From NCBI GenBank assembly GCA_964596525.1, contig CAZQUL010000001.1:460830-524829 (forward strand): a stretch of 64,000 nt of DNA, given 5' to 3'. The stretch comes from an uncultured Gammaproteobacteria bacterium (GTDB lineage Bacteria > Patescibacteriota > Patescibacteriia > Magasanikbacterales > GWA2-37-8). Of the stretch, positions 1 to 64,000 are shown one piece after another (positions within the stretch are counted from its first letter, which is position 1; every line of letters begins with the position of its first letter). The notes beneath the pieces are model-generated. The model ran no database searches. It saw only the letters and a list, made by a program, of their open reading frames with translations, and was not told the DNA's origin. The translations under genes were made by a program, and so were the position numbers.

Positions 1-2806
1 GACTATCAAGAAAGATGCGGCGAGTAACATGGATGAAGGTCTTATCGAAGTCTATAAGCGCATCCGTCCTGGTGACTTGGCCACAGCCGACAACGCCAAG
101 AGTCTTATTTACGCCATGTTCTTCAATTTCGACCGCTACGACCTAAACCGCGTCGGTGTCTATAAATTCGCCACCAAATTCGACTTGCCGCTCACGAGCG
201 AAGATTACGATAAGAAAGAACACCGTGTACTCTCGCCCGAGAAACTCCTGGCCGTGCTCAAAGAAGTCGTGCGCCTCAACGTTTCGCAAGAAGAAGCTGA
301 CGACGTGGACCACCTCGGTAATCGCCGTGTGCGCGCCGTAGGCGAACTTGTGCAGAACCGCTTCCGCATCGGTTTGGCCCGCATGGAGCGCATCGTCAAA
401 GACCGCATGAGCACCCTTGAGATCGACGACGTAACCCCGAACAAACTCATCAACGCCCGCCCGGTGACGAGTGCGATCCGCGAGTTCTTCATGAGTTCGC
501 AGCTTAGTCAGTTCATGGACCAGATTAATCCGCTTGCCGAACTTGAGCATAAACGCCGTCTCTCGGCTCTTGGTCCGGGCGGTTTGGCTCGCGACCGCGC
601 CGGTTTTGAGGTGCGTGACGTGCATACCACCCACTATGGCCGCGTCTGTCCCATCGCCACTCCCGAAGGTCCGAACATCGGTTTGGTTAATCATTTGGCC
701 AGCTTTGCGCGTGTCAATGAATTCGGTTTTATTGAAACGCCCTACCGTAAAGTGCTGCGCGAAGTTGCGAACGATGCCAAACTTACCGAAGGCGAAACGC
801 TCCGCGGTGACGTAGAAGGTATTAAAGACGGCACCAAGATCACCAAAGACATCGCCGCCAAGCTTGCCAAAACCAAACTCGAAAGAATTCCGGTTCGTCC
901 GCGCCTCACGAGTGAAATCGTGTACTTGAACGCTTTCCGCGAAGAAAAAATGACGGCTGCCACAGCCACTACCCGTGTTGATGACAACGGCTACTTCCTT
1001 GAAGAAGTGGTTCCGGGCCGCATCAACGGCAAACCGGGCGTGGTCAAGACTATCGATCTTGATTATCTTGATGTCGCTTCGAGTCAGGTTGTGAGCGTGG
1101 CTACGTCGTGTATTCCATTCCTCGAACACGACGATGCTAACCGCGCCCTCATGGGTACGAACATGCAACGTCAAGCCGTGCCGTGCATCAAGCCGGAAAC
1201 TCCCTACGTCGGTACCGGCGTTGAGCGTGAAGCGGCCATGAATACCGGCCATATCATCGTTGCGCCCGAAGACGGCGAAATTACCGAAGTCGACAGCGCG
1301 CACGTGGTACTCAAAGGCAAAAGCGGCAAAGTCCACTCTTACATTTTCAACAAATTCATCCGTTCCAACGCGTCTACCTGTATTGACCAGCACCCGGCCG
1401 TCGTCATGGGCCAGAAAATCAAGAAAGGCGACTTCCTTTCTGATGGTCCTTCGATCCGCGAAGGCGAAATGGCACTTGGCCAGAATATGCTGGTCGCCTA
1501 CATGATTTGGGAAGGCTTTAACTACGAAGACGCCATCATCATTTCCGAACGCGTCATCCAACGTTCCGATTACTCGTCGGTTCACATCGAGGATTACACC
1601 ATCGACGTGTCCGAAACCAAGCTCGGACCCGAAGTCGTTACTTCCGATATCCCGAACGTCAGCGAAGAAAAACTCAAGAACCTCGATTCCGAAGGTATCA
1701 TCCGCATCGGTGCCGAAGTAAAATCAGGCGATATCCTCGTCGGTAAAATCACGCCCAAAGGCGAAACTGAACTCTCGGCTGAAGAGCGTTTGCTCCGTGC
1801 CATCTTCGGTGAAAAAGCCCGCGATGTGCGCGATTCGTCTTTGTATCTCGAGCACGGCGAACACGGTAAGGTTATCGGTGTGCGCATTTTCTCGGCTGAA
1901 AACGGCGACAAACTCGAACCGGGCGTCATTAAGCGCGTCCAAGTCACCGTCGCTGATTTGCGCAAACTCCAGGTGGGTGACAAAATGGCCGGCCGCCACG
2001 GTAACAAAGGCGTCGTGTCCAAAGTCGTTCCCTCCGAAGACATGCCGTTCCTTGAAGACGGTACGCCCATCGATATTGTGCTTTCCCCGCTCGGCGTTAT
2101 CTCGCGTATGAACCTGGGTCAGATTCTCGAAACGCATCTTGGTCTTGCGGCCAACGCCCTCGGCTACAAAGTCGCTACGTCCGTACTCAACGGCATGACC
2201 GAAGAACAGATCCGCGAAGAACTCACTCGCGCCGGCTTTCCGCATTCGGGTCAGGTACAGCTCTACGACGGCCGCACGGGCGAACCGTTTGAGCACGAAA
2301 CGACCGTTGGTTATAAATACATGCTCAAACTGAACCACATGGTGGAAGACAAGATCCACCAGCGCTCCATCGGTCCGTACTCCCTCATCACTCAGCAGCC
2401 GCTCGGTGGTAAGGCTCAGTTCGGTGGTCAGCGTTTCGGTGAAATGGAAGTCTGGGCTATAGAAGCGTACGGTGCTGCGCATACCTTGCAGGAAATCCTC
2501 ACCATCAAATCCGACGACGTGCCGGGCCGCTCCAAAGCCTACGAAGCGATCATCAAAGGCGAAGACGTTAAAAAAGTTAACATTCCGGAGTCGTTCAACG
2601 TGCTCGTGCGCGAACTCAAAGGTTTGGCGCTCGACGTAACGCTCCTCAAGAAAACCGAATCCGGCGAGTTCCGCCCGCTCGAAGAAGTGAAAGCCGAAGA
2701 AGAGCGCCGCAACCGCGAAGAGGCGGACACGCTCGCCTACGGCGGCGAATGGGGCAAGCAGCTGGAACGCCGCGAGGGTGAGGCTCCGTCCCAACCTCAA
2801 GAGTAA
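1..2806 (+). CDS. rpoB: DNA-directed RNA polymerase subunit beta, C-terminal ~930 aa. The reading frame is open to the window start, so the 5' end lies upstream.
   Basis: ORF 29..2806 is open in frame back to nt 2. Conserved RpoB C-terminal blocks are present, for example GKITPKGETELSAEERLLRAIFGEKA and GQRFGEMEVWA. rpoC starts 26 nt downstream. Confidence 0.96.
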   Translation, partial: TIKKDAASNMDEGLIEVYKRIRPGDLATADNAKSLIYAMFFNFDRYDLNRVGVYKFATKFDLPLTSEDYDKKEHRVLSPEKLLAVLKEVVRLNVSQEEADDVDHLGNRRVRAVGELVQNRFRIGLARMERIVKDRMSTLEIDDVTPNKLINARPVTSAIREFFMSSQLSQFMDQINPLAELEHKRRLSALGPGGLARDRAGFEVRDVHTTHYGRVCPIATPEGPNIGLVNHLASFARVNEFGFIETPYRKVLREVANDAKLTEGETLRGDVEGIKDGTKITKDIAAKLAKTKLERIPVRPRLTSEIVYLNAFREEKMTAATATTRVDDNGYFLEEVVPGRINGKPGVVKTIDLDYLDVASSQVVSVATSCIPFLEHDDANRALMGTNMQRQAVPCIKPETPYVGTGVEREAAMNTGHIIVAPEDGEITEVDSAHVVLKGKSGKVHSYIFNKFIRSNASTCIDQHPAVVMGQKIKKGDFLSDGPSIREGEMALGQNMLVAYMIWEGFNYEDAIIISERVIQRSDYSSVHIEDYTIDVSETKLGPEVVTSDIPNVSEEKLKNLDSEGIIRIGAEVKSGDILVGKITPKGETELSAEERLLRAIFGEKARDVRDSSLYLEHGEHGKVIGVRIFSAENGDKLEPGVIKRVQVTVADLRKLQVGDKMAGRHGNKGVVSKVVPSEDMPFLEDGTPIDIVLSPLGVISRMNLGQILETHLGLAANALGYKVATSVLNGMTEEQIREELTRAGFPHSGQVQLYDGRTGEPFEHETTVGYKYMLKLNHMVEDKIHQRSIGPYSLITQQPLGGKAQFGGQRFGEMEVWAIEAYGAAHTLQEILTIKSDDVPGRSKAYEAIIKGEDVKKVNIPESFNVLVRELKGLALDVTLLKKTESGEFRPLEEVKAEEERRNREEADTLAYGGEWGKQLERREGEAPSQPQE

Positions 2807-2832
2807 TTCCTTAGCGCTTCTAACGAATTCCT

Positions 2833-5800
2833 ATGTTCCAACGCGATCAATTGCAAGCCATGGACTTCGACGCCATCCGCCTCAAACTGGCGAGCCCGGA
2901 TGTCATCAAAGGCTGGTCTTTTGGCAAAGTAGAAAAACCCGAAACCATCAATTACCGCACCCAGAAACCGGAACGCGGTGGCTTGTTCGCCGAAGAAATC
3001 TTCGGGCCGACCAAAGACTACGAATGCCACTGCGGCAAGTACAAGAAAATTCGTTACAAAGGCATCGTCTGTGATAAATGTGGCGTAGAAGTCACCTACG
3101 CGCTCGTTCGCCGTGAACGCATGGGCCATATCGAACTCGCGGCTCCGGTGTCGCATATCTGGTTCTTGCGTTCCGTACCATCCAAAATTGGTTTGGTACT
3201 CGATCTCTCGGCCATGTCGCTTGAAAAAGTGATGTATTTTGCATCCTTCATCATCACCCACGTCGACGAAGAAGCCAAAAAACAGACCTTCGAACTCTTG
3301 CGCCAGGAATTCAAGACCAAACGCAAACAGCTCGACAAAGAGCGCGAACAATCCATCGAACGCGCCAACGCATCCAAAACCTCGGCCGAAGAACTCGAGA
3401 ACGTGGCTAATGAATTCGACCGCAAAGTGAAAGCGCTTGAAACCGATTTCCAGGCCGCGGACAAAGAACTCAAAGAGCTCCAGGTCCTTAAAATTATTTC
3501 CGAAACCCGCTACCAGGAGTTGTCGCTCCGTTACGGCCATCTTTTTGAAGCTGGCATCGGCGCCGAAGCCATCCACAAACTCCTCTCGCGCGTTGATCTT
3601 GAAGCCACGATGCAGCAGCTCACTGACGAGCAGGAAAAATCCAAAGGCGCGCGCCTCGAAGCCATCGTTCGCCGCAAAAAACTCCTTAAGAGTTTGCATA
3701 AAAACGGGTTGCGTCCGGAATGGATGGTACTAACTGTCCTCCCGGTTATCCCGCCGGATCTGCGCCCGATGGTCGCGCTCGATGGCGGCCGCTTTGCTAC
3801 CTCCGATTTGAACGACCTTTACCGCCGCGTCATCAACCGCAATAACCGCCTCAAGCGCCTCATCGAACTCGATGCGCCGGAAGTCATCTGCCGCAACGAA
3901 AAACGCATGTTGCAAGAAGCCGTCGACGCCCTTATCGACAACAACGCCCGCCACTCCAAAACCGTCACCGCTTCGACCGGCCAGAAACGCCAGCTCCGCT
4001 CGCTCGCCGACATCCTTAAAGGTAAGCAGGGCCGTTTCCGCCAGAATCTTCTTGGTAAACGTGTCGACTACTCCGGCCGCTCGGTTATCGTCGTCGGTCC
4101 GCAGCTCAACATCGACGAGTGTGGTTTGCCAAAACGCATGGCGCTCGAGCTCTTCAAGCCGTTCATCATGAGCGACATCATCAAACGCGAACTCGCTCAC
4201 AATGTGCGCAGCGCGAGCCGCTTCATTGAAGCGGAAAGCGACGAAGTGTGGGACATCCTCGAAGAACTCACGAAGAAAACCCGCGTGCTTTTGAACCGCG
4301 CTCCGACGCTGCACCGCCTCGGTATCCAGGCCTTCCGCCCGCGCCTCATTGAAGGTAAGGCCATCCAGCTCCATCCGCTCACCTGTACGGCCTTTAACGC
4401 CGACTTCGACGGTGACCAGATGGCCGTGCACCTTCCGCTTTCCGCCGAGGCCCGCTGGGAAGCTGAAAACCTTATGGCCGCCGAGAAAAACCTCCTCAAA
4501 CCGGCTACGGGTTTGCCAGTCGTTACTCCGAAACAGGACGTCGTACTCGGTTGTTTTTACATGACGAGCTACAACGCCGAAGATACAGGCGATGTAAAGA
4601 AATTCTTCGCGTCCGAACAAGAAGCCAAGCTCGCGTACCGCAGCCGCCTCGTGACGCTCCGCCAGCGCGTCAAGATTTTGCTCTCCCCGGAAACGATGAA
4701 CAAGTTCCCCGAAGGAACGGATCGTTTGGTGGAAACGTCGGTTGGCCGCCTACTCTTCAACGAAATCGTACCGAGCAAAATGCCGTTCTACAACGAGCAG
4801 ATCGACGTGAAAAAACTTTCCAAGGTCATTAGCTTGCACCTCGAATTCTACGGCCAAGAAAAGACCGCCTTCTTCCTCGACGACCTCAAGAACCTCGGGT
4901 TCCGCTACGCCACCCGCTCGGGCTTTTCGCTTGGCATGGAAGACTTCCCGCGCATCGAAGCCAAACCCGAAATTCTCAAAGAAGCTGATAAAAAAGTAGA
5001 AGAAATCGAAGATCAGTATGCTAATGGTTTGCTCACCCAGGCCGAACGCCATGCTGCGATCATCGAAATCTGGACCGGCGCCAAAGATAAAGTCATTGCC
5101 GGTAACAAAACCATCCTCAACAAGAACGGTCCCGTGTATGCCATGATCGATTCGGGTGCCCGCGGTTCCTACGGTCAGCTTGGTCAGGTTATGGGTATGA
5201 AAGGTTTGGTACAGTCGCCGTCCGGTGAAATCATTGAAATGCCGATCAAAGGCAACTTCAAAGAAGGTTTCACGTCGCTTGAATATTTCATCTCTTCGCA
5301 CGGTACGCGTAAAGGTCTTTCCGATACGGCTCTTCGTACCGCCAACGCCGGGTACCTTACCCGCCGTTTGGTCGACGTATCGCAAGATGTCATCGTTGTT
5401 GAAGACGATTGCGGTGAGAACATCGGCGAAGTCTTTACTGTTGAGCAGAGTAAACAAATGGGTGAGAAACTTGCTGACCGCGTGTGGGGTCGCTACACTG
5501 CTTCGGCCCTTAAGCACGACGGCAAAACCATCTTGGAGAAAGGTGAAATTATCGACGACAAGATGGCTCGCGAACTCGACAAAATGGGCGTACAGTCCGT
5601 GCACGTGCGCAGCATCTTGCAGTGCCGTTTGCCCAAAGGCGTCTGCCGCAAGTGCTATGGTTTCGATCTCTCCAACAATAAACCGGCTGAAATGGGTACC
5701 GCTGTCGGCATTATCGCCGCGCAATCCATTGGTGAACCGGGTACACAGCTGACCCTTCGTACTTTCCACGCCGGTGGTGTTGCTGGTGGCGATATTACGC

Positions 5801-6759
5801 AAGGTTTGCCGCGTGTCGAAGAACTTCTTGAAGTGCGCGCTCCCAAACACCAAGCCTTTTTGGCTGGCGTGTCGGGTAAAGTGGAAATTGAAGATGCTGA
5901 AGGTCGTGTGGTTACCAACGAATCCGGCAAGAAGATTTTTGAGGGTCGCGGTGGTCAGAAGATCGTCAAGATCCACTTCGAGGGTCAGGATGAGTTTGCT
6001 GTCAAATTCAAGAAAGAAGACGAAGTATCGGTAAAAGACGGTGCTACCGTAGAAAAAGACCAGGTGCTCGTCGTACGCGGTTCGACCGGCGAAGAAGTGA
6101 AAGCTCCGTACGGCGGTACCGTGAAAGTCACTAAGAACCAGATCGCGTTGGCATACCAAGGCCCGCGCGTCCACGAACATCTTATTCCGCTTGGCTACAA
6201 GATCCTCGTCAAAAATGGCGATGTGGTAGAACGCGGGGATCGTCTGACGGACGGCAGTATCAGCCTCCACGAACTCCATGAATATAAAGGCCGACCGGCT
6301 GTGCAGCGCTACGTACTTGAAGAAGTACAGGCCATCTATTCGTCGCAGGGTCAAAAAGTAAACGACAAGCACGTTGAACTCATCATCCGCCAGATGTTTA
6401 GTCGTGTACTCGTCGAAGACGCCGGTGATACCGAACTTCTCCCGGGCGAAACCATCGAAAAAGCGCACTTCGAATTCAATAACCAGCAGATCAAGAAAAC
6501 GGGCGGCAAAGCAGCTACGGCTCGCGAAATGCTTCTGGGTGTAAGTAAGGTCGCGCTTACGACGCAGAGCTTCCTCTCGGCAGCGAGCTTCCAGGAAACC
6601 GCGCGCGTACTCATCAACAGCGCTTCGACCGGCAAGATCGACTACTTGGACGGCCTCAAGGAAAACGTCATTATCGGCCGCCTCATTCCGGTCGGCACTG
6701 GTTTCAATCAGGAGCAAGAGCTCGACATGAGCGTAAAGAAAGAAGAAACGACTGCGTAA
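2833..6759 (+). CDS. rpoC: DNA-directed RNA polymerase subunit beta'
   Basis: 1308 aa. Zn-finger CHCGKYKKIRYKGIVCDKCGVEV and catalytic NADFDGDQM motif are present. Sits directly after rpoB. Confidence 0.97.
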   Translation: MFQRDQLQAMDFDAIRLKLASPDVIKGWSFGKVEKPETINYRTQKPERGGLFAEEIFGPTKDYECHCGKYKKIRYKGIVCDKCGVEVTYALVRRERMGHIELAAPVSHIWFLRSVPSKIGLVLDLSAMSLEKVMYFASFIITHVDEEAKKQTFELLRQEFKTKRKQLDKEREQSIERANASKTSAEELENVANEFDRKVKALETDFQAADKELKELQVLKIISETRYQELSLRYGHLFEAGIGAEAIHKLLSRVDLEATMQQLTDEQEKSKGARLEAIVRRKKLLKSLHKNGLRPEWMVLTVLPVIPPDLRPMVALDGGRFATSDLNDLYRRVINRNNRLKRLIELDAPEVICRNEKRMLQEAVDALIDNNARHSKTVTASTGQKRQLRSLADILKGKQGRFRQNLLGKRVDYSGRSVIVVGPQLNIDECGLPKRMALELFKPFIMSDIIKRELAHNVRSASRFIEAESDEVWDILEELTKKTRVLLNRAPTLHRLGIQAFRPRLIEGKAIQLHPLTCTAFNADFDGDQMAVHLPLSAEARWEAENLMAAEKNLLKPATGLPVVTPKQDVVLGCFYMTSYNAEDTGDVKKFFASEQEAKLAYRSRLVTLRQRVKILLSPETMNKFPEGTDRLVETSVGRLLFNEIVPSKMPFYNEQIDVKKLSKVISLHLEFYGQEKTAFFLDDLKNLGFRYATRSGFSLGMEDFPRIEAKPEILKEADKKVEEIEDQYANGLLTQAERHAAIIEIWTGAKDKVIAGNKTILNKNGPVYAMIDSGARGSYGQLGQVMGMKGLVQSPSGEIIEMPIKGNFKEGFTSLEYFISSHGTRKGLSDTALRTANAGYLTRRLVDVSQDVIVVEDDCGENIGEVFTVEQSKQMGEKLADRVWGRYTASALKHDGKTILEKGEIIDDKMARELDKMGVQSVHVRSILQCRLPKGVCRKCYGFDLSNNKPAEMGTAVGIIAAQSIGEPGTQLTLRTFHAGGVAGGDITQGLPRVEELLEVRAPKHQAFLAGVSGKVEIEDAEGRVVTNESGKKIFEGRGGQKIVKIHFEGQDEFAVKFKKEDEVSVKDGATVEKDQVLVVRGSTGEEVKAPYGGTVKVTKNQIALAYQGPRVHEHLIPLGYKILVKNGDVVERGDRLTDGSISLHELHEYKGRPAVQRYVLEEVQAIYSSQGQKVNDKHVELIIRQMFSRVLVEDAGDTELLPGETIEKAHFEFNNQQIKKTGGKAATAREMLLGVSKVALTTQSFLSAASFQETARVLINSASTGKIDYLDGLKENVIIGRLIPVGTGFNQEQELDMSVKKEETTA

Positions 6760-6780
6760 AATTCATCGAATAGTTACGAC

Positions 6781-6815
6781 AAAACTCTCCTCTATCGCAG
6801 GAGAGTTTTGTTATG
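6781..6815 (+). terminator. Intrinsic terminator after rpoC
   Basis: 12-bp stem caaaactctcct/aggagagttttg with loop ctatcgc, followed by a T-rich tail. Confidence 0.6.
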
Positions 6816-6938
6816 CCTGGCTTTTTTGCGATCGCAAACCTCTAGATCTAAATCTAGTAGTTACCCCGAGTATATCTTGACGTATGTTAAAAAATATAGT
6901 ACCCAACTGGTGGTAGCCTGCTTGAAACTGAGGAGGGG

Positions 6939-7538
6939 ATGATGCTGGCCAAGAAAGTACTGTGTTTTGGACTGCTTTTTGCTTTCGGGTGTGCTGCACA
7001 GAGCAATGCACTTTCGCCGCGCGAGACCGGTAATATCCGAGATTTGCGGCTACCTGTGCATCTTGTTCACGCTCGTGCTGCATCATCGGACGAGTCGCGT
7101 GAAAATATTCCGGCGACCTGCGATGCGGCCGATGTCGTAATCGCCGCGCATATATTTGATACGCAGGTTAGGAGGCAATTTGAGGGCATCAACACGGATC
7201 TTTATGGGATGCGTGATGCCATTGCTGCACTCAAGCCGGAGGGAGAGAATGGCGCGTGCACCGGCGTTCTTCCGCTCCGCAGAGCGCTGACTGATCTTCG
7301 ATTACGCATGCAGGAGGCCGAAGCCGAGCTTTCTTTGCCGCGCCTGGTGTGCCACGTGGCAGTTCCGCGTCGACTCCTCAGCTGCCTCAAGGCCGATTAC
7401 AACCGGGCAATACGGGCGGCCAACAACACTTCATGCACGAACGCGGCGTTTTCCGAAGATATGACCTTTTCGGACCAAGAAGCACTCTGTTTGCTCGATA
7501 GTTATCCTCGTATTTTTGCCACCATGATCAGTGAATAA
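6939..7538 (+). CDS. Secreted hypothetical protein (199 aa)
   Basis: N-terminal signal peptide MMLAKKVLCFGLLFAFGCAAQSNA. GAGGAGGGG SD precedes the ATG. Confidence 0.6.
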   Translation: MMLAKKVLCFGLLFAFGCAAQSNALSPRETGNIRDLRLPVHLVHARAASSDESRENIPATCDAADVVIAAHIFDTQVRRQFEGINTDLYGMRDAIAALKPEGENGACTGVLPLRRALTDLRLRMQEAEAELSLPRLVCHVAVPRRLLSCLKADYNRAIRAANNTSCTNAAFSEDMTFSDQEALCLLDSYPRIFATMISE

Positions 7539-7613
7539 ACCGTACGCCGCCAGGGAACCCCGGGCGGCTTTGCATTTTAGACAGCGGAGTGTTACGCTCC
7601 CGGCCGAGGAGGG

Positions 7614-8948
7614 ATGCCGATGCCGCACAATATCCGTAGAAGTGAAAATACCTCATATCCGCCCGGTCCGACGGGAAATCTCATCTTCGGACATTTGTTC
7701 CAGATGCGCGAGTACGAAGATTTTTTCCGGCGCGGGTTTGCGCAGTTTCCCAAACTCTTTTCGCTGCGCCTCTTGCACCAACCGACGGTGGTGACAAATT
7801 TTCCACCGTACGTGCAAGAAATTTTGGTGAAGGCGCACCAGATATTTTTGCGGCCCAAGCGTGGTTTGGAGGTGCTTCATCCCATCCTCGGCGATTCGAT
7901 CGTGACAAGCGAGGGAGAGGTGTGGCGTTCGCAGCGCGAGGCCCTTAAACCCGGGTTCCAGCGCTCTTCGCTCGCCGGCCTCCATACGCTCATGGTGGCC
8001 GAAATCGAGCGTCTCATGGACCGATGGGAGGAATACGCGCACCGCAACGTAGCGGTCAATATGCCCGAGGAGATGAGTGCTTTGACCTTTGGGATCTTCG
8101 CTCGGACGCTTCTTGCCATGCCGAATGCCGGTCATCACGCCGGAGTTTTGGCACAGGCCTTCAAGTTCGTGTTTGAGCGGGTGTTTGAGGACTTTCACAG
8201 TCTCTTTATCGAACGCCGGCTGCCAACCGCGCGCAATCGATCGTTCCGACTTTCCAAGACGACTATCGACACCATCATCGATGATCTCTTGGTACAACGG
8301 GCGACGGCGCATTCTAAAGAGCGCTCCCTCATCGATATGCTGCTTGAGCATGGTTTTGCCGAGCGGACGGTGCGAGAGTTGCGCCAGGTGATCGTAACGC
8401 TGGTACTGGCCGGTTACGAAACCACAGCAAATACCCTGACGTGGCTCTGGTATTACGCCGCGCGCTATCCAGAATCGTGGAGCGCTTTACCGGTACTCTC
8501 GAGCGTCAAAAATCCAACCGATGATACAAGCGAAGCGGCTGAACGGTTCATTAACGAGACGCTTCGCCTGCGCACCCCGCTTGCACTCGTGGCGCGCCAG
8601 AGTATGCGTCCGTACGAGCTCGGTGGTTTTCAGCTTAAGCCCGGGACGCTCGTGCTTTTGCCCTTGCGTCTTATCCACCAGCATCCGGATTTTTGGATTG
8701 AACCGGATGCATTCGTCCCCGCACGCTTTACCCGCCCGATCGCGCCGGGTTCGTTCATGCCGTTTCTCCTCGGGCCGCACCGCTGCCTCGGAGCGCAGTT
8801 CGCGCTTGATGAGATGATCCTCACCGCGCTCATGGCCCGCGCGCGTGGTTTCTCTTTTCATCTCTTATCGCCCACCGAGCCGGTCATTGAGCCAGGCCCT
8901 TTTCATCGCCCTAAGCAGCTGTGGGTGAAGATCAAGCGTGGCGTCTAA
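7614..8948 (+). CDS. Cytochrome P450 monooxygenase
   Basis: Heme-thiolate loop FLLGPHRCLGAQFA (FxxGxxxCxG). ExxR motif ETLRLR. Length ~444 aa. Confidence 0.85.
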   Translation: MPMPHNIRRSENTSYPPGPTGNLIFGHLFQMREYEDFFRRGFAQFPKLFSLRLLHQPTVVTNFPPYVQEILVKAHQIFLRPKRGLEVLHPILGDSIVTSEGEVWRSQREALKPGFQRSSLAGLHTLMVAEIERLMDRWEEYAHRNVAVNMPEEMSALTFGIFARTLLAMPNAGHHAGVLAQAFKFVFERVFEDFHSLFIERRLPTARNRSFRLSKTTIDTIIDDLLVQRATAHSKERSLIDMLLEHGFAERTVRELRQVIVTLVLAGYETTANTLTWLWYYAARYPESWSALPVLSSVKNPTDDTSEAAERFINETLRLRTPLALVARQSMRPYELGGFQLKPGTLVLLPLRLIHQHPDFWIEPDAFVPARFTRPIAPGSFMPFLLGPHRCLGAQFALDEMILTALMARARGFSFHLLSPTEPVIEPGPFHRPKQLWVKIKRGV

Positions 8949-8964
8949 CGTTTAACGTCCTTGT

Positions 8965-8988
8965 GCCAGCTTTCCGGCTGGCTTTTTA
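8965..8988 (+). terminator. Intrinsic terminator after the P450 gene
   Basis: gccagc-tttcc-ggctggc followed by TTTTT. Confidence 0.6.
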
Positions 8989-9119
8989 ATAGGTTCTTTG
9001 GCGGCTTCTTTAAAACTTTAGTGCGAAAAACTTGACTCTACCTACGGTTTGTGCCAAGATAAGCCGTTGCCTTGGGTTACGAGACAGCCTTTTTAGTTCT
9101 TTCATTCGAGGAGGTTCCC

Positions 9120-9542
9120 ATGAACAGGATGAACAGGAAGAGTCTTGTTGAGGTTGTTGGGGCACTCTGGACCGGGGGCGCTGCGCTCTACGCCACGATT
9201 CAGGTGCCGTTCCGTGCCAGCCATCCGGGTCTCGACCAGGTAATTACCATCTCTCCGGGAGACGGGCGGTTGTTCCTCTGCGGCGAGCTCACCGCGGAAA
9301 ATGTCGACCTGATGAAACCCGCGGTGCGCGAAGTAGACGGGATGAAGCCTAACGAGCACATCACGTTCTACCCGGAAGAGATCTTCCACATGCTCCGCGA
9401 CCGGCAGAAGGTCGTGGTGTGCGGCTACACGAGCTCGCTGCGCACCGAGCGCGGATTCTTCGCGGTTCTCTGGTATGAAGAGCGCCACACGGAGCGCGGT
9501 GCTATCTTCGGTGGCAAGATCGAGGTCTATAAGCCCGTTTGA
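9120..9542 (+). CDS. Hypothetical protein (141 aa)
   Basis: ORF MNRMNRKS... with GAGGAGG SD 6 nt upstream. No recognisable domain. Confidence 0.55.
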   Translation: MNRMNRKSLVEVVGALWTGGAALYATIQVPFRASHPGLDQVITISPGDGRLFLCGELTAENVDLMKPAVREVDGMKPNEHITFYPEEIFHMLRDRQKVVVCGYTSSLRTERGFFAVLWYEERHTERGAIFGGKIEVYKPV

Positions 9543-9561
9543 TAGGTGCCATCCAGATAAT

Positions 9562-9598
9562 CCCACCGCCTGGTTCGTATGAATCGGGCGGTTTTTTG
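9562..9598 (+). terminator. Putative intrinsic terminator
   Basis: ccgcc...ggcgg stem followed by TTTTTT. Confidence 0.45.
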
Positions 9599-9645
9599 AA
9601 TGCTTCAGTTTTTAAGAAGTGCGTGGTACGATGAGGTAGCTTGAA

Positions 9646-11712
9646 TTGTTGAATAGCGCGGTTATGCCTATCAATTTTGAACGAGGACTCAACCCTGAAC
9701 AGCTTACGGTCGTTACCCACGGTGATGGACCATGCTTAGTTTTGGCTGGGGCGGGAAGTGGTAAAACGCGCGTCATTACCTACCGCGTCGCGTATCTCCT
9801 CGAACAAGGCGTGCACCCGAATGAAATACTCCTCGTGACGTTCACCAACAAAGCGGCCGAAGAAATGAAGCATCGTATCCATCATCTGGTCACGGGGAAA
9901 GAATCGTCTGATCGTAAGAAAATAATTCCCTGGTCTGGAACGTTCCACCATATTGCGTACCGGCTGCTCAGCATGTACGGCGGCGTGCTCGGGTATAAAA
10001 CTATCACGATCCTCGATAGCGATGACAGTGAATCCCTCCTCAAGCTCTGCGTCAAAGAATCTAAGCCTGACTCCGAAGAGCGTTTTCCGTCCCCCAAAGT
10101 TATTGGATCGCTCATTTCGTACGCGGCCAATGCTGAGATAACGCTTGAGCAGGCGATCGATGAAAAAAATCCGGGCTGGTCACAGTTTATCAAACCCATT
10201 AAAACTATCGCCGAGCGCTATGCTATGCGCAAACGCGAAGCCTTCGCCATGGATTTCGACGATCTTCTTGTCAATCTGGTAAAACTACTCGGTGGTGAGC
10301 AGGTTCGCGAGCGCCTCGCCCATCAGTTTCGGTACATTCTCGTTGATGAGTACCAGGATACCAATAAATTGCAGGCCATCATTATCCGCCAGCTAGCGAG
10401 CGTGCACCGTAATGTTCTCGTGGTTGGTGATGATGCACAGAGCATCTACTCTTTCCGCGCGGCCGACATTGAGAATATCTTGCGCTTTGAGGATCAGTAT
10501 CCGGGGGCGCGCGTTTTTAAGCTGGAAACAAATTATCGGTCAACGTCGGAAATTTTGGCTGTAGCGAATGAGAGCATTTCTCACAACATTCATCAGTATA
10601 AAAAAGAACTCAAGAGTCTTGATAAACACGGTCCTAAGCCGGTCATCCGCCCGCTCCTTGACCAGAAAGCAGAAGCCGATTTCGTGGTACGCGAAATTGA
10701 AAAGCTGATCGATGAAGGAGTTAAGCCGTCGGAAATCGCCGTGCTGTTTAGAGCTGCGTTTCATGCGCAGATGCTCGAGCTTGAGTTGACGCGCTCGGGT
10801 ATTACCTATGATTACCGCGGGGGACTCAGGTTTTTTGAGCGTGCCCACGTTAAGGATGTGCTCGCGTATCTGCGCCTTCTTACCAACCTGGCTGACACCA
10901 CGGCGTGGTTGCGTGTCTTGCAGCACGAAGAAGGGATCGGGCCGGTGGCGGCGCAGAAAATCGCGGCGGCCATGAAAAACGTGAATACTCTCGCGGAGGT
11001 GCTCGAAACCGGACGCAAAACCCTGTCAGGCAAAGCGCTGGCCGGATTCGAAAAGTTCGGTGAAGTATGGAATGCGCTTGTTTCCGAAGCAAAACCAGAA
11101 ACGATTATCCAAGAACTTCTTGCCTCGCCATACCGCAGTTATCTCGATGTCACCTTTGTTGATAGTTCCGATCGCATCCAAGATATTGAGCAGCTCAAAA
11201 CGTTCGCGGCGCGCTACGAGAACCTGGCTGATTTTCTCGCCGAAGCGAGTTTGAACGAGCAGTTCGCCAAACCGGATGATGCGGTAAAATCAGCGGCTGA
11301 GCGTATCGTGCTGTCTACTATCCACCAGGCTAAAGGGCTCGAGTGGTCCGTCGTATTTGTCGTCAATCTTTCAAACGGTGCGTTTCCCAACGAGCGCGCG
11401 TTTAAAGAAGGCGGGCTCGAGGAAGAGCGCCGGTTATTTTACGTTGCCACGACGCGTGCCAAAGAGCGGCTGTATTTCACCTATCCGCTCGCAGGTGGAA
11501 ACTTCGGCGACATGCTTACGGTGCCAAGCATGTTTCTCGATGAATTCGACCGCGATTTATGTGACGATTTTTCGCTCCTCAAGAAACCAACCACATCGTT
11601 CCTTGATGATGGCGACGTCACCTATGTAAACGAAGATGAAGAATATGGTAATTCCTCAAAACCGCTTAAAATAAAACCGGGAAGTTTTTTGCGGAGTTTG
11701 GAAGATCTTTAG
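9646..11712 (+). CDS. UvrD/PcrA/Rep-family SF1 ATP-dependent DNA helicase
   Basis: Walker A LAGAGSGKTRV. Blocks LVTFTNKAA and VDEYQDTN. C-terminal UvrD-like helicase domain. Confidence 0.9.
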   Translation: MLNSAVMPINFERGLNPEQLTVVTHGDGPCLVLAGAGSGKTRVITYRVAYLLEQGVHPNEILLVTFTNKAAEEMKHRIHHLVTGKESSDRKKIIPWSGTFHHIAYRLLSMYGGVLGYKTITILDSDDSESLLKLCVKESKPDSEERFPSPKVIGSLISYAANAEITLEQAIDEKNPGWSQFIKPIKTIAERYAMRKREAFAMDFDDLLVNLVKLLGGEQVRERLAHQFRYILVDEYQDTNKLQAIIIRQLASVHRNVLVVGDDAQSIYSFRAADIENILRFEDQYPGARVFKLETNYRSTSEILAVANESISHNIHQYKKELKSLDKHGPKPVIRPLLDQKAEADFVVREIEKLIDEGVKPSEIAVLFRAAFHAQMLELELTRSGITYDYRGGLRFFERAHVKDVLAYLRLLTNLADTTAWLRVLQHEEGIGPVAAQKIAAAMKNVNTLAEVLETGRKTLSGKALAGFEKFGEVWNALVSEAKPETIIQELLASPYRSYLDVTFVDSSDRIQDIEQLKTFAARYENLADFLAEASLNEQFAKPDDAVKSAAERIVLSTIHQAKGLEWSVVFVVNLSNGAFPNERAFKEGGLEEERRLFYVATTRAKERLYFTYPLAGGNFGDMLTVPSMFLDEFDRDLCDDFSLLKKPTTSFLDDGDVTYVNEDEEYGNSSKPLKIKPGSFLRSLEDL

Positions 11713-11814
11713 ATACAAACGAATGATCTTGGTGTTTTTTCAGGCTATGAATTGAACGTGAGTGGTGCGACGTGAAAAATAAAATCAGCACAGCGGTGCT
11801 GATAGGTGCAAGTA

Positions 11815-12756
11815 CTATGAGTTGGGAAGAGTCTCGAACAACTTCTTCCCCAGTTCGGCGAGAAAATCTTTGCCGTACAAACCGTTCTCTAGGTCGCGCT
11901 CCAGAAATTCAGGAAGCGTTTCGTGGCGGGCATAGCGCAATGAGCCGATGCCCCAGGCCAACGCTGCAACCGTATCCGTATCGCCGCCCCAGGCAAGAAG
12001 GCGCCGCATCATTGCCATGAGGCCCGGCTCTTCGGTGAGAAGCGTCAGGACAGCTTGAGCTGTATTGATGCCACTGCCTGGGCCGTTATCTATGACAGGC
12101 GTTCCTGGCCAGCGTTCATGTGGGTTGAACTTCGGGTAGTGCGTTCGCTTCAGGTGTTTCGCCAGATAATCGGGCAATTCGGCGAACGTCGCGTTTTCGT
12201 ATACCGTAAAGTGCGTCATGAGCGCGATGAGTTCTGCTGCGCCGGTTCCGCCCGGTGAATTATGGGTGATGTGTGCATGCTCACGGCTCGCGCGCAGCAC
12301 GTCATTAGCGGTTGGCAAAAGCCCTATCGGTACCGAGCGCATAGCCGCCCCGTTTTTGGTACTGACCGCTTTAAGAGAAAGCAGGCGGAGCAGATGTTCT
12401 CCGGCACTTCGATCATCTGGGTCGCGACGGATTTTATCGAGCATGTGCCGGTAGTACGTGCTGTAACCGCTTCTCGGATCGCGGCGGTACGCCCGGACGA
12501 ACGACGTGACAAATTCACCGCCAGTAGCCGTTTTTCCACATTCAAGAAGAGTTTCGGCCGCCGCGATAGTCATCTGCGTGTCGTCGGTATAGCATCCTGG
12601 CGCACGCTCGGTAAACGTTGGGTGGTGTAGGTAGCGCTCGAAACGAAGCGCTTCCGCTTGATAGCGCTGATCAAATTCAGTCGCGATAGCGTAGGCATCG
12701 CCCATGGCGAGGTGTACGAGAAATCGCGTCTCTATAAAGATCGGTTTAGTTGACAT
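11815..12756 (-). CDS. ADP-ribosylglycohydrolase family protein
   Basis: Family-typical segments GDAYAIATEFD and CYTDDTQMT. Start chosen at MSTKPIF, which has an AAGGAGGAGG SD. The ORF track extends to 12810. Confidence 0.8.
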   Translation of the reverse strand: MSTKPIFIETRFLVHLAMGDAYAIATEFDQRYQAEALRFERYLHHPTFTERAPGCYTDDTQMTIAAAETLLECGKTATGGEFVTSFVRAYRRDPRSGYSTYYRHMLDKIRRDPDDRSAGEHLLRLLSLKAVSTKNGAAMRSVPIGLLPTANDVLRASREHAHITHNSPGGTGAAELIALMTHFTVYENATFAELPDYLAKHLKRTHYPKFNPHERWPGTPVIDNGPGSGINTAQAVLTLLTEEPGLMAMMRRLLAWGGDTDTVAALAWGIGSLRYARHETLPEFLERDLENGLYGKDFLAELGKKLFETLPNS

Positions 12757-12895
12757 GCTTTCCTCCTCCTTATGTGCAGGAACCCTAACAAGGGATTCTC
12801 GGTCTGTCAACGAACATGTTTTTCCAAACGGTCCGTTGCGTGTTTTTAATTTTCCGGTCTATACTACCCTTAGATTATTCTTAATCCCTGTCTAT

Positions 12896-13387
12896 ATGGA
12901 TAAGAAACTCACCAAAGGACTCATTGCCGGCGGTATTATCGGCGGGCTCGTCGCTAGTCTTTTTATGACCAAAAAAGGCAAACAGATCCGGCAGCAGGCT
13001 ATGGATTATGCCGAAGATCTATATGATGAAATGCGCAAACGCGCCGGAGAGCTTAGCGAACTTTCGTGGGATAAATTGGAAGAGGTGGCTAAAACCGTTG
13101 TGAAAGAATACGGTAAAAAGAAAGCCTGGGCCGTTGATGTGCAAGAAGATATCGTTGAGGGCATCAAAGAGCGTTGGTTAAGCTTTAAGGCGGATGAACT
13201 CTTTGATAAAGTCAAAGCGGAATATGCCGAAGCCAAACAGCAGACCAAGGAGAATTTTACCCGTATTGCGGAGGATATCGTTTCCGCTTATGCTGAAGAA
13301 AAGAAAATTGGCGCTCGGGCCAAGAACCAGTTGATGCGCGAGCTGCGCAAGCGCTATGCCGATCTCGCCGATGAGATCAGCGGCTAG
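12896..13387 (+). CDS. YtxH-domain general stress protein
   Basis: N-terminal GLIAGGIIGGLVASLFMTKKGKQIR matches the YtxH signature. The rest is charged and helical. Start placed at the internal ATG MDKKLTK. Confidence 0.7.
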   Translation: MDKKLTKGLIAGGIIGGLVASLFMTKKGKQIRQQAMDYAEDLYDEMRKRAGELSELSWDKLEEVAKTVVKEYGKKKAWAVDVQEDIVEGIKERWLSFKADELFDKVKAEYAEAKQQTKENFTRIAEDIVSAYAEEKKIGARAKNQLMRELRKRYADLADEISG

Positions 13388-13400
13388 CCGTGATACTACA

Positions 13401-13438
13401 TTAAAAAACTGCCGGGCATGCGCTCGGCAGTTTTTTAT
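13401..13438. terminator. Bidirectional intrinsic terminator between convergent genes
   Basis: A-run, then ctgccg-ggcatgcgct-cggcag, then T-run. Confidence 0.6.
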
Positions 13439-13445
13439 AGTACGT

Positions 13446-13748
13446 TTAAACCGCATTGATAACGGTTGTGATGTATTCTTCCACAAGCGGGGTAACGGTT
13501 TTTTCGATCATGGCCTTGAATTCTTCGGCCGAGAAGGTTTTCTCTAAAAAGAGCAGAGCACGATCCGGACGCTTATCTTTAAGAAAGGAAAGTAGGGTGA
13601 CTTTTTCCGCATCCGGCAGCCGGACGGCCTGCTCCACGATAAAGGTGTACATGGTGGTAGTGAGGAGTTCGTCGGCCATTTTTGATTTTTGGTCGGCGGC
13701 GATGGGCAGTTCGGCGAAGAGGGGGAGAAAAGGATTGTTCATAGGCAT
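13446..13748 (-). CDS. Hypothetical protein (100 aa)
   Basis: ORF downstream of sod on the same strand. No recognisable domain. Confidence 0.45.
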   Translation of the reverse strand: MPMNNPFLPLFAELPIAADQKSKMADELLTTTMYTFIVEQAVRLPDAEKVTLLSFLKDKRPDRALLFLEKTFSAEEFKAMIEKTVTPLVEEYITTVINAV

Positions 13749-13758
13749 GCGCTATGCT

Positions 13759-13980
13759 TTAGGCGGCGTAGAGCGAGATGAGTGTGTCGCGGGTAGTTTC
13801 GCTGAGAGCGGTGGTGGAGAGCGGTGCAATTCCGCGGTTGAGTTCCGGTGTCGTGGCGGCCAGGCGGCGGAAGCGGTCTTCAATGAAATCCGCATGGTGC
13901 TTGGCGAGCGCTTCTTTGTTTATTTCTCTCTGCTCTTTCGTGTGTGTACCAATAGTTTCATGATGTCGTACGTGTTCCAT
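13759..13980 (-). CDS. Hypothetical protein (73 aa)
   Basis: ORF immediately downstream of sod on the same strand. Confidence 0.4.
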   Translation of the reverse strand: MEHVRHHETIGTHTKEQREINKEALAKHHADFIEDRFRRLAATTPELNRGIAPLSTTALSETTRDTLISLYAA

Positions 13981-13991
13981 AAGAAATGATA

Positions 13992-14576
13992 TTAGGCGTT
14001 CGAAATGCGGTTATCAGCGACGCTCCAGTCTACGGCCTTCATGAAGGCGGCGATATAGTCGGCGCGTTTGGTGCCGTAGTCAAGAAAGAAAGCGTGTTCG
14101 AATACGTCCATGATGAGAACCGGTGTCGCACCGGCAAAGTGACCGGTGTCGTGTTCGTTCACCCAGACGTTAAAGAGGCGGTCGGCGGTTTTGTCGTAGT
14201 ACATGATGGCCCAGCCGATGCCGCGCATACTCCCGGTTGCCTGGAATTCTTTTTGCCAGTAGTTGAACGTGCCGAAATCTTTTTCGATTTTGGCATGGAG
14301 CGGACTGCCGGAGGCAAGCTCCTTGCCACCTGCCACCATGTTGCCAAAATAGAGTTCGTGGAGGCGCATGCCATTGAATTCCCAGCCGAGGCGGCGTTTC
14401 ATTTCGGCGAAGGCCGGGGTGGTCGCTTGGTCGGTATCGACGAGTTTTTTGAGTTCGTCAGTGAGTTTGTTGGTATTGGTGACGTAGCCTTGGTAAAGCG
14501 TAAAGTGCGTCTCAAGAGCTTTGTCCGAGAAGCCAGGGGTGCCGAGCAGATGGTCGAATTTAAGCGGAGTGTACAT
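13992..14576 (-). CDS. Fe/Mn superoxide dismutase
   Basis: MYTPLKFDHLLGTPGFSDKALETHFTLYQGYV... with DVFEHAF and WNVVNW-type blocks. 194 aa. Confidence 0.9.
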   Translation of the reverse strand: MYTPLKFDHLLGTPGFSDKALETHFTLYQGYVTNTNKLTDELKKLVDTDQATTPAFAEMKRRLGWEFNGMRLHELYFGNMVAGGKELASGSPLHAKIEKDFGTFNYWQKEFQATGSMRGIGWAIMYYDKTADRLFNVWVNEHDTGHFAGATPVLIMDVFEHAFFLDYGTKRADYIAAFMKAVDWSVADNRISNA

Positions 14577-14613
14577 ACGACAGGTGTGTGGCTAGTTATG
14601 AAGTGAATGTCGA

Positions 14614-14641
14614 ACAAAACCGACACCGGGGTGCGGTGTCG
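14614..14641 (-). terminator. Intrinsic terminator downstream of the lipoprotein gene
   Basis: Stem cgacaccg/cggtgtcg, with a T-run on the minus strand (A-run on top). Confidence 0.5.
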
Positions 14642-14654
14642 ATAGTGTAGCATG

Positions 14655-15302
14655 TTACTTGGTGAAGGTGAACGTTTTGAGGATCCGGGTGAAGTAACCG
14701 AGCTGTTCCTGTTCGGCAAGAGCCTGAGGTTTCATGCTGGTTTTGAGTACGTCCCCAATGTAGGAGAGTTTAATGACGAAGGTCTCCGTAGCAGTGCGGG
14801 GAATGTAGACGTATTTCATGTTGATGCCCTCGGCGCCGACATTAAACTGGTAGGCTTCTTTGCCGGCAACGCTTATGACATCCATGAAACCAGCGGGAAG
14901 TGGCGCTTTTTTGGTGAAGGCTTCATACGTCGTGGCAAACGTTGGATTGTCTTTTTTCATGGCATCCATGAGAGACGAGGTGGCACGACGCTGAATTTCT
15001 ACCTGGAACGGATGGGTGTGTTCGTTACCAGGGATGCCTGAAGGGTTGTCGGTAACCGAGTATACGGATTTAAGAACGTAATCATTCGCCGCATCCGCGC
15101 CGGTCGATCCGGTGAAGAGTGTGGCGTGAATGAAGGTGTAGCCGGCATTATTATCAGTCACGCGGGTTTCCAGTTTGCCGGGTTCTTGCGTGGTAGAAGT
15201 GGGGGTAGTAGTGGTTGGGGTGGTGGTAGTACTGCTGCCGCAGCCAGCGCCGCCGACAATGAGTAGAAGGGCGATAAAGCCGACAAGAGGATATGTACGC
15301 AT
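14655..15302 (-). CDS. Putative lipoprotein
   Basis: Signal peptide with LLIVGGAGC lipobox-like cysteine, then a Thr-rich linker TTTTPTTTTPTSTT. Confidence 0.6.
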   Translation of the reverse strand: MRTYPLVGFIALLLIVGGAGCGSSTTTTPTTTTPTSTTQEPGKLETRVTDNNAGYTFIHATLFTGSTGADAANDYVLKSVYSVTDNPSGIPGNEHTHPFQVEIQRRATSSLMDAMKKDNPTFATTYEAFTKKAPLPAGFMDVISVAGKEAYQFNVGAEGINMKYVYIPRTATETFVIKLSYIGDVLKTSMKPQALAEQEQLGYFTRILKTFTFTK

Positions 15303-15349
15303 ACTAAAAGGTTAAGGCCGGCTTGCAGTTGAACCGGCAAGCCGTTGGG

Positions 15350-15940
15350 TTAAATTTTGCCCACCAAATCAAGTCCGGGTTTGAGAGTCTTGGCACCGGG
15401 TTTCCAGTTGGCGGGGCAGACTTCGCCGCCGTGTTCACGAACATATTGGGCGGCTTCGAGCTTGCGAATAAGTTCTGTGGCGCTTCGACCGATGGAGTTG
15501 TCGTGTACCTCATACGCTTTAAGCACACCTTCGGGATCGATGATGAACGTGCCGCGCAGCGCAAGGCCTTCGGCGGGAATATAGACGCCGTATTCGCGGG
15601 AGATGGCACTAGTTGGATCGGCAACCATGGGGAAGGTAATTTTCTTGATGGCCGGCGAATTGTCATGCCAGGCTTTGTGTACGAACACCGTGTCGGTCGA
15701 AACGCTCAAGACTTCGGTGTTAAGGCGTTTAAACTCGGCGTAGTGATCGGCCAAATCTTCGAGTTCCGTAGGACATACGAAGGTAAAATCCGCTGGGTAG
15801 AAAAACACTATAATCCATTTGCCGCGGAAATCGGAGAGCTTCATTTTTTTGATTTTATTTTCGTGAAAAGCCTCGAATGCCAAGTCAGTGACGGTTTCGC
15901 CGATAACAGGATGTTTGTTAATCTGGGCCGTTTGTTCCAT
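15350..15940 (-). CDS. ahpC: 2-Cys peroxiredoxin (AhpC/TSA family)
   Basis: Peroxidatic-Cys motif FTFVCPTEL and resolving-Cys motif EVCPANW. Confidence 0.88.
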   Translation of the reverse strand: MEQTAQINKHPVIGETVTDLAFEAFHENKIKKMKLSDFRGKWIIVFFYPADFTFVCPTELEDLADHYAEFKRLNTEVLSVSTDTVFVHKAWHDNSPAIKKITFPMVADPTSAISREYGVYIPAEGLALRGTFIIDPEGVLKAYEVHDNSIGRSATELIRKLEAAQYVREHGGEVCPANWKPGAKTLKPGLDLVGKI

Positions 15941-16040
15941 ACAGGAGGTAATTAAGAATAGTTTTATAGTGCTAGTGTACGAAAAAAACAGGCGTGCGTC
16001 AATCGTGTCTGTAGATGTCTTTTTGGCTCTGTTAAGCTTC

Positions 16041-16889
16041 TTAGACGTTGAAAAAACGTTTCACTGCCACGCCGATGCCGAAGTTGATGGTGCCGACGAC
16101 AATGCTGATGCCGAGCATTTCCAGGAATCGTTTTTTGAAAGAGATGTTCTTGACTACGCTCGTATAGAAATTGAAGATCGCGATGATGGCAATAACGAAC
16201 GCGATGGTGATGGCAAGGGCTGCCCACGGGTTATGCAAGAAAAAGTATGGTGCAACCAAAAGAATCGTGGTGATGGTGTAGGACCCGCCGGTAACTAAGC
16301 CGGCAATAAGCGGATTGTCATGGTTTCCTTCGCGGGCCGAGAGGTACGATGCCGAAGCCATGGAAAGCGAGGCGGCAAGCCCGGTAATGAGACCAACAGT
16401 CGCGACGAGGCGCGGTTCGGCGAGTGCGAGGGTAAAACCAATAAGGGCACCGGTAAGTTCGATGAGCGCGTCATTGAGACCAAGAATAACGGAGCTCGCA
16501 TATTCAAGTGCGTGGGTGTTGATAAGGCTTAAGAGCTCTTGTTCGTGAGCGTGTTCTTCTTCTACCACTTTGGCGAGTGCCGGGTAGGTGGCCACCAGAT
16601 TGCCGTAAGTGGCCTGCGCGTTTCCCTCGCCCTGCTCCATGAGTTTGAGGCCAAAACTTAAACCAAAAATACGCGCGATGGTCGTGTAGATCGCGATTTT
16701 CAATCGATCTGGTTGCACTTCCTGTTTGGTGATGCTTTTCCAGACTTCGTGATGCCCGCGCTCTTCTTTGGCGATGCGGGCGATGATGGCGGCGTTGTGC
16801 GGATTGGAAGTGAGCTTGGCGAGGCGTTCGTACACGATGCATTCGGATAATTCCGCGCGTTGCAGTTTAAGGAGAGCGGGAGTTTCCAT
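16041..16889 (-). CDS. Ferritin-like (erythrin) domain fused to a VIT1/CCC1 iron-transporter domain (MbfA-like)
   Basis: N-terminal rubrerythrin-like four-helix segment (EERGHHEVW...EEHAHEQ), then about 5 TM helices of the VIT family. Confidence 0.78.
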   Translation of the reverse strand: METPALLKLQRAELSECIVYERLAKLTSNPHNAAIIARIAKEERGHHEVWKSITKQEVQPDRLKIAIYTTIARIFGLSFGLKLMEQGEGNAQATYGNLVATYPALAKVVEEEHAHEQELLSLINTHALEYASSVILGLNDALIELTGALIGFTLALAEPRLVATVGLITGLAASLSMASASYLSAREGNHDNPLIAGLVTGGSYTITTILLVAPYFFLHNPWAALAITIAFVIAIIAIFNFYTSVVKNISFKKRFLEMLGISIVVGTINFGIGVAVKRFFNV

Positions 16890-16894
16890 AGTAG

Positions 16895-17614
16895 TTAGGG
16901 AGAGTTAAGCGCGGTATCGGCTTTGACGATGACGTGCACGACACGGGTTGTAGTTTTACCGCGTTTTTTTTGGGCAACGAAGGTGAGGTTGTTAAGGCCG
17001 TAGGTAAGAGTGAGGGGTACGCGGAAGGAGCGTTTGCTGTCGAGCGTCAATTCTTGGCCGTTGAGGGTGAGTTTGGTGCCGGGCGAGGTGGTGCCTTCGA
17101 CGGTGATGGTTTTTTCGCGGACGATCATTCCGTCTTCGGGACTAACGAGGGCGAGGACAGGCGGCTCGGCGATAGTTTTGACCTGCCAGCCCAAATAACC
17201 AATGAAGAGCATGATTACCGCAGCTACGGCCGCATTACGGATGAAGAGCGACACCGTGGCGCGCGAGAGATTTTTGATGGGTGTCAGGATAGTTTTTTTT
17301 GGTTCATGAGAAAGGTCACTTAATCCTTGTTCATGCAAGAATTGTTCGGCGCACTCTAGGGGGTTGAGTCCAAGTATAGTGGCGTACTGGCGCACGTAGG
17401 CTAAACGGTGGGCGCGCGCTTTGGGGAGTTGCTCAAAACGCCCGGCTTCGAGGGCCTGGATGTACTTGGCGGGAATAACACCGGCAAGTTCGCGGCTTGC
17501 CACCGACCAACCGCGTTCTTCGCGGCGGCTACGAAAAATATCTGGCAGGCGTTCGGGTTTTTTGAGAGGTTTATAGCAGAATACAGCCATAGAAGCACCT
17601 ATTCTAGCGGACAC
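16895..17614 (-). CDS. RodZ-like helix-turn-helix membrane protein
   Basis: HTH (XRE-type) N-terminus, conserved YVRQYATILGLNP-type RodZ block, one TM helix and a periplasmic C-terminal domain. Confidence 0.6.
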   Translation of the reverse strand: MSARIGASMAVFCYKPLKKPERLPDIFRSRREERGWSVASRELAGVIPAKYIQALEAGRFEQLPKARAHRLAYVRQYATILGLNPLECAEQFLHEQGLSDLSHEPKKTILTPIKNLSRATVSLFIRNAAVAAVIMLFIGYLGWQVKTIAEPPVLALVSPEDGMIVREKTITVEGTTSPGTKLTLNGQELTLDSKRSFRVPLTLTYGLNNLTFVAQKKRGKTTTRVVHVIVKADTALNSP

Positions 17615-17702
17615 ATTATCATACGAAGTATAGCCGAAATTTTCAGCACGGGCAACAACATATCCTCGTAATTATAAAATTCGACTGGGGCCAGTCGAAT
17701 TG

Positions 17703-18545
17703 TTAGGGAGTGATGACGCAGGGGAAACGCAGCCTCGTCCCGGGCTTAAACCGGTTGAGCTCTTGCCGCGTGACCGGCTGCCAGATATTATCTTGCCAGA
17801 CCTTCATCTGCGGCGCAGCCACCGAGGGTGTCGTGCTGCAGTGAGTGGCAAGAAGGGCGCGGACGTTATCGCCCTCCTTGAGGGTGTAAACGTTGTTGTC
17901 GGCAGGTGCCACCACAGGGATTTGCGCTTTGTGCACCGCAGGAGCTTGTGGTGCACTCGGCGGCGCTGGGGCCGTCAGCGCTGGCAGGAGGGAAAGCAGA
18001 CGCTCATTGAGCACCTTGAGCTTCTGTGTCTCGCTCTGGAGTGCTGCAGCTCTCTGTTCCAAAGAAACGAAAGAAGCTTCTTGCTGCCGTGCGGTTTTGC
18101 GCGCGCCGCTCACCGTTGCGTAGCTCACAATGCATAGTGCGACGAGGTTGGCTGGTAGCAGGATGAGCGCAAGAAGGGCGCTCGTGCGACGGATCCGCAT
18201 CCAGCGAGGGCTATCGTAAACTTCTTGTTCAGCCATGGCGCGCATGTTGCTTAGCGTGGCACGGGAATCATGAATTTTCGTCGGCCGCTTAGAGCGATCC
18301 GAAATTTGGGTCGCGTCATCTGGAGTTGAGACCAATGGAGCGGTCGATCGGTCGATCGGCGCCGTGGAAATTGGTTCGCGCACGGGGTGGAGTCCGGGCC
18401 GAGAAAGGCCTTGCTCATCTTCTTCCGGTTCTGCTTCCTTGTCTGATGACATGTTTCTATCTGGCCCAAGACCAGCGAAGGTCCTGCGAGACTCTTCGGT
18501 TGCGTCTTCGGTGTCAATCGCGTGCGGCGCTGCATGCTCGCGCAT
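17703..18545 (-). CDS. Hypothetical single-pass membrane protein, possibly with a C-terminal LysM-like segment
   Basis: Acidic N-terminus, TM helix LLALILLPANLVALCIV, coiled-coil stretch, then C-terminal YTLKEGDNVRALLA. Confidence 0.45.
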   Translation of the reverse strand: MREHAAPHAIDTEDATEESRRTFAGLGPDRNMSSDKEAEPEEDEQGLSRPGLHPVREPISTAPIDRSTAPLVSTPDDATQISDRSKRPTKIHDSRATLSNMRAMAEQEVYDSPRWMRIRRTSALLALILLPANLVALCIVSYATVSGARKTARQQEASFVSLEQRAAALQSETQKLKVLNERLLSLLPALTAPAPPSAPQAPAVHKAQIPVVAPADNNVYTLKEGDNVRALLATHCSTTPSVAAPQMKVWQDNIWQPVTRQELNRFKPGTRLRFPCVITP

Positions 18546-18679
18546 TGTTTCCTCCTATTGTTAGGCTGGTTATCCTTTAGCATGGGTAGGGGGGTTTGTC
18601 AATTCCTCGGGCCTTCTTTGACAGTCGCGGGCGCGGTTGTTATGTTTTCTAGAAGAGCTTTACTTCTTACTTATTTTAT

Positions 18680-19546
18680 ATGGACCGTTCGTTTGCCGCC
18701 CTTATGCGGCATTTCGCCGAACGTATGGATGGTCGTGAAGCAGCGCTTCTTGTAGAACGAGTTACCGGTACAGGGCGTGATTGGTGGTACGCTTATCCCG
18801 AAGCTACGTTATCGTGGCGGCAATACGTACACTTGAAATATCTGGTATCGCGCCGCCGCACGGGTGTGCCGCTCGCGTATCTCACGGGCCATAAAGAGTT
18901 TTGTGGCTTGGACTTTGCAGTGACGCATCATACGCTTGTGCCGCGCGCCGAGACCGAAACCATGGTCGAAGCCGCGCTCGAAATTATCAAGAATTGGGGC
19001 GCTGTCCATCCTGAGCGGAACATCGAGCTCATCGACGTTGGTACTGGCAGCGGCTGCATTCCGGTAAGCATTACCAAAAAAACTCCGCACCCGCTCGCAT
19101 TTGTTGGTGCGACGGATATTTCGCGCGGGGCACTGCGCGTAGCTCGCTCCAATGCCGAACAACATACGGTGGCCCTCGAAGCGCGGCGCGGCCATCTGCT
19201 TAAACCGTTTGTAAATCGGTTTGCTGCCGCGAATACCGGTTTTATTATCACCGCCAATCTGCCCTACCTTACTCAAGAAGAATTTTGGGAAGAGGGTAGT
19301 ATACACCATGAGCCATTTACAGCGCTGGTTGCGGCACATGAAGGGTTGGCATTATACGAACAGCTGCTCGTGCAGATACAAAAAATGCGAACGAAGAATC
19401 CGTTTCCGTTCGCAGTGCTTATGGAAATCAATCCCGCACAGTCCAAGCCGTTGCGCGCTCTTGTTGCGCGCTACCTGTCGTCTGGCATCGTTACGACGCG
19501 TAACGATTTGTGCGGGCGTGAACGCATCGTTGTAGTACAGCAATAA
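18680..19546 (+). CDS. prmC: Release-factor glutamine N5-methyltransferase PrmC/HemK
   Basis: SAM motif IDVGTGSGCI, NPPY-type motif ITANLPYL and the HTLVPRAETE block. Confidence 0.85.
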   Translation: MDRSFAALMRHFAERMDGREAALLVERVTGTGRDWWYAYPEATLSWRQYVHLKYLVSRRRTGVPLAYLTGHKEFCGLDFAVTHHTLVPRAETETMVEAALEIIKNWGAVHPERNIELIDVGTGSGCIPVSITKKTPHPLAFVGATDISRGALRVARSNAEQHTVALEARRGHLLKPFVNRFAAANTGFIITANLPYLTQEEFWEEGSIHHEPFTALVAAHEGLALYEQLLVQIQKMRTKNPFPFAVLMEINPAQSKPLRALVARYLSSGIVTTRNDLCGRERIVVVQQ

Positions 19547-19908
19547 AAATCTGCCAAACGCATCACGGCCTCGCGCCGGGCAACCACCTGGTGCGTTGCA
19601 AACGTACGCGTGGTACGCAGGATTTCATGGAGCGAACAGGGGAGAAGGATGGTGCTTTCGGCTAGAGTAAAGGGGCAGTTGCAACGCGCGAATTCCCACT
19701 CCTCGACGAGTCGCACGCGGTCATGAAAGAACTCGACTGATGAGGTAAAAACCAGATGCTGGCCCCGCCCGTGCAAACAAAAAACCGTTTCTTCACCACT
19801 GCTGTCTCTGGCTTGCCAGGAAAGAGAATTGAGGATAAATCCCGGGCAAGGAAGCCTAGGTTCGTGAGAAGCGAAAGCGCGCAGTGTACGTGCTACCATG
19901 ACCGGCAC
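19471..19908 (-). CDS. Hypothetical Cys-containing protein (low confidence)
   Basis: ORF 8 nt downstream of the DUF3048 gene. It overlaps the prmC 3' end by 76 nt. No domain recognised. Confidence 0.3.
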   Translation of the reverse strand: MPVMVARTLRAFASHEPRLPCPGFILNSLSWQARDSSGEETVFCLHGRGQHLVFTSSVEFFHDRVRLVEEWEFARCNCPFTLAESTILLPCSLHEILRTTRTFATHQVVARREAVMRLADFYCCTTTMRSRPHKSLRVVTMPDDR

Positions 19909-19916
19909 TCCTTGGG

Positions 19917-21071
19917 CTAATTGCTGATCTCGAGACGCGTCCCTTGTGGAACCACATGGACCCAGACGAGTCCGGGTACCAATGTAAGCGGCATGCCGGC
20001 ATCATCATACCACATCGTCCGGCCATTTTCTTTTTTCCAGGTGATGTCGAGACGGCGGCCGCGACTCATGACCATCGCTCGGCCGCTGCCTTCGAGCACC
20101 ACTTCTTTACGGTCTTCTTCATCAACGCTCGCGATGCTGGTAAATTGCACGATGATGGTAGTCGCTTTGAGTGTCCCGCTCGCCGTTGTCGAGGTATTTA
20201 CCCCGTTACGGCTCATAAGATACATTCCGTCGGCAATGTCGTAGGTCCAGTCTACGGCATAGCTTCGATTATAGGTTACCGTGAGCGCCCGGGCGGCTGA
20301 AGAGCTTGCGGTAAACGGAGCGAGCGCATCGTAGTCGGTAGCGGAAGAGTACGAAAGGAATTTCCATGGCGTAAAGACACGTTCGGTCGTTTCAGTTTCA
20401 CGCTCAAAGATTTTTTGCCAGGCGGAGCTACTGGTAAACAAATTATGCGGTGCAAATAATTTACGGTTGCGCGAGAAATAATTACCCCAATAAAATTCGT
20501 TAATGTCTTGTACGCCGGCGCCTTTACGAAGCATTTGAAGCGCCTCAGGCGAACCGCCAGAGTGCAGGTAGAGGGGCAGAGCGTATTCGCTTGCAAGAGT
20601 TACAAAATAAGGTCGCGCGCTTCTTATCGGCCCAACGCTTGCTACGCTATCCATGCGGTCAAACACAGCCATATAGCGAGTAAAGGAGCCTTCCACCGGT
20701 ACTTCGTAAACGATACGCGCGCTTTCCAGTCCTTCTTGCGGACGAGCATCCGGATGATTATCGATCATCGCGGTAACGAATCGGCGGGTAGTGGGCGCGT
20801 ACTCTTCGCCACGTCCGTTGAGAGGGTTGAAGTGGCGGAATCCAGCGACAACTGGGGGTATGGTGGTTGTTTCGGGTGTGTCGGTACTAAGCGGCACAGC
20901 CTGGTGGCGCGTAGCGAGGTAGAGCGCGACGATAGCTAATATGGTGCTCGTTGCACCCAAAACAATGCTCGCGATGAGATAAAGTTTTTTGCGGCGTTCG
21001 ATGTCGGTAGAAGATAACATACGATGTAGAGCTTTTTTAAACCGAACCATGGGTAGTATAACACGGACCAT
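19917..21071 (-). CDS. DUF3048 (YerB-like) secreted/membrane-anchored protein
   Basis: N-terminal TM anchor. Family blocks RPQEGLESARIVYEVPVEGSFTRYMAVF and VGPIRSARPYFV. Confidence 0.72.
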   Translation of the reverse strand: MVRVILPMVRFKKALHRMLSSTDIERRKKLYLIASIVLGATSTILAIVALYLATRHQAVPLSTDTPETTTIPPVVAGFRHFNPLNGRGEEYAPTTRRFVTAMIDNHPDARPQEGLESARIVYEVPVEGSFTRYMAVFDRMDSVASVGPIRSARPYFVTLASEYALPLYLHSGGSPEALQMLRKGAGVQDINEFYWGNYFSRNRKLFAPHNLFTSSSAWQKIFERETETTERVFTPWKFLSYSSATDYDALAPFTASSSAARALTVTYNRSYAVDWTYDIADGMYLMSRNGVNTSTTASGTLKATTIIVQFTSIASVDEEDRKEVVLEGSGRAMVMSRGRRLDITWKKENGRTMWYDDAGMPLTLVPGLVWVHVVPQGTRLEISN

Positions 21072-22274
21072 TTAGTCAACGAGAACGAAAAAGCACTTCA
21101 GATAATCACCTTCCACGAACGCGGCGGTTTCCGGATGGTCGATGCCGTGGGTATAGGTTTCAAGAATGCGGACGCTACGTTTGGCGCGGGCCGCGGCCTC
21201 CGAGAGCATGAACCGAAAATCGTGGAGCGTTACATGTGCCGAGCACGATGCAGTTACGAGAATTCCGCCCGGCGGTAGCAGCCGGAGCGCCTGTTCGTTG
21301 ATGGCACGATACCCCACTAGACCCTCCTTAATTTTTCGGCGATCCTTAACAAAGGCTGGGGGGTCGAGAATAATTACATCGTAGGGGTGCGGTGTCGCAT
21401 GCGTAGTGGTGATGAGTTCTGAAAGATAGTCTTTCACGTCGGCCACCTCATAACGGGAAGCTTCGTCTGCAAATCCGTTAAGTGCCATATTTTTTTCGGC
21501 ATACTGCAAGGCGTGCTGCGAAGCGTCCACGCTCGTAACTCTTATGGCGCTCGCCGCGCGGGCATAGACGCTAAAGCCGCCAGTGTATGAGAAGCAGTTG
21601 AGTACGGTTTTGCCGGCAACGTATTTCTGCAAGGCCTGGCGTTTATCGCGCTGATCAAGAAAAAAGCCGGTTTTCTGTCCTTCGTGCACGTTCACGGCAA
21701 AGCGCAAACCGTTTTCGCGAATTTCGATGTCGTTCGCCACTTCGCCGTAGAGCACGCCGGTAACTGATTCTTCGCTCGCGTGAACCGCGGTTCGGCGACC
21801 GACGTCGGAGCGTTCAAAAATGCCGCGTGGGTTTTCTGCGCTGACAAGAGCAGCGATAATTTCTTTTTTCCAACGCGCCATTCCAGGCGTATGGAATTGC
21901 ACGACCAGATAATCGGCGTAGCGGTCTACGATAAGCCCGGGCAGACCGTCATTTTCTCCGTGGATGAGACGATAGGCATTTGTAGTGTCGCTTTGTAACC
22001 ACTGGGTGCGGATGGCGGCTGCAGTACGAATTTTCTCGGCAAAAAACTCCGTGGTTATTTCTTTAACCGGTGCAAAACTCCATAGGCGTACAGCGATCTG
22101 TGAGTATGAATTGAAATACCCGGCTGCCAAAAATATGCCGCGCTCATCGACAAGTTCTACTGGTTCGCCGTGGGGAATGCCATCAGGAATCTGGTGTAGA
22201 GCGCCAGAGAAAACCCAGGGATGACGGCCACGAATCGGGCCGCTTCTTTCAGTACGGACAGTCAGTTGGAGCAT
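21072..22274 (-). CDS. rlmI: Class I SAM-dependent rRNA methyltransferase, RlmI/RlmK-like (PUA + MTase)
   Basis: N-terminal PUA-like domain, LNCFSYTGGFSVYA SAM motif, and the IILDPPAF motif. Confidence 0.78.
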   Translation of the reverse strand: MLQLTVRTERSGPIRGRHPWVFSGALHQIPDGIPHGEPVELVDERGIFLAAGYFNSYSQIAVRLWSFAPVKEITTEFFAEKIRTAAAIRTQWLQSDTTNAYRLIHGENDGLPGLIVDRYADYLVVQFHTPGMARWKKEIIAALVSAENPRGIFERSDVGRRTAVHASEESVTGVLYGEVANDIEIRENGLRFAVNVHEGQKTGFFLDQRDKRQALQKYVAGKTVLNCFSYTGGFSVYARAASAIRVTSVDASQHALQYAEKNMALNGFADEASRYEVADVKDYLSELITTTHATPHPYDVIILDPPAFVKDRRKIKEGLVGYRAINEQALRLLPPGGILVTASCSAHVTLHDFRFMLSEAAARAKRSVRILETYTHGIDHPETAAFVEGDYLKCFFVLVD

Positions 22275-22297
22275 AGAGAAAAGAAAGTAAGAGATTG

Positions 22298-22340
22298 TTT
22301 AAAAACATAACGACCTGCTCGCGGGCAGGTCAGGTCGTTC
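22298..22340 (-). terminator. Intrinsic terminator for the Pro-rich gene, AAACGACC-family hairpin
   Basis: aacgacctg-ctcgcgggcaggt-caggtcgtt, with a T-run on the minus strand. Confidence 0.55.
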
Positions 22341-22347
22341 AAAGGGC

Positions 22348-22959
22348 TTACGGAGCGGGAGGGGGAGTGGGAGGGGACGACTCGGCGGGTGGGGTCGGTG
22401 CCGCGGTGGAAGCTGGGGGCGCGGCTGGCGTGGTCGACGCAGCGTTCTGCTCGGGGGTCGGGGCGGGCGGATCTGCCGGGGCCGGGGTGGCGACCGTCGG
22501 GCAGCTCACGATCCAGGCCGGCATCTGCTTCTTCTGCTCCTTGCCGGGCGGGAGCTTCTTCGTCTCCTGGAGCTCGATCATCTTGAGCTCGCCGAGCCAT
22601 GTGCCGTTCGCGAGGATGTAGATCGAGTTGACCATCAAACCGTCGGATACGGCCGGACGGCTGCCATCGGCGCAGGTGTAGGCCAGATTGTCGCGGTAGC
22701 GCGTAGCCTTGAAGTAGACGAACCGGCCCGGCTCCCACGACTCGAACTCGTAGTCGCGCTTGTCGAGTGCGTCGGAAGCCGTGGTGGGGGTCTTGTTGCC
22801 AGCCTTATCGGTCGTGCCGGTGCCGAGCGGGGCAATGAGCGTGTAGCCCCGGTCGGGCTTGGGCGTTGGTGCTGGCACCTGGGCATGGCTCGCTTGTGCA
22901 GTAAGCAACAGGGCGGAAAGAATGAAGGAAATCAGGTTCTTACTGGTCGATCGGTTCAT
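22348..22959 (-). CDS. Secreted Pro/Ala/Thr-rich low-complexity protein
   Basis: ATG start at 22959 has an AAGGAGGGG SD and signal peptide MNRSTSKNLISFILSALLLTAQASHA. The track's TTG-start extension to 23013 overlaps the promoter -35 box. Confidence 0.6.
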   Translation of the reverse strand: MNRSTSKNLISFILSALLLTAQASHAQVPAPTPKPDRGYTLIAPLGTGTTDKAGNKTPTTASDALDKRDYEFESWEPGRFVYFKATRYRDNLAYTCADGSRPAVSDGLMVNSIYILANGTWLGELKMIELQETKKLPPGKEQKKQMPAWIVSCPTVATPAPADPPAPTPEQNAASTTPAAPPASTAAPTPPAESSPPTPPPAP

Positions 22960-22984
22960 GGGCCCCTCCTTTGCAACAAAAACA

Positions 22985-23013
22985 ATTATGCCTGAAACTA
23001 GCGATTTTGTCAA
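22985..23013 (-). promoter_or_regulatory. Sigma70-type promoter (TTGACA-17-CATAAT) of the Pro-rich protein gene
   Basis: Minus-strand reading: cTTGACAaaa tcgctagtttcagg CATAAT. Confidence 0.55.
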
Positions 23014-23056
23014 GCCTTTAGTGCGTAAAATCCTCTACTGTGCAAGGGTATTTTCT

Positions 23057-23085
23057 TTGACAATTTATGCACGAACGTCTACGAT
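23057..23085 (+). promoter_or_regulatory. Sigma70-type promoter TTGACA-17-TACGAT
   Basis: Lies 47 nt upstream of the 23132 ORF. Confidence 0.5.
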
Positions 23086-23131
23086 GTTGGGGGTCTAAAT
23101 ATACCATCTTACCAAACACCGAGGGTTCATC

Positions 23132-23671
23132 ATGGGTGTTACCTACTGTTACGCTTTTACGCCACTCATCGGCGAAGACGAGCTTGCCACGTTGGTCAAA
23201 AACGACGCTTTCGGTAAACTCTTTTTGGCTCGCGTGTGCCTCACCAAACGAACGTTGCCGCGATTGCCTGGGCGGTCGTTTGTGGCCGGTATGGTCGAGC
23301 AGGGAGAGCTTTTTGGCGAACCGTACGACCGTCCGCTTGTGGATTTCAATCTCGTTTGCACGCTTCGTACTTTCCGTGAGGTCGGGCCGCATCATTTTCA
23401 CTTGACCTTCTCGACCGTACGTCCGGCCGGGGTGCGCGACTGGACATACCTCGGTGGTGAATATTGGAAAGTTTATGCCCGCGGGCACGTTTATTTTTTC
23501 GACGACGGGCATGAACCAGAGGGTCGGCTTATCATTAGCCGCAAAGAAGCTGCTGATTTGTGGCGGACAGAACAGGAATATCTCAGCCTCCGCCAGGAAC
23601 ATCTGAACCGATTCCACACCGAAATCCTAGATTGGTTGTTTCGGCGGAACTACAAAGGGCGTATAGCCTAG
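23132..23671 (+). CDS. Hypothetical protein (179 aa)
   Basis: Preferred over antisense ORF 23018..23617 because it has an upstream promoter and a downstream terminator. Confidence 0.5.
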   Translation: MGVTYCYAFTPLIGEDELATLVKNDAFGKLFLARVCLTKRTLPRLPGRSFVAGMVEQGELFGEPYDRPLVDFNLVCTLRTFREVGPHHFHLTFSTVRPAGVRDWTYLGGEYWKVYARGHVYFFDDGHEPEGRLIISRKEAADLWRTEQEYLSLRQEHLNRFHTEILDWLFRRNYKGRIA

Positions 23672-23693
23672 CCGGTAGTAACCGGCTTTTTTT
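23671..23693 (+). terminator. Intrinsic terminator
   Basis: gccggt-agta-accggc followed by TTTTTTT. Confidence 0.65.
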
Positions 23694-23786
23694 AGCTTGT
23701 TTTAGACATTTTTACATATAAAATTTTTTTCTCCTGCCGATTTTCCTCTTAGTCTAGCCCCGTTTTTATTATCCACACTTGACAAC

Positions 23787-23815
23787 TTGACAAAAATGTA
23801 TTTTTCCGGTATAGT
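23787..23815 (+). promoter_or_regulatory. Consensus promoter cTTGACAaaa-17-GGTATAGT
   Basis: Perfect -35 TTGACA (tandem copy cttgacaacttgaca), 17-nt spacer, -10 TATAGT. No annotated plus-strand gene follows. Confidence 0.65.
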
Positions 23816-23915
23816 TAGACGTTAGTTAGACAGCAAAAACTCGTGGATGGACGCTAGCCTAGGTTCCCCATAGTTTAGCGCCCGTACCACGACAAGCATG
23901 GAGGTATATTGACGG

Positions 23916-24017
23916 ATGGTCTGGCTCCGGCTCGACCTCTCCATCGGTATTATCTTCTTGGTACGGCTTCTGGGGGTTCCCAAAGCCCCCATAATCAACA
24001 AACTCCCCCCGACCTAA
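23916..24017 (+). CDS. Possible 33-aa hydrophobic peptide MVWLRLDLSIGIIFLVRLLGVPKAPIINKLPPT
   Basis: GGAGG lies 11 nt upstream of the ATG. Single predicted TM helix. The stop codon lies inside the terminator stem. Confidence 0.3.
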   Translation: MVWLRLDLSIGIIFLVRLLGVPKAPIINKLPPT

Positions 24018-24050
24018 CCAGTCGGGGGGAGATGATTTTTATACGGTTTT
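24004..24050. terminator. Strong bidirectional intrinsic terminator
   Basis: ctccccccga-cctaaccag-tcggggggag, then atgatttttatacggttttt. On the minus strand it also ends the VanW gene. Confidence 0.7.
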
Positions 24051-26035
24051 TATTCGGTCGGAGCGACGGTATCGATAATTGGCGCGGGCGTGGTGGGTGC
24101 GGTGGCATCAAGTACCGGGTCAGCAGGTGTGGCGGGTCCGACAAGGCAGATCCGTGGCAACGGCCGGTATGAGCTCTCGAAAACCTGTTCGATTTTTTCG
24201 CCTTGGGGCGTGATGCGCGTGTAGACGAAACTGGCGAGCGCGCCGCGGAAGGCGTTTTGACAGTTGCGCGTGCCAGGGGCCATGGTGGGCGAGACGATTT
24301 CTCTGGTCGGGCCGGGGGCTATCCATTTTGAGACTTCGGGATGAGTATAGGAGCCTTTACGACCGTCATCTTTACCCCAGAGCGTAAAGTTAAGAAGTTG
24401 TTTTTTGTAATCAATCTCGGTTTGGAGGAGGAGGAAGTGGCCGGTATCGTTTTTGAATTTGAAGTCGAGTGTCGGTTCGTAGAGTGTGGCATCAGTGCCG
24501 GGATTTTTGTTGACCGGATCGGCGTAGTAGCTCACGACGAGCGAGTGGTTGTGGCGCTCGGTGATCGGCATGGCTGAATTCATGGCCATGCGAAAGAGTG
24601 TCGTGCCGATTTGGCACATACCGCCGCCGACTTCGGGTACGATGCGGTCGCCTTTGATAACCATTTCGGGCAAGAAACCATTGGCCGTGATGTAGGGGCC
24701 TGCGAATTTGTTCGTAGAGAACTCTTCACCCGGAGCAATGAGTACGCCGTTCAAGCGTTTAACAGCGTTGGCGATATTTTTAATACGGTTGGTATGGCTA
24801 TCACGGAAGGTGGAGCTCCCCACGCCAACGACGGTTTCGATACCAAGTCCGTTGACGTCCGCCAGGTACACCCGCGGTGCAACTTCGCCGACTACGAGCG
24901 GAACTAGGATAGAGGATGAGGCCAGTGGGGCATTGATACGCGCGTTGAGTGCGTTGCTTAAAAGTTCGACCGTAGCCGGGTAATCAATGGTGCGGCCCGG
25001 CTGATGCGGTGCGAAATTGACGACACGATTGTCCTCTACGACAAACGTAGCGTCGCGTGCCGGTTGGTTGATTTCAGGTTCGATGAGGGCGCCCATGAGA
25101 CGCTTGAACGATGCTTCGTCGAGAGCAAAGCGCAGCTCGCCGTGTTCGTTTTTAACTACCGTGAGCCATGCGGCGATCTGTTCTTCGGTAATAACCCAGG
25201 TGAGAGTTTTGGGCGGGGTGGTAGTGGCGGTAAACGTAAGGGTAAGCGGATTGGCGATAACGTTGGGAATCGTAGTGGCTAAGGTTTCAATTTCATCCTG
25301 CGTTATCTCGGGAACAATGGCGTTGAAGTGCGGAATAAAAGGTGTGGAAAAAAATTCCGCGCGGCTCACTGTATCGCGTACGTGGGCAATAAAATCACTG
25401 GTTTCGGGCATAAAACCGTTCTCTTCCCGGGTCACGGTGTAGGAAACCGGAATCGTGCTCGTGACGACGATTTTTGCTGGTACACTTTCGTGCGAAGCGA
25501 AGGCGAGGGTGTCGAGGTAGACGGCGGTGAGTGTCGGAGTATCAAGTGTTATGACGGCCGGGGTGGAGCGCGGTTTGACGAGTAAGGTCCATGGCGTAAC
25601 GAGGCGCTTGAGCCACGATTCCTCACGGCCGTAGGCCATAAGCGCTTCTATCGTAGCGTCGATATCGACAGCGACCGGAGTTGTAGTAGTGGCAAGAGGT
25701 ACGGTGATGATGGTTGATGAAGCAGGGTGCATGAGAAGCGGCACGCCCTGTGCGAGAATTTCGCTGTTGTAGTTTGATAAATGACGGCGTAGATCATCGG
25801 CTGTCGAGCCGCCGACCGGCGAAGTGTGGAGGTATACGCCGGGGTAGACTCGTTCATCGTAGCGCGTGACGTAGGCAATGGTTGCACCCACCACAATAAT
25901 AGGCACGCCGATCAGTATGGCGGTCGCGATAAGCACGATGCGCGACGAAAAAAAATCTCGGACCACGACGAATTTTGAGCGTTCCGTGGTTGCGTTCTCG
26001 GACGATGGTTTGTGGGACGGTGAGGAAGTGGGCAT
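24050..26035 (-). CDS. VanW-family protein, membrane-anchored
   Basis: N-terminal TM anchor. VanW core motif GGGMCQIGTTLFRMA. 661 aa. Confidence 0.8.
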   Translation of the reverse strand: MPTSSPSHKPSSENATTERSKFVVVRDFFSSRIVLIATAILIGVPIIVVGATIAYVTRYDERVYPGVYLHTSPVGGSTADDLRRHLSNYNSEILAQGVPLLMHPASSTIITVPLATTTTPVAVDIDATIEALMAYGREESWLKRLVTPWTLLVKPRSTPAVITLDTPTLTAVYLDTLAFASHESVPAKIVVTSTIPVSYTVTREENGFMPETSDFIAHVRDTVSRAEFFSTPFIPHFNAIVPEITQDEIETLATTIPNVIANPLTLTFTATTTPPKTLTWVITEEQIAAWLTVVKNEHGELRFALDEASFKRLMGALIEPEINQPARDATFVVEDNRVVNFAPHQPGRTIDYPATVELLSNALNARINAPLASSSILVPLVVGEVAPRVYLADVNGLGIETVVGVGSSTFRDSHTNRIKNIANAVKRLNGVLIAPGEEFSTNKFAGPYITANGFLPEMVIKGDRIVPEVGGGMCQIGTTLFRMAMNSAMPITERHNHSLVVSYYADPVNKNPGTDATLYEPTLDFKFKNDTGHFLLLQTEIDYKKQLLNFTLWGKDDGRKGSYTHPEVSKWIAPGPTREIVSPTMAPGTRNCQNAFRGALASFVYTRITPQGEKIEQVFESSYRPLPRICLVGPATPADPVLDATAPTTPAPIIDTVAPTE

Positions 26036-26072
26036 ACCCTACGCGTAAAAACTAACCCTCCTGATAATTACG

Positions 26073-26495
26073 TTATTCTTCGACGACGACGAGCGGAATG
26101 CGCGCTTCGCGGCGGGCTTTTTCAAGGCGCACTACGAGTACGCCGTTTTTGTATTCGGCGCGCGCTGATTCTTCGCGCACTTCGACTGGTAAGACGATAG
26201 TGCGTGAAAACGCTCCCCAGAAGCATTCACGGTAAAACGTGGAACTTATTCCGGAAAGTGGAAAATCACGCGTGCCGCGAATGGTGAGAAGGTCGTCTTG
26301 CAGGTGGATGGAGATATGTTCCGGCTTAGTGCCGGCCATGGCTGCTACCACCACCACGTCGTTTTTAATCTCAAAAACATCCACGGCGAGCTGGCCCTCT
26401 TCGTTGGGTTGGGTCCATTCAGGGGTAGAGGGGGTAGTGTCCGCGCGCTCTCCTTCGGGGTTAACGGAGGAAGGGGTGGAAAAATTACGCGTCAT
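26073..26495 (-). CDS. Hsp20/alpha-crystallin small heat-shock protein
   Basis: Alpha-crystallin-domain pattern EIKNDVVVVAAMAGTKPEHISIHLQDDLLTIRG...AEYKNGVLVVRLEK. Confidence 0.85.
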   Translation of the reverse strand: MTRNFSTPSSVNPEGERADTTPSTPEWTQPNEEGQLAVDVFEIKNDVVVVAAMAGTKPEHISIHLQDDLLTIRGTRDFPLSGISSTFYRECFWGAFSRTIVLPVEVREESARAEYKNGVLVVRLEKARREARIPLVVVEE

Positions 26496-26525
26496 ACAGA
26501 ACGGGAAGCCAGGAATATTCAGGTA

Positions 26526-27080
26526 TTAAACCATGCCTGGCTTGACAAAACAATACCGGCAGACGGCACGGTAGGTGTAGGTGCCGTCATCAGGGATGAC
26601 TGAGGGCATGCCTTCAAGGAGTGGTATGTTATCTTTGAGGACCTGGGTGTACATGGCGTCCGGATTCTTGCATGATTCGCACACGGCACGCTTGTAGCGC
26701 ACTTCTTTGGGACCGAGTTCCAAAAGAGAACGCATGGATTCGAACATGCGGCCTTGATAGTCGAGGTCGAGACCAGAAGCAACGACGCGGACCCCCATGC
26801 GCAGGAGCTGCTCGATGACAAGCACTTCATGAGGGGGGAACATGTGCATTTCTTCGATGCCGACGATTTTGCAGCCGTTGCCGAGGATTTCGGTGAGGGT
26901 GTGGATGCGTTTGGCCGGAAGAAGCGATCCGTTGCGCGAGGTGACGTTGGCTTCGCGGACATGGCGCGCGGACTGGTAGAGCGCGTAGGGGAGTGCGGTG
27001 TACTTGAGCGGCGCGAAGAAACTGATGAGATCGTAGCTTTTGCCGCTTTTCATGGGGCCCATGATGACGGTAAGGTCCAT
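26526..27080 (-). CDS. tdk: Thymidine kinase
   Basis: P-loop GPMKSGKS, the VGIEEMHMF block, and C-terminal Zn ribbon CESC...CRYC. Confidence 0.85.
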   Translation of the reverse strand: MDLTVIMGPMKSGKSYDLISFFAPLKYTALPYALYQSARHVREANVTSRNGSLLPAKRIHTLTEILGNGCKIVGIEEMHMFPPHEVLVIEQLLRMGVRVVASGLDLDYQGRMFESMRSLLELGPKEVRYKRAVCESCKNPDAMYTQVLKDNIPLLEGMPSVIPDDGTYTYRAVCRYCFVKPGMV

Positions 27081-27093
27081 AGGGGAGGAGTAA

Positions 27094-27202
27094 AACAGTA
27101 ATCAGTGAATAGAAATTAAAAAATCAAGTTAAGATTTTGGACTTTAATGAATTGAAATGGTTGTAAACGGCTTTGAGAATAATGGGCGTACTGATTACTG
27201 TT
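27094..27202. repeat. Perfect 13-bp inverted repeat (aacagtaatcagt / actgattactgtt) flanking an 83-bp AT-rich spacer upstream of tdk
   Basis: Exact reverse complements at 27094-27106 and 27190-27202. Confidence 0.5.
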
Positions 27203-27261
27203 TGCCGTTCACTTTTTATTAATGAGCACAGAGTATTAAGTACCACACTCACTCAGTTTCA

Positions 27262-28092
27262 TCAACCGCGTTTTTGCAGCGCGATATTAATGCCGAGAAT
27301 GGCGCGGATCGGGTAAAAACGGGCGAGAATTTTACCGAGCTTTCGTGGTAAAAGATAGAGGATTTTTTCGGTCGCGAGAGCGAGAATAAGCGGAATGGGG
27401 AAATAGAATCCTTTGCCGCCGGCAAACAGACGGATGCGGTCAAAGCCAAACGTTTGTGCCAATCGGCGAAGTTCGGCGATGGTGTATTCTTTGAGGTGTA
27501 GACCGGTCGCTTCGTCGTCGAAATGACGTGATACATCATGCGGACCGGAGTGATGACTCGGGGTAATACACACGTACCAACCGCCCGGTTTAAGGACGCG
27601 GGCAGCTTCGCGCAAGTGTTCGGCAGCGTCGTCGGGATGGAAATGTTCGAGCACTTGGTTGGAGAACATGCAGTCGAAGCGGTCGTTTTCAAACGGGAGC
27701 GTGACACCGTCGACGATATAGACCCGGGCATTTTCGGGCAATACGGTTTTTTTGGCTATTTCGGCGGATACTTCCACGGCATCGAGATGAGCTACTTCTT
27801 CGGCGACGATGCGCGAGAGTTCGCCATCACCAGAACCGATTTCGAGAAAGCGCGTTTCCGGCGTGGTAAACCGGCGGATAAGGCGGATTTTTTGCTGTGC
27901 GCGGCGACTGCTTGCGGTGGTTTCTTGGTCCGAGAGCTGGGGGTGGTCGTTTACGCGCTCGAAGAGTTCGTTGTAGACTGCGGAGTAAAGACGTAAACGC
28001 TCGCTCCGCGGCGCAGCGCGTAGTTTAGCGGCTAATTCTTTTTCGATCACGTAGTGGTGGCGGATTCGCTCCGGGGTGCGAAGATCAGGCAT
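27262..28092 (-). CDS. Class I SAM-dependent methyltransferase
   Basis: Motif I LEIGSGDGEL, then a Rossmann-fold region. Confidence 0.75.
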   Translation of the reverse strand: MPDLRTPERIRHHYVIEKELAAKLRAAPRSERLRLYSAVYNELFERVNDHPQLSDQETTASSRRAQQKIRLIRRFTTPETRFLEIGSGDGELSRIVAEEVAHLDAVEVSAEIAKKTVLPENARVYIVDGVTLPFENDRFDCMFSNQVLEHFHPDDAAEHLREAARVLKPGGWYVCITPSHHSGPHDVSRHFDDEATGLHLKEYTIAELRRLAQTFGFDRIRLFAGGKGFYFPIPLILALATEKILYLLPRKLGKILARFYPIRAILGINIALQKRG

Positions 28093-28218
28093 ATGCCGTT
28101 AACATACACTAAAAAGGATAACCGGGGTATTCTAGTGAGTGACGCAGGAAGACGCAAGGGGAAAGGGGAAATCGAGCGATGAGGACTTTGGCTTTAAAAA
28201 TGAGCAATATTTTGCGGT

Positions 28219-29136
28219 ATGACCGATAAGCGACGGGAAGAATTAAAAAAATCGATTACGGCAACGCGAGCGTATTATGGTGTGATGAACCTACCGCTCA
28301 CGTATAACGAAGGATATGGTTGGCTTTGGCAGCCGCCCGCAAACGTAACCTTCGAAGAATATCTTGGTTTTTTGCCTGAAGCAGGTTTTAATACCACGTC
28401 GTCTGCTTTTTTAGTAGACGGCGTAACAACACCGGCACAGACCGAGCGTTTGCGTCATCGTGCGGCCGGGTTGATGCGCTTCATCGCGTGGGTGCCGTTT
28501 TTTCGAGCGGCCTTTGTCTGCAATTCGGTGGGTGCCGAACAAGCGCATGTGGGAAGCGATATTGATCTTCTGGTCATTGCGGCGCCGGGGCGGATCTGGA
28601 CCGTACGGTTTTTTCTTAATCTCATAACCCGTGCGCTCGGCATTCGCACCTACCAGCACCAAGAGGCGGGCAAACTCTGTCTATCGTTTTTCGCGGATGC
28701 GGATCACCTGGATTTTTCTTCTCTCCGGCTGCGTGACGATGACGTGCACTTTATTTATTGGCTCAACCAGATGATGCCCGTGTATGACGAAGACAGCTGG
28801 TTTGAGGGTTTTTATGAAGCAAATGCGTGGGTGCGAAATTTTTTGCCACACATGTCGTCGAAACGAGCGCAACATTTTTTACCGCAGCCATATCGTTTTG
28901 GAAAAATTTTACGGGTTTTAAAACGCGGCTTGGAGAAAATATTCGCCGGAAGATGCGGCGCGTGGCTCGAAAATAAACTGGAACGCGTGCAGCGGCGGAT
29001 TCTTTCGCCAGAACTTCTTGCTAAGGCCGACGATCCCAAAAGTGGCGTGGTGATTAGTTCGGGTGTGCTTAAGTTCCATAGCGGCGACACGCGCGAAAAG
29101 ATATACGCGGCGTGGAAAGAGAAAATGGCTGGGTAA
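28219..29136 (+). CDS. Nucleotidyltransferase-domain protein
   Basis: Pol-beta-type NTase motif GSDIDLLVIA. Confidence 0.55.
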   Translation: MTDKRREELKKSITATRAYYGVMNLPLTYNEGYGWLWQPPANVTFEEYLGFLPEAGFNTTSSAFLVDGVTTPAQTERLRHRAAGLMRFIAWVPFFRAAFVCNSVGAEQAHVGSDIDLLVIAAPGRIWTVRFFLNLITRALGIRTYQHQEAGKLCLSFFADADHLDFSSLRLRDDDVHFIYWLNQMMPVYDEDSWFEGFYEANAWVRNFLPHMSSKRAQHFLPQPYRFGKILRVLKRGLEKIFAGRCGAWLENKLERVQRRILSPELLAKADDPKSGVVISSGVLKFHSGDTREKIYAAWKEKMAG

Positions 29137-29140
29137 GCGA

Positions 29141-29240
29141 TTCGTCATTGCGAGCGTAGCGAAGCAATCCCCTGGCAATACAGAGCCGCTCTACTATCAA
29201 GGGGATTGCTTTGTCGCTGCGCTCCTCGCAATGACGGTGC
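29141..29240 (+). repeat. Nested-palindromic intergenic element, copy 1 of the GTCATTGCGAG family
   Basis: tcGTCATTGCGAGcgtagcGAAGCAATCCCC...ctctactatcaaGGGGATTGCTTtg...CTCGCAATGACgg. Starts 5 nt after the stop of the NTase gene. Confidence 0.85.
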
Positions 29241-29352
29241 TCTTAGGAAAGCAAAAAACCAGCTTGGATGAGCTGGTTTTTCCGCTACCTCGTAGCTTCG
29301 TAAAAGACACGAGGTAGGGGGCGAGGGCGACCGAAGTCGCGCCTCGCCGGGG

Positions 29353-29550
29353 TTAACGGCGCACCGTCCGGTAGGTTATGACGCCGAGGAGGAGGGCGAT
29401 GAGAATGGTGGCGGCAAGGCAGAACACCGCCGTGTCACTGAGCGGCACGTGCGGAAATCTCTCAAAATCCTCCGGATGGGTGATGAAGGTTGTGAGGCTG
29501 CCGAAGATGCCGATAAAGAACGCAACCAGGACTGCAGCGATGAATGCCAT
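29353..29550 (-). CDS. Small 2-TM membrane protein (65 aa)
   Basis: GGAGG SD, two hydrophobic helices, and a family promoter upstream. Confidence 0.6.
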   Translation of the reverse strand: MAFIAAVLVAFFIGIFGSLTTFITHPEDFERFPHVPLSDTAVFCLAATILIALLLGVITYRTVRR

Positions 29551-29644
29551 GGTGTGTGCCTCCGAATATTTGGGGAAATGAGCGTATCAAACGCGAAGTT
29601 TTCGCGGCTGGTACGGTCATTCCATCGTGCGTATTTAACAAATA

Positions 29645-29673
29645 ACTATACCATAAAAACGGGGTTTTGTCAA
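29645..29673 (-). promoter_or_regulatory. Promoter cTTGACAaaa-17-TGgTATAGT (minus strand)
   Basis: Reverse complement of actata...tgtcaa; 17-nt spacer with an extended -10 TG. Confidence 0.6.
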
Positions 29674-29695
29674 GCATCTTTAATCGCTAGATATT

Positions 29696-29728
29696 AAAAA
29701 TGCACTCTTTAATAAAGAGTGCATTTTT
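29696..29728. terminator. Bidirectional intrinsic terminator
   Basis: aaaaa-tgcactcttta-a-taaagagtgca-ttttt, a near-perfect 11-bp palindrome. Confidence 0.7.
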
Positions 29729-29829
29729 AGCGCCGTTTCTCGGTAGACTGCTTTTGAAAAGTACTTGGTACTTGGCAAAAGAAGGGGGTCTACCGAGAAG
29801 GGGTGGTAGAAAGGGAGGGTGAAAAGGTG

Positions 29830-30441
29830 CTACTGGGTGGAGAAGGTCAGGAGCGGGCCTGTGGCGAAGGGCTTATCGGAAGGGCTGGACATCAGCGTCC
29901 ACGACCCTCCGGACTGTGTGCGGTACTTGGCGTTGACCAGGTCGACGCGAAGCGTTTCCTGGGCGTATGAGCCGTCATTGAGGCGCAGGTCCCCCATGAC
30001 GAGCCCAAACTCTGCGGTTTCGCCGGGGTACAACCCTACCCCGAAGTTTGTCTCACCGTTGACGAAGTAGCCGCGGCCACCATTCGGATCCCCGGTGTCG
30101 CCGGCAAAAGCGCCGTTCTGTCTCATGATCCTCCGGATCGAGAAGGAGTTCTCGGTCCGCTCGGCCAGGCTGCCGCTCACCTTGTAGATGAGTCCCAGCT
30201 GCACGCCGGGCTTCGCGTCGCACGACGTGGCCGGCGGAATGGTGATGCGTACCGTATTGACCCCGGCCAGGTCGTGGTAGATGACGTCTTTGGTGCCCAG
30301 GGTCTCGACGTGCTCGAGGATGGGCTGGCAGTTCGGGACGCCGGGAGCGATGTAGGTGTCGGTGGTGTCGCTCTCGGGCAGGCCGCAGGCGTTGGTGGTC
30401 AGGGCGAGAAAGGCCAGGGCGAACAGCGAATTCGTGCGCAT
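29830..30441 (-). CDS. Secreted hypothetical protein (203 aa)
   Basis: Signal peptide MRTNSLFALAFLALTTNACG. GGAGG SD. Family promoter upstream. Confidence 0.65.
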   Translation of the reverse strand: MRTNSLFALAFLALTTNACGLPESDTTDTYIAPGVPNCQPILEHVETLGTKDVIYHDLAGVNTVRITIPPATSCDAKPGVQLGLIYKVSGSLAERTENSFSIRRIMRQNGAFAGDTGDPNGGRGYFVNGETNFGVGLYPGETAEFGLVMGDLRLNDGSYAQETLRVDLVNAKYRTQSGGSWTLMSSPSDKPFATGPLLTFSTQ

Positions 30442-30507
30442 GGTCGGTTCCTCCAGGGATGCGGTTTGTCGATGATCCGGCGCTAATCTTAGCGCTTTCT
30501 GTGTATA

Positions 30508-30536
30508 AGTATACCATATTTTGATGCTTTTGTCAA
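30508..30536 (-). promoter_or_regulatory. Promoter cTTGACAaaa-17-TGgTATACT (minus strand)
   Basis: Shares the 15-mer ttttgtcaagatatg with the promoter at 62048..62076. Confidence 0.6.
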
Positions 30537-30574
30537 GATATGCACGCAGTAGTCTAAAACTGGTTTTTGATATG

Positions 30575-30597
30575 AAAAAAGCGGCCGAAAAGGCCGC
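30575..30597 (-). terminator. Intrinsic terminator (gcggcc-gaaaa-ggccgc) with a minus-strand T-run
   Basis: Perfect 6-bp GC stem adjacent to the stop of the 60-aa ORF. Confidence 0.6.
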
Positions 30598-30780
30598 CTA
30601 GCTGCGTCGCCGTACCAGGCGATGGTGAAAGAAGGTGTAGAGGGCAAACAGGGCGGCGAGCGGGTAGCCGATATAGGGAAAAAGCGGATGTGTGATGATG
30701 CCGTCGGAGCGGAGCGTGCCAACGGTGCCGCCCGTAAAGGCGCCGACTAGGAGAGCGGTACAAATCCGGATAAGGAGCAT
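30598..30780 (-). CDS. Small membrane protein (60 aa)
   Basis: Hydrophobic LLIRICTALLVGAFTGG... with a terminator immediately downstream. Confidence 0.5.
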   Translation of the reverse strand: MLLIRICTALLVGAFTGGTVGTLRSDGIITHPLFPYIGYPLAALFALYTFFHHRLVRRRS

Positions 30781-30892
30781 GGTTCAAAACCTCGCGTGGT
30801 TGTGGTTATCGGGAAGCTCGTTTACTATACTGAGACCGCACCAAAAAGAAAAGCCGCGTCGTGAGACGGGCTCTGGTGGCACTTGTGCTTGA

Positions 30893-31210
30893 TCAGGCGG
30901 GGTAGTTCAGGCTGGGTCGCGCGTCGTCGAAGCGGCAGTGCAGCGTCTTGGGTGGGCGACGGCCGGGTCTCTTCGTTAGATCGGTCTCGATGTCCTCGAG
31001 ATCGACGGCATATTTATCTGCGGCCAGTCGATCGTCGAGCCACGAGAAGAAATCGCGCGGGTCTTTGCCTGCATCAACGGCGGGCTGGAGTTCCTCCTTA
31101 TGCCATTCTTCGTACAGCAGGATCTCTCTCCATACGAAAGGCCATTCCCACGGCCGTTCCGGGAGTTCGACGCTCGATGGGTGCGCGAGAGATATTAGGA
31201 AATAGCACAT
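30893..31210 (-). CDS. Hypothetical protein (105 aa)
   Basis: ORF with a weak SD. No recognisable domain. Confidence 0.4.
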   Translation of the reverse strand: MCYFLISLAHPSSVELPERPWEWPFVWREILLYEEWHKEELQPAVDAGKDPRDFFSWLDDRLAADKYAVDLEDIETDLTKRPGRRPPKTLHCRFDDARPSLNYPA

Positions 31211-31282
31211 GTTTTATTTTCCTCGTTTTTGGTTACAGAGCGTATGAAACACGACGAGTAACTAAACAAGGTACCACATAGT

Positions 31283-32617
31283 ATGCTCAAAGTCAAGCCT
31301 ATCATTTTTATTACTATTCCGACTCTCCTAGTCATCTTATTTTTTTCGCTGCCGTGGCAAACACGGTATATTTTTTCATACGGTACCATCGGTGAGTATC
31401 CGGTCGAATGGCTCACGAGGAGCGTGTACGGAACCGAACTGTTGGGATGGTTGATCGTTATCGGTACGATTGTTGTGCATCGGAATCGGTTGTGTAGTTT
31501 GGTGAGGAGCGTCATTCATCAGTGTAGAAATTTGTGGTTGGGCGTGATAAGCGCGTTGAGCGTGGCCGCAGCTTGTTTGTTCAGTTCATCGTTTGGTCTG
31601 AGCGTTTGGTACGTGGCACGTTTTGTTCTCGTAATTGGAATTATTGCGAGCGTGTATTTTTTTTCCGAAAAAAAGGTCTGGTTCTACCGTGCATTTTTTG
31701 CGAGCGGGGTAGTGCAGGGTATCGTGGCGATCATTCAGTTTTTTACGCAGCAAGTGTGGGCTTCGAAGTGGCTCGGTATGGCCGAGCAGCTACCTTCGAC
31801 GCTCGGTACGGCAGTGATCGAGAATGCAGATGGTCGCTGGCTTAGGGCCTATGGTTCGTTCGGCTGGCCGAACGCGCTTGGTATCTATGTGGCGTTTGTT
31901 CTGATTATAGGATTTATCCTCTTGTCGCAATCCCGCCAAACCCGGCATCGTCTGCTGATCGTTGCGGGCGAGATGATCGTTGCAACGGGGCTTTTTCTCT
32001 CGTTTTCGCGCGGGGCATGGGTAGCGGCCGTAGCGGGAGTCGGGTTGTTTTTTATTGTCCGGTGCCGACAAGAATCGTGGCGCTCCGTTGTGCAAAATTA
32101 TGCGGCAGTAAGCGGAGGAATACTTTTAGTATTCATCGGTTTTTTTGTCGTTAACAAGCCGCTGCTCATCACGCGCTTTACGGCTACAAATAGACTCGAA
32201 AGTCGATCGCTCGCGGAGCGATCTAGCCAATATAAAGAGGCGTTTACTTTGTTTAGGAAACACCCGTGGTTTGGTGTCGGGCCGGGAGCGTACATCGTTG
32301 CTTCCCATGACCGATGGTTCACGGTGGCGCCGCAACCGGTACATAACATATTTGTTTTGTTGTTGGTTGAGTGGGGGGCCGTTCCGTTGGTTTGTGCAGT
32401 ATCTGTAATTTTTAAAAAGGCCTGGCCGTACCGAAAAAAAATTGTACACATCCTTCCGTTTATGGCGGTTGGAGTTGTGGCCGGACTCTTCGATCATTGG
32501 CTTGTGAGTTTGTATAGCGGTCTTGTGACGAGTGCTGCAGTAATCGCGTTTATGCTTCTAGAATTAAAAGAGCCTCGCGAAAAACGCGAGGACTCGGGAG
32601 GGGGTGGCTGGCGTTAA
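31283..32617 (+). CDS. O-antigen ligase / Wzy_C-family polytopic membrane protein
   Basis: About 10-12 TM helices. Signature FSRGAW within the periplasmic loop. Confidence 0.72.
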   Translation: MLKVKPIIFITIPTLLVILFFSLPWQTRYIFSYGTIGEYPVEWLTRSVYGTELLGWLIVIGTIVVHRNRLCSLVRSVIHQCRNLWLGVISALSVAAACLFSSSFGLSVWYVARFVLVIGIIASVYFFSEKKVWFYRAFFASGVVQGIVAIIQFFTQQVWASKWLGMAEQLPSTLGTAVIENADGRWLRAYGSFGWPNALGIYVAFVLIIGFILLSQSRQTRHRLLIVAGEMIVATGLFLSFSRGAWVAAVAGVGLFFIVRCRQESWRSVVQNYAAVSGGILLVFIGFFVVNKPLLITRFTATNRLESRSLAERSSQYKEAFTLFRKHPWFGVGPGAYIVASHDRWFTVAPQPVHNIFVLLLVEWGAVPLVCAVSVIFKKAWPYRKKIVHILPFMAVGVVAGLFDHWLVSLYSGLVTSAAVIAFMLLELKEPREKREDSGGGGWR

Positions 32618-32988
32618 GGTGCCGGGCCGCAGAACAGTTCGGCGGTGCGCGGTGGCGGAAGCTTGTCGGGGTTGGAAAAGTTACCGCCGTTGCAGAGATA
32701 GCTCGCTTCGGCGAGCACGCTCTGGCCGCGCCGGCAGCTCAGGTAGCCGCGCTCACTGTCGCTGCTACTTACGCTCGCGGCTGCCCGCACATTATCTTCG
32801 GCGTTTTTGGCGTACAATCGGCAGTCCAGCTTGGCTGATGTGCCGATTGCGATCGCCTGCGGCGAGTCTTCGCCAGCGATGACGGGTGGCAGGAACCAGG
32901 TGAGGCTCGCGGCCACGATGCCGATAGAAAGAGCTTCGGCAAGCTTGAGGTGCGAATGAATCCGGGTAGTGAGTGAGCGGTTGCGCAT
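32614..32988 (-). CDS. Secreted hypothetical protein (124 aa)
   Basis: N-terminal hydrophobic segment. Convergent 4-nt overlap with the ligase-like gene. Confidence 0.45.
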   Translation of the reverse strand: MRNRSLTTRIHSHLKLAEALSIGIVAASLTWFLPPVIAGEDSPQAIAIGTSAKLDCRLYAKNAEDNVRAAASVSSSDSERGYLSCRRGQSVLAEASYLCNGGNFSNPDKLPPPRTAELFCGPAP

Positions 32989-32999
32989 GACTCTCCTTC

Positions 33000-33521
33000 T
33001 TACATTTCCATGGCGATGAACTCAAGATACCGGCTATCGATCCGGTTTTGCACCAGATCGGCATCCGTTGTGCTGAGAGAAATGAACGGGATGCGTCCGT
33101 AGAGCGCTTTCTCGCCGTGCGCTTCAAGCGGAATGCAGAACAGTTCATGCGCAAAGCTCCCTTTGCGGTAGGCGAGTTTGGTTCCCCAGGGGCAGTCAAC
33201 CGCGATCTTGAATGACGGTCCGGCGCCGAACCATTGGATGTATGCTTCGGCGTATTTGAGAGGGCCGTTTGTTCGGAAAATGCGCGAATTGTGCAGGATC
33301 GGCAGTCCGATCGGCGGTTTTTCGGCCAAGGTTCTGGGTGGTGTCACCGTCTGCGCATCCAGATCCTCAGTCGGTACGAATTCCTCGAGCTTGGCAAAGT
33401 CGTGAATTTTGGTGCTAAACGGCTCCACCATGCCAATCGGCAGGGGTGGCAGCGGGCGCTGGGTAGTTACGCACCCGGTCAGCACGGTAAGGCTGAAAAG
33501 AGCGGTTTTCAATCGATACAT
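33000..33521 (-). CDS. Lipoprotein
   Basis: Start at MYRLK has an AAGGAGG SD. Lipobox LTVLTGC. Confidence 0.65.
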   Translation of the reverse strand: MYRLKTALFSLTVLTGCVTTQRPLPPLPIGMVEPFSTKIHDFAKLEEFVPTEDLDAQTVTPPRTLAEKPPIGLPILHNSRIFRTNGPLKYAEAYIQWFGAGPSFKIAVDCPWGTKLAYRKGSFAHELFCIPLEAHGEKALYGRIPFISLSTTDADLVQNRIDSRYLEFIAMEM

Positions 33522-33656
33522 GGGCAGGTACCTCCTTGGGTTAACTAGCATGCTGGCATACTTATGCACAGTTGTCAATATTATGACGGGATAACTGATA
33601 AACGATGGGGATAACGTTATACACAGCAGTGTGGATAAGGCGGGGAAAAGTTTTTC

Positions 33657-33685
33657 TTGACACTATCGCGTGGTTGGTTAGAATG
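33657..33685 (+). promoter_or_regulatory. groESL sigma70 promoter cTTGACA-16-TAGAAT
   Basis: The -35/-10 boxes lie immediately upstream of the CIRCE-like inverted repeat. Confidence 0.7.
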
Positions 33686-33693
33686 GGGATAAA

Positions 33694-33720
33694 TTATCAC
33701 TCGAAATGCATGAGTGATAA
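33694..33720 (+). promoter_or_regulatory. CIRCE-like HrcA operator TTATCACTC-N9-GAGTGATAA
   Basis: 9-bp perfect inverted repeat with a 9-nt spacer. It matches the CIRCE consensus TTAGCACTC-N9-GAGTGCTAA at 7 of 9 positions per arm. Sits between the promoter and groES. Confidence 0.6.
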
Positions 33721-33747
33721 ATCATGGATTGATCTAGTTGTTGGGTA

Positions 33748-33773
33748 TTAGGAATTAGCACTTTAATTCCTAA
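33748..33773 (+). promoter_or_regulatory. Second inverted repeat in the groES leader (ttaggaatta-gcactt-taattcctaa)
   Basis: 10-bp stem. Contains the CIRCE half-site ttagcact. Followed by the tandem taattactaatatc x2. Confidence 0.4.
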
Positions 33774-33805
33774 TTACTAATATCTAATTACTAATATCTA
33801 GGATT

Positions 33806-34096
33806 ATGCCCACCATCCGTCCCTTGGGTAACCGCGCGCTCGTGGAACCCGTCCAGGAAGAAGAAGTAACCTCGTTCGGGATCGTGCTCCCGGAAACCGC
33901 CGGCAAAGAAAAGAAAGGCCAGGGTAAAATTTTGGCCCTTGGTAATGGTGAAGATCTTGCCAAGCTCAACCTCAAGATCGGCGACATGGTCGTCTACGAA
34001 AAGTGGGGTGGCGAGGAAGTGAAGATGGGGAAGGGGAAAGAAGAGAAGGAATATAAAGTGTTGAATCACGATAAGATTTTGGCGGTCGTTGAATAA
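33806..34096 (+). CDS. groES: Co-chaperonin GroES
   Basis: MPTIRPLGNRALVEPVQEEEVTSFGIVLPETAGKEKKGQGKILALG... 96 aa. Confidence 0.95.
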   Translation: MPTIRPLGNRALVEPVQEEEVTSFGIVLPETAGKEKKGQGKILALGNGEDLAKLNLKIGDMVVYEKWGGEEVKMGKGKEEKEYKVLNHDKILAVVE

Positions 34097-34104
34097 CATC
34101 ATGT

Positions 34105-35881
<1,777 letters not shown>

Positions 35882-36015
35882 GGTGTAGGTCGTAGGTGCG
35901 TGGGAAGTAGAATTTAGATATATCTGCGCATTCCGTTTCCAGGTACATCAAAAAGCAGAAAGAGTTCTCGTTGTGAGAGCTCTTTTTGTTTTGTAGTTAG
36001 CGGGTCTCCTAAACA

Positions 36016-36142
36016 CCGTCATTGCGAGGAACGAGGCACGAGCGACGAAGCAATCCCTCGGTAACTCAGAGTCCGCTCTGATATCAAGGGGATTGCTTTC
36101 CCGATCTAATCGGGACGGGCTGTCGTTCCTCCTCGCAATGAC
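36016..36142 (+). repeat. Nested-palindromic element, copy 3, with a 29-bp internal insertion
   Basis: ccGTCATTGCGAGgaacgaggcacgagcgacGAAGCAATCCCtc...ctctgatatcaaGGGGATTGCTTtc[ccgatctaatcgggacgggctgtcgtt]CCTCCTCGCAATGACaa. Confidence 0.85.
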
Positions 36143-36216
36143 AAGCTTTTTGAGTTCGTATGTGCTTCTATTGACGTGATATTATATTTTGGTTTACAAC
36201 CAGGGCGGAGGTAAAC

Positions 36217-36672
36217 ATGAGAAAGAGGTTGGTAGGTATTATGTGTGGTTTGGCTTTGATCGTTACCGTACCGTTCGTACATGCGGTTGCGCCGGAACGA
36301 CTCCCGGCCAACGCGGTAACGTTGGCGTTGACCAAGCCGCCAACTAAGCTGCCAAATTTTTCCGCCGCGGTTGATCGTTGGCCGCAGGAATCGGTGTGGA
36401 AGCTCTGTCCGCCAGGGCATATCATCGCGGCGTATAACGTGGGTCGACAGCGAGTCGATATCCGGGTGGATCGTCCGGCGCCGTCACGGGTATACTTGGC
36501 CTGTGTAGATGATTACACCGGCGTGCTCAATGTCGCCAAAGTTTCGCGCGTGATGTGCCAAGACCGAGAGGCGAACGTATGGGAATACGTGTGGAAGAAT
36601 CGTCCGTCCAAGCGGTCGTGGAGTAAAGAATACGTCTGTTCGGTCGGTAAGCCGCCGCTGGCGGAGTGGTAA
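36217..36672 (+). CDS. Secreted Cys-containing hypothetical protein (151 aa)
   Basis: GGAGG SD. Signal peptide MRKRLVGIMCGLALIVTVPFVHAVA followed by PERLP. Confidence 0.65.
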   Translation: MRKRLVGIMCGLALIVTVPFVHAVAPERLPANAVTLALTKPPTKLPNFSAAVDRWPQESVWKLCPPGHIIAAYNVGRQRVDIRVDRPAPSRVYLACVDDYTGVLNVAKVSRVMCQDREANVWEYVWKNRPSKRSWSKEYVCSVGKPPLAEW

Positions 36673-36767
36673 ATAGGGTTACTCAGTGCTTTATCCCGCG
36701 CTAGTATTGACAAAGTAGCCGAGGCATGTCTTCTTAATATGCGCCACTACAAGGCGAGGTGCCGTAC

Positions 36768-37274
36768 ATGAACTTTTACAGAGCCCTGAAGATTGCGGTC
36801 ATGGGTGGGTTTCTGGCGCTCTTTGGCGGCGGGGCCGTTTCTCTGGCCAAGCCGAGCGGGCGAGAGCGGCTGCCGAAAGCAATCCTGCTCATCCCTGGTG
36901 ACCCAATTTTTTCGACCTTCACCCATGTGTGCCGGCGTTTCAGCTATTCCATTCCCTTCGTGGGCCCGGATGAGCGCCCGGACTACGGACCGATTTACCC
37001 TGGCCCACACCACACCATGGTGCGCTGCGGCGCGGATGAGAACATTGCCGAATTCTGCTCCCATGCGGTCGAGCGCGGTGAGGACTACGATCCTGACCTG
37101 TGTGGACCCGATTTCGTATCTCGGACTGGCGGCGTACGGATTTTCCCCCAGCTTCCGGCGGCAGACATTCAGTGTGACGGCGTGCTCTTTCGCAACCCGG
37201 AAGTAATCCGTGGCAGGGCGACCCATACCGTCTATGAGTGCCTCCCGTTTCCGGAGATGACCGCGTCGCGTTAG
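36768..37274 (+). CDS. Secreted Cys-containing hypothetical protein (about 168 aa)
   Basis: Signal peptide MNFYRALKIAVMGGFLALFGGGAVSLA followed by RERLP. Preferred over the overlapping minus-strand ORF 36747..37292. Confidence 0.5.
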   Translation: MNFYRALKIAVMGGFLALFGGGAVSLAKPSGRERLPKAILLIPGDPIFSTFTHVCRRFSYSIPFVGPDERPDYGPIYPGPHHTMVRCGADENIAEFCSHAVERGEDYDPDLCGPDFVSRTGGVRIFPQLPAADIQCDGVLFRNPEVIRGRATHTVYECLPFPEMTASR

Positions 37275-37438
37275 TCGACCTGTCGGTTCCAAGCCCTATG
37301 TCCGCATAGGGCTTTTGCAATTTTTAACCTTGTAATTAAGCCATTTTTTACCGAAATGCACTGCTCATATTGACCACCATGCCGTTTATATGGTGTGCTA
37401 ATGCCCAGTTTTCCACCTCTGAAACTGGGAGGTTCGTA

Positions 37439-38071
37439 ATGAGTACAATCGAGATTGGTGAGTTTGAGGCGCTCAAGCGAAGCGTGGGAAATATTGATTT
37501 GATCTTAAGAGGAGAACGGTTTGGTTGCCTGAAGTGCATGGCCATCGCGCATATTGATGTGGTCCGCGATAAGATGGCCGGTGTCAAGAATTTGCAGGAG
37601 GAAACCTGGAATTGCCCGCTGTGCCAGCACGAACTCGCGCGTTTCGGCGTGCCGGAGCTGCGTGGGGTGGGACTCAGCCGCGATCATCTGCTGCGGCTCA
37701 GGCGCCGGCTCCTTCCTGACCAGTCCGTTGTCCAGACGTTCTCCGCCGCTGATTTGGCGGCCGCCCGGCGCGCGATGCGCGAGAATATGCTCGAGGTGCT
37801 TTCGAGCGCCTACGTGGCCTGCTGCCGCTGCCAGATCATTATCAAGGGACGGTCGGTAAATTTTTCTCCCGGCACAGGGCCCAAGAATATCCCTACCGCG
37901 CTATGCCCCGCATGCGAGACTCCGGCCATTCTTCCACCCACCGAGAGTCGAGCGCTCAGCTTCGACCTCGTCGAAGCGCTGCACCAGCGGTTTTTTGTTC
38001 ACCGTCCACCGGTTACGCTGCAAGGGACGTGGAATTACCTGCGCAAATTCTGGAGCTGGCTGCGCGCCTGA
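37439..38071 (+). CDS. Hypothetical protein with two CxxC...CxxC zinc-ribbon-like pairs
   Basis: GGGAGG SD. CLKC...CPLC and CCRC...CPAC. Start chosen at MSTIEIG. Confidence 0.5.
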   Translation: MSTIEIGEFEALKRSVGNIDLILRGERFGCLKCMAIAHIDVVRDKMAGVKNLQEETWNCPLCQHELARFGVPELRGVGLSRDHLLRLRRRLLPDQSVVQTFSAADLAAARRAMRENMLEVLSSAYVACCRCQIIIKGRSVNFSPGTGPKNIPTALCPACETPAILPPTESRALSFDLVEALHQRFFVHRPPVTLQGTWNYLRKFWSWLRA

Positions 38072-38084
38072 AGGAAAGACCTGT

Positions 38085-38116
38085 GGGTCTGGCATATGCC
38101 AGACCCTTTCGTTTTT
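38085..38116 (+). terminator. Intrinsic terminator (gggtctggca-ta-tgccagaccc followed by TTTCGTTTTT)
   Basis: 10-bp perfect stem plus a T-run. Confidence 0.75.
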
Positions 38117-38160
38117 AAAAATTAAAAAAGCGACATACCCCCGAAGGGATGATGTCGCTT
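38117..38160 (-). terminator. Intrinsic terminator for the POT gene (aagcgacat...atgtcgctt) with a minus-strand T-run
   Basis: 9-bp stem. A-run on top, so T-run on the minus strand. Confidence 0.6.
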
Positions 38161-38181
38161 GTGAGCTTTAAGCTCGTCAGA

Positions 38182-40029
38182 TCAAGGCTTGGTCGGCTCG
38201 GTCGACGCGGTGGCGTCGAGCCACCATTGCGACGGCTGGTTCGGCGTAGAAGCAGCCGGAACCGGCGTCACCTCTGTAGAAGAAGCCTTCGCGTTGGTGC
38301 TGCTGTTCTTCTTGATGTCATTCCCGGAAGGAACGACGCTCTTGAGGAAGCGCAGGCTCGCCCAGAGCACCAGGGCCGGCAGGAAGGATGTCACGACCAG
38401 GATCGCGAAGAATTCGTGATTCGGGATCTTGGTCCAGAGCTTGCCGAGCAGCCCGCAGAGGAAATTTCCAATGCAGGTGGAGAACATCCAGACGCCCATC
38501 ATGATTCCCTCACGGCCCTTCGGTGCCATCTTCGTCACGGTGGAGAGACCCATCGGCGACACGTGCAGCTCGCCGAGCGTGATGATGAAGTAGCAGCCGA
38601 TGAGCCAGAGCGGACTCACCTTGCCGGTGTTGCCACCGGCGAGCGAGGCTCCGACCATCACCGCGTAGCTCAGGCCGGTGAGGACCATGCCGATGCCCAT
38701 CTTGGCCGGCGTCGACGGCTCCATCTTCCGCTTCCTCAGGTACGCGTAGAACCGGTTCAGCGGACCCGTGAGGGTCACGATGAAGAACGGGTTCACGGCG
38801 TTGTAGATGAAGGGGCCGACGGTGTACGCCACGACAGGGACGGTGTAGGCGCGGGTGTTGTTGTCCGCCCAGAACGCGAGAACGTTGCCGTTCTGGTGGA
38901 AGGCCATCCAGAAAAATATGATGACCCCGGCCAACAGGCAGATGGCGAGGATCTTCAGGCGGGCGAGGGCGGGGTTGGACTCCTCCTCCTTCTGAACGAC
39001 GAGGTTCGCCGTCAGGTTGGAGGCGGCTCGCTCGAGCCAGGGGCGCGTGGCGAGCGCGATGATGAGAGCGAAGACCATGCCGATGCCTGCGCCGTTGAAG
39101 GCCCAGGTCCAGCCGTAGCGCGTCTGCATCACATCGGCCACGATCGGAGCGAAGAATGCTCCGACGTTGATGCCCATGTAGAAAATCGAGAAGCCCGCGT
39201 CACGGCGCGGATCGCCCTGCAGGTATAGAGCGCCCACCTTGTTCGACATGTTGGGCTTGAACAGCCCGTTGCCGATCACGATGAGCCCCATGCCGAGCCA
39301 CACATGCCACATCGCGCCCTGGCCGAGGGTGAAATAGCCAAGGCCCATGAGCACGATGCCCATGTAGATGGGCTTGTTGCGGCCGAGCCACTTGTCGGCA
39401 GCGTAGCCGCCGCCGAGCGGGGTAAAGTAGACGCCAGCATTGAACACGCCGTAGAACATGCTCGCGTCCGCGGCCGAGAGGTGGAAGTAGTTCTTCAGGT
39501 AGAGGCTGAAGAGCGCGATCATGGTATAGAACCCGAACCGCTCCCACATCTCGATGAAGAAGATGATGTAGAGGGCGCCGGGCTGCTTGGAGTTGTTGCC
39601 TCCGTCGCCAGGGCCACCCTCGGCCACCTTGTCCCACTCTAGCGGATGCGAGCCGCTCTCCGATGTATTTCTGGCGTTCGTGCTCGTCATCATGCAGATC
39701 AGGAGATGCAGGAACGGCGTCGAGCTCGGTTCGATGCGTGAGCAGAGGTTCTGCCAGACGCGCTTGGGGAGCGTCACCAGGAAATCCACAGCAGCCGCCG
39801 TTGAGGCGGTGTGCTCAAACACGAATGTGCTGGCCGTGCGCAAGATGCGCTGCAGTGCCGAGCGACGAAGGAAATCCCCCGCCGCCTGCACCGCCTTGTA
39901 GAGCTTTCCGTCCAGGCAGGCGAAGACAGCAATGAAGGGGGTCAGGAAGGCCATGACGGCCCGCTCGACAGCCTTGCTACCAGCATGCTCGTACGGAAAC
40001 AGGTTAGGGGACAACGTCGTCGCGTGCAT
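38182..40029 (-). CDS. Proton-dependent oligopeptide transporter (POT/PTR2 family) with a ~145-aa N-terminal extension
   Basis: Signature blocks FIEMWERFGFYTM and GGGYAADKWLGRNKPI. 12-14 TM helices. The start at 40029 has an AAGCGGAGGTGA SD. Confidence 0.85.
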   Translation of the reverse strand: MHATTLSPNLFPYEHAGSKAVERAVMAFLTPFIAVFACLDGKLYKAVQAAGDFLRRSALQRILRTASTFVFEHTASTAAAVDFLVTLPKRVWQNLCSRIEPSSTPFLHLLICMMTSTNARNTSESGSHPLEWDKVAEGGPGDGGNNSKQPGALYIIFFIEMWERFGFYTMIALFSLYLKNYFHLSAADASMFYGVFNAGVYFTPLGGGYAADKWLGRNKPIYMGIVLMGLGYFTLGQGAMWHVWLGMGLIVIGNGLFKPNMSNKVGALYLQGDPRRDAGFSIFYMGINVGAFFAPIVADVMQTRYGWTWAFNGAGIGMVFALIIALATRPWLERAASNLTANLVVQKEEESNPALARLKILAICLLAGVIIFFWMAFHQNGNVLAFWADNNTRAYTVPVVAYTVGPFIYNAVNPFFIVTLTGPLNRFYAYLRKRKMEPSTPAKMGIGMVLTGLSYAVMVGASLAGGNTGKVSPLWLIGCYFIITLGELHVSPMGLSTVTKMAPKGREGIMMGVWMFSTCIGNFLCGLLGKLWTKIPNHEFFAILVVTSFLPALVLWASLRFLKSVVPSGNDIKKNSSTNAKASSTEVTPVPAASTPNQPSQWWLDATASTEPTKP

Positions 40030-40405
40030 AGGTCACCTCCGCTTTACTTCAAACTCCTTCATAGCCGGGAAGAGCTGTCCGCTTAGCAGCACTATGCTGC
40101 GTACGGACACCGCCTTCCCGACTATGACTCGTGATCTGAATTGTCAAAGATGTTTCGTAAAAATATCGTGTTGCTCTCTTTGGAGCAACGAGCTACACTA
40201 GCAGTTTTTTGTGCCCAAGTCAAGACCATTTGTGACTTATTTTTATGCTTTTTCACGTTAGCTATGCTCTCCATACTTCAGTAAACGGCGTTTTTACGCA
40301 AGTACAGCGGGGATAAACTATCTAACGATCCTTCATACTCCGTGTGTACGCCTTGTCCGCCCCTTTCTTGCGTGCTACACTAGGCTCATTCTCACTCCTG
40401 TTTTT

Positions 40406-41023
40406 ATGCATATCCAGTGGCTAGGCCAGACGTGCCTCAAACTCCAGACTAAAAATATCGATGAAGATATCGTTACCGTTGTCGATGCGTATCGCCCCAA
40501 AACCGGGGATTTTCCGCGCAACATGACGGTGCAGCTTGCGCTGTTTTCGCGCGGTTCCGAAGGTGCTCTCAGTTCGCTCGGCGAACCCTTTGTCATTGAT
40601 ACCCTCGGTGAATTCGATTGCCGCGGCGTGATGGTCTCTACCTACGGCGCCTCTGATGGAACAGTTCTCTTTAAAATCATGTCCGAAGGCATTGCCGTGC
40701 TGCACGCCGGAGCACTCTCTGTTAAACCCGACGATGCACTCGTCGAAGCACTCGGCAAAGTGGATGTTCTCGTCGTGCCGGTCGGTGGCGGAAAACGGGC
40801 GCTGTCGCCGCAAGATGCCGCCGATTTTATCACTGCCGTTGAACCGCGGATCGTTATTCCCGTTGGTTTTGCTTCTGACACCGACCCGGATGCCGGAGCG
40901 CTCGAAGTATTCCTTAAAACGAGCGGTCTTAAAGCCGACAGCGCCGAAAAGAAAATTATCCTCAAGGCTAAAGACTTGCCGCAAGAAGAAACGCGTCTCA
41001 TGGTCTTGGAAAAAACCGTCTAA
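40406..41023 (+). CDS. MBL-fold (UPF0173-like) protein lacking the canonical His motifs
   Basis: MHIQWLGQTCLKL... N-terminus and the VDVLVVPVGGG...PRIVIPVGF layout typical of COG2220. The HxHxDH motif is not present. Confidence 0.5.
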   Translation: MHIQWLGQTCLKLQTKNIDEDIVTVVDAYRPKTGDFPRNMTVQLALFSRGSEGALSSLGEPFVIDTLGEFDCRGVMVSTYGASDGTVLFKIMSEGIAVLHAGALSVKPDDALVEALGKVDVLVVPVGGGKRALSPQDAADFITAVEPRIVIPVGFASDTDPDAGALEVFLKTSGLKADSAEKKIILKAKDLPQEETRLMVLEKTV

Positions 41024-41063
41024 GACTCTTCTCTGAGCGTTTATTCTGGAATGCGCCGTACTT

Positions 41064-41663
41064 TTGTCTCTTTCTCCCATGTCTCGCGCTGCCAAAAAAA
41101 AGCCGTCTCTTAAGCAGGGTGCTGCCATGCCTTCTTTGATGTTTAACGGATTTATCCCGCGTGAAACCGACACGACTTCGGATGCACACCATAAAAACAG
41201 GGTGCGCGGAGAGGAGTCTTCATCCGAGATGCATCACTCTTCGACTCCGCACCAGCTTTTACCCACCAACAATCCGCCGCCGGCGCGCGGTGCGCGGGGT
41301 GTGCTCTATGCGGCAGTGGCAGTGGTTATGGTGGTTATTATCGGTATTTGGGCGTACGCTTTTCCGGCGCATATTTCGCTTCGGGGCTGGCGCAGCACTT
41401 CGGAGGTGCAACTGTTTTCTACAGCCAAAAACCAGTGGCAAAACGCCTTTGCACCTACGGCGAGCGATACTACAGCTACCAAAGAACGACTGGCCAACAA
41501 TCTCGAAGAAGCGCTTACTATCATGAATAACCAGGGCCTTATCCCGTCTACTACGCCCACTGCTACGCCTACGTCCTCGCCTTCGTTTGCTACCGCCTCA
41601 AGCACAACATCGACCGCGCCTGTCACCTCACCCCCGAATTCCTCCACATCTTCGGTCCGTTAA
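41064..41663 (+). CDS. Hypothetical single-pass membrane protein with a Ser/Thr/Pro-rich tail
   Basis: TM helix VLYAAVAVVMVVIIGIWAYAF. C-terminal low-complexity region TTPTATPTSSPSFATASSTTSTAP. Confidence 0.5.
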   Translation: MSLSPMSRAAKKKPSLKQGAAMPSLMFNGFIPRETDTTSDAHHKNRVRGEESSSEMHHSSTPHQLLPTNNPPPARGARGVLYAAVAVVMVVIIGIWAYAFPAHISLRGWRSTSEVQLFSTAKNQWQNAFAPTASDTTATKERLANNLEEALTIMNNQGLIPSTTPTATPTSSPSFATASSTTSTAPVTSPPNSSTSSVR

Positions 41664-41703
41664 CAGTTTTTCGTAATTTACCCCGTTTTTTACGTACCTT
41701 ACT

Positions 41704-42936
41704 ATGCCTCACGAACGTCACCTTGGTTTTAACGATCTCGGTCTGTCGCCTAAGCTGGTGGAAGTTGTCACCAAGGTTGGCTACACGGTTCCGACTCCTA
41801 TTCAAGAGCGGGCTATTCCGCTTGTCGCCGAACATCAGGATGTGGTGGGTATTGCCCAAACCGGTACCGGCAAAACCCTCGCTTTCGGGCTCCCCATGCT
41901 CCAGAATATTTCGCGCCGCCAGGGGCAAGGACTCGTTCTGGTGCCCACGCGCGAACTCGCATTGCAGGTCCACGAAACGCTCCATAAGATCGGAACGTTT
42001 TTCGGTTTGCGTACCGCGGTTCTCATCGGCGGTGCAGGATTTACGCCCCAAGTTCAGTCACTCCGCAAGAAACCGCATATCATCGTTGCGACGCCTGGTC
42101 GCCTTAACGACCATGTGGAGCGCAAAACCGTTACCTTCGAGCAGATCCGCGTCGTCGTGCTCGACGAAGCTGATCGTATGCTCGATATCGGGTTTGCACC
42201 GCAGATCAAACGCATCTTGAATCTCTTACCCAAAGACCGCCAGACGCTCCTGTTTTCGGCTACGATGCCGCAAGAAATCGCAGAGCTCGCGGCTACGTAC
42301 CTCAAGCATCCATTGCGGGTTGAGGTAGCACCGGCCGGCACCGCGTCCGAAAAAGTAGAGCAGACCACATACCTCGTACCCAAAACCGCCAAAGCCGCGC
42401 TCCTCGAATCCATTCTCACTGACCAAGTCGGCTCGGTCCTCGTATTCACGCGTACCAAATTCGGCGCCAAAAAATTGACTGCCCAACTTATCCGCAAAGG
42501 TTTTACGGCTGCCGAAATCCATTCCAATCGTTCGCTTGGCCAGCGCCGCCGTGCTCTTGATGGATTCAAAAGCGGGGAATACCGCGTGCTCGTCGCTACC
42601 GACATCGCGGCGCGCGGCATTGACGTGAAAGGTATTGCGCTCGTCGTTAACTACGATTTACCCGACAACCCCGAAGATTACGTACACCGTATCGGCCGCA
42701 CCGGACGCGCCGGCCATCATGGCCACGCTATCACCTTTGTTGGTGAAGATGAACGAAGCGACTTAAAAGCCATTGAACGCCTCATCAAAAAACAATTGCC
42801 GCAGCTGCCGCTTCCGCCGCATGTGAGCGTTCCGAAAGCGGAGAAATCTCTCGGTATTGCCGAGAGTCCTTTTCCAGACCGTTACCGAGGGGATCGTCGT
42901 TCGCGGCGCGGTGGGCCTGGGAGACGCCGAAGATAA
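41704..42936 (+). CDS. DEAD-box ATP-dependent RNA helicase
   Basis: Q-motif, AQTGTGKT, DEAD (VLDEADRM), SAT, HRIGRTGRAG. RG-rich C-terminal tail. Confidence 0.9.
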   Translation: MPHERHLGFNDLGLSPKLVEVVTKVGYTVPTPIQERAIPLVAEHQDVVGIAQTGTGKTLAFGLPMLQNISRRQGQGLVLVPTRELALQVHETLHKIGTFFGLRTAVLIGGAGFTPQVQSLRKKPHIIVATPGRLNDHVERKTVTFEQIRVVVLDEADRMLDIGFAPQIKRILNLLPKDRQTLLFSATMPQEIAELAATYLKHPLRVEVAPAGTASEKVEQTTYLVPKTAKAALLESILTDQVGSVLVFTRTKFGAKKLTAQLIRKGFTAAEIHSNRSLGQRRRALDGFKSGEYRVLVATDIAARGIDVKGIALVVNYDLPDNPEDYVHRIGRTGRAGHHGHAITFVGEDERSDLKAIERLIKKQLPQLPLPPHVSVPKAEKSLGIAESPFPDRYRGDRRSRRGGPGRRRR

Positions 42937-42947
42937 TTTTAAGGAAG

Positions 42948-42975
42948 AATCGCTCAAAAAGCGATTTTTTCTTTT
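42948..42975 (+). terminator. Intrinsic terminator after the DEAD-box helicase gene
   Basis: aatcgct-caaa-agcgatt followed by ttttttcttttc. Confidence 0.55.
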
Positions 42976-42990
42976 CTGCGGGGTATCCTC

Positions 42991-43019
42991 TTGACCAAAC
43001 TTTATCCACATGGTACTTT
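42991..43019 (+). promoter_or_regulatory. Promoter TTGACC-17-TGgTACTTT upstream of the PadR gene
   Basis: Family architecture with an extended -10. Confidence 0.5.
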
Positions 43020-43054
43020 GTGTGCAAAGGTAGCATTTATTTAATTATACCCGT

Positions 43055-43399
43055 ATGCAAAGCGCAGATTCGTTTAAAACATCGATGCGGCGGGGGCTTA
43101 TTGAGTACGCGGTGCTCCTCATTATCGCCCAGGGCAAAGTGTATGCCGGGGATATTCTGGAGCTCCTCAAGCGGGCCGATCTCATCGTCGTAGAGGGGAC
43201 GCTCTATCCGCTCCTCAATCGCCTCAAGACGCAGGAACTTCTTACCTACGCATGGGAAGAATCGCGCGAAGGCCCGCCGCGCAAGTACTACAGCCTCACC
43301 GACGAAGGCAAGCGTGCGCTCAAAGATTTTGACGGCACGTGGAATCATTTGGTCTCTTCATTCACCACTTTACGCAGTACCTATGAAAACAACCATTAA
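43055..43399 (+). CDS. PadR-family transcriptional regulator
   Basis: Winged-helix blocks GTLYPLLNRL...EGPPRKYYSLTDEGKRAL. Confidence 0.8.
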   Translation: MQSADSFKTSMRRGLIEYAVLLIIAQGKVYAGDILELLKRADLIVVEGTLYPLLNRLKTQELLTYAWEESREGPPRKYYSLTDEGKRALKDFDGTWNHLVSSFTTLRSTYENNH

Positions 43400-43991
43400 T
43401 GTAACGCTCGGCGGGCAGCTCTTCGTGCTCGAAGAGGATGCTTATCAAGCATTAAAAAATTACCTCGACGAGGTGGAGCGCATTGTAGCGACGTATCCGG
43501 AACGCGCAGACATCATGGCCGACATCGAAGCGCGCTTGGCCGAAGAGCTGAAGCGCTCTGTAAGTGGTGGCGTGGTAACGACCGGCGTTTTGAGCGGAAT
43601 GCTCACGCGGCTTGGCACGCCCGAGGAACTCCGTCGCGAGTTGGGCGGGGCGGAACGCGAAAACGTTGCTGCTTCTTCGTCAGCTGGTTCGAGTTCTCAT
43701 TCTGCCGCGCCGCGCAAGAGCCGCCGCTTGTACCGTGATCCGGATGATCAGATCGTATCGGGTGTATGCTCGGGTATCGCCGCCTACATCGGGGTTGATC
43801 CAACGTGGGTGCGCATCGGTTTCGCGGTCGGCACGCTCGCGTGGGGAGCCGGGGTCTTCGTCTACCTCCTCCTTCTCATTATCGTTCCGGAAGCGAAAAC
43901 GCCGGAGCAAAAAGCCGAGCTCCATGGCGAGCCGCTCCGTTTGGCAGATATTGTAACGAGCGTTCGCAACGCCTTTGAGAAGAAAAAATAA
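43383..43991 (+). CDS. PspC-domain membrane protein
   Basis: LYRDPDDQIVSGVCSGIAAYIGVDPTWVRIGFAVGTLAWGAGVFVYLLLLIIVP is the PspC domain. Overlaps the PadR gene by 17 nt. Confidence 0.75.
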   Translation: MKTTINVTLGGQLFVLEEDAYQALKNYLDEVERIVATYPERADIMADIEARLAEELKRSVSGGVVTTGVLSGMLTRLGTPEELRRELGGAERENVAASSSAGSSSHSAAPRKSRRLYRDPDDQIVSGVCSGIAAYIGVDPTWVRIGFAVGTLAWGAGVFVYLLLLIIVPEAKTPEQKAELHGEPLRLADIVTSVRNAFEKKK

Positions 43992-44076
43992 CCTTCGATC
44001 GAACATCATAAAACCGCTCGGTGAAAGCCGGGCGGTTTGGCGTTACGGATATTCACCGTTTGTTGCGGTGCAGTGT

Positions 44077-44493
44077 TCATTCCCCAAAGAAAAAAGCACG
44101 TAATTTCTTGCGCTGCACCGCGCGCCAGGTAGTGAAGAACACCGGACGTTCAAACGGCGCGGCACGCTCGGCATCAATGCCCATTTTTTTAAACCACTCC
44201 TCGATCCGTTCGGGAGAAGAATGGGCGGGGTCGTATTCGACATTAATAATACCTTCGCTTGTTTCTGGTTCGTAATAGAGCCTGCACACGACAGGCGAGT
44301 GAGGGTTATAGGGAATATGCGCTCGGCCTGCAGCATATTTTTCTTCGAGGAAAAGAATATCGCCATGATACGTAGCCTCTAGTGCAGCGTCGAGCCAGCC
44401 CTTAAAAAAGAAACGGATTATTTTGTAGGGGAAGTCTTTGCCAATAACAAAAACGCCTTCTTTGTTTGCCCAGGAAAGATAGTTTTTGGACAT
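44077..44493 (-). CDS. Hypothetical protein, paralog 1 of a tandem pair (138 aa)
   Basis: Shares I-RF-FKGW...FL-EE...GI..ERA-PF blocks with the adjacent ORF. Confidence 0.55.
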   Translation of the reverse strand: MSKNYLSWANKEGVFVIGKDFPYKIIRFFFKGWLDAALEATYHGDILFLEEKYAAGRAHIPYNPHSPVVCRLYYEPETSEGIINVEYDPAHSSPERIEEWFKKMGIDAERAAPFERPVFFTTWRAVQRKKLRAFFFGE

Positions 44494-44497
44494 ATTT

Positions 44498-44917
44498 TCA
44501 ATTCCTCTCGAGATTCAGAAGCCATTTTTTAAATCTGCTCATGAGCGACTCTGGCTGCGAGATAAAAGGATCTGCTCGCTCAAGTTGTATGCCTAGTTCC
44601 ATGAAAAATTTCTCAGCTTTTTCGAGTTCTTCTCCTTGAGATGAAAGAATAAGCATTTCAAGGATATCTCCGGCCTGATCACCGCTAGTAAGGCCTGGAC
44701 TCTGTGGTTGCATGTAGATATTATCAAGTGTCCATGGTGGGGGAGGTGCACACCTCCCATGTTGATGTTCCTCGAACAAAAAACCGACGCTGTTATGAAA
44801 TTGTTCTTGGAGATGCCTATTTCTCCAACCTTTAAATACAAAACGATAGATACGGACTTCTTTTCGGGCACTCCCTAACGCTGTATAACGATTTCCCTTT
44901 TTTGAGATGAAGAGCAT
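44498..44917 (-). CDS. Hypothetical protein, paralog 2 of a tandem pair (139 aa), low local GC (~43%)
   Basis: IYRFVFKGW...FLFEE...GIQLERADPF. Separated from its paralog by 4 nt. Confidence 0.55.
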   Translation of the reverse strand: MLFISKKGNRYTALGSARKEVRIYRFVFKGWRNRHLQEQFHNSVGFLFEEHQHGRCAPPPPWTLDNIYMQPQSPGLTSGDQAGDILEMLILSSQGEELEKAEKFFMELGIQLERADPFISQPESLMSRFKKWLLNLERN

Positions 44918-45073
44918 AGCGAAGTACTTTTAGCACTACAATACATGGTTCCCAAAATCCCGAGTAGCTTTTACTGTGCATAAAAAACAACAACCGCCTG
45001 GTAAAAAAGCGGTTGGGAGCGGTGGCGGACTTCTTGCTCAGGTGTGGAAAGATTTGTTGCTCGCCGAGCATGC

Positions 45074-45484
45074 CTAGCCGAAGGCTCTCACGCGGCAGTC
45101 GAGTCCGTACGCCGCAATGGCATTTTGGATGCCGGAAATCATTTCATCGCGATAGCGCACGGCGAGATTCTTCTTTTTGGAGGAAAAAACGTGCACTTTA
45201 CAGGTAGGTACGACTCCCTTTTTTAACCAGAGAAGAAGTACGAACGGCCGTTCGACGTGAGAGTTTGGCATGGCGACGACGCCGCAGAAGCCGGTTTCAT
45301 AGAGCGTCTCGGCGCTTACCGTATCGCTGTCCCAGGAAGAGTGGGGCAGGATCTTTTCGCGCACTGCACTCACGGCTTCGATGATGACCTTAGCCGTGGA
45401 TAGCATACGGGCCCGCTCAACGCTCTTCGCGCTCTGTTCGGGGCTGGAAAGGCCTAAAAGATAGCGCATTATTCTACAGAACAT
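45074..45484 (-). CDS. Hypothetical protein (136 aa), first gene of the minus-strand unit containing the paralog pair
   Basis: ORF with AAGGAGG directly upstream. No recognisable domain. Confidence 0.4.
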   Translation of the reverse strand: MFCRIMRYLLGLSSPEQSAKSVERARMLSTAKVIIEAVSAVREKILPHSSWDSDTVSAETLYETGFCGVVAMPNSHVERPFVLLLWLKKGVVPTCKVHVFSSKKKNLAVRYRDEMISGIQNAIAAYGLDCRVRAFG

Positions 45485-45534
45485 CGGGTCCTCCTTTAGT
45501 CTAAGTATGGCATACCTTACTGCTTGACGCCGCT

Positions 45535-45563
45535 GTTGTCAACCACTGAAGCTTCGGCTATAC
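45535..45563 (+). promoter_or_regulatory. gyrA promoter TTGTCA-17-TATACT
   Basis: Good -35/-10 spacing, about 60 nt upstream of gyrA. Confidence 0.6.
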
Positions 45564-45622
45564 TAACCTCACTTTCGCATAAAAGCTGACCTCAGCCAGC
45601 TGATTCTGAAACGTATTTCTTT

Positions 45623-48088
45623 ATGTCCGAACAACCTAAACTTTTTCCGCAGAAAATCGGCACCATCACGCCGACCCCGCTCGTTGATGAAATGAAGCAG
45701 GCGTACCTCGAGTACGCTATGAGCGTCATCGTCGCGCGTGCTCTCCCCGATGTGCGTGACGGCCTTAAGCCCGTACACCGCCGTATCCTCTATGCCATGT
45801 GGACCATGGGCCTTCGTCATGGCGCCAAATTCCGCAAATCCGCCCACGTGGTGGGTGAAGTGATGGCCAAGTACCACCCGCACGGCGACAGCGCCATTTA
45901 CGACTCGCTTGTCCGTATGGCGCAGGATTTTTCCATGCTCCATACGCTCGTCAAAGGCCAAGGTAACTTTGGTTCCATGGACGGTGACAGCGCCGCTGCC
46001 TATCGCTATACCGAAGCCAAGCTCGAAGCGATCGCCGAGGAACTTCTCTATGATATTGAAAAAGAAACCGTTCCGTTTGTCGCCAACTATGACGGTTCGC
46101 ACTCCGAGCCGAACGTGCTTCCGACCAAAGTACCGAACCTTCTTTTAAACGGCACGATGGGTATCGCGGTCGGTATGGCGACGAGCATTCCGCCGCACAA
46201 TTTAGGCGAGCTCTGCGAAGCTGTTACCACCCTTATCGAAAAACCGGAGACGACCATCGAAGAAATTGCCGACATCGTTAAAGGTCCGGATTTTCCGACT
46301 GGCGCCATCGTGTACGGCAAGAAAGACATCTTGAACGCGTACGCGACGGGCCGTGGCGGCGTTGTTATTCGCGCCAAAGCCGACATTAAAGAAACCAAGT
46401 CCGGCATGTTCCAGATCATCGTCTCCGAAGTGCCCTACCAAGTGAACAAAGCGACCCTCATCGAGAAAATTGCCGAGCTCGTGCAGGAGAAAAAACTCGA
46501 AGGCATCAAAGACCTGCGCGATGAGTCGAATAAAGATGGTGTTCGCGTGGTGGTTGAGCTTAAAAAAGACGCGTATCCCAAAAAAGTCCTTAACCAGCTC
46601 TATAATCTTACCGAACTCCAAACCACGTTTCATTACAACATGCTCGCGTTGGTGGATGGCATCCAACCACGCGTGTTGAACATCAAGACGATCCTTGAAG
46701 AATTTATCAAGCACCGCCAGGTAGTGATCCGCAAGCGCACCGAATACGATTTGGCCAAAACCAAAGACCGCGCTCACATTCTCGAAGGTCTCAAGATGGC
46801 GCTCGACCAAATCGACGCGGTTATCAAAACCATCCGCGCCGCGGCCGACAAAGACGTGGCCAAAGCAGATCTTATCAAGAAATTCGGCTTCTCCGACCGT
46901 CAGGCCACAGCCATTCTTGAAATGCGCTTGCAGCAGCTTGCCAACTTGGAGCGCAAGAAAATCGAAGATGAACTCAAAGAAAAACAGGCGCTCATCAAGG
47001 AACTCGAATCTATCCTCGCCTCCGAGAAGAAAATCCTCGGCATCATCAAGCAGGAAACCAGCGATATTAAAACGCAGTTCGGCATGGAGCGTCGCACGCA
47101 GATCGTTTCGCACGGCGTGAAGGAATTCACGGTCGAAGACCTCATCCCCAACGAACCTACCATCATCATCACGACGACCGACGGCTACATCAAACGCGTA
47201 CCGCCGGACACGTTCCGCCAGCAGTCGCGCGGCGGCAAAGGCGTCATTGGTGTCACTACCAAAGAAGAAGAATCAGTGGAGCGCCTCCTTACCACCAATA
47301 CGCACGACAATCTGCTTTTCTTCACCAACCGCGGCCGCGTGTTCCAGCTTCCGGCCTATGAAATTCCGCAGGGTAGCCGCACGGCCAAAGGCCAGGCGCT
47401 CGTGAACTTCTTGCAGCTCGCGCCCAACGAAAAAATTTCCACCATCCTCGCGATGAGCGACATAACCAATTTCAAGTACTTGGTTATGGCCACGCGCAAA
47501 GGCCTTATCAAAAAGACGCCGCTCGAGGATTTCGAGAACGTCCGTCGCAGCGGCATCATCGCCCTCAAACTCAAGCCTGAAGACGGTATGGAGTGGGTGT
47601 GCCCATCGACCGGCAAAGACAATGTGATGATCGCCACCAAAGAAGGCCAAGCTATCCGCTTCGAAGAAGACGATGTGCGTGCCATGGGGCGCGCGGCCGC
47701 CGGCGTGCACGGCATCCGCCTGCACGACAACGACGAAGTGATCGGTATGGACGTGGTTGATCCCAAGAATAAAGCCGTGCAGTTCCTCACCATCGGCGAG
47801 AACGGCCTCGGCAAACTTACCACCATCGACAGCTACAAAGTGCAGGGTCGCGGCGGCAGCGGCATTAAGACCGCCAAAGTCACCGAGAAAACCGGTTTCG
47901 TCATTCATGCCCAGGCGGTAGATACGACGAAAGCGAAAGAGCAGGACATCATCCTCATCTCCGCCAACGGCCAGACTATCCGCGTGCCCTTTAGCTCCAT
48001 TCCTTCGAGCGGTCGCGATACGCAGGGGGTTCGTCTCATGCGCTTCAAAGACGGGGAAGACAAAGTGGTAAGCGTGACGCTCATATAA
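45623..48088 (+). CDS. gyrA: DNA gyrase subunit A
   Basis: Active-site region AAYRYTEAKL and the QRDR-like block HPHGDSAIYDSLVRMAQ. 821 aa. Confidence 0.97.
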   Translation: MSEQPKLFPQKIGTITPTPLVDEMKQAYLEYAMSVIVARALPDVRDGLKPVHRRILYAMWTMGLRHGAKFRKSAHVVGEVMAKYHPHGDSAIYDSLVRMAQDFSMLHTLVKGQGNFGSMDGDSAAAYRYTEAKLEAIAEELLYDIEKETVPFVANYDGSHSEPNVLPTKVPNLLLNGTMGIAVGMATSIPPHNLGELCEAVTTLIEKPETTIEEIADIVKGPDFPTGAIVYGKKDILNAYATGRGGVVIRAKADIKETKSGMFQIIVSEVPYQVNKATLIEKIAELVQEKKLEGIKDLRDESNKDGVRVVVELKKDAYPKKVLNQLYNLTELQTTFHYNMLALVDGIQPRVLNIKTILEEFIKHRQVVIRKRTEYDLAKTKDRAHILEGLKMALDQIDAVIKTIRAAADKDVAKADLIKKFGFSDRQATAILEMRLQQLANLERKKIEDELKEKQALIKELESILASEKKILGIIKQETSDIKTQFGMERRTQIVSHGVKEFTVEDLIPNEPTIIITTTDGYIKRVPPDTFRQQSRGGKGVIGVTTKEEESVERLLTTNTHDNLLFFTNRGRVFQLPAYEIPQGSRTAKGQALVNFLQLAPNEKISTILAMSDITNFKYLVMATRKGLIKKTPLEDFENVRRSGIIALKLKPEDGMEWVCPSTGKDNVMIATKEGQAIRFEEDDVRAMGRAAAGVHGIRLHDNDEVIGMDVVDPKNKAVQFLTIGENGLGKLTTIDSYKVQGRGGSGIKTAKVTEKTGFVIHAQAVDTTKAKEQDIILISANGQTIRVPFSSIPSSGRDTQGVRLMRFKDGEDKVVSVTLI

Positions 48089-48096
48089 AACAAAAC

Positions 48097-48130
48097 AAAA
48101 AACTACCGGTACTTAGTCGGTAGTTTTTTG
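48097..48130. terminator. Bidirectional intrinsic terminator (A-run, ctaccg-gtacttagt-cggtag, T-run)
   Basis: Serves gyrA on plus and the convergent YdeI-like gene on minus. Confidence 0.7.
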
Positions 48131-48131
48131 T

Positions 48132-48371
48132 TTAGGAAGATCCTTTTTCTCGATGCGGGCACCCGGGCCAGCAACATGGCCGGCGCATGCCGCCGCCGAG
48201 TTTCGAGAGCGCTTTCTCAATGCGGATTGCGCGCGTCTCGACTTTTTTGCCCGACGTTACCCAGCAAATCCACTCGTTTTTGGCGAGCGGCGTAATGTCT
48301 TCCCACACGGCGTGCGCCTGGGGGTTAGATGCGAGGGCTTTTTTAAAATCTGCCGGGAGGCTGTGGGCCAT
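48132..48371 (-). CDS. YdeI/OmpD-associated-family small protein (DUF1801-like)
   Basis: PADFKKALASNPQAHAVWEDITPLAKNEWICWVTSGKKVETRAIRIEKALSKL. Start at MAHSL. The 233-aa track ORF runs upstream across the tRNA and is not supported. Confidence 0.6.
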   Translation of the reverse strand: MAHSLPADFKKALASNPQAHAVWEDITPLAKNEWICWVTSGKKVETRAIRIEKALSKLGGGMRRPCCWPGCPHREKGSS

Positions 48372-48392
48372 ATGTTTCCGACATAAATAACG

Positions 48393-48467
48393 TGGTGCTC
48401 TCGAAAGGAATCGAACCTTTATTTTCGGCTTCGGAGGCCAATGTCCTATCCGTTGAACGACGAGAGC
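48393..48467 (-). tRNA. tRNA-Arg (anticodon CCG)
   Basis: The reverse complement folds as a cloverleaf. Acceptor GCTCTCG/CGAGAGC, D-stem GTTC/GGAC, anticodon loop CTCCGAA, T-arm AAGGTTCGATTCCTT, 3' ACCA encoded. Confidence 0.85.
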
Positions 48468-48513
48468 GAATCTATCTCGCTCACTGTAGCGTAAATGGTT
48501 GGGTTTGGCAATG

Positions 48514-48541
48514 AATGATAAACGACCCGTGGGGGCGGGTC
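48514..48541 (-). terminator. AAACGACC-family terminator hairpin after paralog C
   Basis: gataaacgacccg-tggggg-cgggtcg. Confidence 0.5.
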
Positions 48542-48559
48542 GCGAAAGAGTGGGTCGGA

Positions 48560-49177
48560 TTATGTGGACGGCGGCGGAAGCTCGATAAGCACGCAGGAGA
48601 GCTCTCCACCGAGGAGGCGCAGCCGGAGCCGTTCGGCCACCGGGCGCAGTGCCGGAAAAAAGTAGAGTTTGCGCGGCGCACAGGAAGTGCGCAGTATTTC
48701 CACCATCTCCATTTCGATCGGGAGTGCCTGGTCGTACTCCGCGGGCGGGGGATCTCCGGTCCATGGATAGCAGAGGTGGATGCGGTTCGTTTCCGTTAGA
48801 AATCCTTCCAGGTGGTGCGGGATGCTGCGCCATCTCCGGTACGTTGCGCGGTCGATGAGGAGCGTTCCGTCACGGCTGACATCGAGCGCGTACTGGCCCT
48901 CGCGGAATATAACGGCCTCGTGGCGTTTTCTTTGTTCGTTTTCGATGGCGCGTATTGCATTCCCAACCACCAGCCCAATGGGCATAAACCCCAAGCAGCA
49001 GAAAAAGTTGCCGAGCCCAAGGAGCGTAAACACGAAGACTACGACCAGCGCCCACCCGAAGCCGCCCATGATAACGAGCGCTAAGAGCCCGATTTCTGAT
49101 ACCTGCGAGAACGGCTTCTTGATGTGTGCAAGCTGCCCGGCATTCTCTGAACCTTGATACTTTACCAGAGCACTCAT
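48560..49177 (-). CDS. Paralog C of the 2-TM membrane protein family
   Basis: GGAGGAG SD. TM pair, then a soluble domain ending RKLYFFPALRPVAERLRLRL. ATGA start-stop overlap with the upstream 100-aa gene. Confidence 0.7.
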   Translation of the reverse strand: MSALVKYQGSENAGQLAHIKKPFSQVSEIGLLALVIMGGFGWALVVVFVFTLLGLGNFFCCLGFMPIGLVVGNAIRAIENEQRKRHEAVIFREGQYALDVSRDGTLLIDRATYRRWRSIPHHLEGFLTETNRIHLCYPWTGDPPPAEYDQALPIEMEMVEILRTSCAPRKLYFFPALRPVAERLRLRLLGGELSCVLIELPPPST

Positions 49178-49476
49178 CGTTGACTCCTCCGTGCCTGTTC
49201 GGCGGCTATACGGCTCGCTTGCTCGTTGCGGATTTTTTTCACCACGAACGGAATGCAGAATCCAGTGGCGAGAGCGATGGCGAGTCCCACTACCGGGTGC
49301 AATCCGATGAGACCACAGACGATGGCGGTTAGCACATCGCCCCAGAAGAGCGGTGTCACTATACCGAGAGCATACAAGACGCCGAGAGTCAGTTTCGAAA
49401 ACGGGGGAGGGGTGCGCGCGATATCTCGGGTAGCGTCGTGCGTCGTGGTTTGGACTAATGAATTGAAAGAACTCAT
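49174..49476 (-). CDS. Small 2-TM protein carrying the PPP motif (100 aa), co-transcribed with paralog C
   Basis: GGAGGAA SD. RTPPPFSKLTLGV followed by two TM helices. Confidence 0.65.
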   Translation of the reverse strand: MSSFNSLVQTTTHDATRDIARTPPPFSKLTLGVLYALGIVTPLFWGDVLTAIVCGLIGLHPVVGLAIALATGFCIPFVVKKIRNEQASRIAAEQARRSQR

Positions 49477-49515
49477 TATCAGTTCCTCCGTGATCGTGTG
49501 GTGCAGTAATGGATC

Positions 49516-49544
49516 AACATACCACCTCGGTTCTGGCGCGTCAA
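49516..49544 (-). promoter_or_regulatory. Promoter TTGACG-17-TGgTATGTT of the C'-C unit
   Basis: Family architecture on the minus strand. Confidence 0.5.
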
Positions 49545-49582
49545 TTACTGCCGGTTGGGCGTGCGTGGCATAAGTAGGTTTC

Positions 49583-49613
49583 CAAAATTGAAACGACCTG
49601 CCAGGGCAGGTCG
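49583..49613 (-). terminator. AAACGACC-family terminator after paralog B
   Basis: aaattgaaacgacctgcc-ag-ggcaggtcg. Confidence 0.5.
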
Positions 49614-49643
49614 TAAGGGTGAGGAGAACTCGTCTGCAAACGG

Positions 49644-50267
49644 TCAGTCCTTGAGCTCTACGAAATCACACTGCTTCTCGCGGTTACCAAACTCACGCTG
49701 CAGGTCGTAGAGCTCGCGCTGTAACCGCTTGGCGACCGGGGCGAACTCGCTCTGGTAGAACAGCGTGCGCGGCGCGGGCATGTTGAGCAGGAGACGCCAT
49801 AGGTCTCCTTCCATGATCGAAGACCCGTCTGCAGCGCTGTGCCAGAACAGCACGATGTGGGGTTCGTCCGCAGAAGCGAGCTGCTTTTTGTGGAGCGCCC
49901 AGTCCCGAAACGTCTGGTGATCGACCAGGTAGAGCTTATGGGTGAAAGACGCCCGATGTTCTTGGTCAAGACCGTAGAGAACGCTTTGGCCTCGGTGGTA
50001 AGCATCGGCCATGAGCCGGTATAGGTGGTCTTTATAGGCGCGCCAGCACAGGTATATCCAGCAGATCGCCGAAATCGCCACGATGACGTACCCTGCCGTC
50101 TCGTTGGCGATGTAGATGTTGTTGAGGGCGAGGAGAATCTGTTGAGGAACGTAAATCAGGAGTAAGGTGCTGACGGTCCAGATTCCTACATCGAGCAACG
50201 TGCGCGGCGGGGGGGTGAGGCAAAGATCCATTGCCAGATCAGACGGGGTGGGATTCTTGGTTTTCAT
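49644..50267 (-). CDS. Paralog B of the 2-TM membrane protein family (207 aa)
   Basis: LTPPPRTLLDVGIW, two TM helices, then LYLVDHQTFRDW...FAPVAKRLQRELYDL. Confidence 0.7.
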   Translation of the reverse strand: MKTKNPTPSDLAMDLCLTPPPRTLLDVGIWTVSTLLLIYVPQQILLALNNIYIANETAGYVIVAISAICWIYLCWRAYKDHLYRLMADAYHRGQSVLYGLDQEHRASFTHKLYLVDHQTFRDWALHKKQLASADEPHIVLFWHSAADGSSIMEGDLWRLLLNMPAPRTLFYQSEFAPVAKRLQRELYDLQREFGNREKQCDFVELKD

Positions 50268-50392
50268 GCTTCTTCTCCGTTTCGAGTTGAGAATTACCCT
50301 TGTGCGGATGAGTTGTGGATTTACAGTATACGTTTGTTCTTATCAAAGAGCAATCGTGTTCCACCGTAAGTTGAGTTTCACGATAACAGAAA

Positions 50393-50421
50393 ATGATATC
50401 ACTTTTCGTTCGTCAGGTCAA
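50393..50421 (-). promoter_or_regulatory. Candidate promoter TTGACC-17-TATCAT for paralog B
   Basis: Minus-strand reading; implies a 5' UTR of about 120 nt. Confidence 0.4.
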
Positions 50422-50463
50422 TATCAGAGATTGATGTATTTTCCACGGTGTGTAGCTACAGTA

Positions 50464-50489
50464 ATTGAAACGACCCGTGGTGCGGGTCG
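50464..50489 (-). terminator. AAACGACC-family terminator after paralog A
   Basis: gtaattgaaacgacccg-tggtg-cgggtcg. Confidence 0.5.
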
Positions 50490-50514
50490 TGGGGATGGGG
50501 GCGTGGTGAGACGC

Positions 50515-51150
50515 TTACTGCGGCAGTTCGAATATCCGGCTGAAGCGACCGAGGGCCTCGAGCTTCTTCTGGAGGCGCTCGGCGACCGGCTTGAGGTGCG
50601 GCGGGTAGTAGATTTTCCGGCGCGGCATCATCATGAGCCGTTTGGCGATCCGCTGCTCCCGACTTCGATCTTCGATGTTGGCGCGTTCTGCGTGCCACGG
50701 CTCGAAGATGGAGAGTTTGCGGTAGTTGACCTGCTCGTTGAAGAGCTGTGCCGCTTCCATATCGGGACGGAATGCTTCGGAGTCGACGAGGGTGAGCCGA
50801 TCGAAGATGAAGGTCTGGTGCGTGCGGATTCGCTCGCTGAGATAGGGGGCGACCTTACGGATCGCCTCGCCTGCCAGACGTCGCAGGTGGTTCTTCTCCT
50901 CGCGTGTCACGAGGATGTACGGCAGTATGAAGTAGCAGGCGTAGGTGAGAATCCTGAGCCACGGCCACCAGTATGCACCCGCGAGCTTCTTTGTTATTCC
51001 GGTGAAGAGGGCCCAGGGTATGCCACTGAGGCCGCAGATGATCATGATGAGCATGATCCACACGGCCCGCATGAAGAGAGTGCGTGGCGGGGGCAGGAGT
51101 ACGAGCTTGCGGACATCGTCGAAGGTCTCGATTTTTACCAAAGAACGCAT
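50515..51150 (-). CDS. Paralog A of the 2-TM membrane protein family (211 aa from the ATG)
   Basis: CTGGAGGATG SD. LLPPPRTLFMRAVW, two TM helices, then FIFDRLTLVDSEAFRPD...PHLKPVAERLQKKLEAL. The track's TTG-extended start at 51219 overlaps the -35 box. Confidence 0.7.
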   Translation of the reverse strand: MRSLVKIETFDDVRKLVLLPPPRTLFMRAVWIMLIMIICGLSGIPWALFTGITKKLAGAYWWPWLRILTYACYFILPYILVTREEKNHLRRLAGEAIRKVAPYLSERIRTHQTFIFDRLTLVDSEAFRPDMEAAQLFNEQVNYRKLSIFEPWHAERANIEDRSREQRIAKRLMMMPRRKIYYPPHLKPVAERLQKKLEALGRFSRIFELPQ

Positions 51151-51190
51151 CGTTTCATCCTCCAGGTCCAGGGTTTCGGGGTAACGGAGC

Positions 51191-51219
51191 AGCTTACCAC
51201 GCTTTTTGGCGTAAGTCAA
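51191..51219 (-). promoter_or_regulatory. Promoter TTGACT-17-TGgTAAGCT for paralog A
   Basis: Family architecture on the minus strand. Confidence 0.5.
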
Positions 51220-51296
51220 TCTATCCCCTTGCCAAACGCTTTATTCTGCGCTATATTGGCCTCATCACTTAACTTTGTTAGCTTTTGTATTTCTGT

Positions 51297-51578
51297 ATGG
51301 GTCTTCCCGGTCATCGCCGCACATCGTCGCATAAACGTCGCCGCGCGGCTCATTTTGCCCTCACTGAAGGGGCCATGCAAACCTGCTCACACTGCCAGAA
51401 ACCGGTCCGTCCGCACCGCGCCTGCGCTTTTTGCGGTTACTATAAAGGACGTCCGGTGATGGTTACGAGCCGCATGAAGAAACTCGAGCGCGCCAGCAAA
51501 CCGGCCGCTAAAAAGCCAGCTACTCGCAAGAAAAAAGCCGCTGCCACGGAAACGGCTCCCGCCGCTTCCGCCAGCTAA
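51297..51578 (+). CDS. rpmF: 50S ribosomal protein L32 with a Lys/Ala-rich C-terminal extension
   Basis: MGLPGHRRTSSHKRRRAAHFAL...CSHCQKPVRPHRACAFCGYYKGRPV is a zinc-ribbon L32. The 40-aa tail is KKPAAKKPATRKKKAAA... Confidence 0.8.
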   Translation: MGLPGHRRTSSHKRRRAAHFALTEGAMQTCSHCQKPVRPHRACAFCGYYKGRPVMVTSRMKKLERASKPAAKKPATRKKKAAATETAPAASAS

Positions 51579-51603
51579 CTTAATTCCTTGACGTTCTTTT
51601 CGT

Positions 51604-52113
51604 ATGGCCAATCGCCACCTCGCGCGGAGCATTGCCATGCAGTCGCTCTTTGAATGGGATTTTCGCGACCGCCCTACCGCCGCTATACCCGCTATCGTTG
51701 AACACAACATCACCGAGTTCGGTCCGGGTCTCGAAGAAAAAGACTTCGCTCGTTTTCTGGTTGAAGGTGTTATTGAACATCTGCCGGAAATTGACGCGAT
51801 CGTCACAAAATATGCGCCCAACTGGCCGCTCAACCAGATCATGACGGTCGACCGCAACATTTTGCGTATCGGTGTTTTTGAACTGCGTTACTGCAACAAA
51901 GACGTGCCGCCCAAAGTTGCCATCAACGAGGCTATCGAGATCGCCAAAACCTTCGGTGGCCAGTCCTCGGGCCGGTTCGTGAACGGCGTGCTCGGATCAC
52001 TCTATAACGATTTGCAAAAAGACGGCTTGGCGCCGCCACCCACCACGCAGAGTGCTCCCGAGCCGGCACCTGCCGTCCAAGCGGCGCCGGAAGCGGTTGC
52101 TCAACAGGCTTAA
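51604..52113 (+). CDS. nusB: Transcription antitermination factor NusB
   Basis: [52 protein letters not shown]. Confidence 0.85.
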
Positions 52114-52125
52114 CTTCCTCCATGT

Positions 52126-52902
52126 ATGAGTCGAGCAAGCGTCAATCTACTCCCAGAAGTCATTGCTAAAAATTTCAAATCGCTTGAAGAAAAAATCGGG
52201 GTTACTTTTGAACGTCCCGAATGTTTGGTGCAGGCGTTCGTGCATCGCTCGTATCTCAACGAACATCACGATTTTCCGCTCCACCACAACGAACGGCTGG
52301 AATTTTTGGGTGATGCTGTGCTTGAGCTCGCGGTAACTGAATATCTCTTCCACGAATACGCTAACCCCGAGGGTGACCTTACCAATCTGCGCGCCGCGCT
52401 CGTCAATGCGCGTATGCTCGCCGAAATCGCTTACGAAATCGGCATGGAGCCGTACCTCTTTTTGAGCCACGGCGAAGCCAAAGACGCCGGTACCAAAGCG
52501 CGCGATTACATCATGGCCAATGCCATGGAAGCGCTTATCGGCGCCATTTATCTCGACAAAGGTTACGTCATCGCCAATCAGTTTATCACCCGCTGGATCT
52601 TGGTGCGTATTCCGTTCGCGCTCGAGAAACGTCTCGACATTGACGCTAAGAGCCGCTTCCAAGAAGCATCGCAAGAACTCCTCGGTATCACGCCGACATA
52701 TAAGGTTCTCCACGAAGAAGGTCCGGACCATGCCAAGATGTTCAAAGTCGGCGTGTTTCTCGACAAAGAAATGGTGGCGATCGGCGAAGGCATGAGCAAG
52801 CAAGAAGCTCAGACCGACGCTGCTGAAAAAGCCATAGCGGTCAAGAACTGGAAAGTGAAAACCATCGAGCTCATTAAACGAGAACCAGACGGACAGTTGT
52901 AA
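52126..52902 (+). CDS. rnc: Ribonuclease III
   Basis: RNase III signature ERLEFLGDAVLELAVTEYLF and a C-terminal dsRBD. Confidence 0.9.
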   Translation: MSRASVNLLPEVIAKNFKSLEEKIGVTFERPECLVQAFVHRSYLNEHHDFPLHHNERLEFLGDAVLELAVTEYLFHEYANPEGDLTNLRAALVNARMLAEIAYEIGMEPYLFLSHGEAKDAGTKARDYIMANAMEALIGAIYLDKGYVIANQFITRWILVRIPFALEKRLDIDAKSRFQEASQELLGITPTYKVLHEEGPDHAKMFKVGVFLDKEMVAIGEGMSKQEAQTDAAEKAIAVKNWKVKTIELIKREPDGQL

Positions 52903-52992
52903 AACCTACACGCCGAAGTCATCGGAAAGGCTGGGATGGAGAGTGAAATTTTTTTCGCACTCCTTCTCAGCATTTCACTTCTTCGGCCGCAT

Positions 52993-53065
52993 GCGCTCAT
53001 AGCTCAGCTGGTAGAGCAGTTGCCTCTTAAGCAAACGGTCGCAGGTTCGAATCCTGCTGGGCGCA
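52993..53065 (+). tRNA. tRNA-Lys (anticodon CTT)
   Basis: GCGCTCATAGCTCAGCTGGTAGAGCAGTTGCCTCTTAAGCAAACGGTCGCAGGTTCGAATCCTGCTGGGCGCA. Cloverleaf with anticodon loop CTCTTAA. Close to the canonical bacterial tRNA-Lys. Confidence 0.9.
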
Positions 53066-53188
53066 CACGAAAAATCCCGTATCCACCATCTCATTTTTAC
53101 GCTTTATCCGACGTGCACTATTGTATAGACAATTCCATCGTTCGGATGGAAAATGAGGTAGAGGATGCGGGATTTTTTGCAACAATTC

Positions 53189-53260
53189 GCTCCCGTAGTT
53201 TAATGGATAAAATGTCAGGCTTCGAACCTGAAGATAGGGGTTCGATTCCCTTCGGGAGCA
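53189..53260 (+). tRNA. tRNA-Arg (anticodon TCG)
   Basis: GCTCCCGTAGTTTAATGGATAAAATGTCAGGCTTCGAACCTGAAGATAGGGGTTCGATTCCCTTCGGGAGCA. Anticodon stem TCAGG/CCTGA, loop CTTCGAA. Confidence 0.85.
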
Positions 53261-53334
53261 CGCGTGGTGGTGGTCGAGACAAAGAGGTGTCTCGACCTCC
53301 GTCGGAAACAAAAATCCACCTGCCTATTTATTTA

Positions 53335-53811
53335 ATGACTAAACGTATGTTCAAAAAAATCGCTACGGCGATCGCTCTATCCTTTGTGTCCATTTTTGGA
53401 ATGGTTACTTTGGTTCAGGCGCAGGCAGTCGCTGTCGACGGCGGCATTGATGCCGGTTACGGGATGATGGAGAATTTTAGAGAAAATGACAGTGTTCGTT
53501 GTTTGGTCGATGGTCAGGCTGTGCCCTGTCCGGAGCTTGGAGGACATGCGCGTTCCTTTATCGGTGCCGGTCTGTTTTTTACTCTCGTCATTGTCGCTCT
53601 CATGGTGTGGGGTTTGGTGTTCTGGATTCTCATGATTGTCCACGCGGTCAAGAATCCGATCGAGAGTAAAGCGCTCTGGATTTTGATCATGCTTCTCACT
53701 GGCATCCTCGGCGCAATCGTGTACTACTTCGCCATCAAGCGGCCGTTTGAAATGGAGAAAGGCAAGAATTCCATCACGCCGCCAAGTGCGCCGGTGAATC
53801 CAGCGCAGTAG
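53335..53811 (+). CDS. Membrane protein with a PLDc_N-like C-terminal domain
   Basis: Signal/TM N-terminus. C-terminal ALWILIMLLTGILGAIVYYFAIKRP resembles the PLD N-terminal small domain. The track ORF's N-terminus runs across the tRNAs and is not supported. Confidence 0.55.
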   Translation: MTKRMFKKIATAIALSFVSIFGMVTLVQAQAVAVDGGIDAGYGMMENFRENDSVRCLVDGQAVPCPELGGHARSFIGAGLFFTLVIVALMVWGLVFWILMIVHAVKNPIESKALWILIMLLTGILGAIVYYFAIKRPFEMEKGKNSITPPSAPVNPAQ

Positions 53812-53835
53812 TAGGTGTGTAGCTCGTTAGCTCGT

Positions 53836-53882
53836 TAGCACGTTAGCGGTAGTTCCTAACGTGCTACAACGCTAACGTGCTA
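53836..53882 (+). promoter_or_regulatory. 13-bp perfect inverted repeat with a mutually exclusive inner 11-bp alternative (tagcacgttagcg...ctaacgtgcta...cgctaacgtgcta)
   Basis: Three gttag direct repeats, then two ctaacgtgcta copies. Ends 14 nt before the THUMP-MTase ATG. Confidence 0.45.
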
Positions 53883-53895
53883 CCAAGCTCCCTTT

Positions 53896-55086
53896 ATGTC
53901 CACCTGGTTTGTTCTAGGCCGAGAACCGCTTCTTTCATACGCCGAACTCGCGGCGGTTTTCGGTTTTGCGGACGGGGTAGGGGAGTATGCGCCGCCATTG
54001 TATCTGACGGATGAAACGTATGATGATGCGTTCATGAACGAATTGGGCGGTGTCATTAAAATGGGGCGCGAAGTGGCGCGCGCCGTGACCACCGAACAGC
54101 TTGAACCATTTTTGCGAAGTTACTTGGCTGCGAAAGAGGGAAGGGCGCTCTTTGGGTTGAGCGTGTATGTTCATCCAAACGCTCCGTCTGCAGCACGCTC
54201 TCGGATTGCTCTCCCGTGGGTGGTCACGCTCGGCAAGCGCCTCAAGCAAGCGTTGCGCGACGAAGGTGTGTCGGCACGCTATGTGCTTAACGAGAGTATC
54301 GCGTTGTCGTCCGCGAGTGTTGCGAATAACAAATTAGTCGGTAAAGGTGTGGAGTTTCTACTTTTCCTCGATCGCGACGGCACCTGGCGGGTAGGCATTA
54401 CCTCTGCAGTGCAGCCGTTTGCGGCGTGGAGTGATCGCGATTACGGTCGTCCAGGGCGCGATGATTTGAGCGGCATGCTGCCTCCCAAACTCGCACTTAT
54501 GATGATCAATCTGGCCGGTTCGGCCAAAGACGAGGTTTTACTGGATCCGTTTTGCGGATCCGGCACCATCATTACCGAAGCGTTACGCGTCGGCTACACG
54601 CGGCTCATTGGCAGCGATGTGAGTGTTAAAGCCGTCGAAGATGCCGCGCGTAATGTGGAATGGTTCCTCAAAAAACATGCGGATATTTCCGTTCGTCCTG
54701 AGCTCGCGGTCCGTGATGTGCGTAGCCTCAGCGAACATATCGCCCCGGGCTCCATTGGTGCGGTGGTTACCGAACCGTTTTTGGGTAAGCCCAAACGCGG
54801 CCGCGAAGCGCGCGTAGAGCTTGAAGCTGAAATGAAGATGCTTTCCGTGTTGTACGCCGAAGCGCTGGCGGTTATGTATAAACTGCTCAAACCGAGCGGC
54901 CGGCTTGTTATGATCGTGCCGCGGTTCGAAGCTCCTGGCGGAGCAGTGCGCATGACCTCGTTTATGGAAAATGCAAAGCGGATCGGGTTCAAACTTGATC
55001 CGGTGGTTCAAAACGCTGAGCGTCTCGTCTACGCCCGCTCCGAACAGCGCGTCGCCCGGGAAATTTGGCGTCTAAGAAAGGTTTAG
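53896..55086 (+). CDS. THUMP-domain RNA (guanine-N2-type) methyltransferase, UPF0020 family
   Basis: Motif I LLDPFCGSGT and NPPY-like VVTEPFLG. N-terminal THUMP-like region. Confidence 0.72.
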   Translation: MSTWFVLGREPLLSYAELAAVFGFADGVGEYAPPLYLTDETYDDAFMNELGGVIKMGREVARAVTTEQLEPFLRSYLAAKEGRALFGLSVYVHPNAPSAARSRIALPWVVTLGKRLKQALRDEGVSARYVLNESIALSSASVANNKLVGKGVEFLLFLDRDGTWRVGITSAVQPFAAWSDRDYGRPGRDDLSGMLPPKLALMMINLAGSAKDEVLLDPFCGSGTIITEALRVGYTRLIGSDVSVKAVEDAARNVEWFLKKHADISVRPELAVRDVRSLSEHIAPGSIGAVVTEPFLGKPKRGREARVELEAEMKMLSVLYAEALAVMYKLLKPSGRLVMIVPRFEAPGGAVRMTSFMENAKRIGFKLDPVVQNAERLVYARSEQRVAREIWRLRKV

Positions 55087-55108
55087 CGAGCTGCTAAGGG
55101 CTTCTGCC

Positions 55109-55137
55109 TTGACAAATGCATTTGGTTCTGGTATTTT
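55109..55137 (+). promoter_or_regulatory. Candidate rpsA promoter cTTGACAaat-17-TGgTATTTT
   Basis: Family architecture. A second TATAAT at 55148-55153 is an alternative -10 box. Confidence 0.45.
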
Positions 55138-55225
55138 CCAATCATCGTATAATTCTTTAATTAATGCCCATTCGGGCGCTTGGCGCATCTTTAAATGCGC
55201 AGGTTAAGACAGGATTTTTTTTATT

Positions 55226-56365
55226 ATGACCGATAAAAAGCAGGATTTTAAGGCGCTTTTGGCCGAACATTTCATCAACATCCCTAAAGTAGGTGATGTG
55301 GTGAAAGGCACGGTTCTCTCCGTTTCGCGCAACGAAGTGCATCTCGACATTGCCGGCATGACGACCGGTATCGTCCGTGGTCGCGAACTTTTCATTGAAT
55401 CGCGCGAATACGCCAACATTAAAGTCGGCGACACGGTAGAAGCGACCGTTCTCGAACTCGAAAACGAGAACAATGAAATGGAGCTCTCGTTCCGCATGGC
55501 TGGCTTCCAGAAGGCCTGGGACAACATGAAGAAATGGATGAAGGATGGCCTTACGCTTAAAGGTAAAGTGCTCGCTGCCAACAAAGGCGGTCTTATGATG
55601 CAGGTAGAAGCACTCGAAGCCTTCATGCCTGTTTCTCAGCTCAATCCTGACCACTATCCGCGCGTTGCGGGCGGTGACAAGAACCGCATTCTCGAAAAAC
55701 TCCGCGAACTCGCCAACCAGGAACTCGAAGTGAAAGTCATTGATGTCGACGAAAAAGAAGAGAAACTTATCGTTTCGGAGCGTGCTGTGTGGGAAGATGC
55801 CCAGAAGGCCGTGCTCGAATCGTATAAAGTCGGTGACGTGGTGAATGGCGAAATCAGCGCCCTCACCTCGTTTGGTGCTTTCATGAAGTTTGGTGAAGGT
55901 CTCGAAGGTCTTATCCATATCTCCGAGATCGCCTGGCAGCGCATCGATCATCCCAAAGACGTGCTCAAAATCGGTGATAAGGTGAAAGCTCAGATCATCC
56001 AGCTCGACCATTCCAAGATTTACCTCTCCATCAAACGCCTCATCGACGATCCGTGGAAAACGGTCCGCGACCGTTACCAAGAAGGTGCTAAAGTGAACGG
56101 CAAGATTATCAAGATCGAACCGTTCGGCCTCATGGTGAGCCTTGACCGTGACATCCATGGTTTGGCCCACATCTCGGAACTTTCCGATGAGCCGATCACC
56201 AACATGAACGAGAAGTTCAAGATCGGTCAGGAAATGGAATTCGAAATCATGTCGATTGAACCGAACGAACATCGCCTTGGCCTCAAAGTCGCTGGTGTGA
56301 AAGGCAAGAGCGGTCGCCGTCCGCGCCGTGATGCCAAAGAAGAAGCTCCGGCTCAGACCGCCTAA
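55226..56365 (+). CDS. rpsA: 30S ribosomal protein S1 (short four-S1-domain form)
   Basis: Repeated S1 domains (VGDVVKGTV..., VGDTVEATV..., VGDVVNGEI..., GAKVNGKII...). 379 aa. Confidence 0.88.
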   Translation: MTDKKQDFKALLAEHFINIPKVGDVVKGTVLSVSRNEVHLDIAGMTTGIVRGRELFIESREYANIKVGDTVEATVLELENENNEMELSFRMAGFQKAWDNMKKWMKDGLTLKGKVLAANKGGLMMQVEALEAFMPVSQLNPDHYPRVAGGDKNRILEKLRELANQELEVKVIDVDEKEEKLIVSERAVWEDAQKAVLESYKVGDVVNGEISALTSFGAFMKFGEGLEGLIHISEIAWQRIDHPKDVLKIGDKVKAQIIQLDHSKIYLSIKRLIDDPWKTVRDRYQEGAKVNGKIIKIEPFGLMVSLDRDIHGLAHISELSDEPITNMNEKFKIGQEMEFEIMSIEPNEHRLGLKVAGVKGKSGRRPRRDAKEEAPAQTA

Positions 56366-56538
56366 TACAACTTGAATCTTATCCACACGAAAGCCTTTAC
56401 AACGGTTTTTCGGAGGGTAAAATTATCTCAAAGCCATCTCGTTCCCAGCGGGGTGGCTTTGCATTTCGGCTCGGGGCAGGTACCTCCTGCCTGCCCTGGG
56501 TTCGACTGCTTTACTTGCATAACCAAGGAGGTGCTTCC

Positions 56539-56613
56539 ATGCCGCGTTTCGTCAACGCCTTGTGGTACACTGTGTACTACAGTGTATCGAGCCTACGCTC
56601 GTCATCGTTTTAA
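56539..56613 (+). CDS. Candidate 24-codon upstream ORF MPRFVNALWYTVYYSVSSLRSSSF (leader peptide?)
   Basis: AAGGAGG lies 7 nt upstream. Contains the 8-bp palindrome tacactgt/acagtgta. Ends 14 nt before a second AAGGAG SD and the lipoprotein ATG. Confidence 0.35.
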   Translation: MPRFVNALWYTVYYSVSSLRSSSF

Positions 56614-56627
56614 CCAAGGAGATCCCT

Positions 56628-57266
56628 ATGACCATCACGCGTCTTTTCGCCTCGTTGTTTACCGTGTGTGCTTTTGGCGCCCTGGTTCTTGGTGCTGGCT
56701 GTTCCAAAACGCCGACGCCGGGAACCAAGAAACCGATTCCGACCTACACCCAAAAAAGGGTGATTGATCGGGTGGATTGGCCAGCGTCGTCGACCATTAA
56801 TCATGCGGCGCTCGCGGCCATGAAGCCGGAGGAGCGGGCTAAGGTGGCGTTGTCCGGGGTACCGGTTTTGGTGCCGGGGGATGTGAAGCTTCTGGCTGGT
56901 GGTGTCATGATCGAGCCGAATGAGTCCGGGTATGATTTTGGTTCTATCGGCACCGTTGATGGGCTGGATTTTACGATCGGCGCGACGAGGGTAAGCACCC
57001 AGTCCGACGCTCCGGTGCCAGCATACGCACGTGATCCTCAGCGACCTGACAATCGTGCGGTGGTTGGTAACCGCAAGCTGAGTATTGGCCGAATCACCGG
57101 AGATGGTAACGAAGGACCCTGGTCTGCCAGTTGGACCGAAAGCGGTGAAGCGGGGTACACCCTTCTTCTTGAATGCGTTGATGTGAGCGATGCTCGTTGC
57201 AAGGACGATAGTTATCTTAAATCCTTTGTAGCAAGTCTCGTTTATGTTGGCGGAAGCGGTAAGTAG
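56628..57266 (+). CDS. Putative lipoprotein (213 aa)
   Basis: Start at MTITRLF. Signal peptide with LVLGAGCS lipobox-like cysteine. Confidence 0.65.
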   Translation: MTITRLFASLFTVCAFGALVLGAGCSKTPTPGTKKPIPTYTQKRVIDRVDWPASSTINHAALAAMKPEERAKVALSGVPVLVPGDVKLLAGGVMIEPNESGYDFGSIGTVDGLDFTIGATRVSTQSDAPVPAYARDPQRPDNRAVVGNRKLSIGRITGDGNEGPWSASWTESGEAGYTLLLECVDVSDARCKDDSYLKSFVASLVYVGGSGK

Positions 57267-57292
57267 TCTCAAAGAAAAAACAGGAGGTTGTC

Positions 57293-59170
57293 ATGCGTCA
57301 TAAGCTTGCCCTGCTTGCGTTGGTAGGTGCCCTGGTTACGGACTTGGGTGTGGTAAAAGCTCAAACTGAGCCCTTTACCTATTTCCCACCCGGCCATCTC
57401 ATAAAAGAGTCTGGGGCATTCGATCTTAGTACTGGGGTGGAAGATTACGAAGTTCATGCCCCCGACATGCTCTTCCCTCTCAAGGTTACTGCCTTTGCCA
57501 ACTCGCAATTGTTCAGCCCGGGAGGAAGTGAGTATAAGGGGGGTGATGCCACTAAGGGATGGTGGGCCAACCCTCGCAATTTCCGTTATCCCTGGCGTGA
57601 TAACTTTTGCGAATGGCGCGATGATAAGAATCACTGGGTCGAACCTTGTCCTACTCAGTGGGCCCATCAAGGTCAGGATATTCGTGCTCTAACAAAAGAC
57701 AATAAGTTATACGCTGTCGTCGCGGCAGAAGATGCTGTCGTGTGGTGGGCAAGTTCAAAATCGGGTGGAATTGTTTTGCAAACACTCGATCGGGAACGGT
57801 TGTATATGTACCTCCATATGTCGACGACTAAGGTGGTCGACGACAAAGTCGCACAGACTGTCTCTTTGCAGAAGAAGCAGCGGGTGGTTAAAGGTCAGGT
57901 GATCGGTTTCGTTTCCCAAGTCGCCTCTGAGCCTACTAGCGTCCACCTCCATTTTGAGCTCCACAAAAGAAAACGTGGTGCTGATGGCAAGCTTGTGGAT
58001 GCCTGGAGTGCTTACACGCGTGTTTCCCCCTACCTCTCCCTCATCCGCGCCTACGAACGTTTCTTCGGGTCCGAAGGAACGATGCTCGACGCACCCGCCG
58101 TCTGTACGCCCAGTACGTCCCGCTGTGCGCCGCGTGATGAAACCTTCGAAAAAAATACCTACAAGCACTCTGCCCTCATCACCTGCTCCGCCGACGGTAC
58201 CTCCGAAACCCTGTCCTGGTGCCCGGGTGCGACGTGCGGTTCGGCGCAGAGCTGTGGTCCGTCCACCGCTCCGTCTCCGCCACCGCGCGACATGAGTATG
58301 GGTGTGCCCGACATGAGCGCTCCAGAACCTGACCATCCCCGCTACTGCTTCGGCTTTCCACCGCCGCGGATAACGTGGAAGCCCAAGACCTCGTTCGGCC
58401 ATCGTGATGGCTACACCAAGATGCTTGCATACCAAGGTGCAGTGCATGCTGTCGGTACAGACACGACCATGCACGGTCATCGGGTTTACGATCCGGTGCG
58501 TGACGTATGGGACAAAGCGACGTTCATTCCGTACTCCAATCCGGCGTACGCCATCGTTGTTGCCGATGACACGCTGTATATCCCAGCGGCCGTACTGCAG
58601 CCGGTGATGCAGCGCTATTACCCGCTCTCCGATACCTGGGGAACGTTCGGTATGCCCGGGTTCAGCAGTATGCTGCCGCAGTTTCCGGTGGTTGCTGATG
58701 GAACCGCAATCTATCTCCTTAACGGATACGATATGGCGGCGTATAACCTGGCCACCAACACCTGGAAAAACCTAACCGTCATCGACCAGGGACTGGTGGA
58801 TAGCGCTGCCGTGTATAAGGGACAGCTGTTCGTGTTCGGGAGCGAACGGACCTACTATCAAGGTATGGTCCACCGGTTTGATCTTGTGTCTGGCTCCTGG
58901 ATTCAGCTTGCCGGTGTACCGGATAAAATCTGGACTTCGGCCGCGGTACACATAGGGGATACGGTCTGGCGTTTTGGCGGTCTTAAGCCGCGTGGTACCA
59001 TGACCGAACCGGTAAACAGCATCGCGCTTTTCCATCTGCCGACCGGGCAGTGGTGCACCGGTACCGCGTTTCTGCCGGACTGGATGGCTAAGCCTCTTGT
59101 AGCCTTTGCCCGTGGCCGGCTCTACGTGGTGGATGATGACGGCGATTTTTGGGAAGGTACCCCCAACTGA
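57293..59170 (+). CDS. Secreted M23/LytM-family metallopeptidase fused to a C-terminal Kelch-like beta-propeller
   Basis: AGGAGG SD. Signal peptide. HQGQDIRA (HxGxD) and VHLHFELH (HxH) M23 motifs. C-terminal repeats with W and GG spacing typical of Kelch blades. Confidence 0.72.
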   Translation: MRHKLALLALVGALVTDLGVVKAQTEPFTYFPPGHLIKESGAFDLSTGVEDYEVHAPDMLFPLKVTAFANSQLFSPGGSEYKGGDATKGWWANPRNFRYPWRDNFCEWRDDKNHWVEPCPTQWAHQGQDIRALTKDNKLYAVVAAEDAVVWWASSKSGGIVLQTLDRERLYMYLHMSTTKVVDDKVAQTVSLQKKQRVVKGQVIGFVSQVASEPTSVHLHFELHKRKRGADGKLVDAWSAYTRVSPYLSLIRAYERFFGSEGTMLDAPAVCTPSTSRCAPRDETFEKNTYKHSALITCSADGTSETLSWCPGATCGSAQSCGPSTAPSPPPRDMSMGVPDMSAPEPDHPRYCFGFPPPRITWKPKTSFGHRDGYTKMLAYQGAVHAVGTDTTMHGHRVYDPVRDVWDKATFIPYSNPAYAIVVADDTLYIPAAVLQPVMQRYYPLSDTWGTFGMPGFSSMLPQFPVVADGTAIYLLNGYDMAAYNLATNTWKNLTVIDQGLVDSAAVYKGQLFVFGSERTYYQGMVHRFDLVSGSWIQLAGVPDKIWTSAAVHIGDTVWRFGGLKPRGTMTEPVNSIALFHLPTGQWCTGTAFLPDWMAKPLVAFARGRLYVVDDDGDFWEGTPN

Positions 59171-59301
59171 TTTTTCGTAAAAAACCGTGTTTTTAAGCTA
59201 GGCTTACCGAGCCTTGCTTTTTTTAAACAGGGCCTATAGTATACGGAAACGTATTTTGGTTCGGCTCGTAGTGGGCCTTTTGGAGTATTTAGTTTATTTG
59301 T

Positions 59302-61146
59302 ATGCGTGATTTTATCAAGAATTTTGCCATTATTTTCGTTGCGCTTGTTGCAGTTGCTTTTGGCCTTAGCATGCTGAATAGCTACCGCACGACCAAGAAA
59401 CCTGAGTCCGTCGGTATTGCCCGGGTGGTGGAAGAGATCAACGCCGGAGCTGTAGAAAAGATCACTGTCCAAGGCGATGCTATTACTGTTCTTCTCAAAG
59501 ACGATAATGCCCGCGAACAGGTGGCCAAAAAAGAGTACGGCGAATCGTTCGGTGACGTGATGAAAAATTACGGCGTCTCCGAAACTGCCCTTGCGGAACT
59601 GCGCAAGAACAACGCTATCGAAATCAAAGACGAAAGCAGCTGGAAATTTTGGGTTGCTAATCTGGTGCCGGCACTCATTCCACTCATCGCTATCATGGTG
59701 TTCATCTACCTCATGAGCCGGAGCGCCCAGGGCGTTAACAACCGCGCGCTTGGTTTTGGTCAGAGTAATCCGCGCCAGATGGACCCCGAAAGTAAAGACA
59801 AGAAAACCTTCGCCGACGTGGCCGGTGCCAAAGAGGCAAAAGAAGAATTGGTTGAAATCGTCGACTTCCTCAAGAATCCCAAACGCTTCGCCGATATGGG
59901 CGCGAAGATCCCCAAAGGCGTTCTTCTCACCGGTTCGCCGGGTACGGGTAAAACGCTTTTGGCCAAAGCTGTTGCCGGTGAAGCTGATGTGCCGTTCTTC
60001 CACATGAGCGGTTCGGAATTCGTTGAGATGTTTGTTGGTGTGGGTGCTTCACGCGTGCGTGATTTGTTCAACAAAGCTAAGAAAGCTGCTCCAGCCATTG
60101 TCTTCATCGATGAAATTGATGCGGTGGGTCGCCGCCGCGGCGCGGGTTTGGGCGGTGGACACGATGAACGCGAACAGACGCTCAACCAGATCCTTGTTGA
60201 AATGGATGGGTTTGAACCCAATTCGGGCGTCATCATCATGGCGGCCACCAACCGTCCGGATGTGCTCGACCCGGCACTACTTCGCCCCGGCCGCTTCGAT
60301 CGTCGTGTCACGATCGATATGCCCGACATTAAAGACCGCGAAGAAATCCTCAATGTCCATGCCAAAGGCAAACCGCTCGCCGCTTCGGTGTCGCTGCGCA
60401 AAATCGCCGAGCGTACCCCGGGTTTTTCGGGTGCGGATCTCTCAAACCTCCTCAATGAAGCGGCCATCCTCGCGGTGCGCAAAAACATGAAAGAAGTCAC
60501 TGAAAACGAAATTTTGCCGAGTATCGAAAAAGTACTCCTTGGACCAGAGCGCAAGAGCCGCGTTATTTCCGATCATGATAAAAAAGTCACGGCCTACCAC
60601 GAAGCTGGCCATGCCATCGTCGGGTATCTCCTCAAGCATTCCGATCCGGTGCGCAAGGTGTCTATCATCTCGCGCGGGTCGGCTGGCGGTTACACGCTCA
60701 AGATGCCAAACGAAGACAAGCATTATGTTACCCTTGCCGCCTTCCGCGATGACTTGGCCATGGCCATGGGTGGTTACGTAGCCGAGAAAATGATCTTCGG
60801 CGAGGATATGATTTCTACCGGCCCCTCAAGCGATCTGCGCAACGCCACCAAGCTCGCCCGCAACATGGTGACGCAGTACGGCATGAGCACCAAACTCGGT
60901 GCCCGTACCTTCGGACAGCATGACGAGATGATTTTCCTCGGCCGTGAAATCCACGAAGAGCGCGACTACTCCGACAAGACCGCTGAAGAAATCGATGCCG
61001 AAATCAAAGCCCTTCTCACCGAGGCACAAGACCGTGCTCGTGAAGTGCTCACCACCAACCGCGAAAAAATGGAACGCATGGTCGCTGTTCTCATCGAAAA
61101 AGAAACTATCGAAGAAGCAGACATTAAAGCGATCATGGCCGCGTAA
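59302..61146 (+). CDS. ftsH: ATP-dependent zinc metalloprotease FtsH
   Basis: N-terminal TM helices. AAA Walker [12 protein letters not shown]. Zn site HEAGHAIV. Confidence 0.96.
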
Positions 61147-61174
61147 AAAAATAGAAGAAAGAGTCTGTTACGTA

Positions 61175-61350
61175 CCGTCATTGCGAGCGCAGCGAAGCAA
61201 TCCCTCAGTGCTTCGGAGCTCGCTCTGATATCAAGGAGATTGCCCGCCCGGCACGCCGTGCTGCCATGGCGGACGGGCTTCGTCGGTTGCCTCCTCGCAA
61301 TGACGAGTTCTCGGGACGACCTCGTCCCGGCCGAGGCGCAATGACAACAA
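61175..61350 (+). repeat. Nested-palindromic element, copy 4, a compound copy with a 34-bp palindromic insertion and a duplicated 3' arm
   Basis: ccGTCATTGCGAGcgcagcGAAGCAATCCCtc...ctctgatatcaaGGaGATTGC[ccgcccggcacgccgtgctgccatggcggacggg]CTTCGtcg...CCTCCTCGCAATGACgag ... cgggacgacctcgtcccg ... cGCAATGACaac. Confidence 0.8.
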
Positions 61351-61376
61351 TCTCTCAATAAGAAGCTCATAATTAT

Positions 61377-61414
61377 AAAAGCCCGCAGGACACATGGTGT
61401 CGGCGGGCTTTTTG
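61377..61414. terminator. Bidirectional intrinsic terminator (aaaa-gcccgc...gcgggc-ttttt)
   Basis: Serves ftsH (plus) and the convergent secreted-protein gene (minus). Confidence 0.7.
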
Positions 61415-61439
61415 GTTGGTCCTTTCTGCCGCGTGGCGG

Positions 61440-61982
61440 CTAGAGGGGGAAGTCGCTCGCGATCGATGCGTCGTCGGCGACCTTCACGGGTGCGGGCTGG
61501 CTGCGCATCTCGACGGGCGCTTGCCGGCGCAGAGTCACGGTGAACTCGATCGCACCGAGCGTCGACTTGAGCTTGATCGCGCGGTCGAGCACGCCCGGCC
61601 CTGGAGTCAGGTTCTTCACCGGGTCGTCGATGTCCTGGTAGGACAGGACCGCTTCCACGACCGGGCCTTTGCCCCGGTTGCAGAACACCGTGAGCTGTCC
61701 AATGGTATCGTCCACCTGGATTAAGTTGCCGTAGCAGGCGGAGCGCAGGGTGACCTGCCAGCCGTCGCTCGAGACCGAGGCGATGCTGAGCGTTCCCCAG
61801 CCCGAGGGCTCGAAGGAGCTCCGCTCGTTCTGGAAGATCCGCTTGAACCAGGCCGGCTGCTCCTCCACCTTCGGGGCTTCATGGTGCGAGGAGCGGTGGT
61901 GCTTGCGGGCCTCGGCGGAGGGCGGGGTGGACAGGGTGAAGGCGGTGGCGAGAGCGGCGGTGAAAAGAGCGATCTTGCGCAT
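61440..61982 (-). CDS. Secreted hypothetical protein (181 aa from the ATG at 61982)
   Basis: GGAGG SD. Signal peptide MRKIALFTAALATAFTLSTPPSAEA. The track's 62057 start is upstream of the SD. Confidence 0.6.
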   Translation of the reverse strand: MRKIALFTAALATAFTLSTPPSAEARKHHRSSHHEAPKVEEQPAWFKRIFQNERSSFEPSGWGTLSIASVSSDGWQVTLRSACYGNLIQVDDTIGQLTVFCNRGKGPVVEAVLSYQDIDDPVKNLTPGPGVLDRAIKLKSTLGAIEFTVTLRRQAPVEMRSQPAPVKVADDASIASDFPL

Positions 61983-62047
61983 GGTTCCTCCGTTGTGGTC
62001 CAGTACACTCCAGGTCGAATTTTCGGGTCCTGGATTCTCAACGTCAT

Positions 62048-62076
62048 AGTTTACCATAAAAAGGTGGTTTTGTCAA
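62048..62076 (-). promoter_or_regulatory. Promoter cTTGACAaaa-17-TGgTAAACT (minus strand)
   Basis: Shares an identical 15-mer with the promoter at 30508..30536. Confidence 0.6.
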
Positions 62077-62170
62077 GATATGGTAGGAATAGGATATAAG
62101 TATGTAAAAAACGCTTTGTTGAGAGCAAATAAACGCTTTGCCTCTTGGTATAATTTACTTTTGATTAGTC

Positions 62171-62199
62171 TTGACATTCGCCACCACAATACATATAAT
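62171..62199 (+). promoter_or_regulatory. Consensus sigma70 promoter TTGACA-17-TATAAT upstream of nusA
   Basis: Both hexamers match the consensus perfectly with a 17-nt spacer. Confidence 0.75.
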
Positions 62200-62205
62200 T
62201 CTTCT

Positions 62206-62237
62206 CGAAGAGAGTGCTCCTAAGCGCTCTCTCTTCG
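62206..62237 (+). promoter_or_regulatory. 9-bp inverted repeat cgaagagag-N14-ctctcttcg between the two nusA promoters (candidate operator or leader hairpin)
   Basis: Perfect arms. The inner agtgct/agcgct pair is also symmetric. Confidence 0.4.
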
Positions 62238-62244
62238 TTAAACG

Positions 62245-62253
62245 TGCTATAAT
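62245..62253 (+). promoter_or_regulatory. Extended -10 element TGcTATAAT 28 nt upstream of the nusA ATG
   Basis: TGn plus a perfect TATAAT. Confidence 0.5.
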
Positions 62254-62280
62254 TACCTACTACTCATTTTTAAATCTCGT

Positions 62281-63519
62281 ATGGCCTCAGAAATTACCAA
62301 AGCCATTCAAATGCTCTGTGACGAAAAGAAACTTTCGTTCGAAGCCGTGATGGAAACCATCGAAGCCGCGCTCGCGGCCGCGTACCGCAAGGATTTCGGT
62401 AACAAGCAGCAGAATATCAAAGTGAAGTTCGATCCGGAAACCGGCGACATGCAGGCCTGGGACGTTAAAACCGTCGTTGAAGATATTGACGAAGAAACCC
62501 TCACTAAGGCACAAGAAGAAATGACGGCGCTGCGCGAAAAAGCCCGTCTCGAAAACCGCGAACTCACCGAAGAAGAAGTGGCTCATTTGCCGCGCTTCAA
62601 CCCCAAAAATGACATCATGGTGAAAGATGCCAAAGAACTTCCGGCTGCGGGCAAGAAAGTCAAAGTCGGCGACGTGCTCGAAATCCCGCTCGAAATCCCG
62701 CATGCGTTTGGCCGCATGGCTGCACAGACCGCTAAACAGGTCGTTATCCAAAAAGTCCGCGAGGCGGAACGCACCTCGGTATTCGGCGAATTCAAGAATC
62801 TCGAACACACCATCATCCAAGGCACGGTGCAGCGCATCGAAGCGCGCAAGATTTTGGTTGACCTTGGCAAGCTCACCGGCGTCTTGCCGCTCGAGCAGCA
62901 GATGCGCGGTGAGCGGTTCCGTCCGGGTGGCCGCATCAAAGCGTATGTCGTATCGGTTGACATGACCATTCGCGGTCCGGAAGTACTCCTCTCGCGTGCG
63001 CATCCCGACATGGTGAAAGAAGTGTTCAAGCAAGAAATCCCCGAAGTGGCCGATGGCGCCATCGTCATCAAGGGCGTTGCCCGCGAGCCGGGATACCGCG
63101 CCAAAGTGGCGGTCGCAGCCGTCGACGAATCGCTCGATCCGATCGGTTCGTGTATTGGCCAGCGGGGGAGCCGTATCAGCACCATCATCGAAGAGCTGGG
63201 TGGCGAGAAAGTTGATCTCATTGAATTCCGCGAAGACCCGGCTGAATACATCGCCCGTGCACTGGCTCCGGCCAAAGTGGCTAAAGTTACGCTTCATAAT
63301 GTTGAGCATGTGGCGGTTGCCGAAGTGGTTCCTGACCAGTTTTCGCTCGCGATCGGCAGAAGCGGCCAGAACGTACGTCTCGCTTCGGATTTGACCGGTT
63401 GGCGCATCACTGTAAAAGAACAAGGTGGTGCACAAGAAGCCACGAGCGAGGGTGTAGTGAAGGGTGAAGGTTCTGAAACCGAAGAGGTCAAAGAAGAAGC
63501 GAAGGAAGAAAAAGAATAG
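62281..63519 (+). CDS. nusA: Transcription termination/antitermination factor NusA
   Basis: N-terminal domain, S1, two KH domains (GxxG: IGQRGSRI and IGRSGQNV), and an acidic C-terminal tail. Confidence 0.95.
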
Positions 63520-63570
63520 CAAGCGTTTCGTTGAGCGCTAGGTATTTAATGTCTCGCTTTTGATTTACGT

Positions 63571-64000
63571 ATGCTCGGCAATCTTTTCCACGTCGTGCTG
63601 TATCAGCCGATTTTCAACTTGTTTATCGGTCTCTACAACATCATTCCCGGACATGATTTGACACTCGTCATTCTTGTCCTGACCATCATCATCCGCCTTA
63701 TCGTGTCGCCTCTTACGCTCCGCTACGTGCGCGCGCAGCAATCGATGCTTGTCCTTAACCCCAAGCTCGAGGCCATCAAAAAAGAATACGCCGCCGACAA
63801 GCAAAAGCAGGCGCAGGCCATTATGGAGCTCTACAAACAGCACAAGGTGAATCCGTTCACTTCGTGCTTGCCGCTCCTACTGCAACTCCCGATCATCATC
63901 GCGCTTTATCGTGTACTCTCCACCGGCATCGTTACTACCGACGTTGGATCGGTGTTGTACCCATTCGTTTCGAACCCCGGCCGAATCGATACCGTAAGCT
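63571..64000 (+). CDS. yidC: YidC/Oxa1-family membrane protein insertase (5' part; continues past the window end)
   Basis: MLGNLFHVVLYQPIFNLF...KVNPFTSCLPLLLQLPIIIALY is the conserved YidC core. Not in the ORF track because no stop occurs within the window. Confidence 0.75.
   Translation, partial: MLGNLFHVVLYQPIFNLFIGLYNIIPGHDLTLVILVLTIIIRLIVSPLTLRYVRAQQSMLVLNPKLEAIKKEYAADKQKQAQAIMELYKQHKVNPFTSCLPLLLQLPIIIALYRVLSTGIVTTDVGSVLYPFVSNPGRIDTVS

Follow-up and report, generated by a model that had tools for sequence, protein, structure and literature searches.

The slot between gyrA and rpmF-nusB-rnc in a genome assigned to Candidatus Magasanikiibacteriota (Patescibacteria/CPR) by the relatives of its Rnc protein (best identity, 83%) raises the question of what is encoded by a row of small membrane-protein genes. 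In the window, i.e., the whole stretch of 64,000 nucleotides that was analyzed, the ORF listing contains four genes in tandem on the minus strand, in the order A, B, D, C (Table 1). Open reading frames are found exactly where the original prediction had placed its minus-strand tandem genes, and the locus is made up of tandemly arranged, diverged paralogues whose promoters are separate and whose hairpins are related. The array has gyrA, an OmdA-domain gene, a tRNA-Arg gene, and rpmF-nusB-rnc as its neighbors. The stop codon of D and the start codon of C overlap as ATGA, and the TTG at 51219, taken by gene callers as the start of A, belongs to the −35 hexamer of its promoter. Taken together, the descriptive and evolutionary claims made here about the array are very probably correct.

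Table 1. Features of the array, with positions in the window
Feature	Position	Strand	Description
Promoter of A	51191..51219	-	TTGACT-17-TAAGCT, TG extension; pattern match 51195..51219; divergent from rpmF promoter region
Gene A RBS	51158..51163	-	GGAGGA, 7 nt upstream of ATG
Gene A	50515..51150	-	211 aa from ATG; LLPPPRTLF, TM hairpin, predicted cytoplasmic α/β domain
Hairpin after A	50468..50489	-	CGACCCGCACCACGGGTCGTTT; -13.7 kcal/mol; weak U-tract; rejected by simple terminator scan
Promoter of B	50393..50421	-	TTGACC-17-TATCAT, TG extension; pattern match 50397..50421; leader ~120 nt
Gene B	49644..50267	-	207 aa; LTPPPRTLL, TM hairpin, predicted cytoplasmic α/β domain
Hairpin after B	49591..49613	-	CGACCTGCCCTGGCAGGTCGTTT; -18.5 kcal/mol; passes simple terminator scan
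Promoter of D-C bicistron	49516..49544	-	TTGACG-17-TATGTT, TG extension; pattern match 49520..49544
Gene D	49174..49476	-	100 aa; RTPPPFSKL, TM hairpin, basic tail; membrane module only
Gene C	48560..49177	-	205 aa; IKKPFSQV (no PPP), TM hairpin, predicted cytoplasmic α/β domain
Hairpin after C	48520..48542	-	CGACCCGCCCCCACGGGTCGTTT; -14.3 kcal/mol; passes terminator scan; immediately upstream of tRNA-Arg(CCG) promoter-like site

A, B, and C had been proposed to be paralogues, with pairwise alignment as the check, and their similarity is significant in BLASTP (E = 2e-11 for A–B, 1e-3 for A–C, and 0.012 for B–C), in jackknife profiles, and against shuffled sequences. A profile of two paralogues recovers the third among 859 window ORFs at E = 1e-11, 7e-7, and 7e-6, and the C-terminal domains alone score above 200/200 shuffles. 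The blocks L-LVD--(A/T)(F/Y)R and PVA(E/K)RL are invariant or almost so across the three proteins, so that motifs are kept between copies despite 23-28% identity. A PPP motif had been claimed for all three full-length genes; this holds for A and B, but RTPPPFSKL belongs to D, and C carries a motif without PPP. The 100-aa gene D, described earlier as simply co-transcribed with C, does follow the promoter shared with C and is, in addition, evidently a truncated fourth paralogue consisting of the N-terminal module only (E = 3e-5 in comparison with C, 4e-5 with A, and 7e-5 with a profile from which D was left out). A profile search finds no more paralogues within the 64-kb window.

Non-functional ORFs, either decaying duplicates or chance frames, would account for the absence of homologues everywhere searched and for the truncation of D. 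This reading is extremely improbable, as codon log-odds back the annotated frame as the best of three in 4/4 genes, protein motifs have been retained while the DNA diverged, and the RBS, promoter, and hairpin are undamaged in each unit. Codon frame, jackknife profiles, RBSs, and promoters together indicate, at the level of sequence, that A–D are real genes. Two Logan assemblies, independent of each other, contain the same array with no more than 1 mismatch over 10.9 kb, and B, C, and D are on record in an NCBI source as well.

Each unit was thought to have its own promoter, and consensus matches indeed precede A, B, and the D–C pair. However, the motif that had been called a family promoter, TTGAC-N15-TGNTA, is genome-wide, with 13 matches in the window vs. 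0.3 expected, and is evidently the general consensus of this genome. The three array promoters resemble one another beyond this consensus only weakly (identity of 0.34-0.39 vs. a mean of 0.27 with sd 0.05, i.e., 1.4-2.4 sd above other promoter pairs), and promoter homology beyond the genome consensus is therefore rejected. Such consensus promoters suggest constitutive expression of the array.

The pattern CGACCYG-N-CRGGTCGTTT is confined to three sites in 64 kb, located 18-31 nt beyond the stop codon of each full-length gene, in agreement with the related hairpins that were predicted there; the hairpins are GC-rich. The expected number of 0.01 in 64 kb is a flattering figure, since these same three sites served to define the pattern. 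As terminators, a role that had been assigned to all of them, the hairpins after B and C pass a simple scan but the one after A fails, and the U-tracts are short (UUUCAAUU, UUUAUCAUU). The proposal that regulatory flanks were co-duplicated is borne out for the hairpin plus GTTTCAATT, the 47-nt spacing, and the RBS/start region; for the promoters, it is not borne out beyond the genome-wide consensus. The hairpin-to-promoter spacing is identical, 47 nt, at the A/B and B/D junctions; the spacer sequences themselves show no significant homology (15/46, p about 0.2). Rfam models detect only tRNAs over the window, and the long leader of B matches no RNA family. An integron-cassette reading, suggested by the inverted repeat that closes each unit, is rejected by sequence inspection. 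attC sites are about 57–141 bp in length with a GTTRRRY core, and integron cassettes are without promoters, whereas the hairpins of the array are 22-23 nt long and followed by GTTTCAA, which departs from that core, and each unit has a promoter.

Homologue searches return essentially nothing outside the array. A three-sequence profile against 1.84 billion (1.84e9) representative proteins recovers only A, B, and C themselves, a four-sequence profile against 5.8e9 clusters recovers the genes themselves only, and a single-protein search of such clusters returns the query alone. A–D are four singleton clusters, and the array is absent from about 15 billion public proteins. Scans of viral contigs and JGI metagenome contigs find no relatives of the array, Pfam, NCBIfam, PADLOC, and PHROGs give nothing below E 0.01, PDB sequences give no match, and 31 related loci contain no relatives of A–D. 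Profile searches, which had been named as a check, thus assign A, B, and C to no housekeeping family. With no homologue outside the lineage by sensitive search, A–D evidently constitute a species-restricted orphan family expanded by tandem duplication, with three full copies and the truncated D.

The genomic slot is variable among relatives. Fifteen relatives' loci keep gyrA...rpmF-nusB-rnc with a gap of 1.0 to 6.7 kb, and the cargo of the gap (FemAB, NUDIX, TrmB, AAA_14/DUF4143, TMEM43, transketolase, APH, His_Phos_1) is unrelated to A–D. The copy-number comparison that had been suggested among related genomes thus finds the array in 0/15 of the relatives that keep synteny. In agreement with the original proposal, the array, being absent from these relatives and from the public proteins searched, is not a housekeeping operon; it is evidently accessory and fast-evolving. 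Small 2-TM and Zn-ribbon-like proteins in the slots of three relatives (loci L004, L014, and L018) were considered as diverged orthologues and are rejected (hhalign probability <1%). A tRNA-linked island is likewise rejected: the array lies 5′ of tRNA-Arg and not at its 3′ end, and has neither flanking direct repeats nor an integrase. Foreign origin is not indicated by composition, in that GC content is ordinary for the window and the GC3 of 0.70-0.80 is also found in native membrane genes.

These observations bear on the idea that A–D are lineage-specific membrane adaptors, structural or regulatory, which anchor a cytoplasmic factor at the envelope and are dispensable in relatives, where other proteins take over the task. 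Strong consensus promoters and good RBSs would suit such a function, as would the position of the array among housekeeping genes without mobile-element genes nearby, a base composition resembling the rest of the window, and a high GC3 also seen in further genes of the window for membrane or secreted proteins (e.g., 0.87 in a POT transporter). On the other hand, no sequenced relative has the array, not even the one with 83% Rnc identity, and a fixed physiological adaptor would not typically occur as three diverged copies and a fragment; an adaptor function is possible, on the unlikely side.

The original prediction of two TM helices per protein is in agreement with the hydropathy of A–D, each of which has one hydrophobic block of ~55 aa (residues ~22-81) and no further hydrophobic stretch beyond it. 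TM2 is followed by 3-4 Lys/Arg residues, and the loop contains 0-2, so that both termini and the entire C-terminal domain are predicted to be cytoplasmic, leaving roughly 2-14 residues outside; this topology comes from hydropathy and charge count, not a dedicated predictor, and is less clear-cut for A, whose loop has 2 Lys/Arg residues. The array proteins have no signal peptide.

This arrangement weighs against the earlier reading of the proteins as sensors or receptors, if these are taken to face outward, and an external receptor role of the array is unlikely. Many Patescibacteria live as episymbionts and require proteins for host contact, which, together with the membrane location of A–D, is a point for surface receptors that detect external signals or host cells. 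Nevertheless, the predicted N-in/C-in hairpin would expose just those few residues, and the large domain comes after a Lys/Arg-rich stretch with no signal peptide ahead of it, such that surface receptors in this sense are very improbable. D by itself resembles class II-type holins and other small phage membrane proteins in its 100 aa, two TM helices, N-in/C-in topology, and basic C-terminal tail. However, D is rejected as a holin (best PHROG E, 0.027; no adjacent endolysin or phage genes; no relatives on viral contigs), and A–C differ from holins by the additional domain of the full-length proteins.

In the AlphaFold model, the cytoplasmic tail of ~125 aa consists of a long helix and a four-strand Rossmann-like domain of ~95 aa with the order β-α-β-α-β-α-β. 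The model of the C-terminal domain, built from a three-sequence alignment, is of moderate confidence (pLDDT 67, pTM 0.59); the last 60 residues have pLDDT 78-89, and domain residues 19-33 and 48-63 are below 50. Invariant polar residues are predicted at the C-terminal ends of β1 and β2 or close to them (LVD, Trp) and in the β3–α3 loop (PVAxRL). Rossmann-like domains usually bind ligands at the C-terminal ends of strands and in such loops. Minimal Rossmann-like domains (Toprim of RecR, PTS EIIA-Man, Argonaute MID, TIR/ThsB, and nucleoside 2-deoxyribosyltransferase) share with the C-terminal domain a three-layer α/β sandwich, four parallel-type strands, and conserved residues near strand C-termini. 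The earlier statement that the soluble domain matches no known family is upheld by profile and structure searches. The fold search gives weak matches, including ThsB/TIR, Toprim, and nucleoside deoxyribosyltransferase-like proteins, that are non-significant or generic, and no ligand or catalytic signature can be assigned in the domain. TIR, Toprim, receiver, and other named Rossmann-like families are rejected because they give no significant sequence match or specific structural match with a catalytic signature.

A PIN nuclease was considered for the hhhD at the end of β1, followed by an invariant Glu 42 residues on and a second near the C-terminus. PIN domains are ~130 aa in length and have four conserved acidic residues. 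This assignment is rejected, as only Asp123, Glu165, and Glu208 are invariant, the region from β1 to the end is ~95 aa, and there is no PIN/VapC among the listed fold matches and no Pfam match.

Given the topology and the model, it is about an even call that the C-terminal domain is a cytoplasm-facing binding module. In the explanation proposed here, each protein would have a short cytoplasmic N-terminus (with PPP(R/F) in A, B, and D), a TM hairpin, and a cytoplasmic α/β tail, and A–C would be membrane-tethered cytoplasmic binding modules. The conserved crown of the α/β domain would be the binding site for a partner protein or for a nucleotide-like small molecule of the cytoplasm, and the TM hairpins may drive homo- or hetero-oligomerization within the membrane. 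D and C are probably translationally coupled. D consists of PPP and the hairpin only and C would have lost PPP, which suggests that the N-terminal module may act as a separable subunit. As a whole, accessory membrane-tethered cytoplasmic binding modules are the best explanation for the array, tentatively, at a little under an even chance, and our guess is that these modules are possibly related to conflict. A role specifically in conflict or defense (phage exclusion or abortive infection) is favored over a core cell function and is in itself a minor possibility.

A more definite form of this role is that A–D are stand-alone anti-phage or abortive-infection effectors, in which the domain senses an infection cue or metabolite loss and the hairpins oligomerize and collapse the membrane as Cap15/2TMβ do. 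CBASS Cap15 and Panoptes 2TMβ (PMC12657230) resemble the array proteins in having N-terminal TM helices, as found in the block at residues ~22-81 of A–D, a small cytoplasmic domain C-terminal to them, and a length of ~200 aa. The restricted family, copies at 23-28% identity, the variable slot between conserved genes, and the weak fold matches to ThsB/TIR, Toprim, and nucleoside deoxyribosyltransferase-like proteins also fit. However, the C-terminal domain of Cap15/2TMβ is a β-barrel that binds cyclic dinucleotides, whereas that of the array proteins is predicted to be α/β and Rossmann-like, with fold matches that are themselves non-significant or generic. Cap15/2TMβ also adjoin a cyclase (CD-NTase or mCpol), whereas the array has no partner gene adjacent to it (cyclase, other signaling enzyme, nuclease, toxin, or integrase) and no sequence or PADLOC match to such systems. 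In addition, three consensus promoters imply that a would-be toxin is made constitutively, which is unusual for an unregulated membrane-disrupting effector. Effectors of this kind are therefore unlikely here. It would be quite improbable, too, that the array represents a new self-contained effector class, in which a minimal Rossmann-like domain (TIR/Toprim/MID-like) that senses nucleotides is joined to a TM hairpin, and the diversified copies and hairpin-only D would exclude phages or abort infection with no need for a separate signaling enzyme.

The earlier suggestion of immunity proteins corresponds to an orphan immunity array directed at toxins or bacteriocins that act on the membrane or in the cytoplasm. 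Tandem diverged paralogues, each with its own expression signals, would be expected of such an array, and the adjoining OmdA gene bears the Pfam name "bacteriocin-protection, YdeI", although this name is an annotation label and not evidence. A polymorphic-toxin or bacteriocin immunity array is not supported, and an immunity function in general is a long shot, as the cognate toxin is absent from the annotated neighborhood, PADLOC gives no match, and immunity families are usually shared with other genomes, where A–D have no homologues.

If the array proteins have a definable activity, they would represent a new protein family to which none of the roughly 15 billion public proteins is related, from a phylum whose biology has mostly been deduced from genes that lack annotation. 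The array also shows in compact form how orphan genes originate and diversify: a duplication unit comprising the RBS/start region and a terminator-like hairpin would have given one split copy and three full copies that have diverged, all in a slot whose cargo is exchanged between related species. The AGNOSTOS catalogue lists 54,343 lineage-specific unknown clusters in Patescibacteria, 45,788 of them at species level (PMC9132574). Like these clusters, the array is taxonomically restricted, unannotated, and located in a CPR genome, and, species-level orphan clusters being this common, it is one more cluster of this kind as long as no phenotype is attached to it. It differs in its tidy 3.5-copy tandem, a promoter for each unit, a shared hairpin, and a predictable fold and topology. 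In gene B, the PPP-type motif occurs again as MPAPRTLFY at residues 164-172, which is also DNA repeat D2.

The four minus-strand ORFs of the array (A, B and C, full length, and the shorter D) are present where the original prediction placed them (see the table). Automatic gene calls put the start of A at TTG 51219 (234 aa), but the −35 hexamer of the same gene begins with this TTG; ATG 51150, the start predicted originally, which has a GGAGGA RBS, is therefore the likely one. RBSs of GGAGGA type lie 6–8 nt 5′ of the ATG of A, D and C, and B has GGAGAAG. By codon-usage log-odds, with 15 housekeeping genes from the window as the training set, the annotated frame is the best for all four genes (+0.22, +0.11, +0.08, and −0.01, versus −0.39 to −1.0 in the other two same-strand frames), and long opposite-strand ORFs (e.g., 50167..51459) have negative values. 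That the four are non-functional ORFs is the least probable of the readings considered here. GC3 of the array genes (0.70–0.80) follows the trend of several membrane or secreted genes (0.85–0.87; 29830..30441, 38182..40029, and 61440..62057, including a POT-family transporter), with housekeeping genes of the window at 0.55–0.69; the high GC3 of the array is therefore no sign of foreign origin.

Features of the array and its flanks (positions in the window)
Feature	Position	Strand	Remark
gyrA	45623..48088	plus	array flank
OmdA-domain gene	48132..48371	minus	79 aa; Pfam E 5e-19
tRNA-Arg(CCG)	48393..48467	minus	between OmdA gene and array
gene C	48560..49177	minus	205 aa
gene D	49174..49476	minus	100 aa
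gene B	49644..50267	minus	207 aa
gene A	50515..51150	minus	211 aa, counted from ATG
rpmF	about 51297..51578	plus	array flank
nusB	51604..52113		after rpmF
rnc	52126..52902		after nusB

A, B and C are paralogous, as had been proposed. A and B are related by BLASTP (E 2e-11, 28% identity), and because the A–C and B–C pairs are weak (E 1e-3 and 0.012), jackknife profiles were run: each HMM was built from two of the three proteins and tested on the complete set of 859 stop-to-stop ORFs in the window. The left-out paralogue is recovered with E 1e-11 for A, 7e-7 for B, and 7e-6 for C, and the best unrelated ORF lies above E 0.2. Restricted to the C-terminal domains, the E-values are 2e-8, 4e-5, and 4e-6, and every pair of these domains scores better than 200 of 200 sequence shuffles. 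Invariant columns include Leu121, Asp123, and Arg128 in the L-LVD--(A/T)(F/Y)R block, Trp152, Glu165, Arg178, the P188-V-A-x-R-L block, and Glu208-Leu209.

By sequence comparison, D is itself a paralogue, the fourth, truncated to the N-terminal module (E 3e-5 with C, 4e-5 with A, and 7e-5 with a profile built without D), rather than only a companion gene of C. The proline (PPP) motif, ascribed to A, B and C in the original prediction, is carried by A, B and D only: RTPPPFSKL is located in D, and C has IKKPFSQV at the same position. The stop codon of D overlaps the start of C (ATGA), promoter and hairpin are both absent from the junction, and D–C very probably forms one bicistronic, translationally coupled unit, consistent with the predicted co-transcription. 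Gene B has the N-terminal motif twice, as TPPPRTLL (residues 19–26) and MPAPRTLFY (residues 164–172, in the β3 region of the C-terminal domain), which in DNA (50193..50213 and 49758..49778, minus strand) are identical at 18 of 21 positions; the second site reads RRKIYY in A and APRKLYF in C. This repetition could reflect chance, codon bias, or an N-terminal peptide that mimics a strand of the domain.

A, B and the D–C pair have one consensus promoter each, as predicted, but not a family promoter: TTGAC-N15-TGNTA has 13 matches in the window versus 0.3 expected, three of which precede A, B and D, and thus represents the extended −10 consensus in general use in this organism. With the consensus masked, the array promoters are 0.34–0.39 identical, versus a mean of 0.27 (sd 0.05) for all promoter pairs, which hints at, but does not prove, common descent beyond the consensus. 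The hairpins are more telling about shared flanks. CGACCYG-N(3-9)-CRGGTCGTTT has exactly three matches in the 64 kb, each 18–31 nt past the stop of A, B or C; as the pattern was built from these sites, the informative part is that the rest of the window lacks it. A relaxed pattern adds one match. Folding energies are −13.7, −18.5, and −14.3 kcal/mol for A, B and C (z-scores −2.7 to −4.6), and GGTCGTTTCAATT is also common to the A and B hairpin regions. From hairpin to the following −35, the A/B and B/D junctions both measure 47 nt; the remaining spacer similarity between the two is at chance level (15/46, p about 0.2). A 25-nt repeat family (D1, 72% identity) is made up of the RBS/start regions of A, C and D. 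The duplication unit therefore took in the 3′ hairpin and the translation-initiation region, and plausibly also the promoter, so that the predicted duplication of regulatory flanks stands for the former two. As terminators the hairpins fare less evenly: U-tracts are short (UUUCAAUU, UUUAUCAUU) and a simple terminator scan accepts those of B and C and rejects that of A, so some read-through is possible. The leader of B (50268..50392, minus strand) spans about 120 nt from promoter to ATG, versus about 30–35 nt for A and D, contains a weaker promoter-like site (TTGCTC-17-TATACT), and has no Rfam match.

Hydropathy reveals a single hydrophobic block of about 55 aa (residues ~22–81) and none after it. 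Positively charged residues mark the cytoplasmic side of membrane proteins (the positive-inside rule), and Lys/Arg residues number 1–2 before TM1, 0–2 in the short loop, and 3–4 directly after TM2. These counts point to an N-in/C-in hairpin, clearly in B, C and D and less clearly in A, which would place the large C-terminal domain in the cytoplasm and only about 2–14 residues outside. The proposed role as external receptors is therefore very unlikely. With a three-sequence alignment as input, AlphaFold2 gives pLDDT 58 for full-length A, and 67 (pTM 0.59) for residues 82–211 alone, with 78–89 across the last 60 residues; the domain model has a long helix followed by β-α-β-α-β-α-β. As predicted, the soluble domain matches no known family: the best Foldseek hits have E 0.083 for the full-length model against PDB (RecR, ThsB) and E 0.012 for the domain model against BFVD. 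The modeled fold is a generic minimal Rossmann-like sandwich. In such folds, ligands usually bind at the C-terminal edge of the strands. When invariant columns are mapped on the model with general structural knowledge, invariant polar residues would lie at or near the C-terminal ends of β1 (LVD) and β2 (Trp), and PVAxRL at the β3–α3 loop and helix start.

In sequence terms A–D are a new protein family, and membership tests place them in none of the named families. Among 5.8e9 clusters, protein A finds only itself and the four-sequence profile only A, C and D; against all 1.84e9 cluster representatives, the three-sequence profile finds only A, B and C. Each of A–D is a singleton cluster among about 15e9 sequences, and scans of IMG/VR and JGI metagenome contigs yield no relatives. 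The same array is present in two Logan assemblies (0 and 1 mismatches), and an NCBI source whose longest contig measures 1.34 Mb also has records of B, C and D; the array is therefore not an assembly artefact. It is known from one population only, with no copy-number series among available genomes. Such families are numerous: a survey lists 54,343 lineage-specific unknown clusters in Patescibacteria, of which 45,788 are species-level (PMC9132574).

The array is not a housekeeping operon, in agreement with the original prediction. RNase III relatives among GTDB species representatives are Candidatus Magasanikiibacteriota/Patescibacteria MAGs (best identity 83%). At 15 relative loci (L004, L008, L009, L013–L024), gyrA lies upstream of rpmF–nusB–rnc in the same orientation, and the distance from gyrA end to nusB start is 995 to 6688 bp, versus 3.5 kb in the window (48088..51604). 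The content of this slot differs among relatives: most often a FemAB-family gene, encoded on the opposite strand, together with NUDIX, TrmB, AAA_14/DUF4143, TMEM43, transketolase, APH-like, or His_Phos_1 genes. This cargo is unrelated to A–D (tblastn E > 1, hmmsearch E > 0.09), including its small 2-TM and Zn-ribbon-like proteins (hhalign probability < 1%), and the closest relative (L003) has another gene set 5′ of rpmF. The array is therefore accessory cargo of a variable slot, an orphan gene family amplified in tandem whose units have promoters of their own. It lies 5′ of tRNA-Arg and not at the tRNA 3′ end, and no integrase or transposase and no repeats flanking it were found. A FemAB-like gene is absent from the entire 64-kb window. 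The OmdA gene, convergent with gyrA, encodes the OmdA/YdeI C-terminal domain alone, and a perfect 16-nt inverted repeat at their junction (48093..48133) looks like a bidirectional terminator.

The predicted architecture, a membrane hairpin with a cytoplasmic Rossmann-like domain in A–C, suggests that A–D may be binding modules tethered to the membrane on its cytoplasmic side, with oligomerisation through their hairpins. D–C would pair a PPP-plus-hairpin-only subunit (D) with a full-length subunit lacking PPP (C), an arrangement which speaks for an N-terminal module that is separable and interacts. The family is confined to one species, its copies have diverged, the slot that it occupies swaps cargo, and its layout parallels Cap15/2TMbeta effectors; on these grounds an accessory, conflict-type role is favoured, tentatively and at low probability. 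In those effectors, TM helices at the N-terminus are followed by a cytoplasmic domain that binds the ligand, and oligomerisation causes inner-membrane collapse (PMC12657230). However, the domain fold of the array proteins differs, neither a cyclase nor any partner gene lies beside the array, PADLOC gives no match, and the promoters appear to be constitutive. The conflict role has a rival of about equal likelihood in a lineage-specific physiological adaptor, and immunity proteins, also proposed originally, are distinctly less likely. Of the sensors, immunity proteins or receptors first suggested, what stands is an accessory, diversified array, one that faces the cytoplasm. Both the architecture (TM hairpin plus small α/β domain) and the genomic behaviour (tandem duplication, variable slot) are ordinary; the array is a clean, well-delimited orphan family that would not surprise specialists.

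A second tandem paralogue pair, 44077..44493 (138 aa) and 44498..44917 (139 aa), lies on the minus strand (BLASTP E 1e-11, 30% identity), has no Pfam match, and occupies the lowest-GC kilobase of the window (0.453). A few kb 5′ of gyrA (region 43037..43991), the gene at 43314..43991 encodes PspC and HAAS domains in one protein; its neighbour is called PadR in the Logan contig that matches, and the two look like an envelope-stress-type pair.
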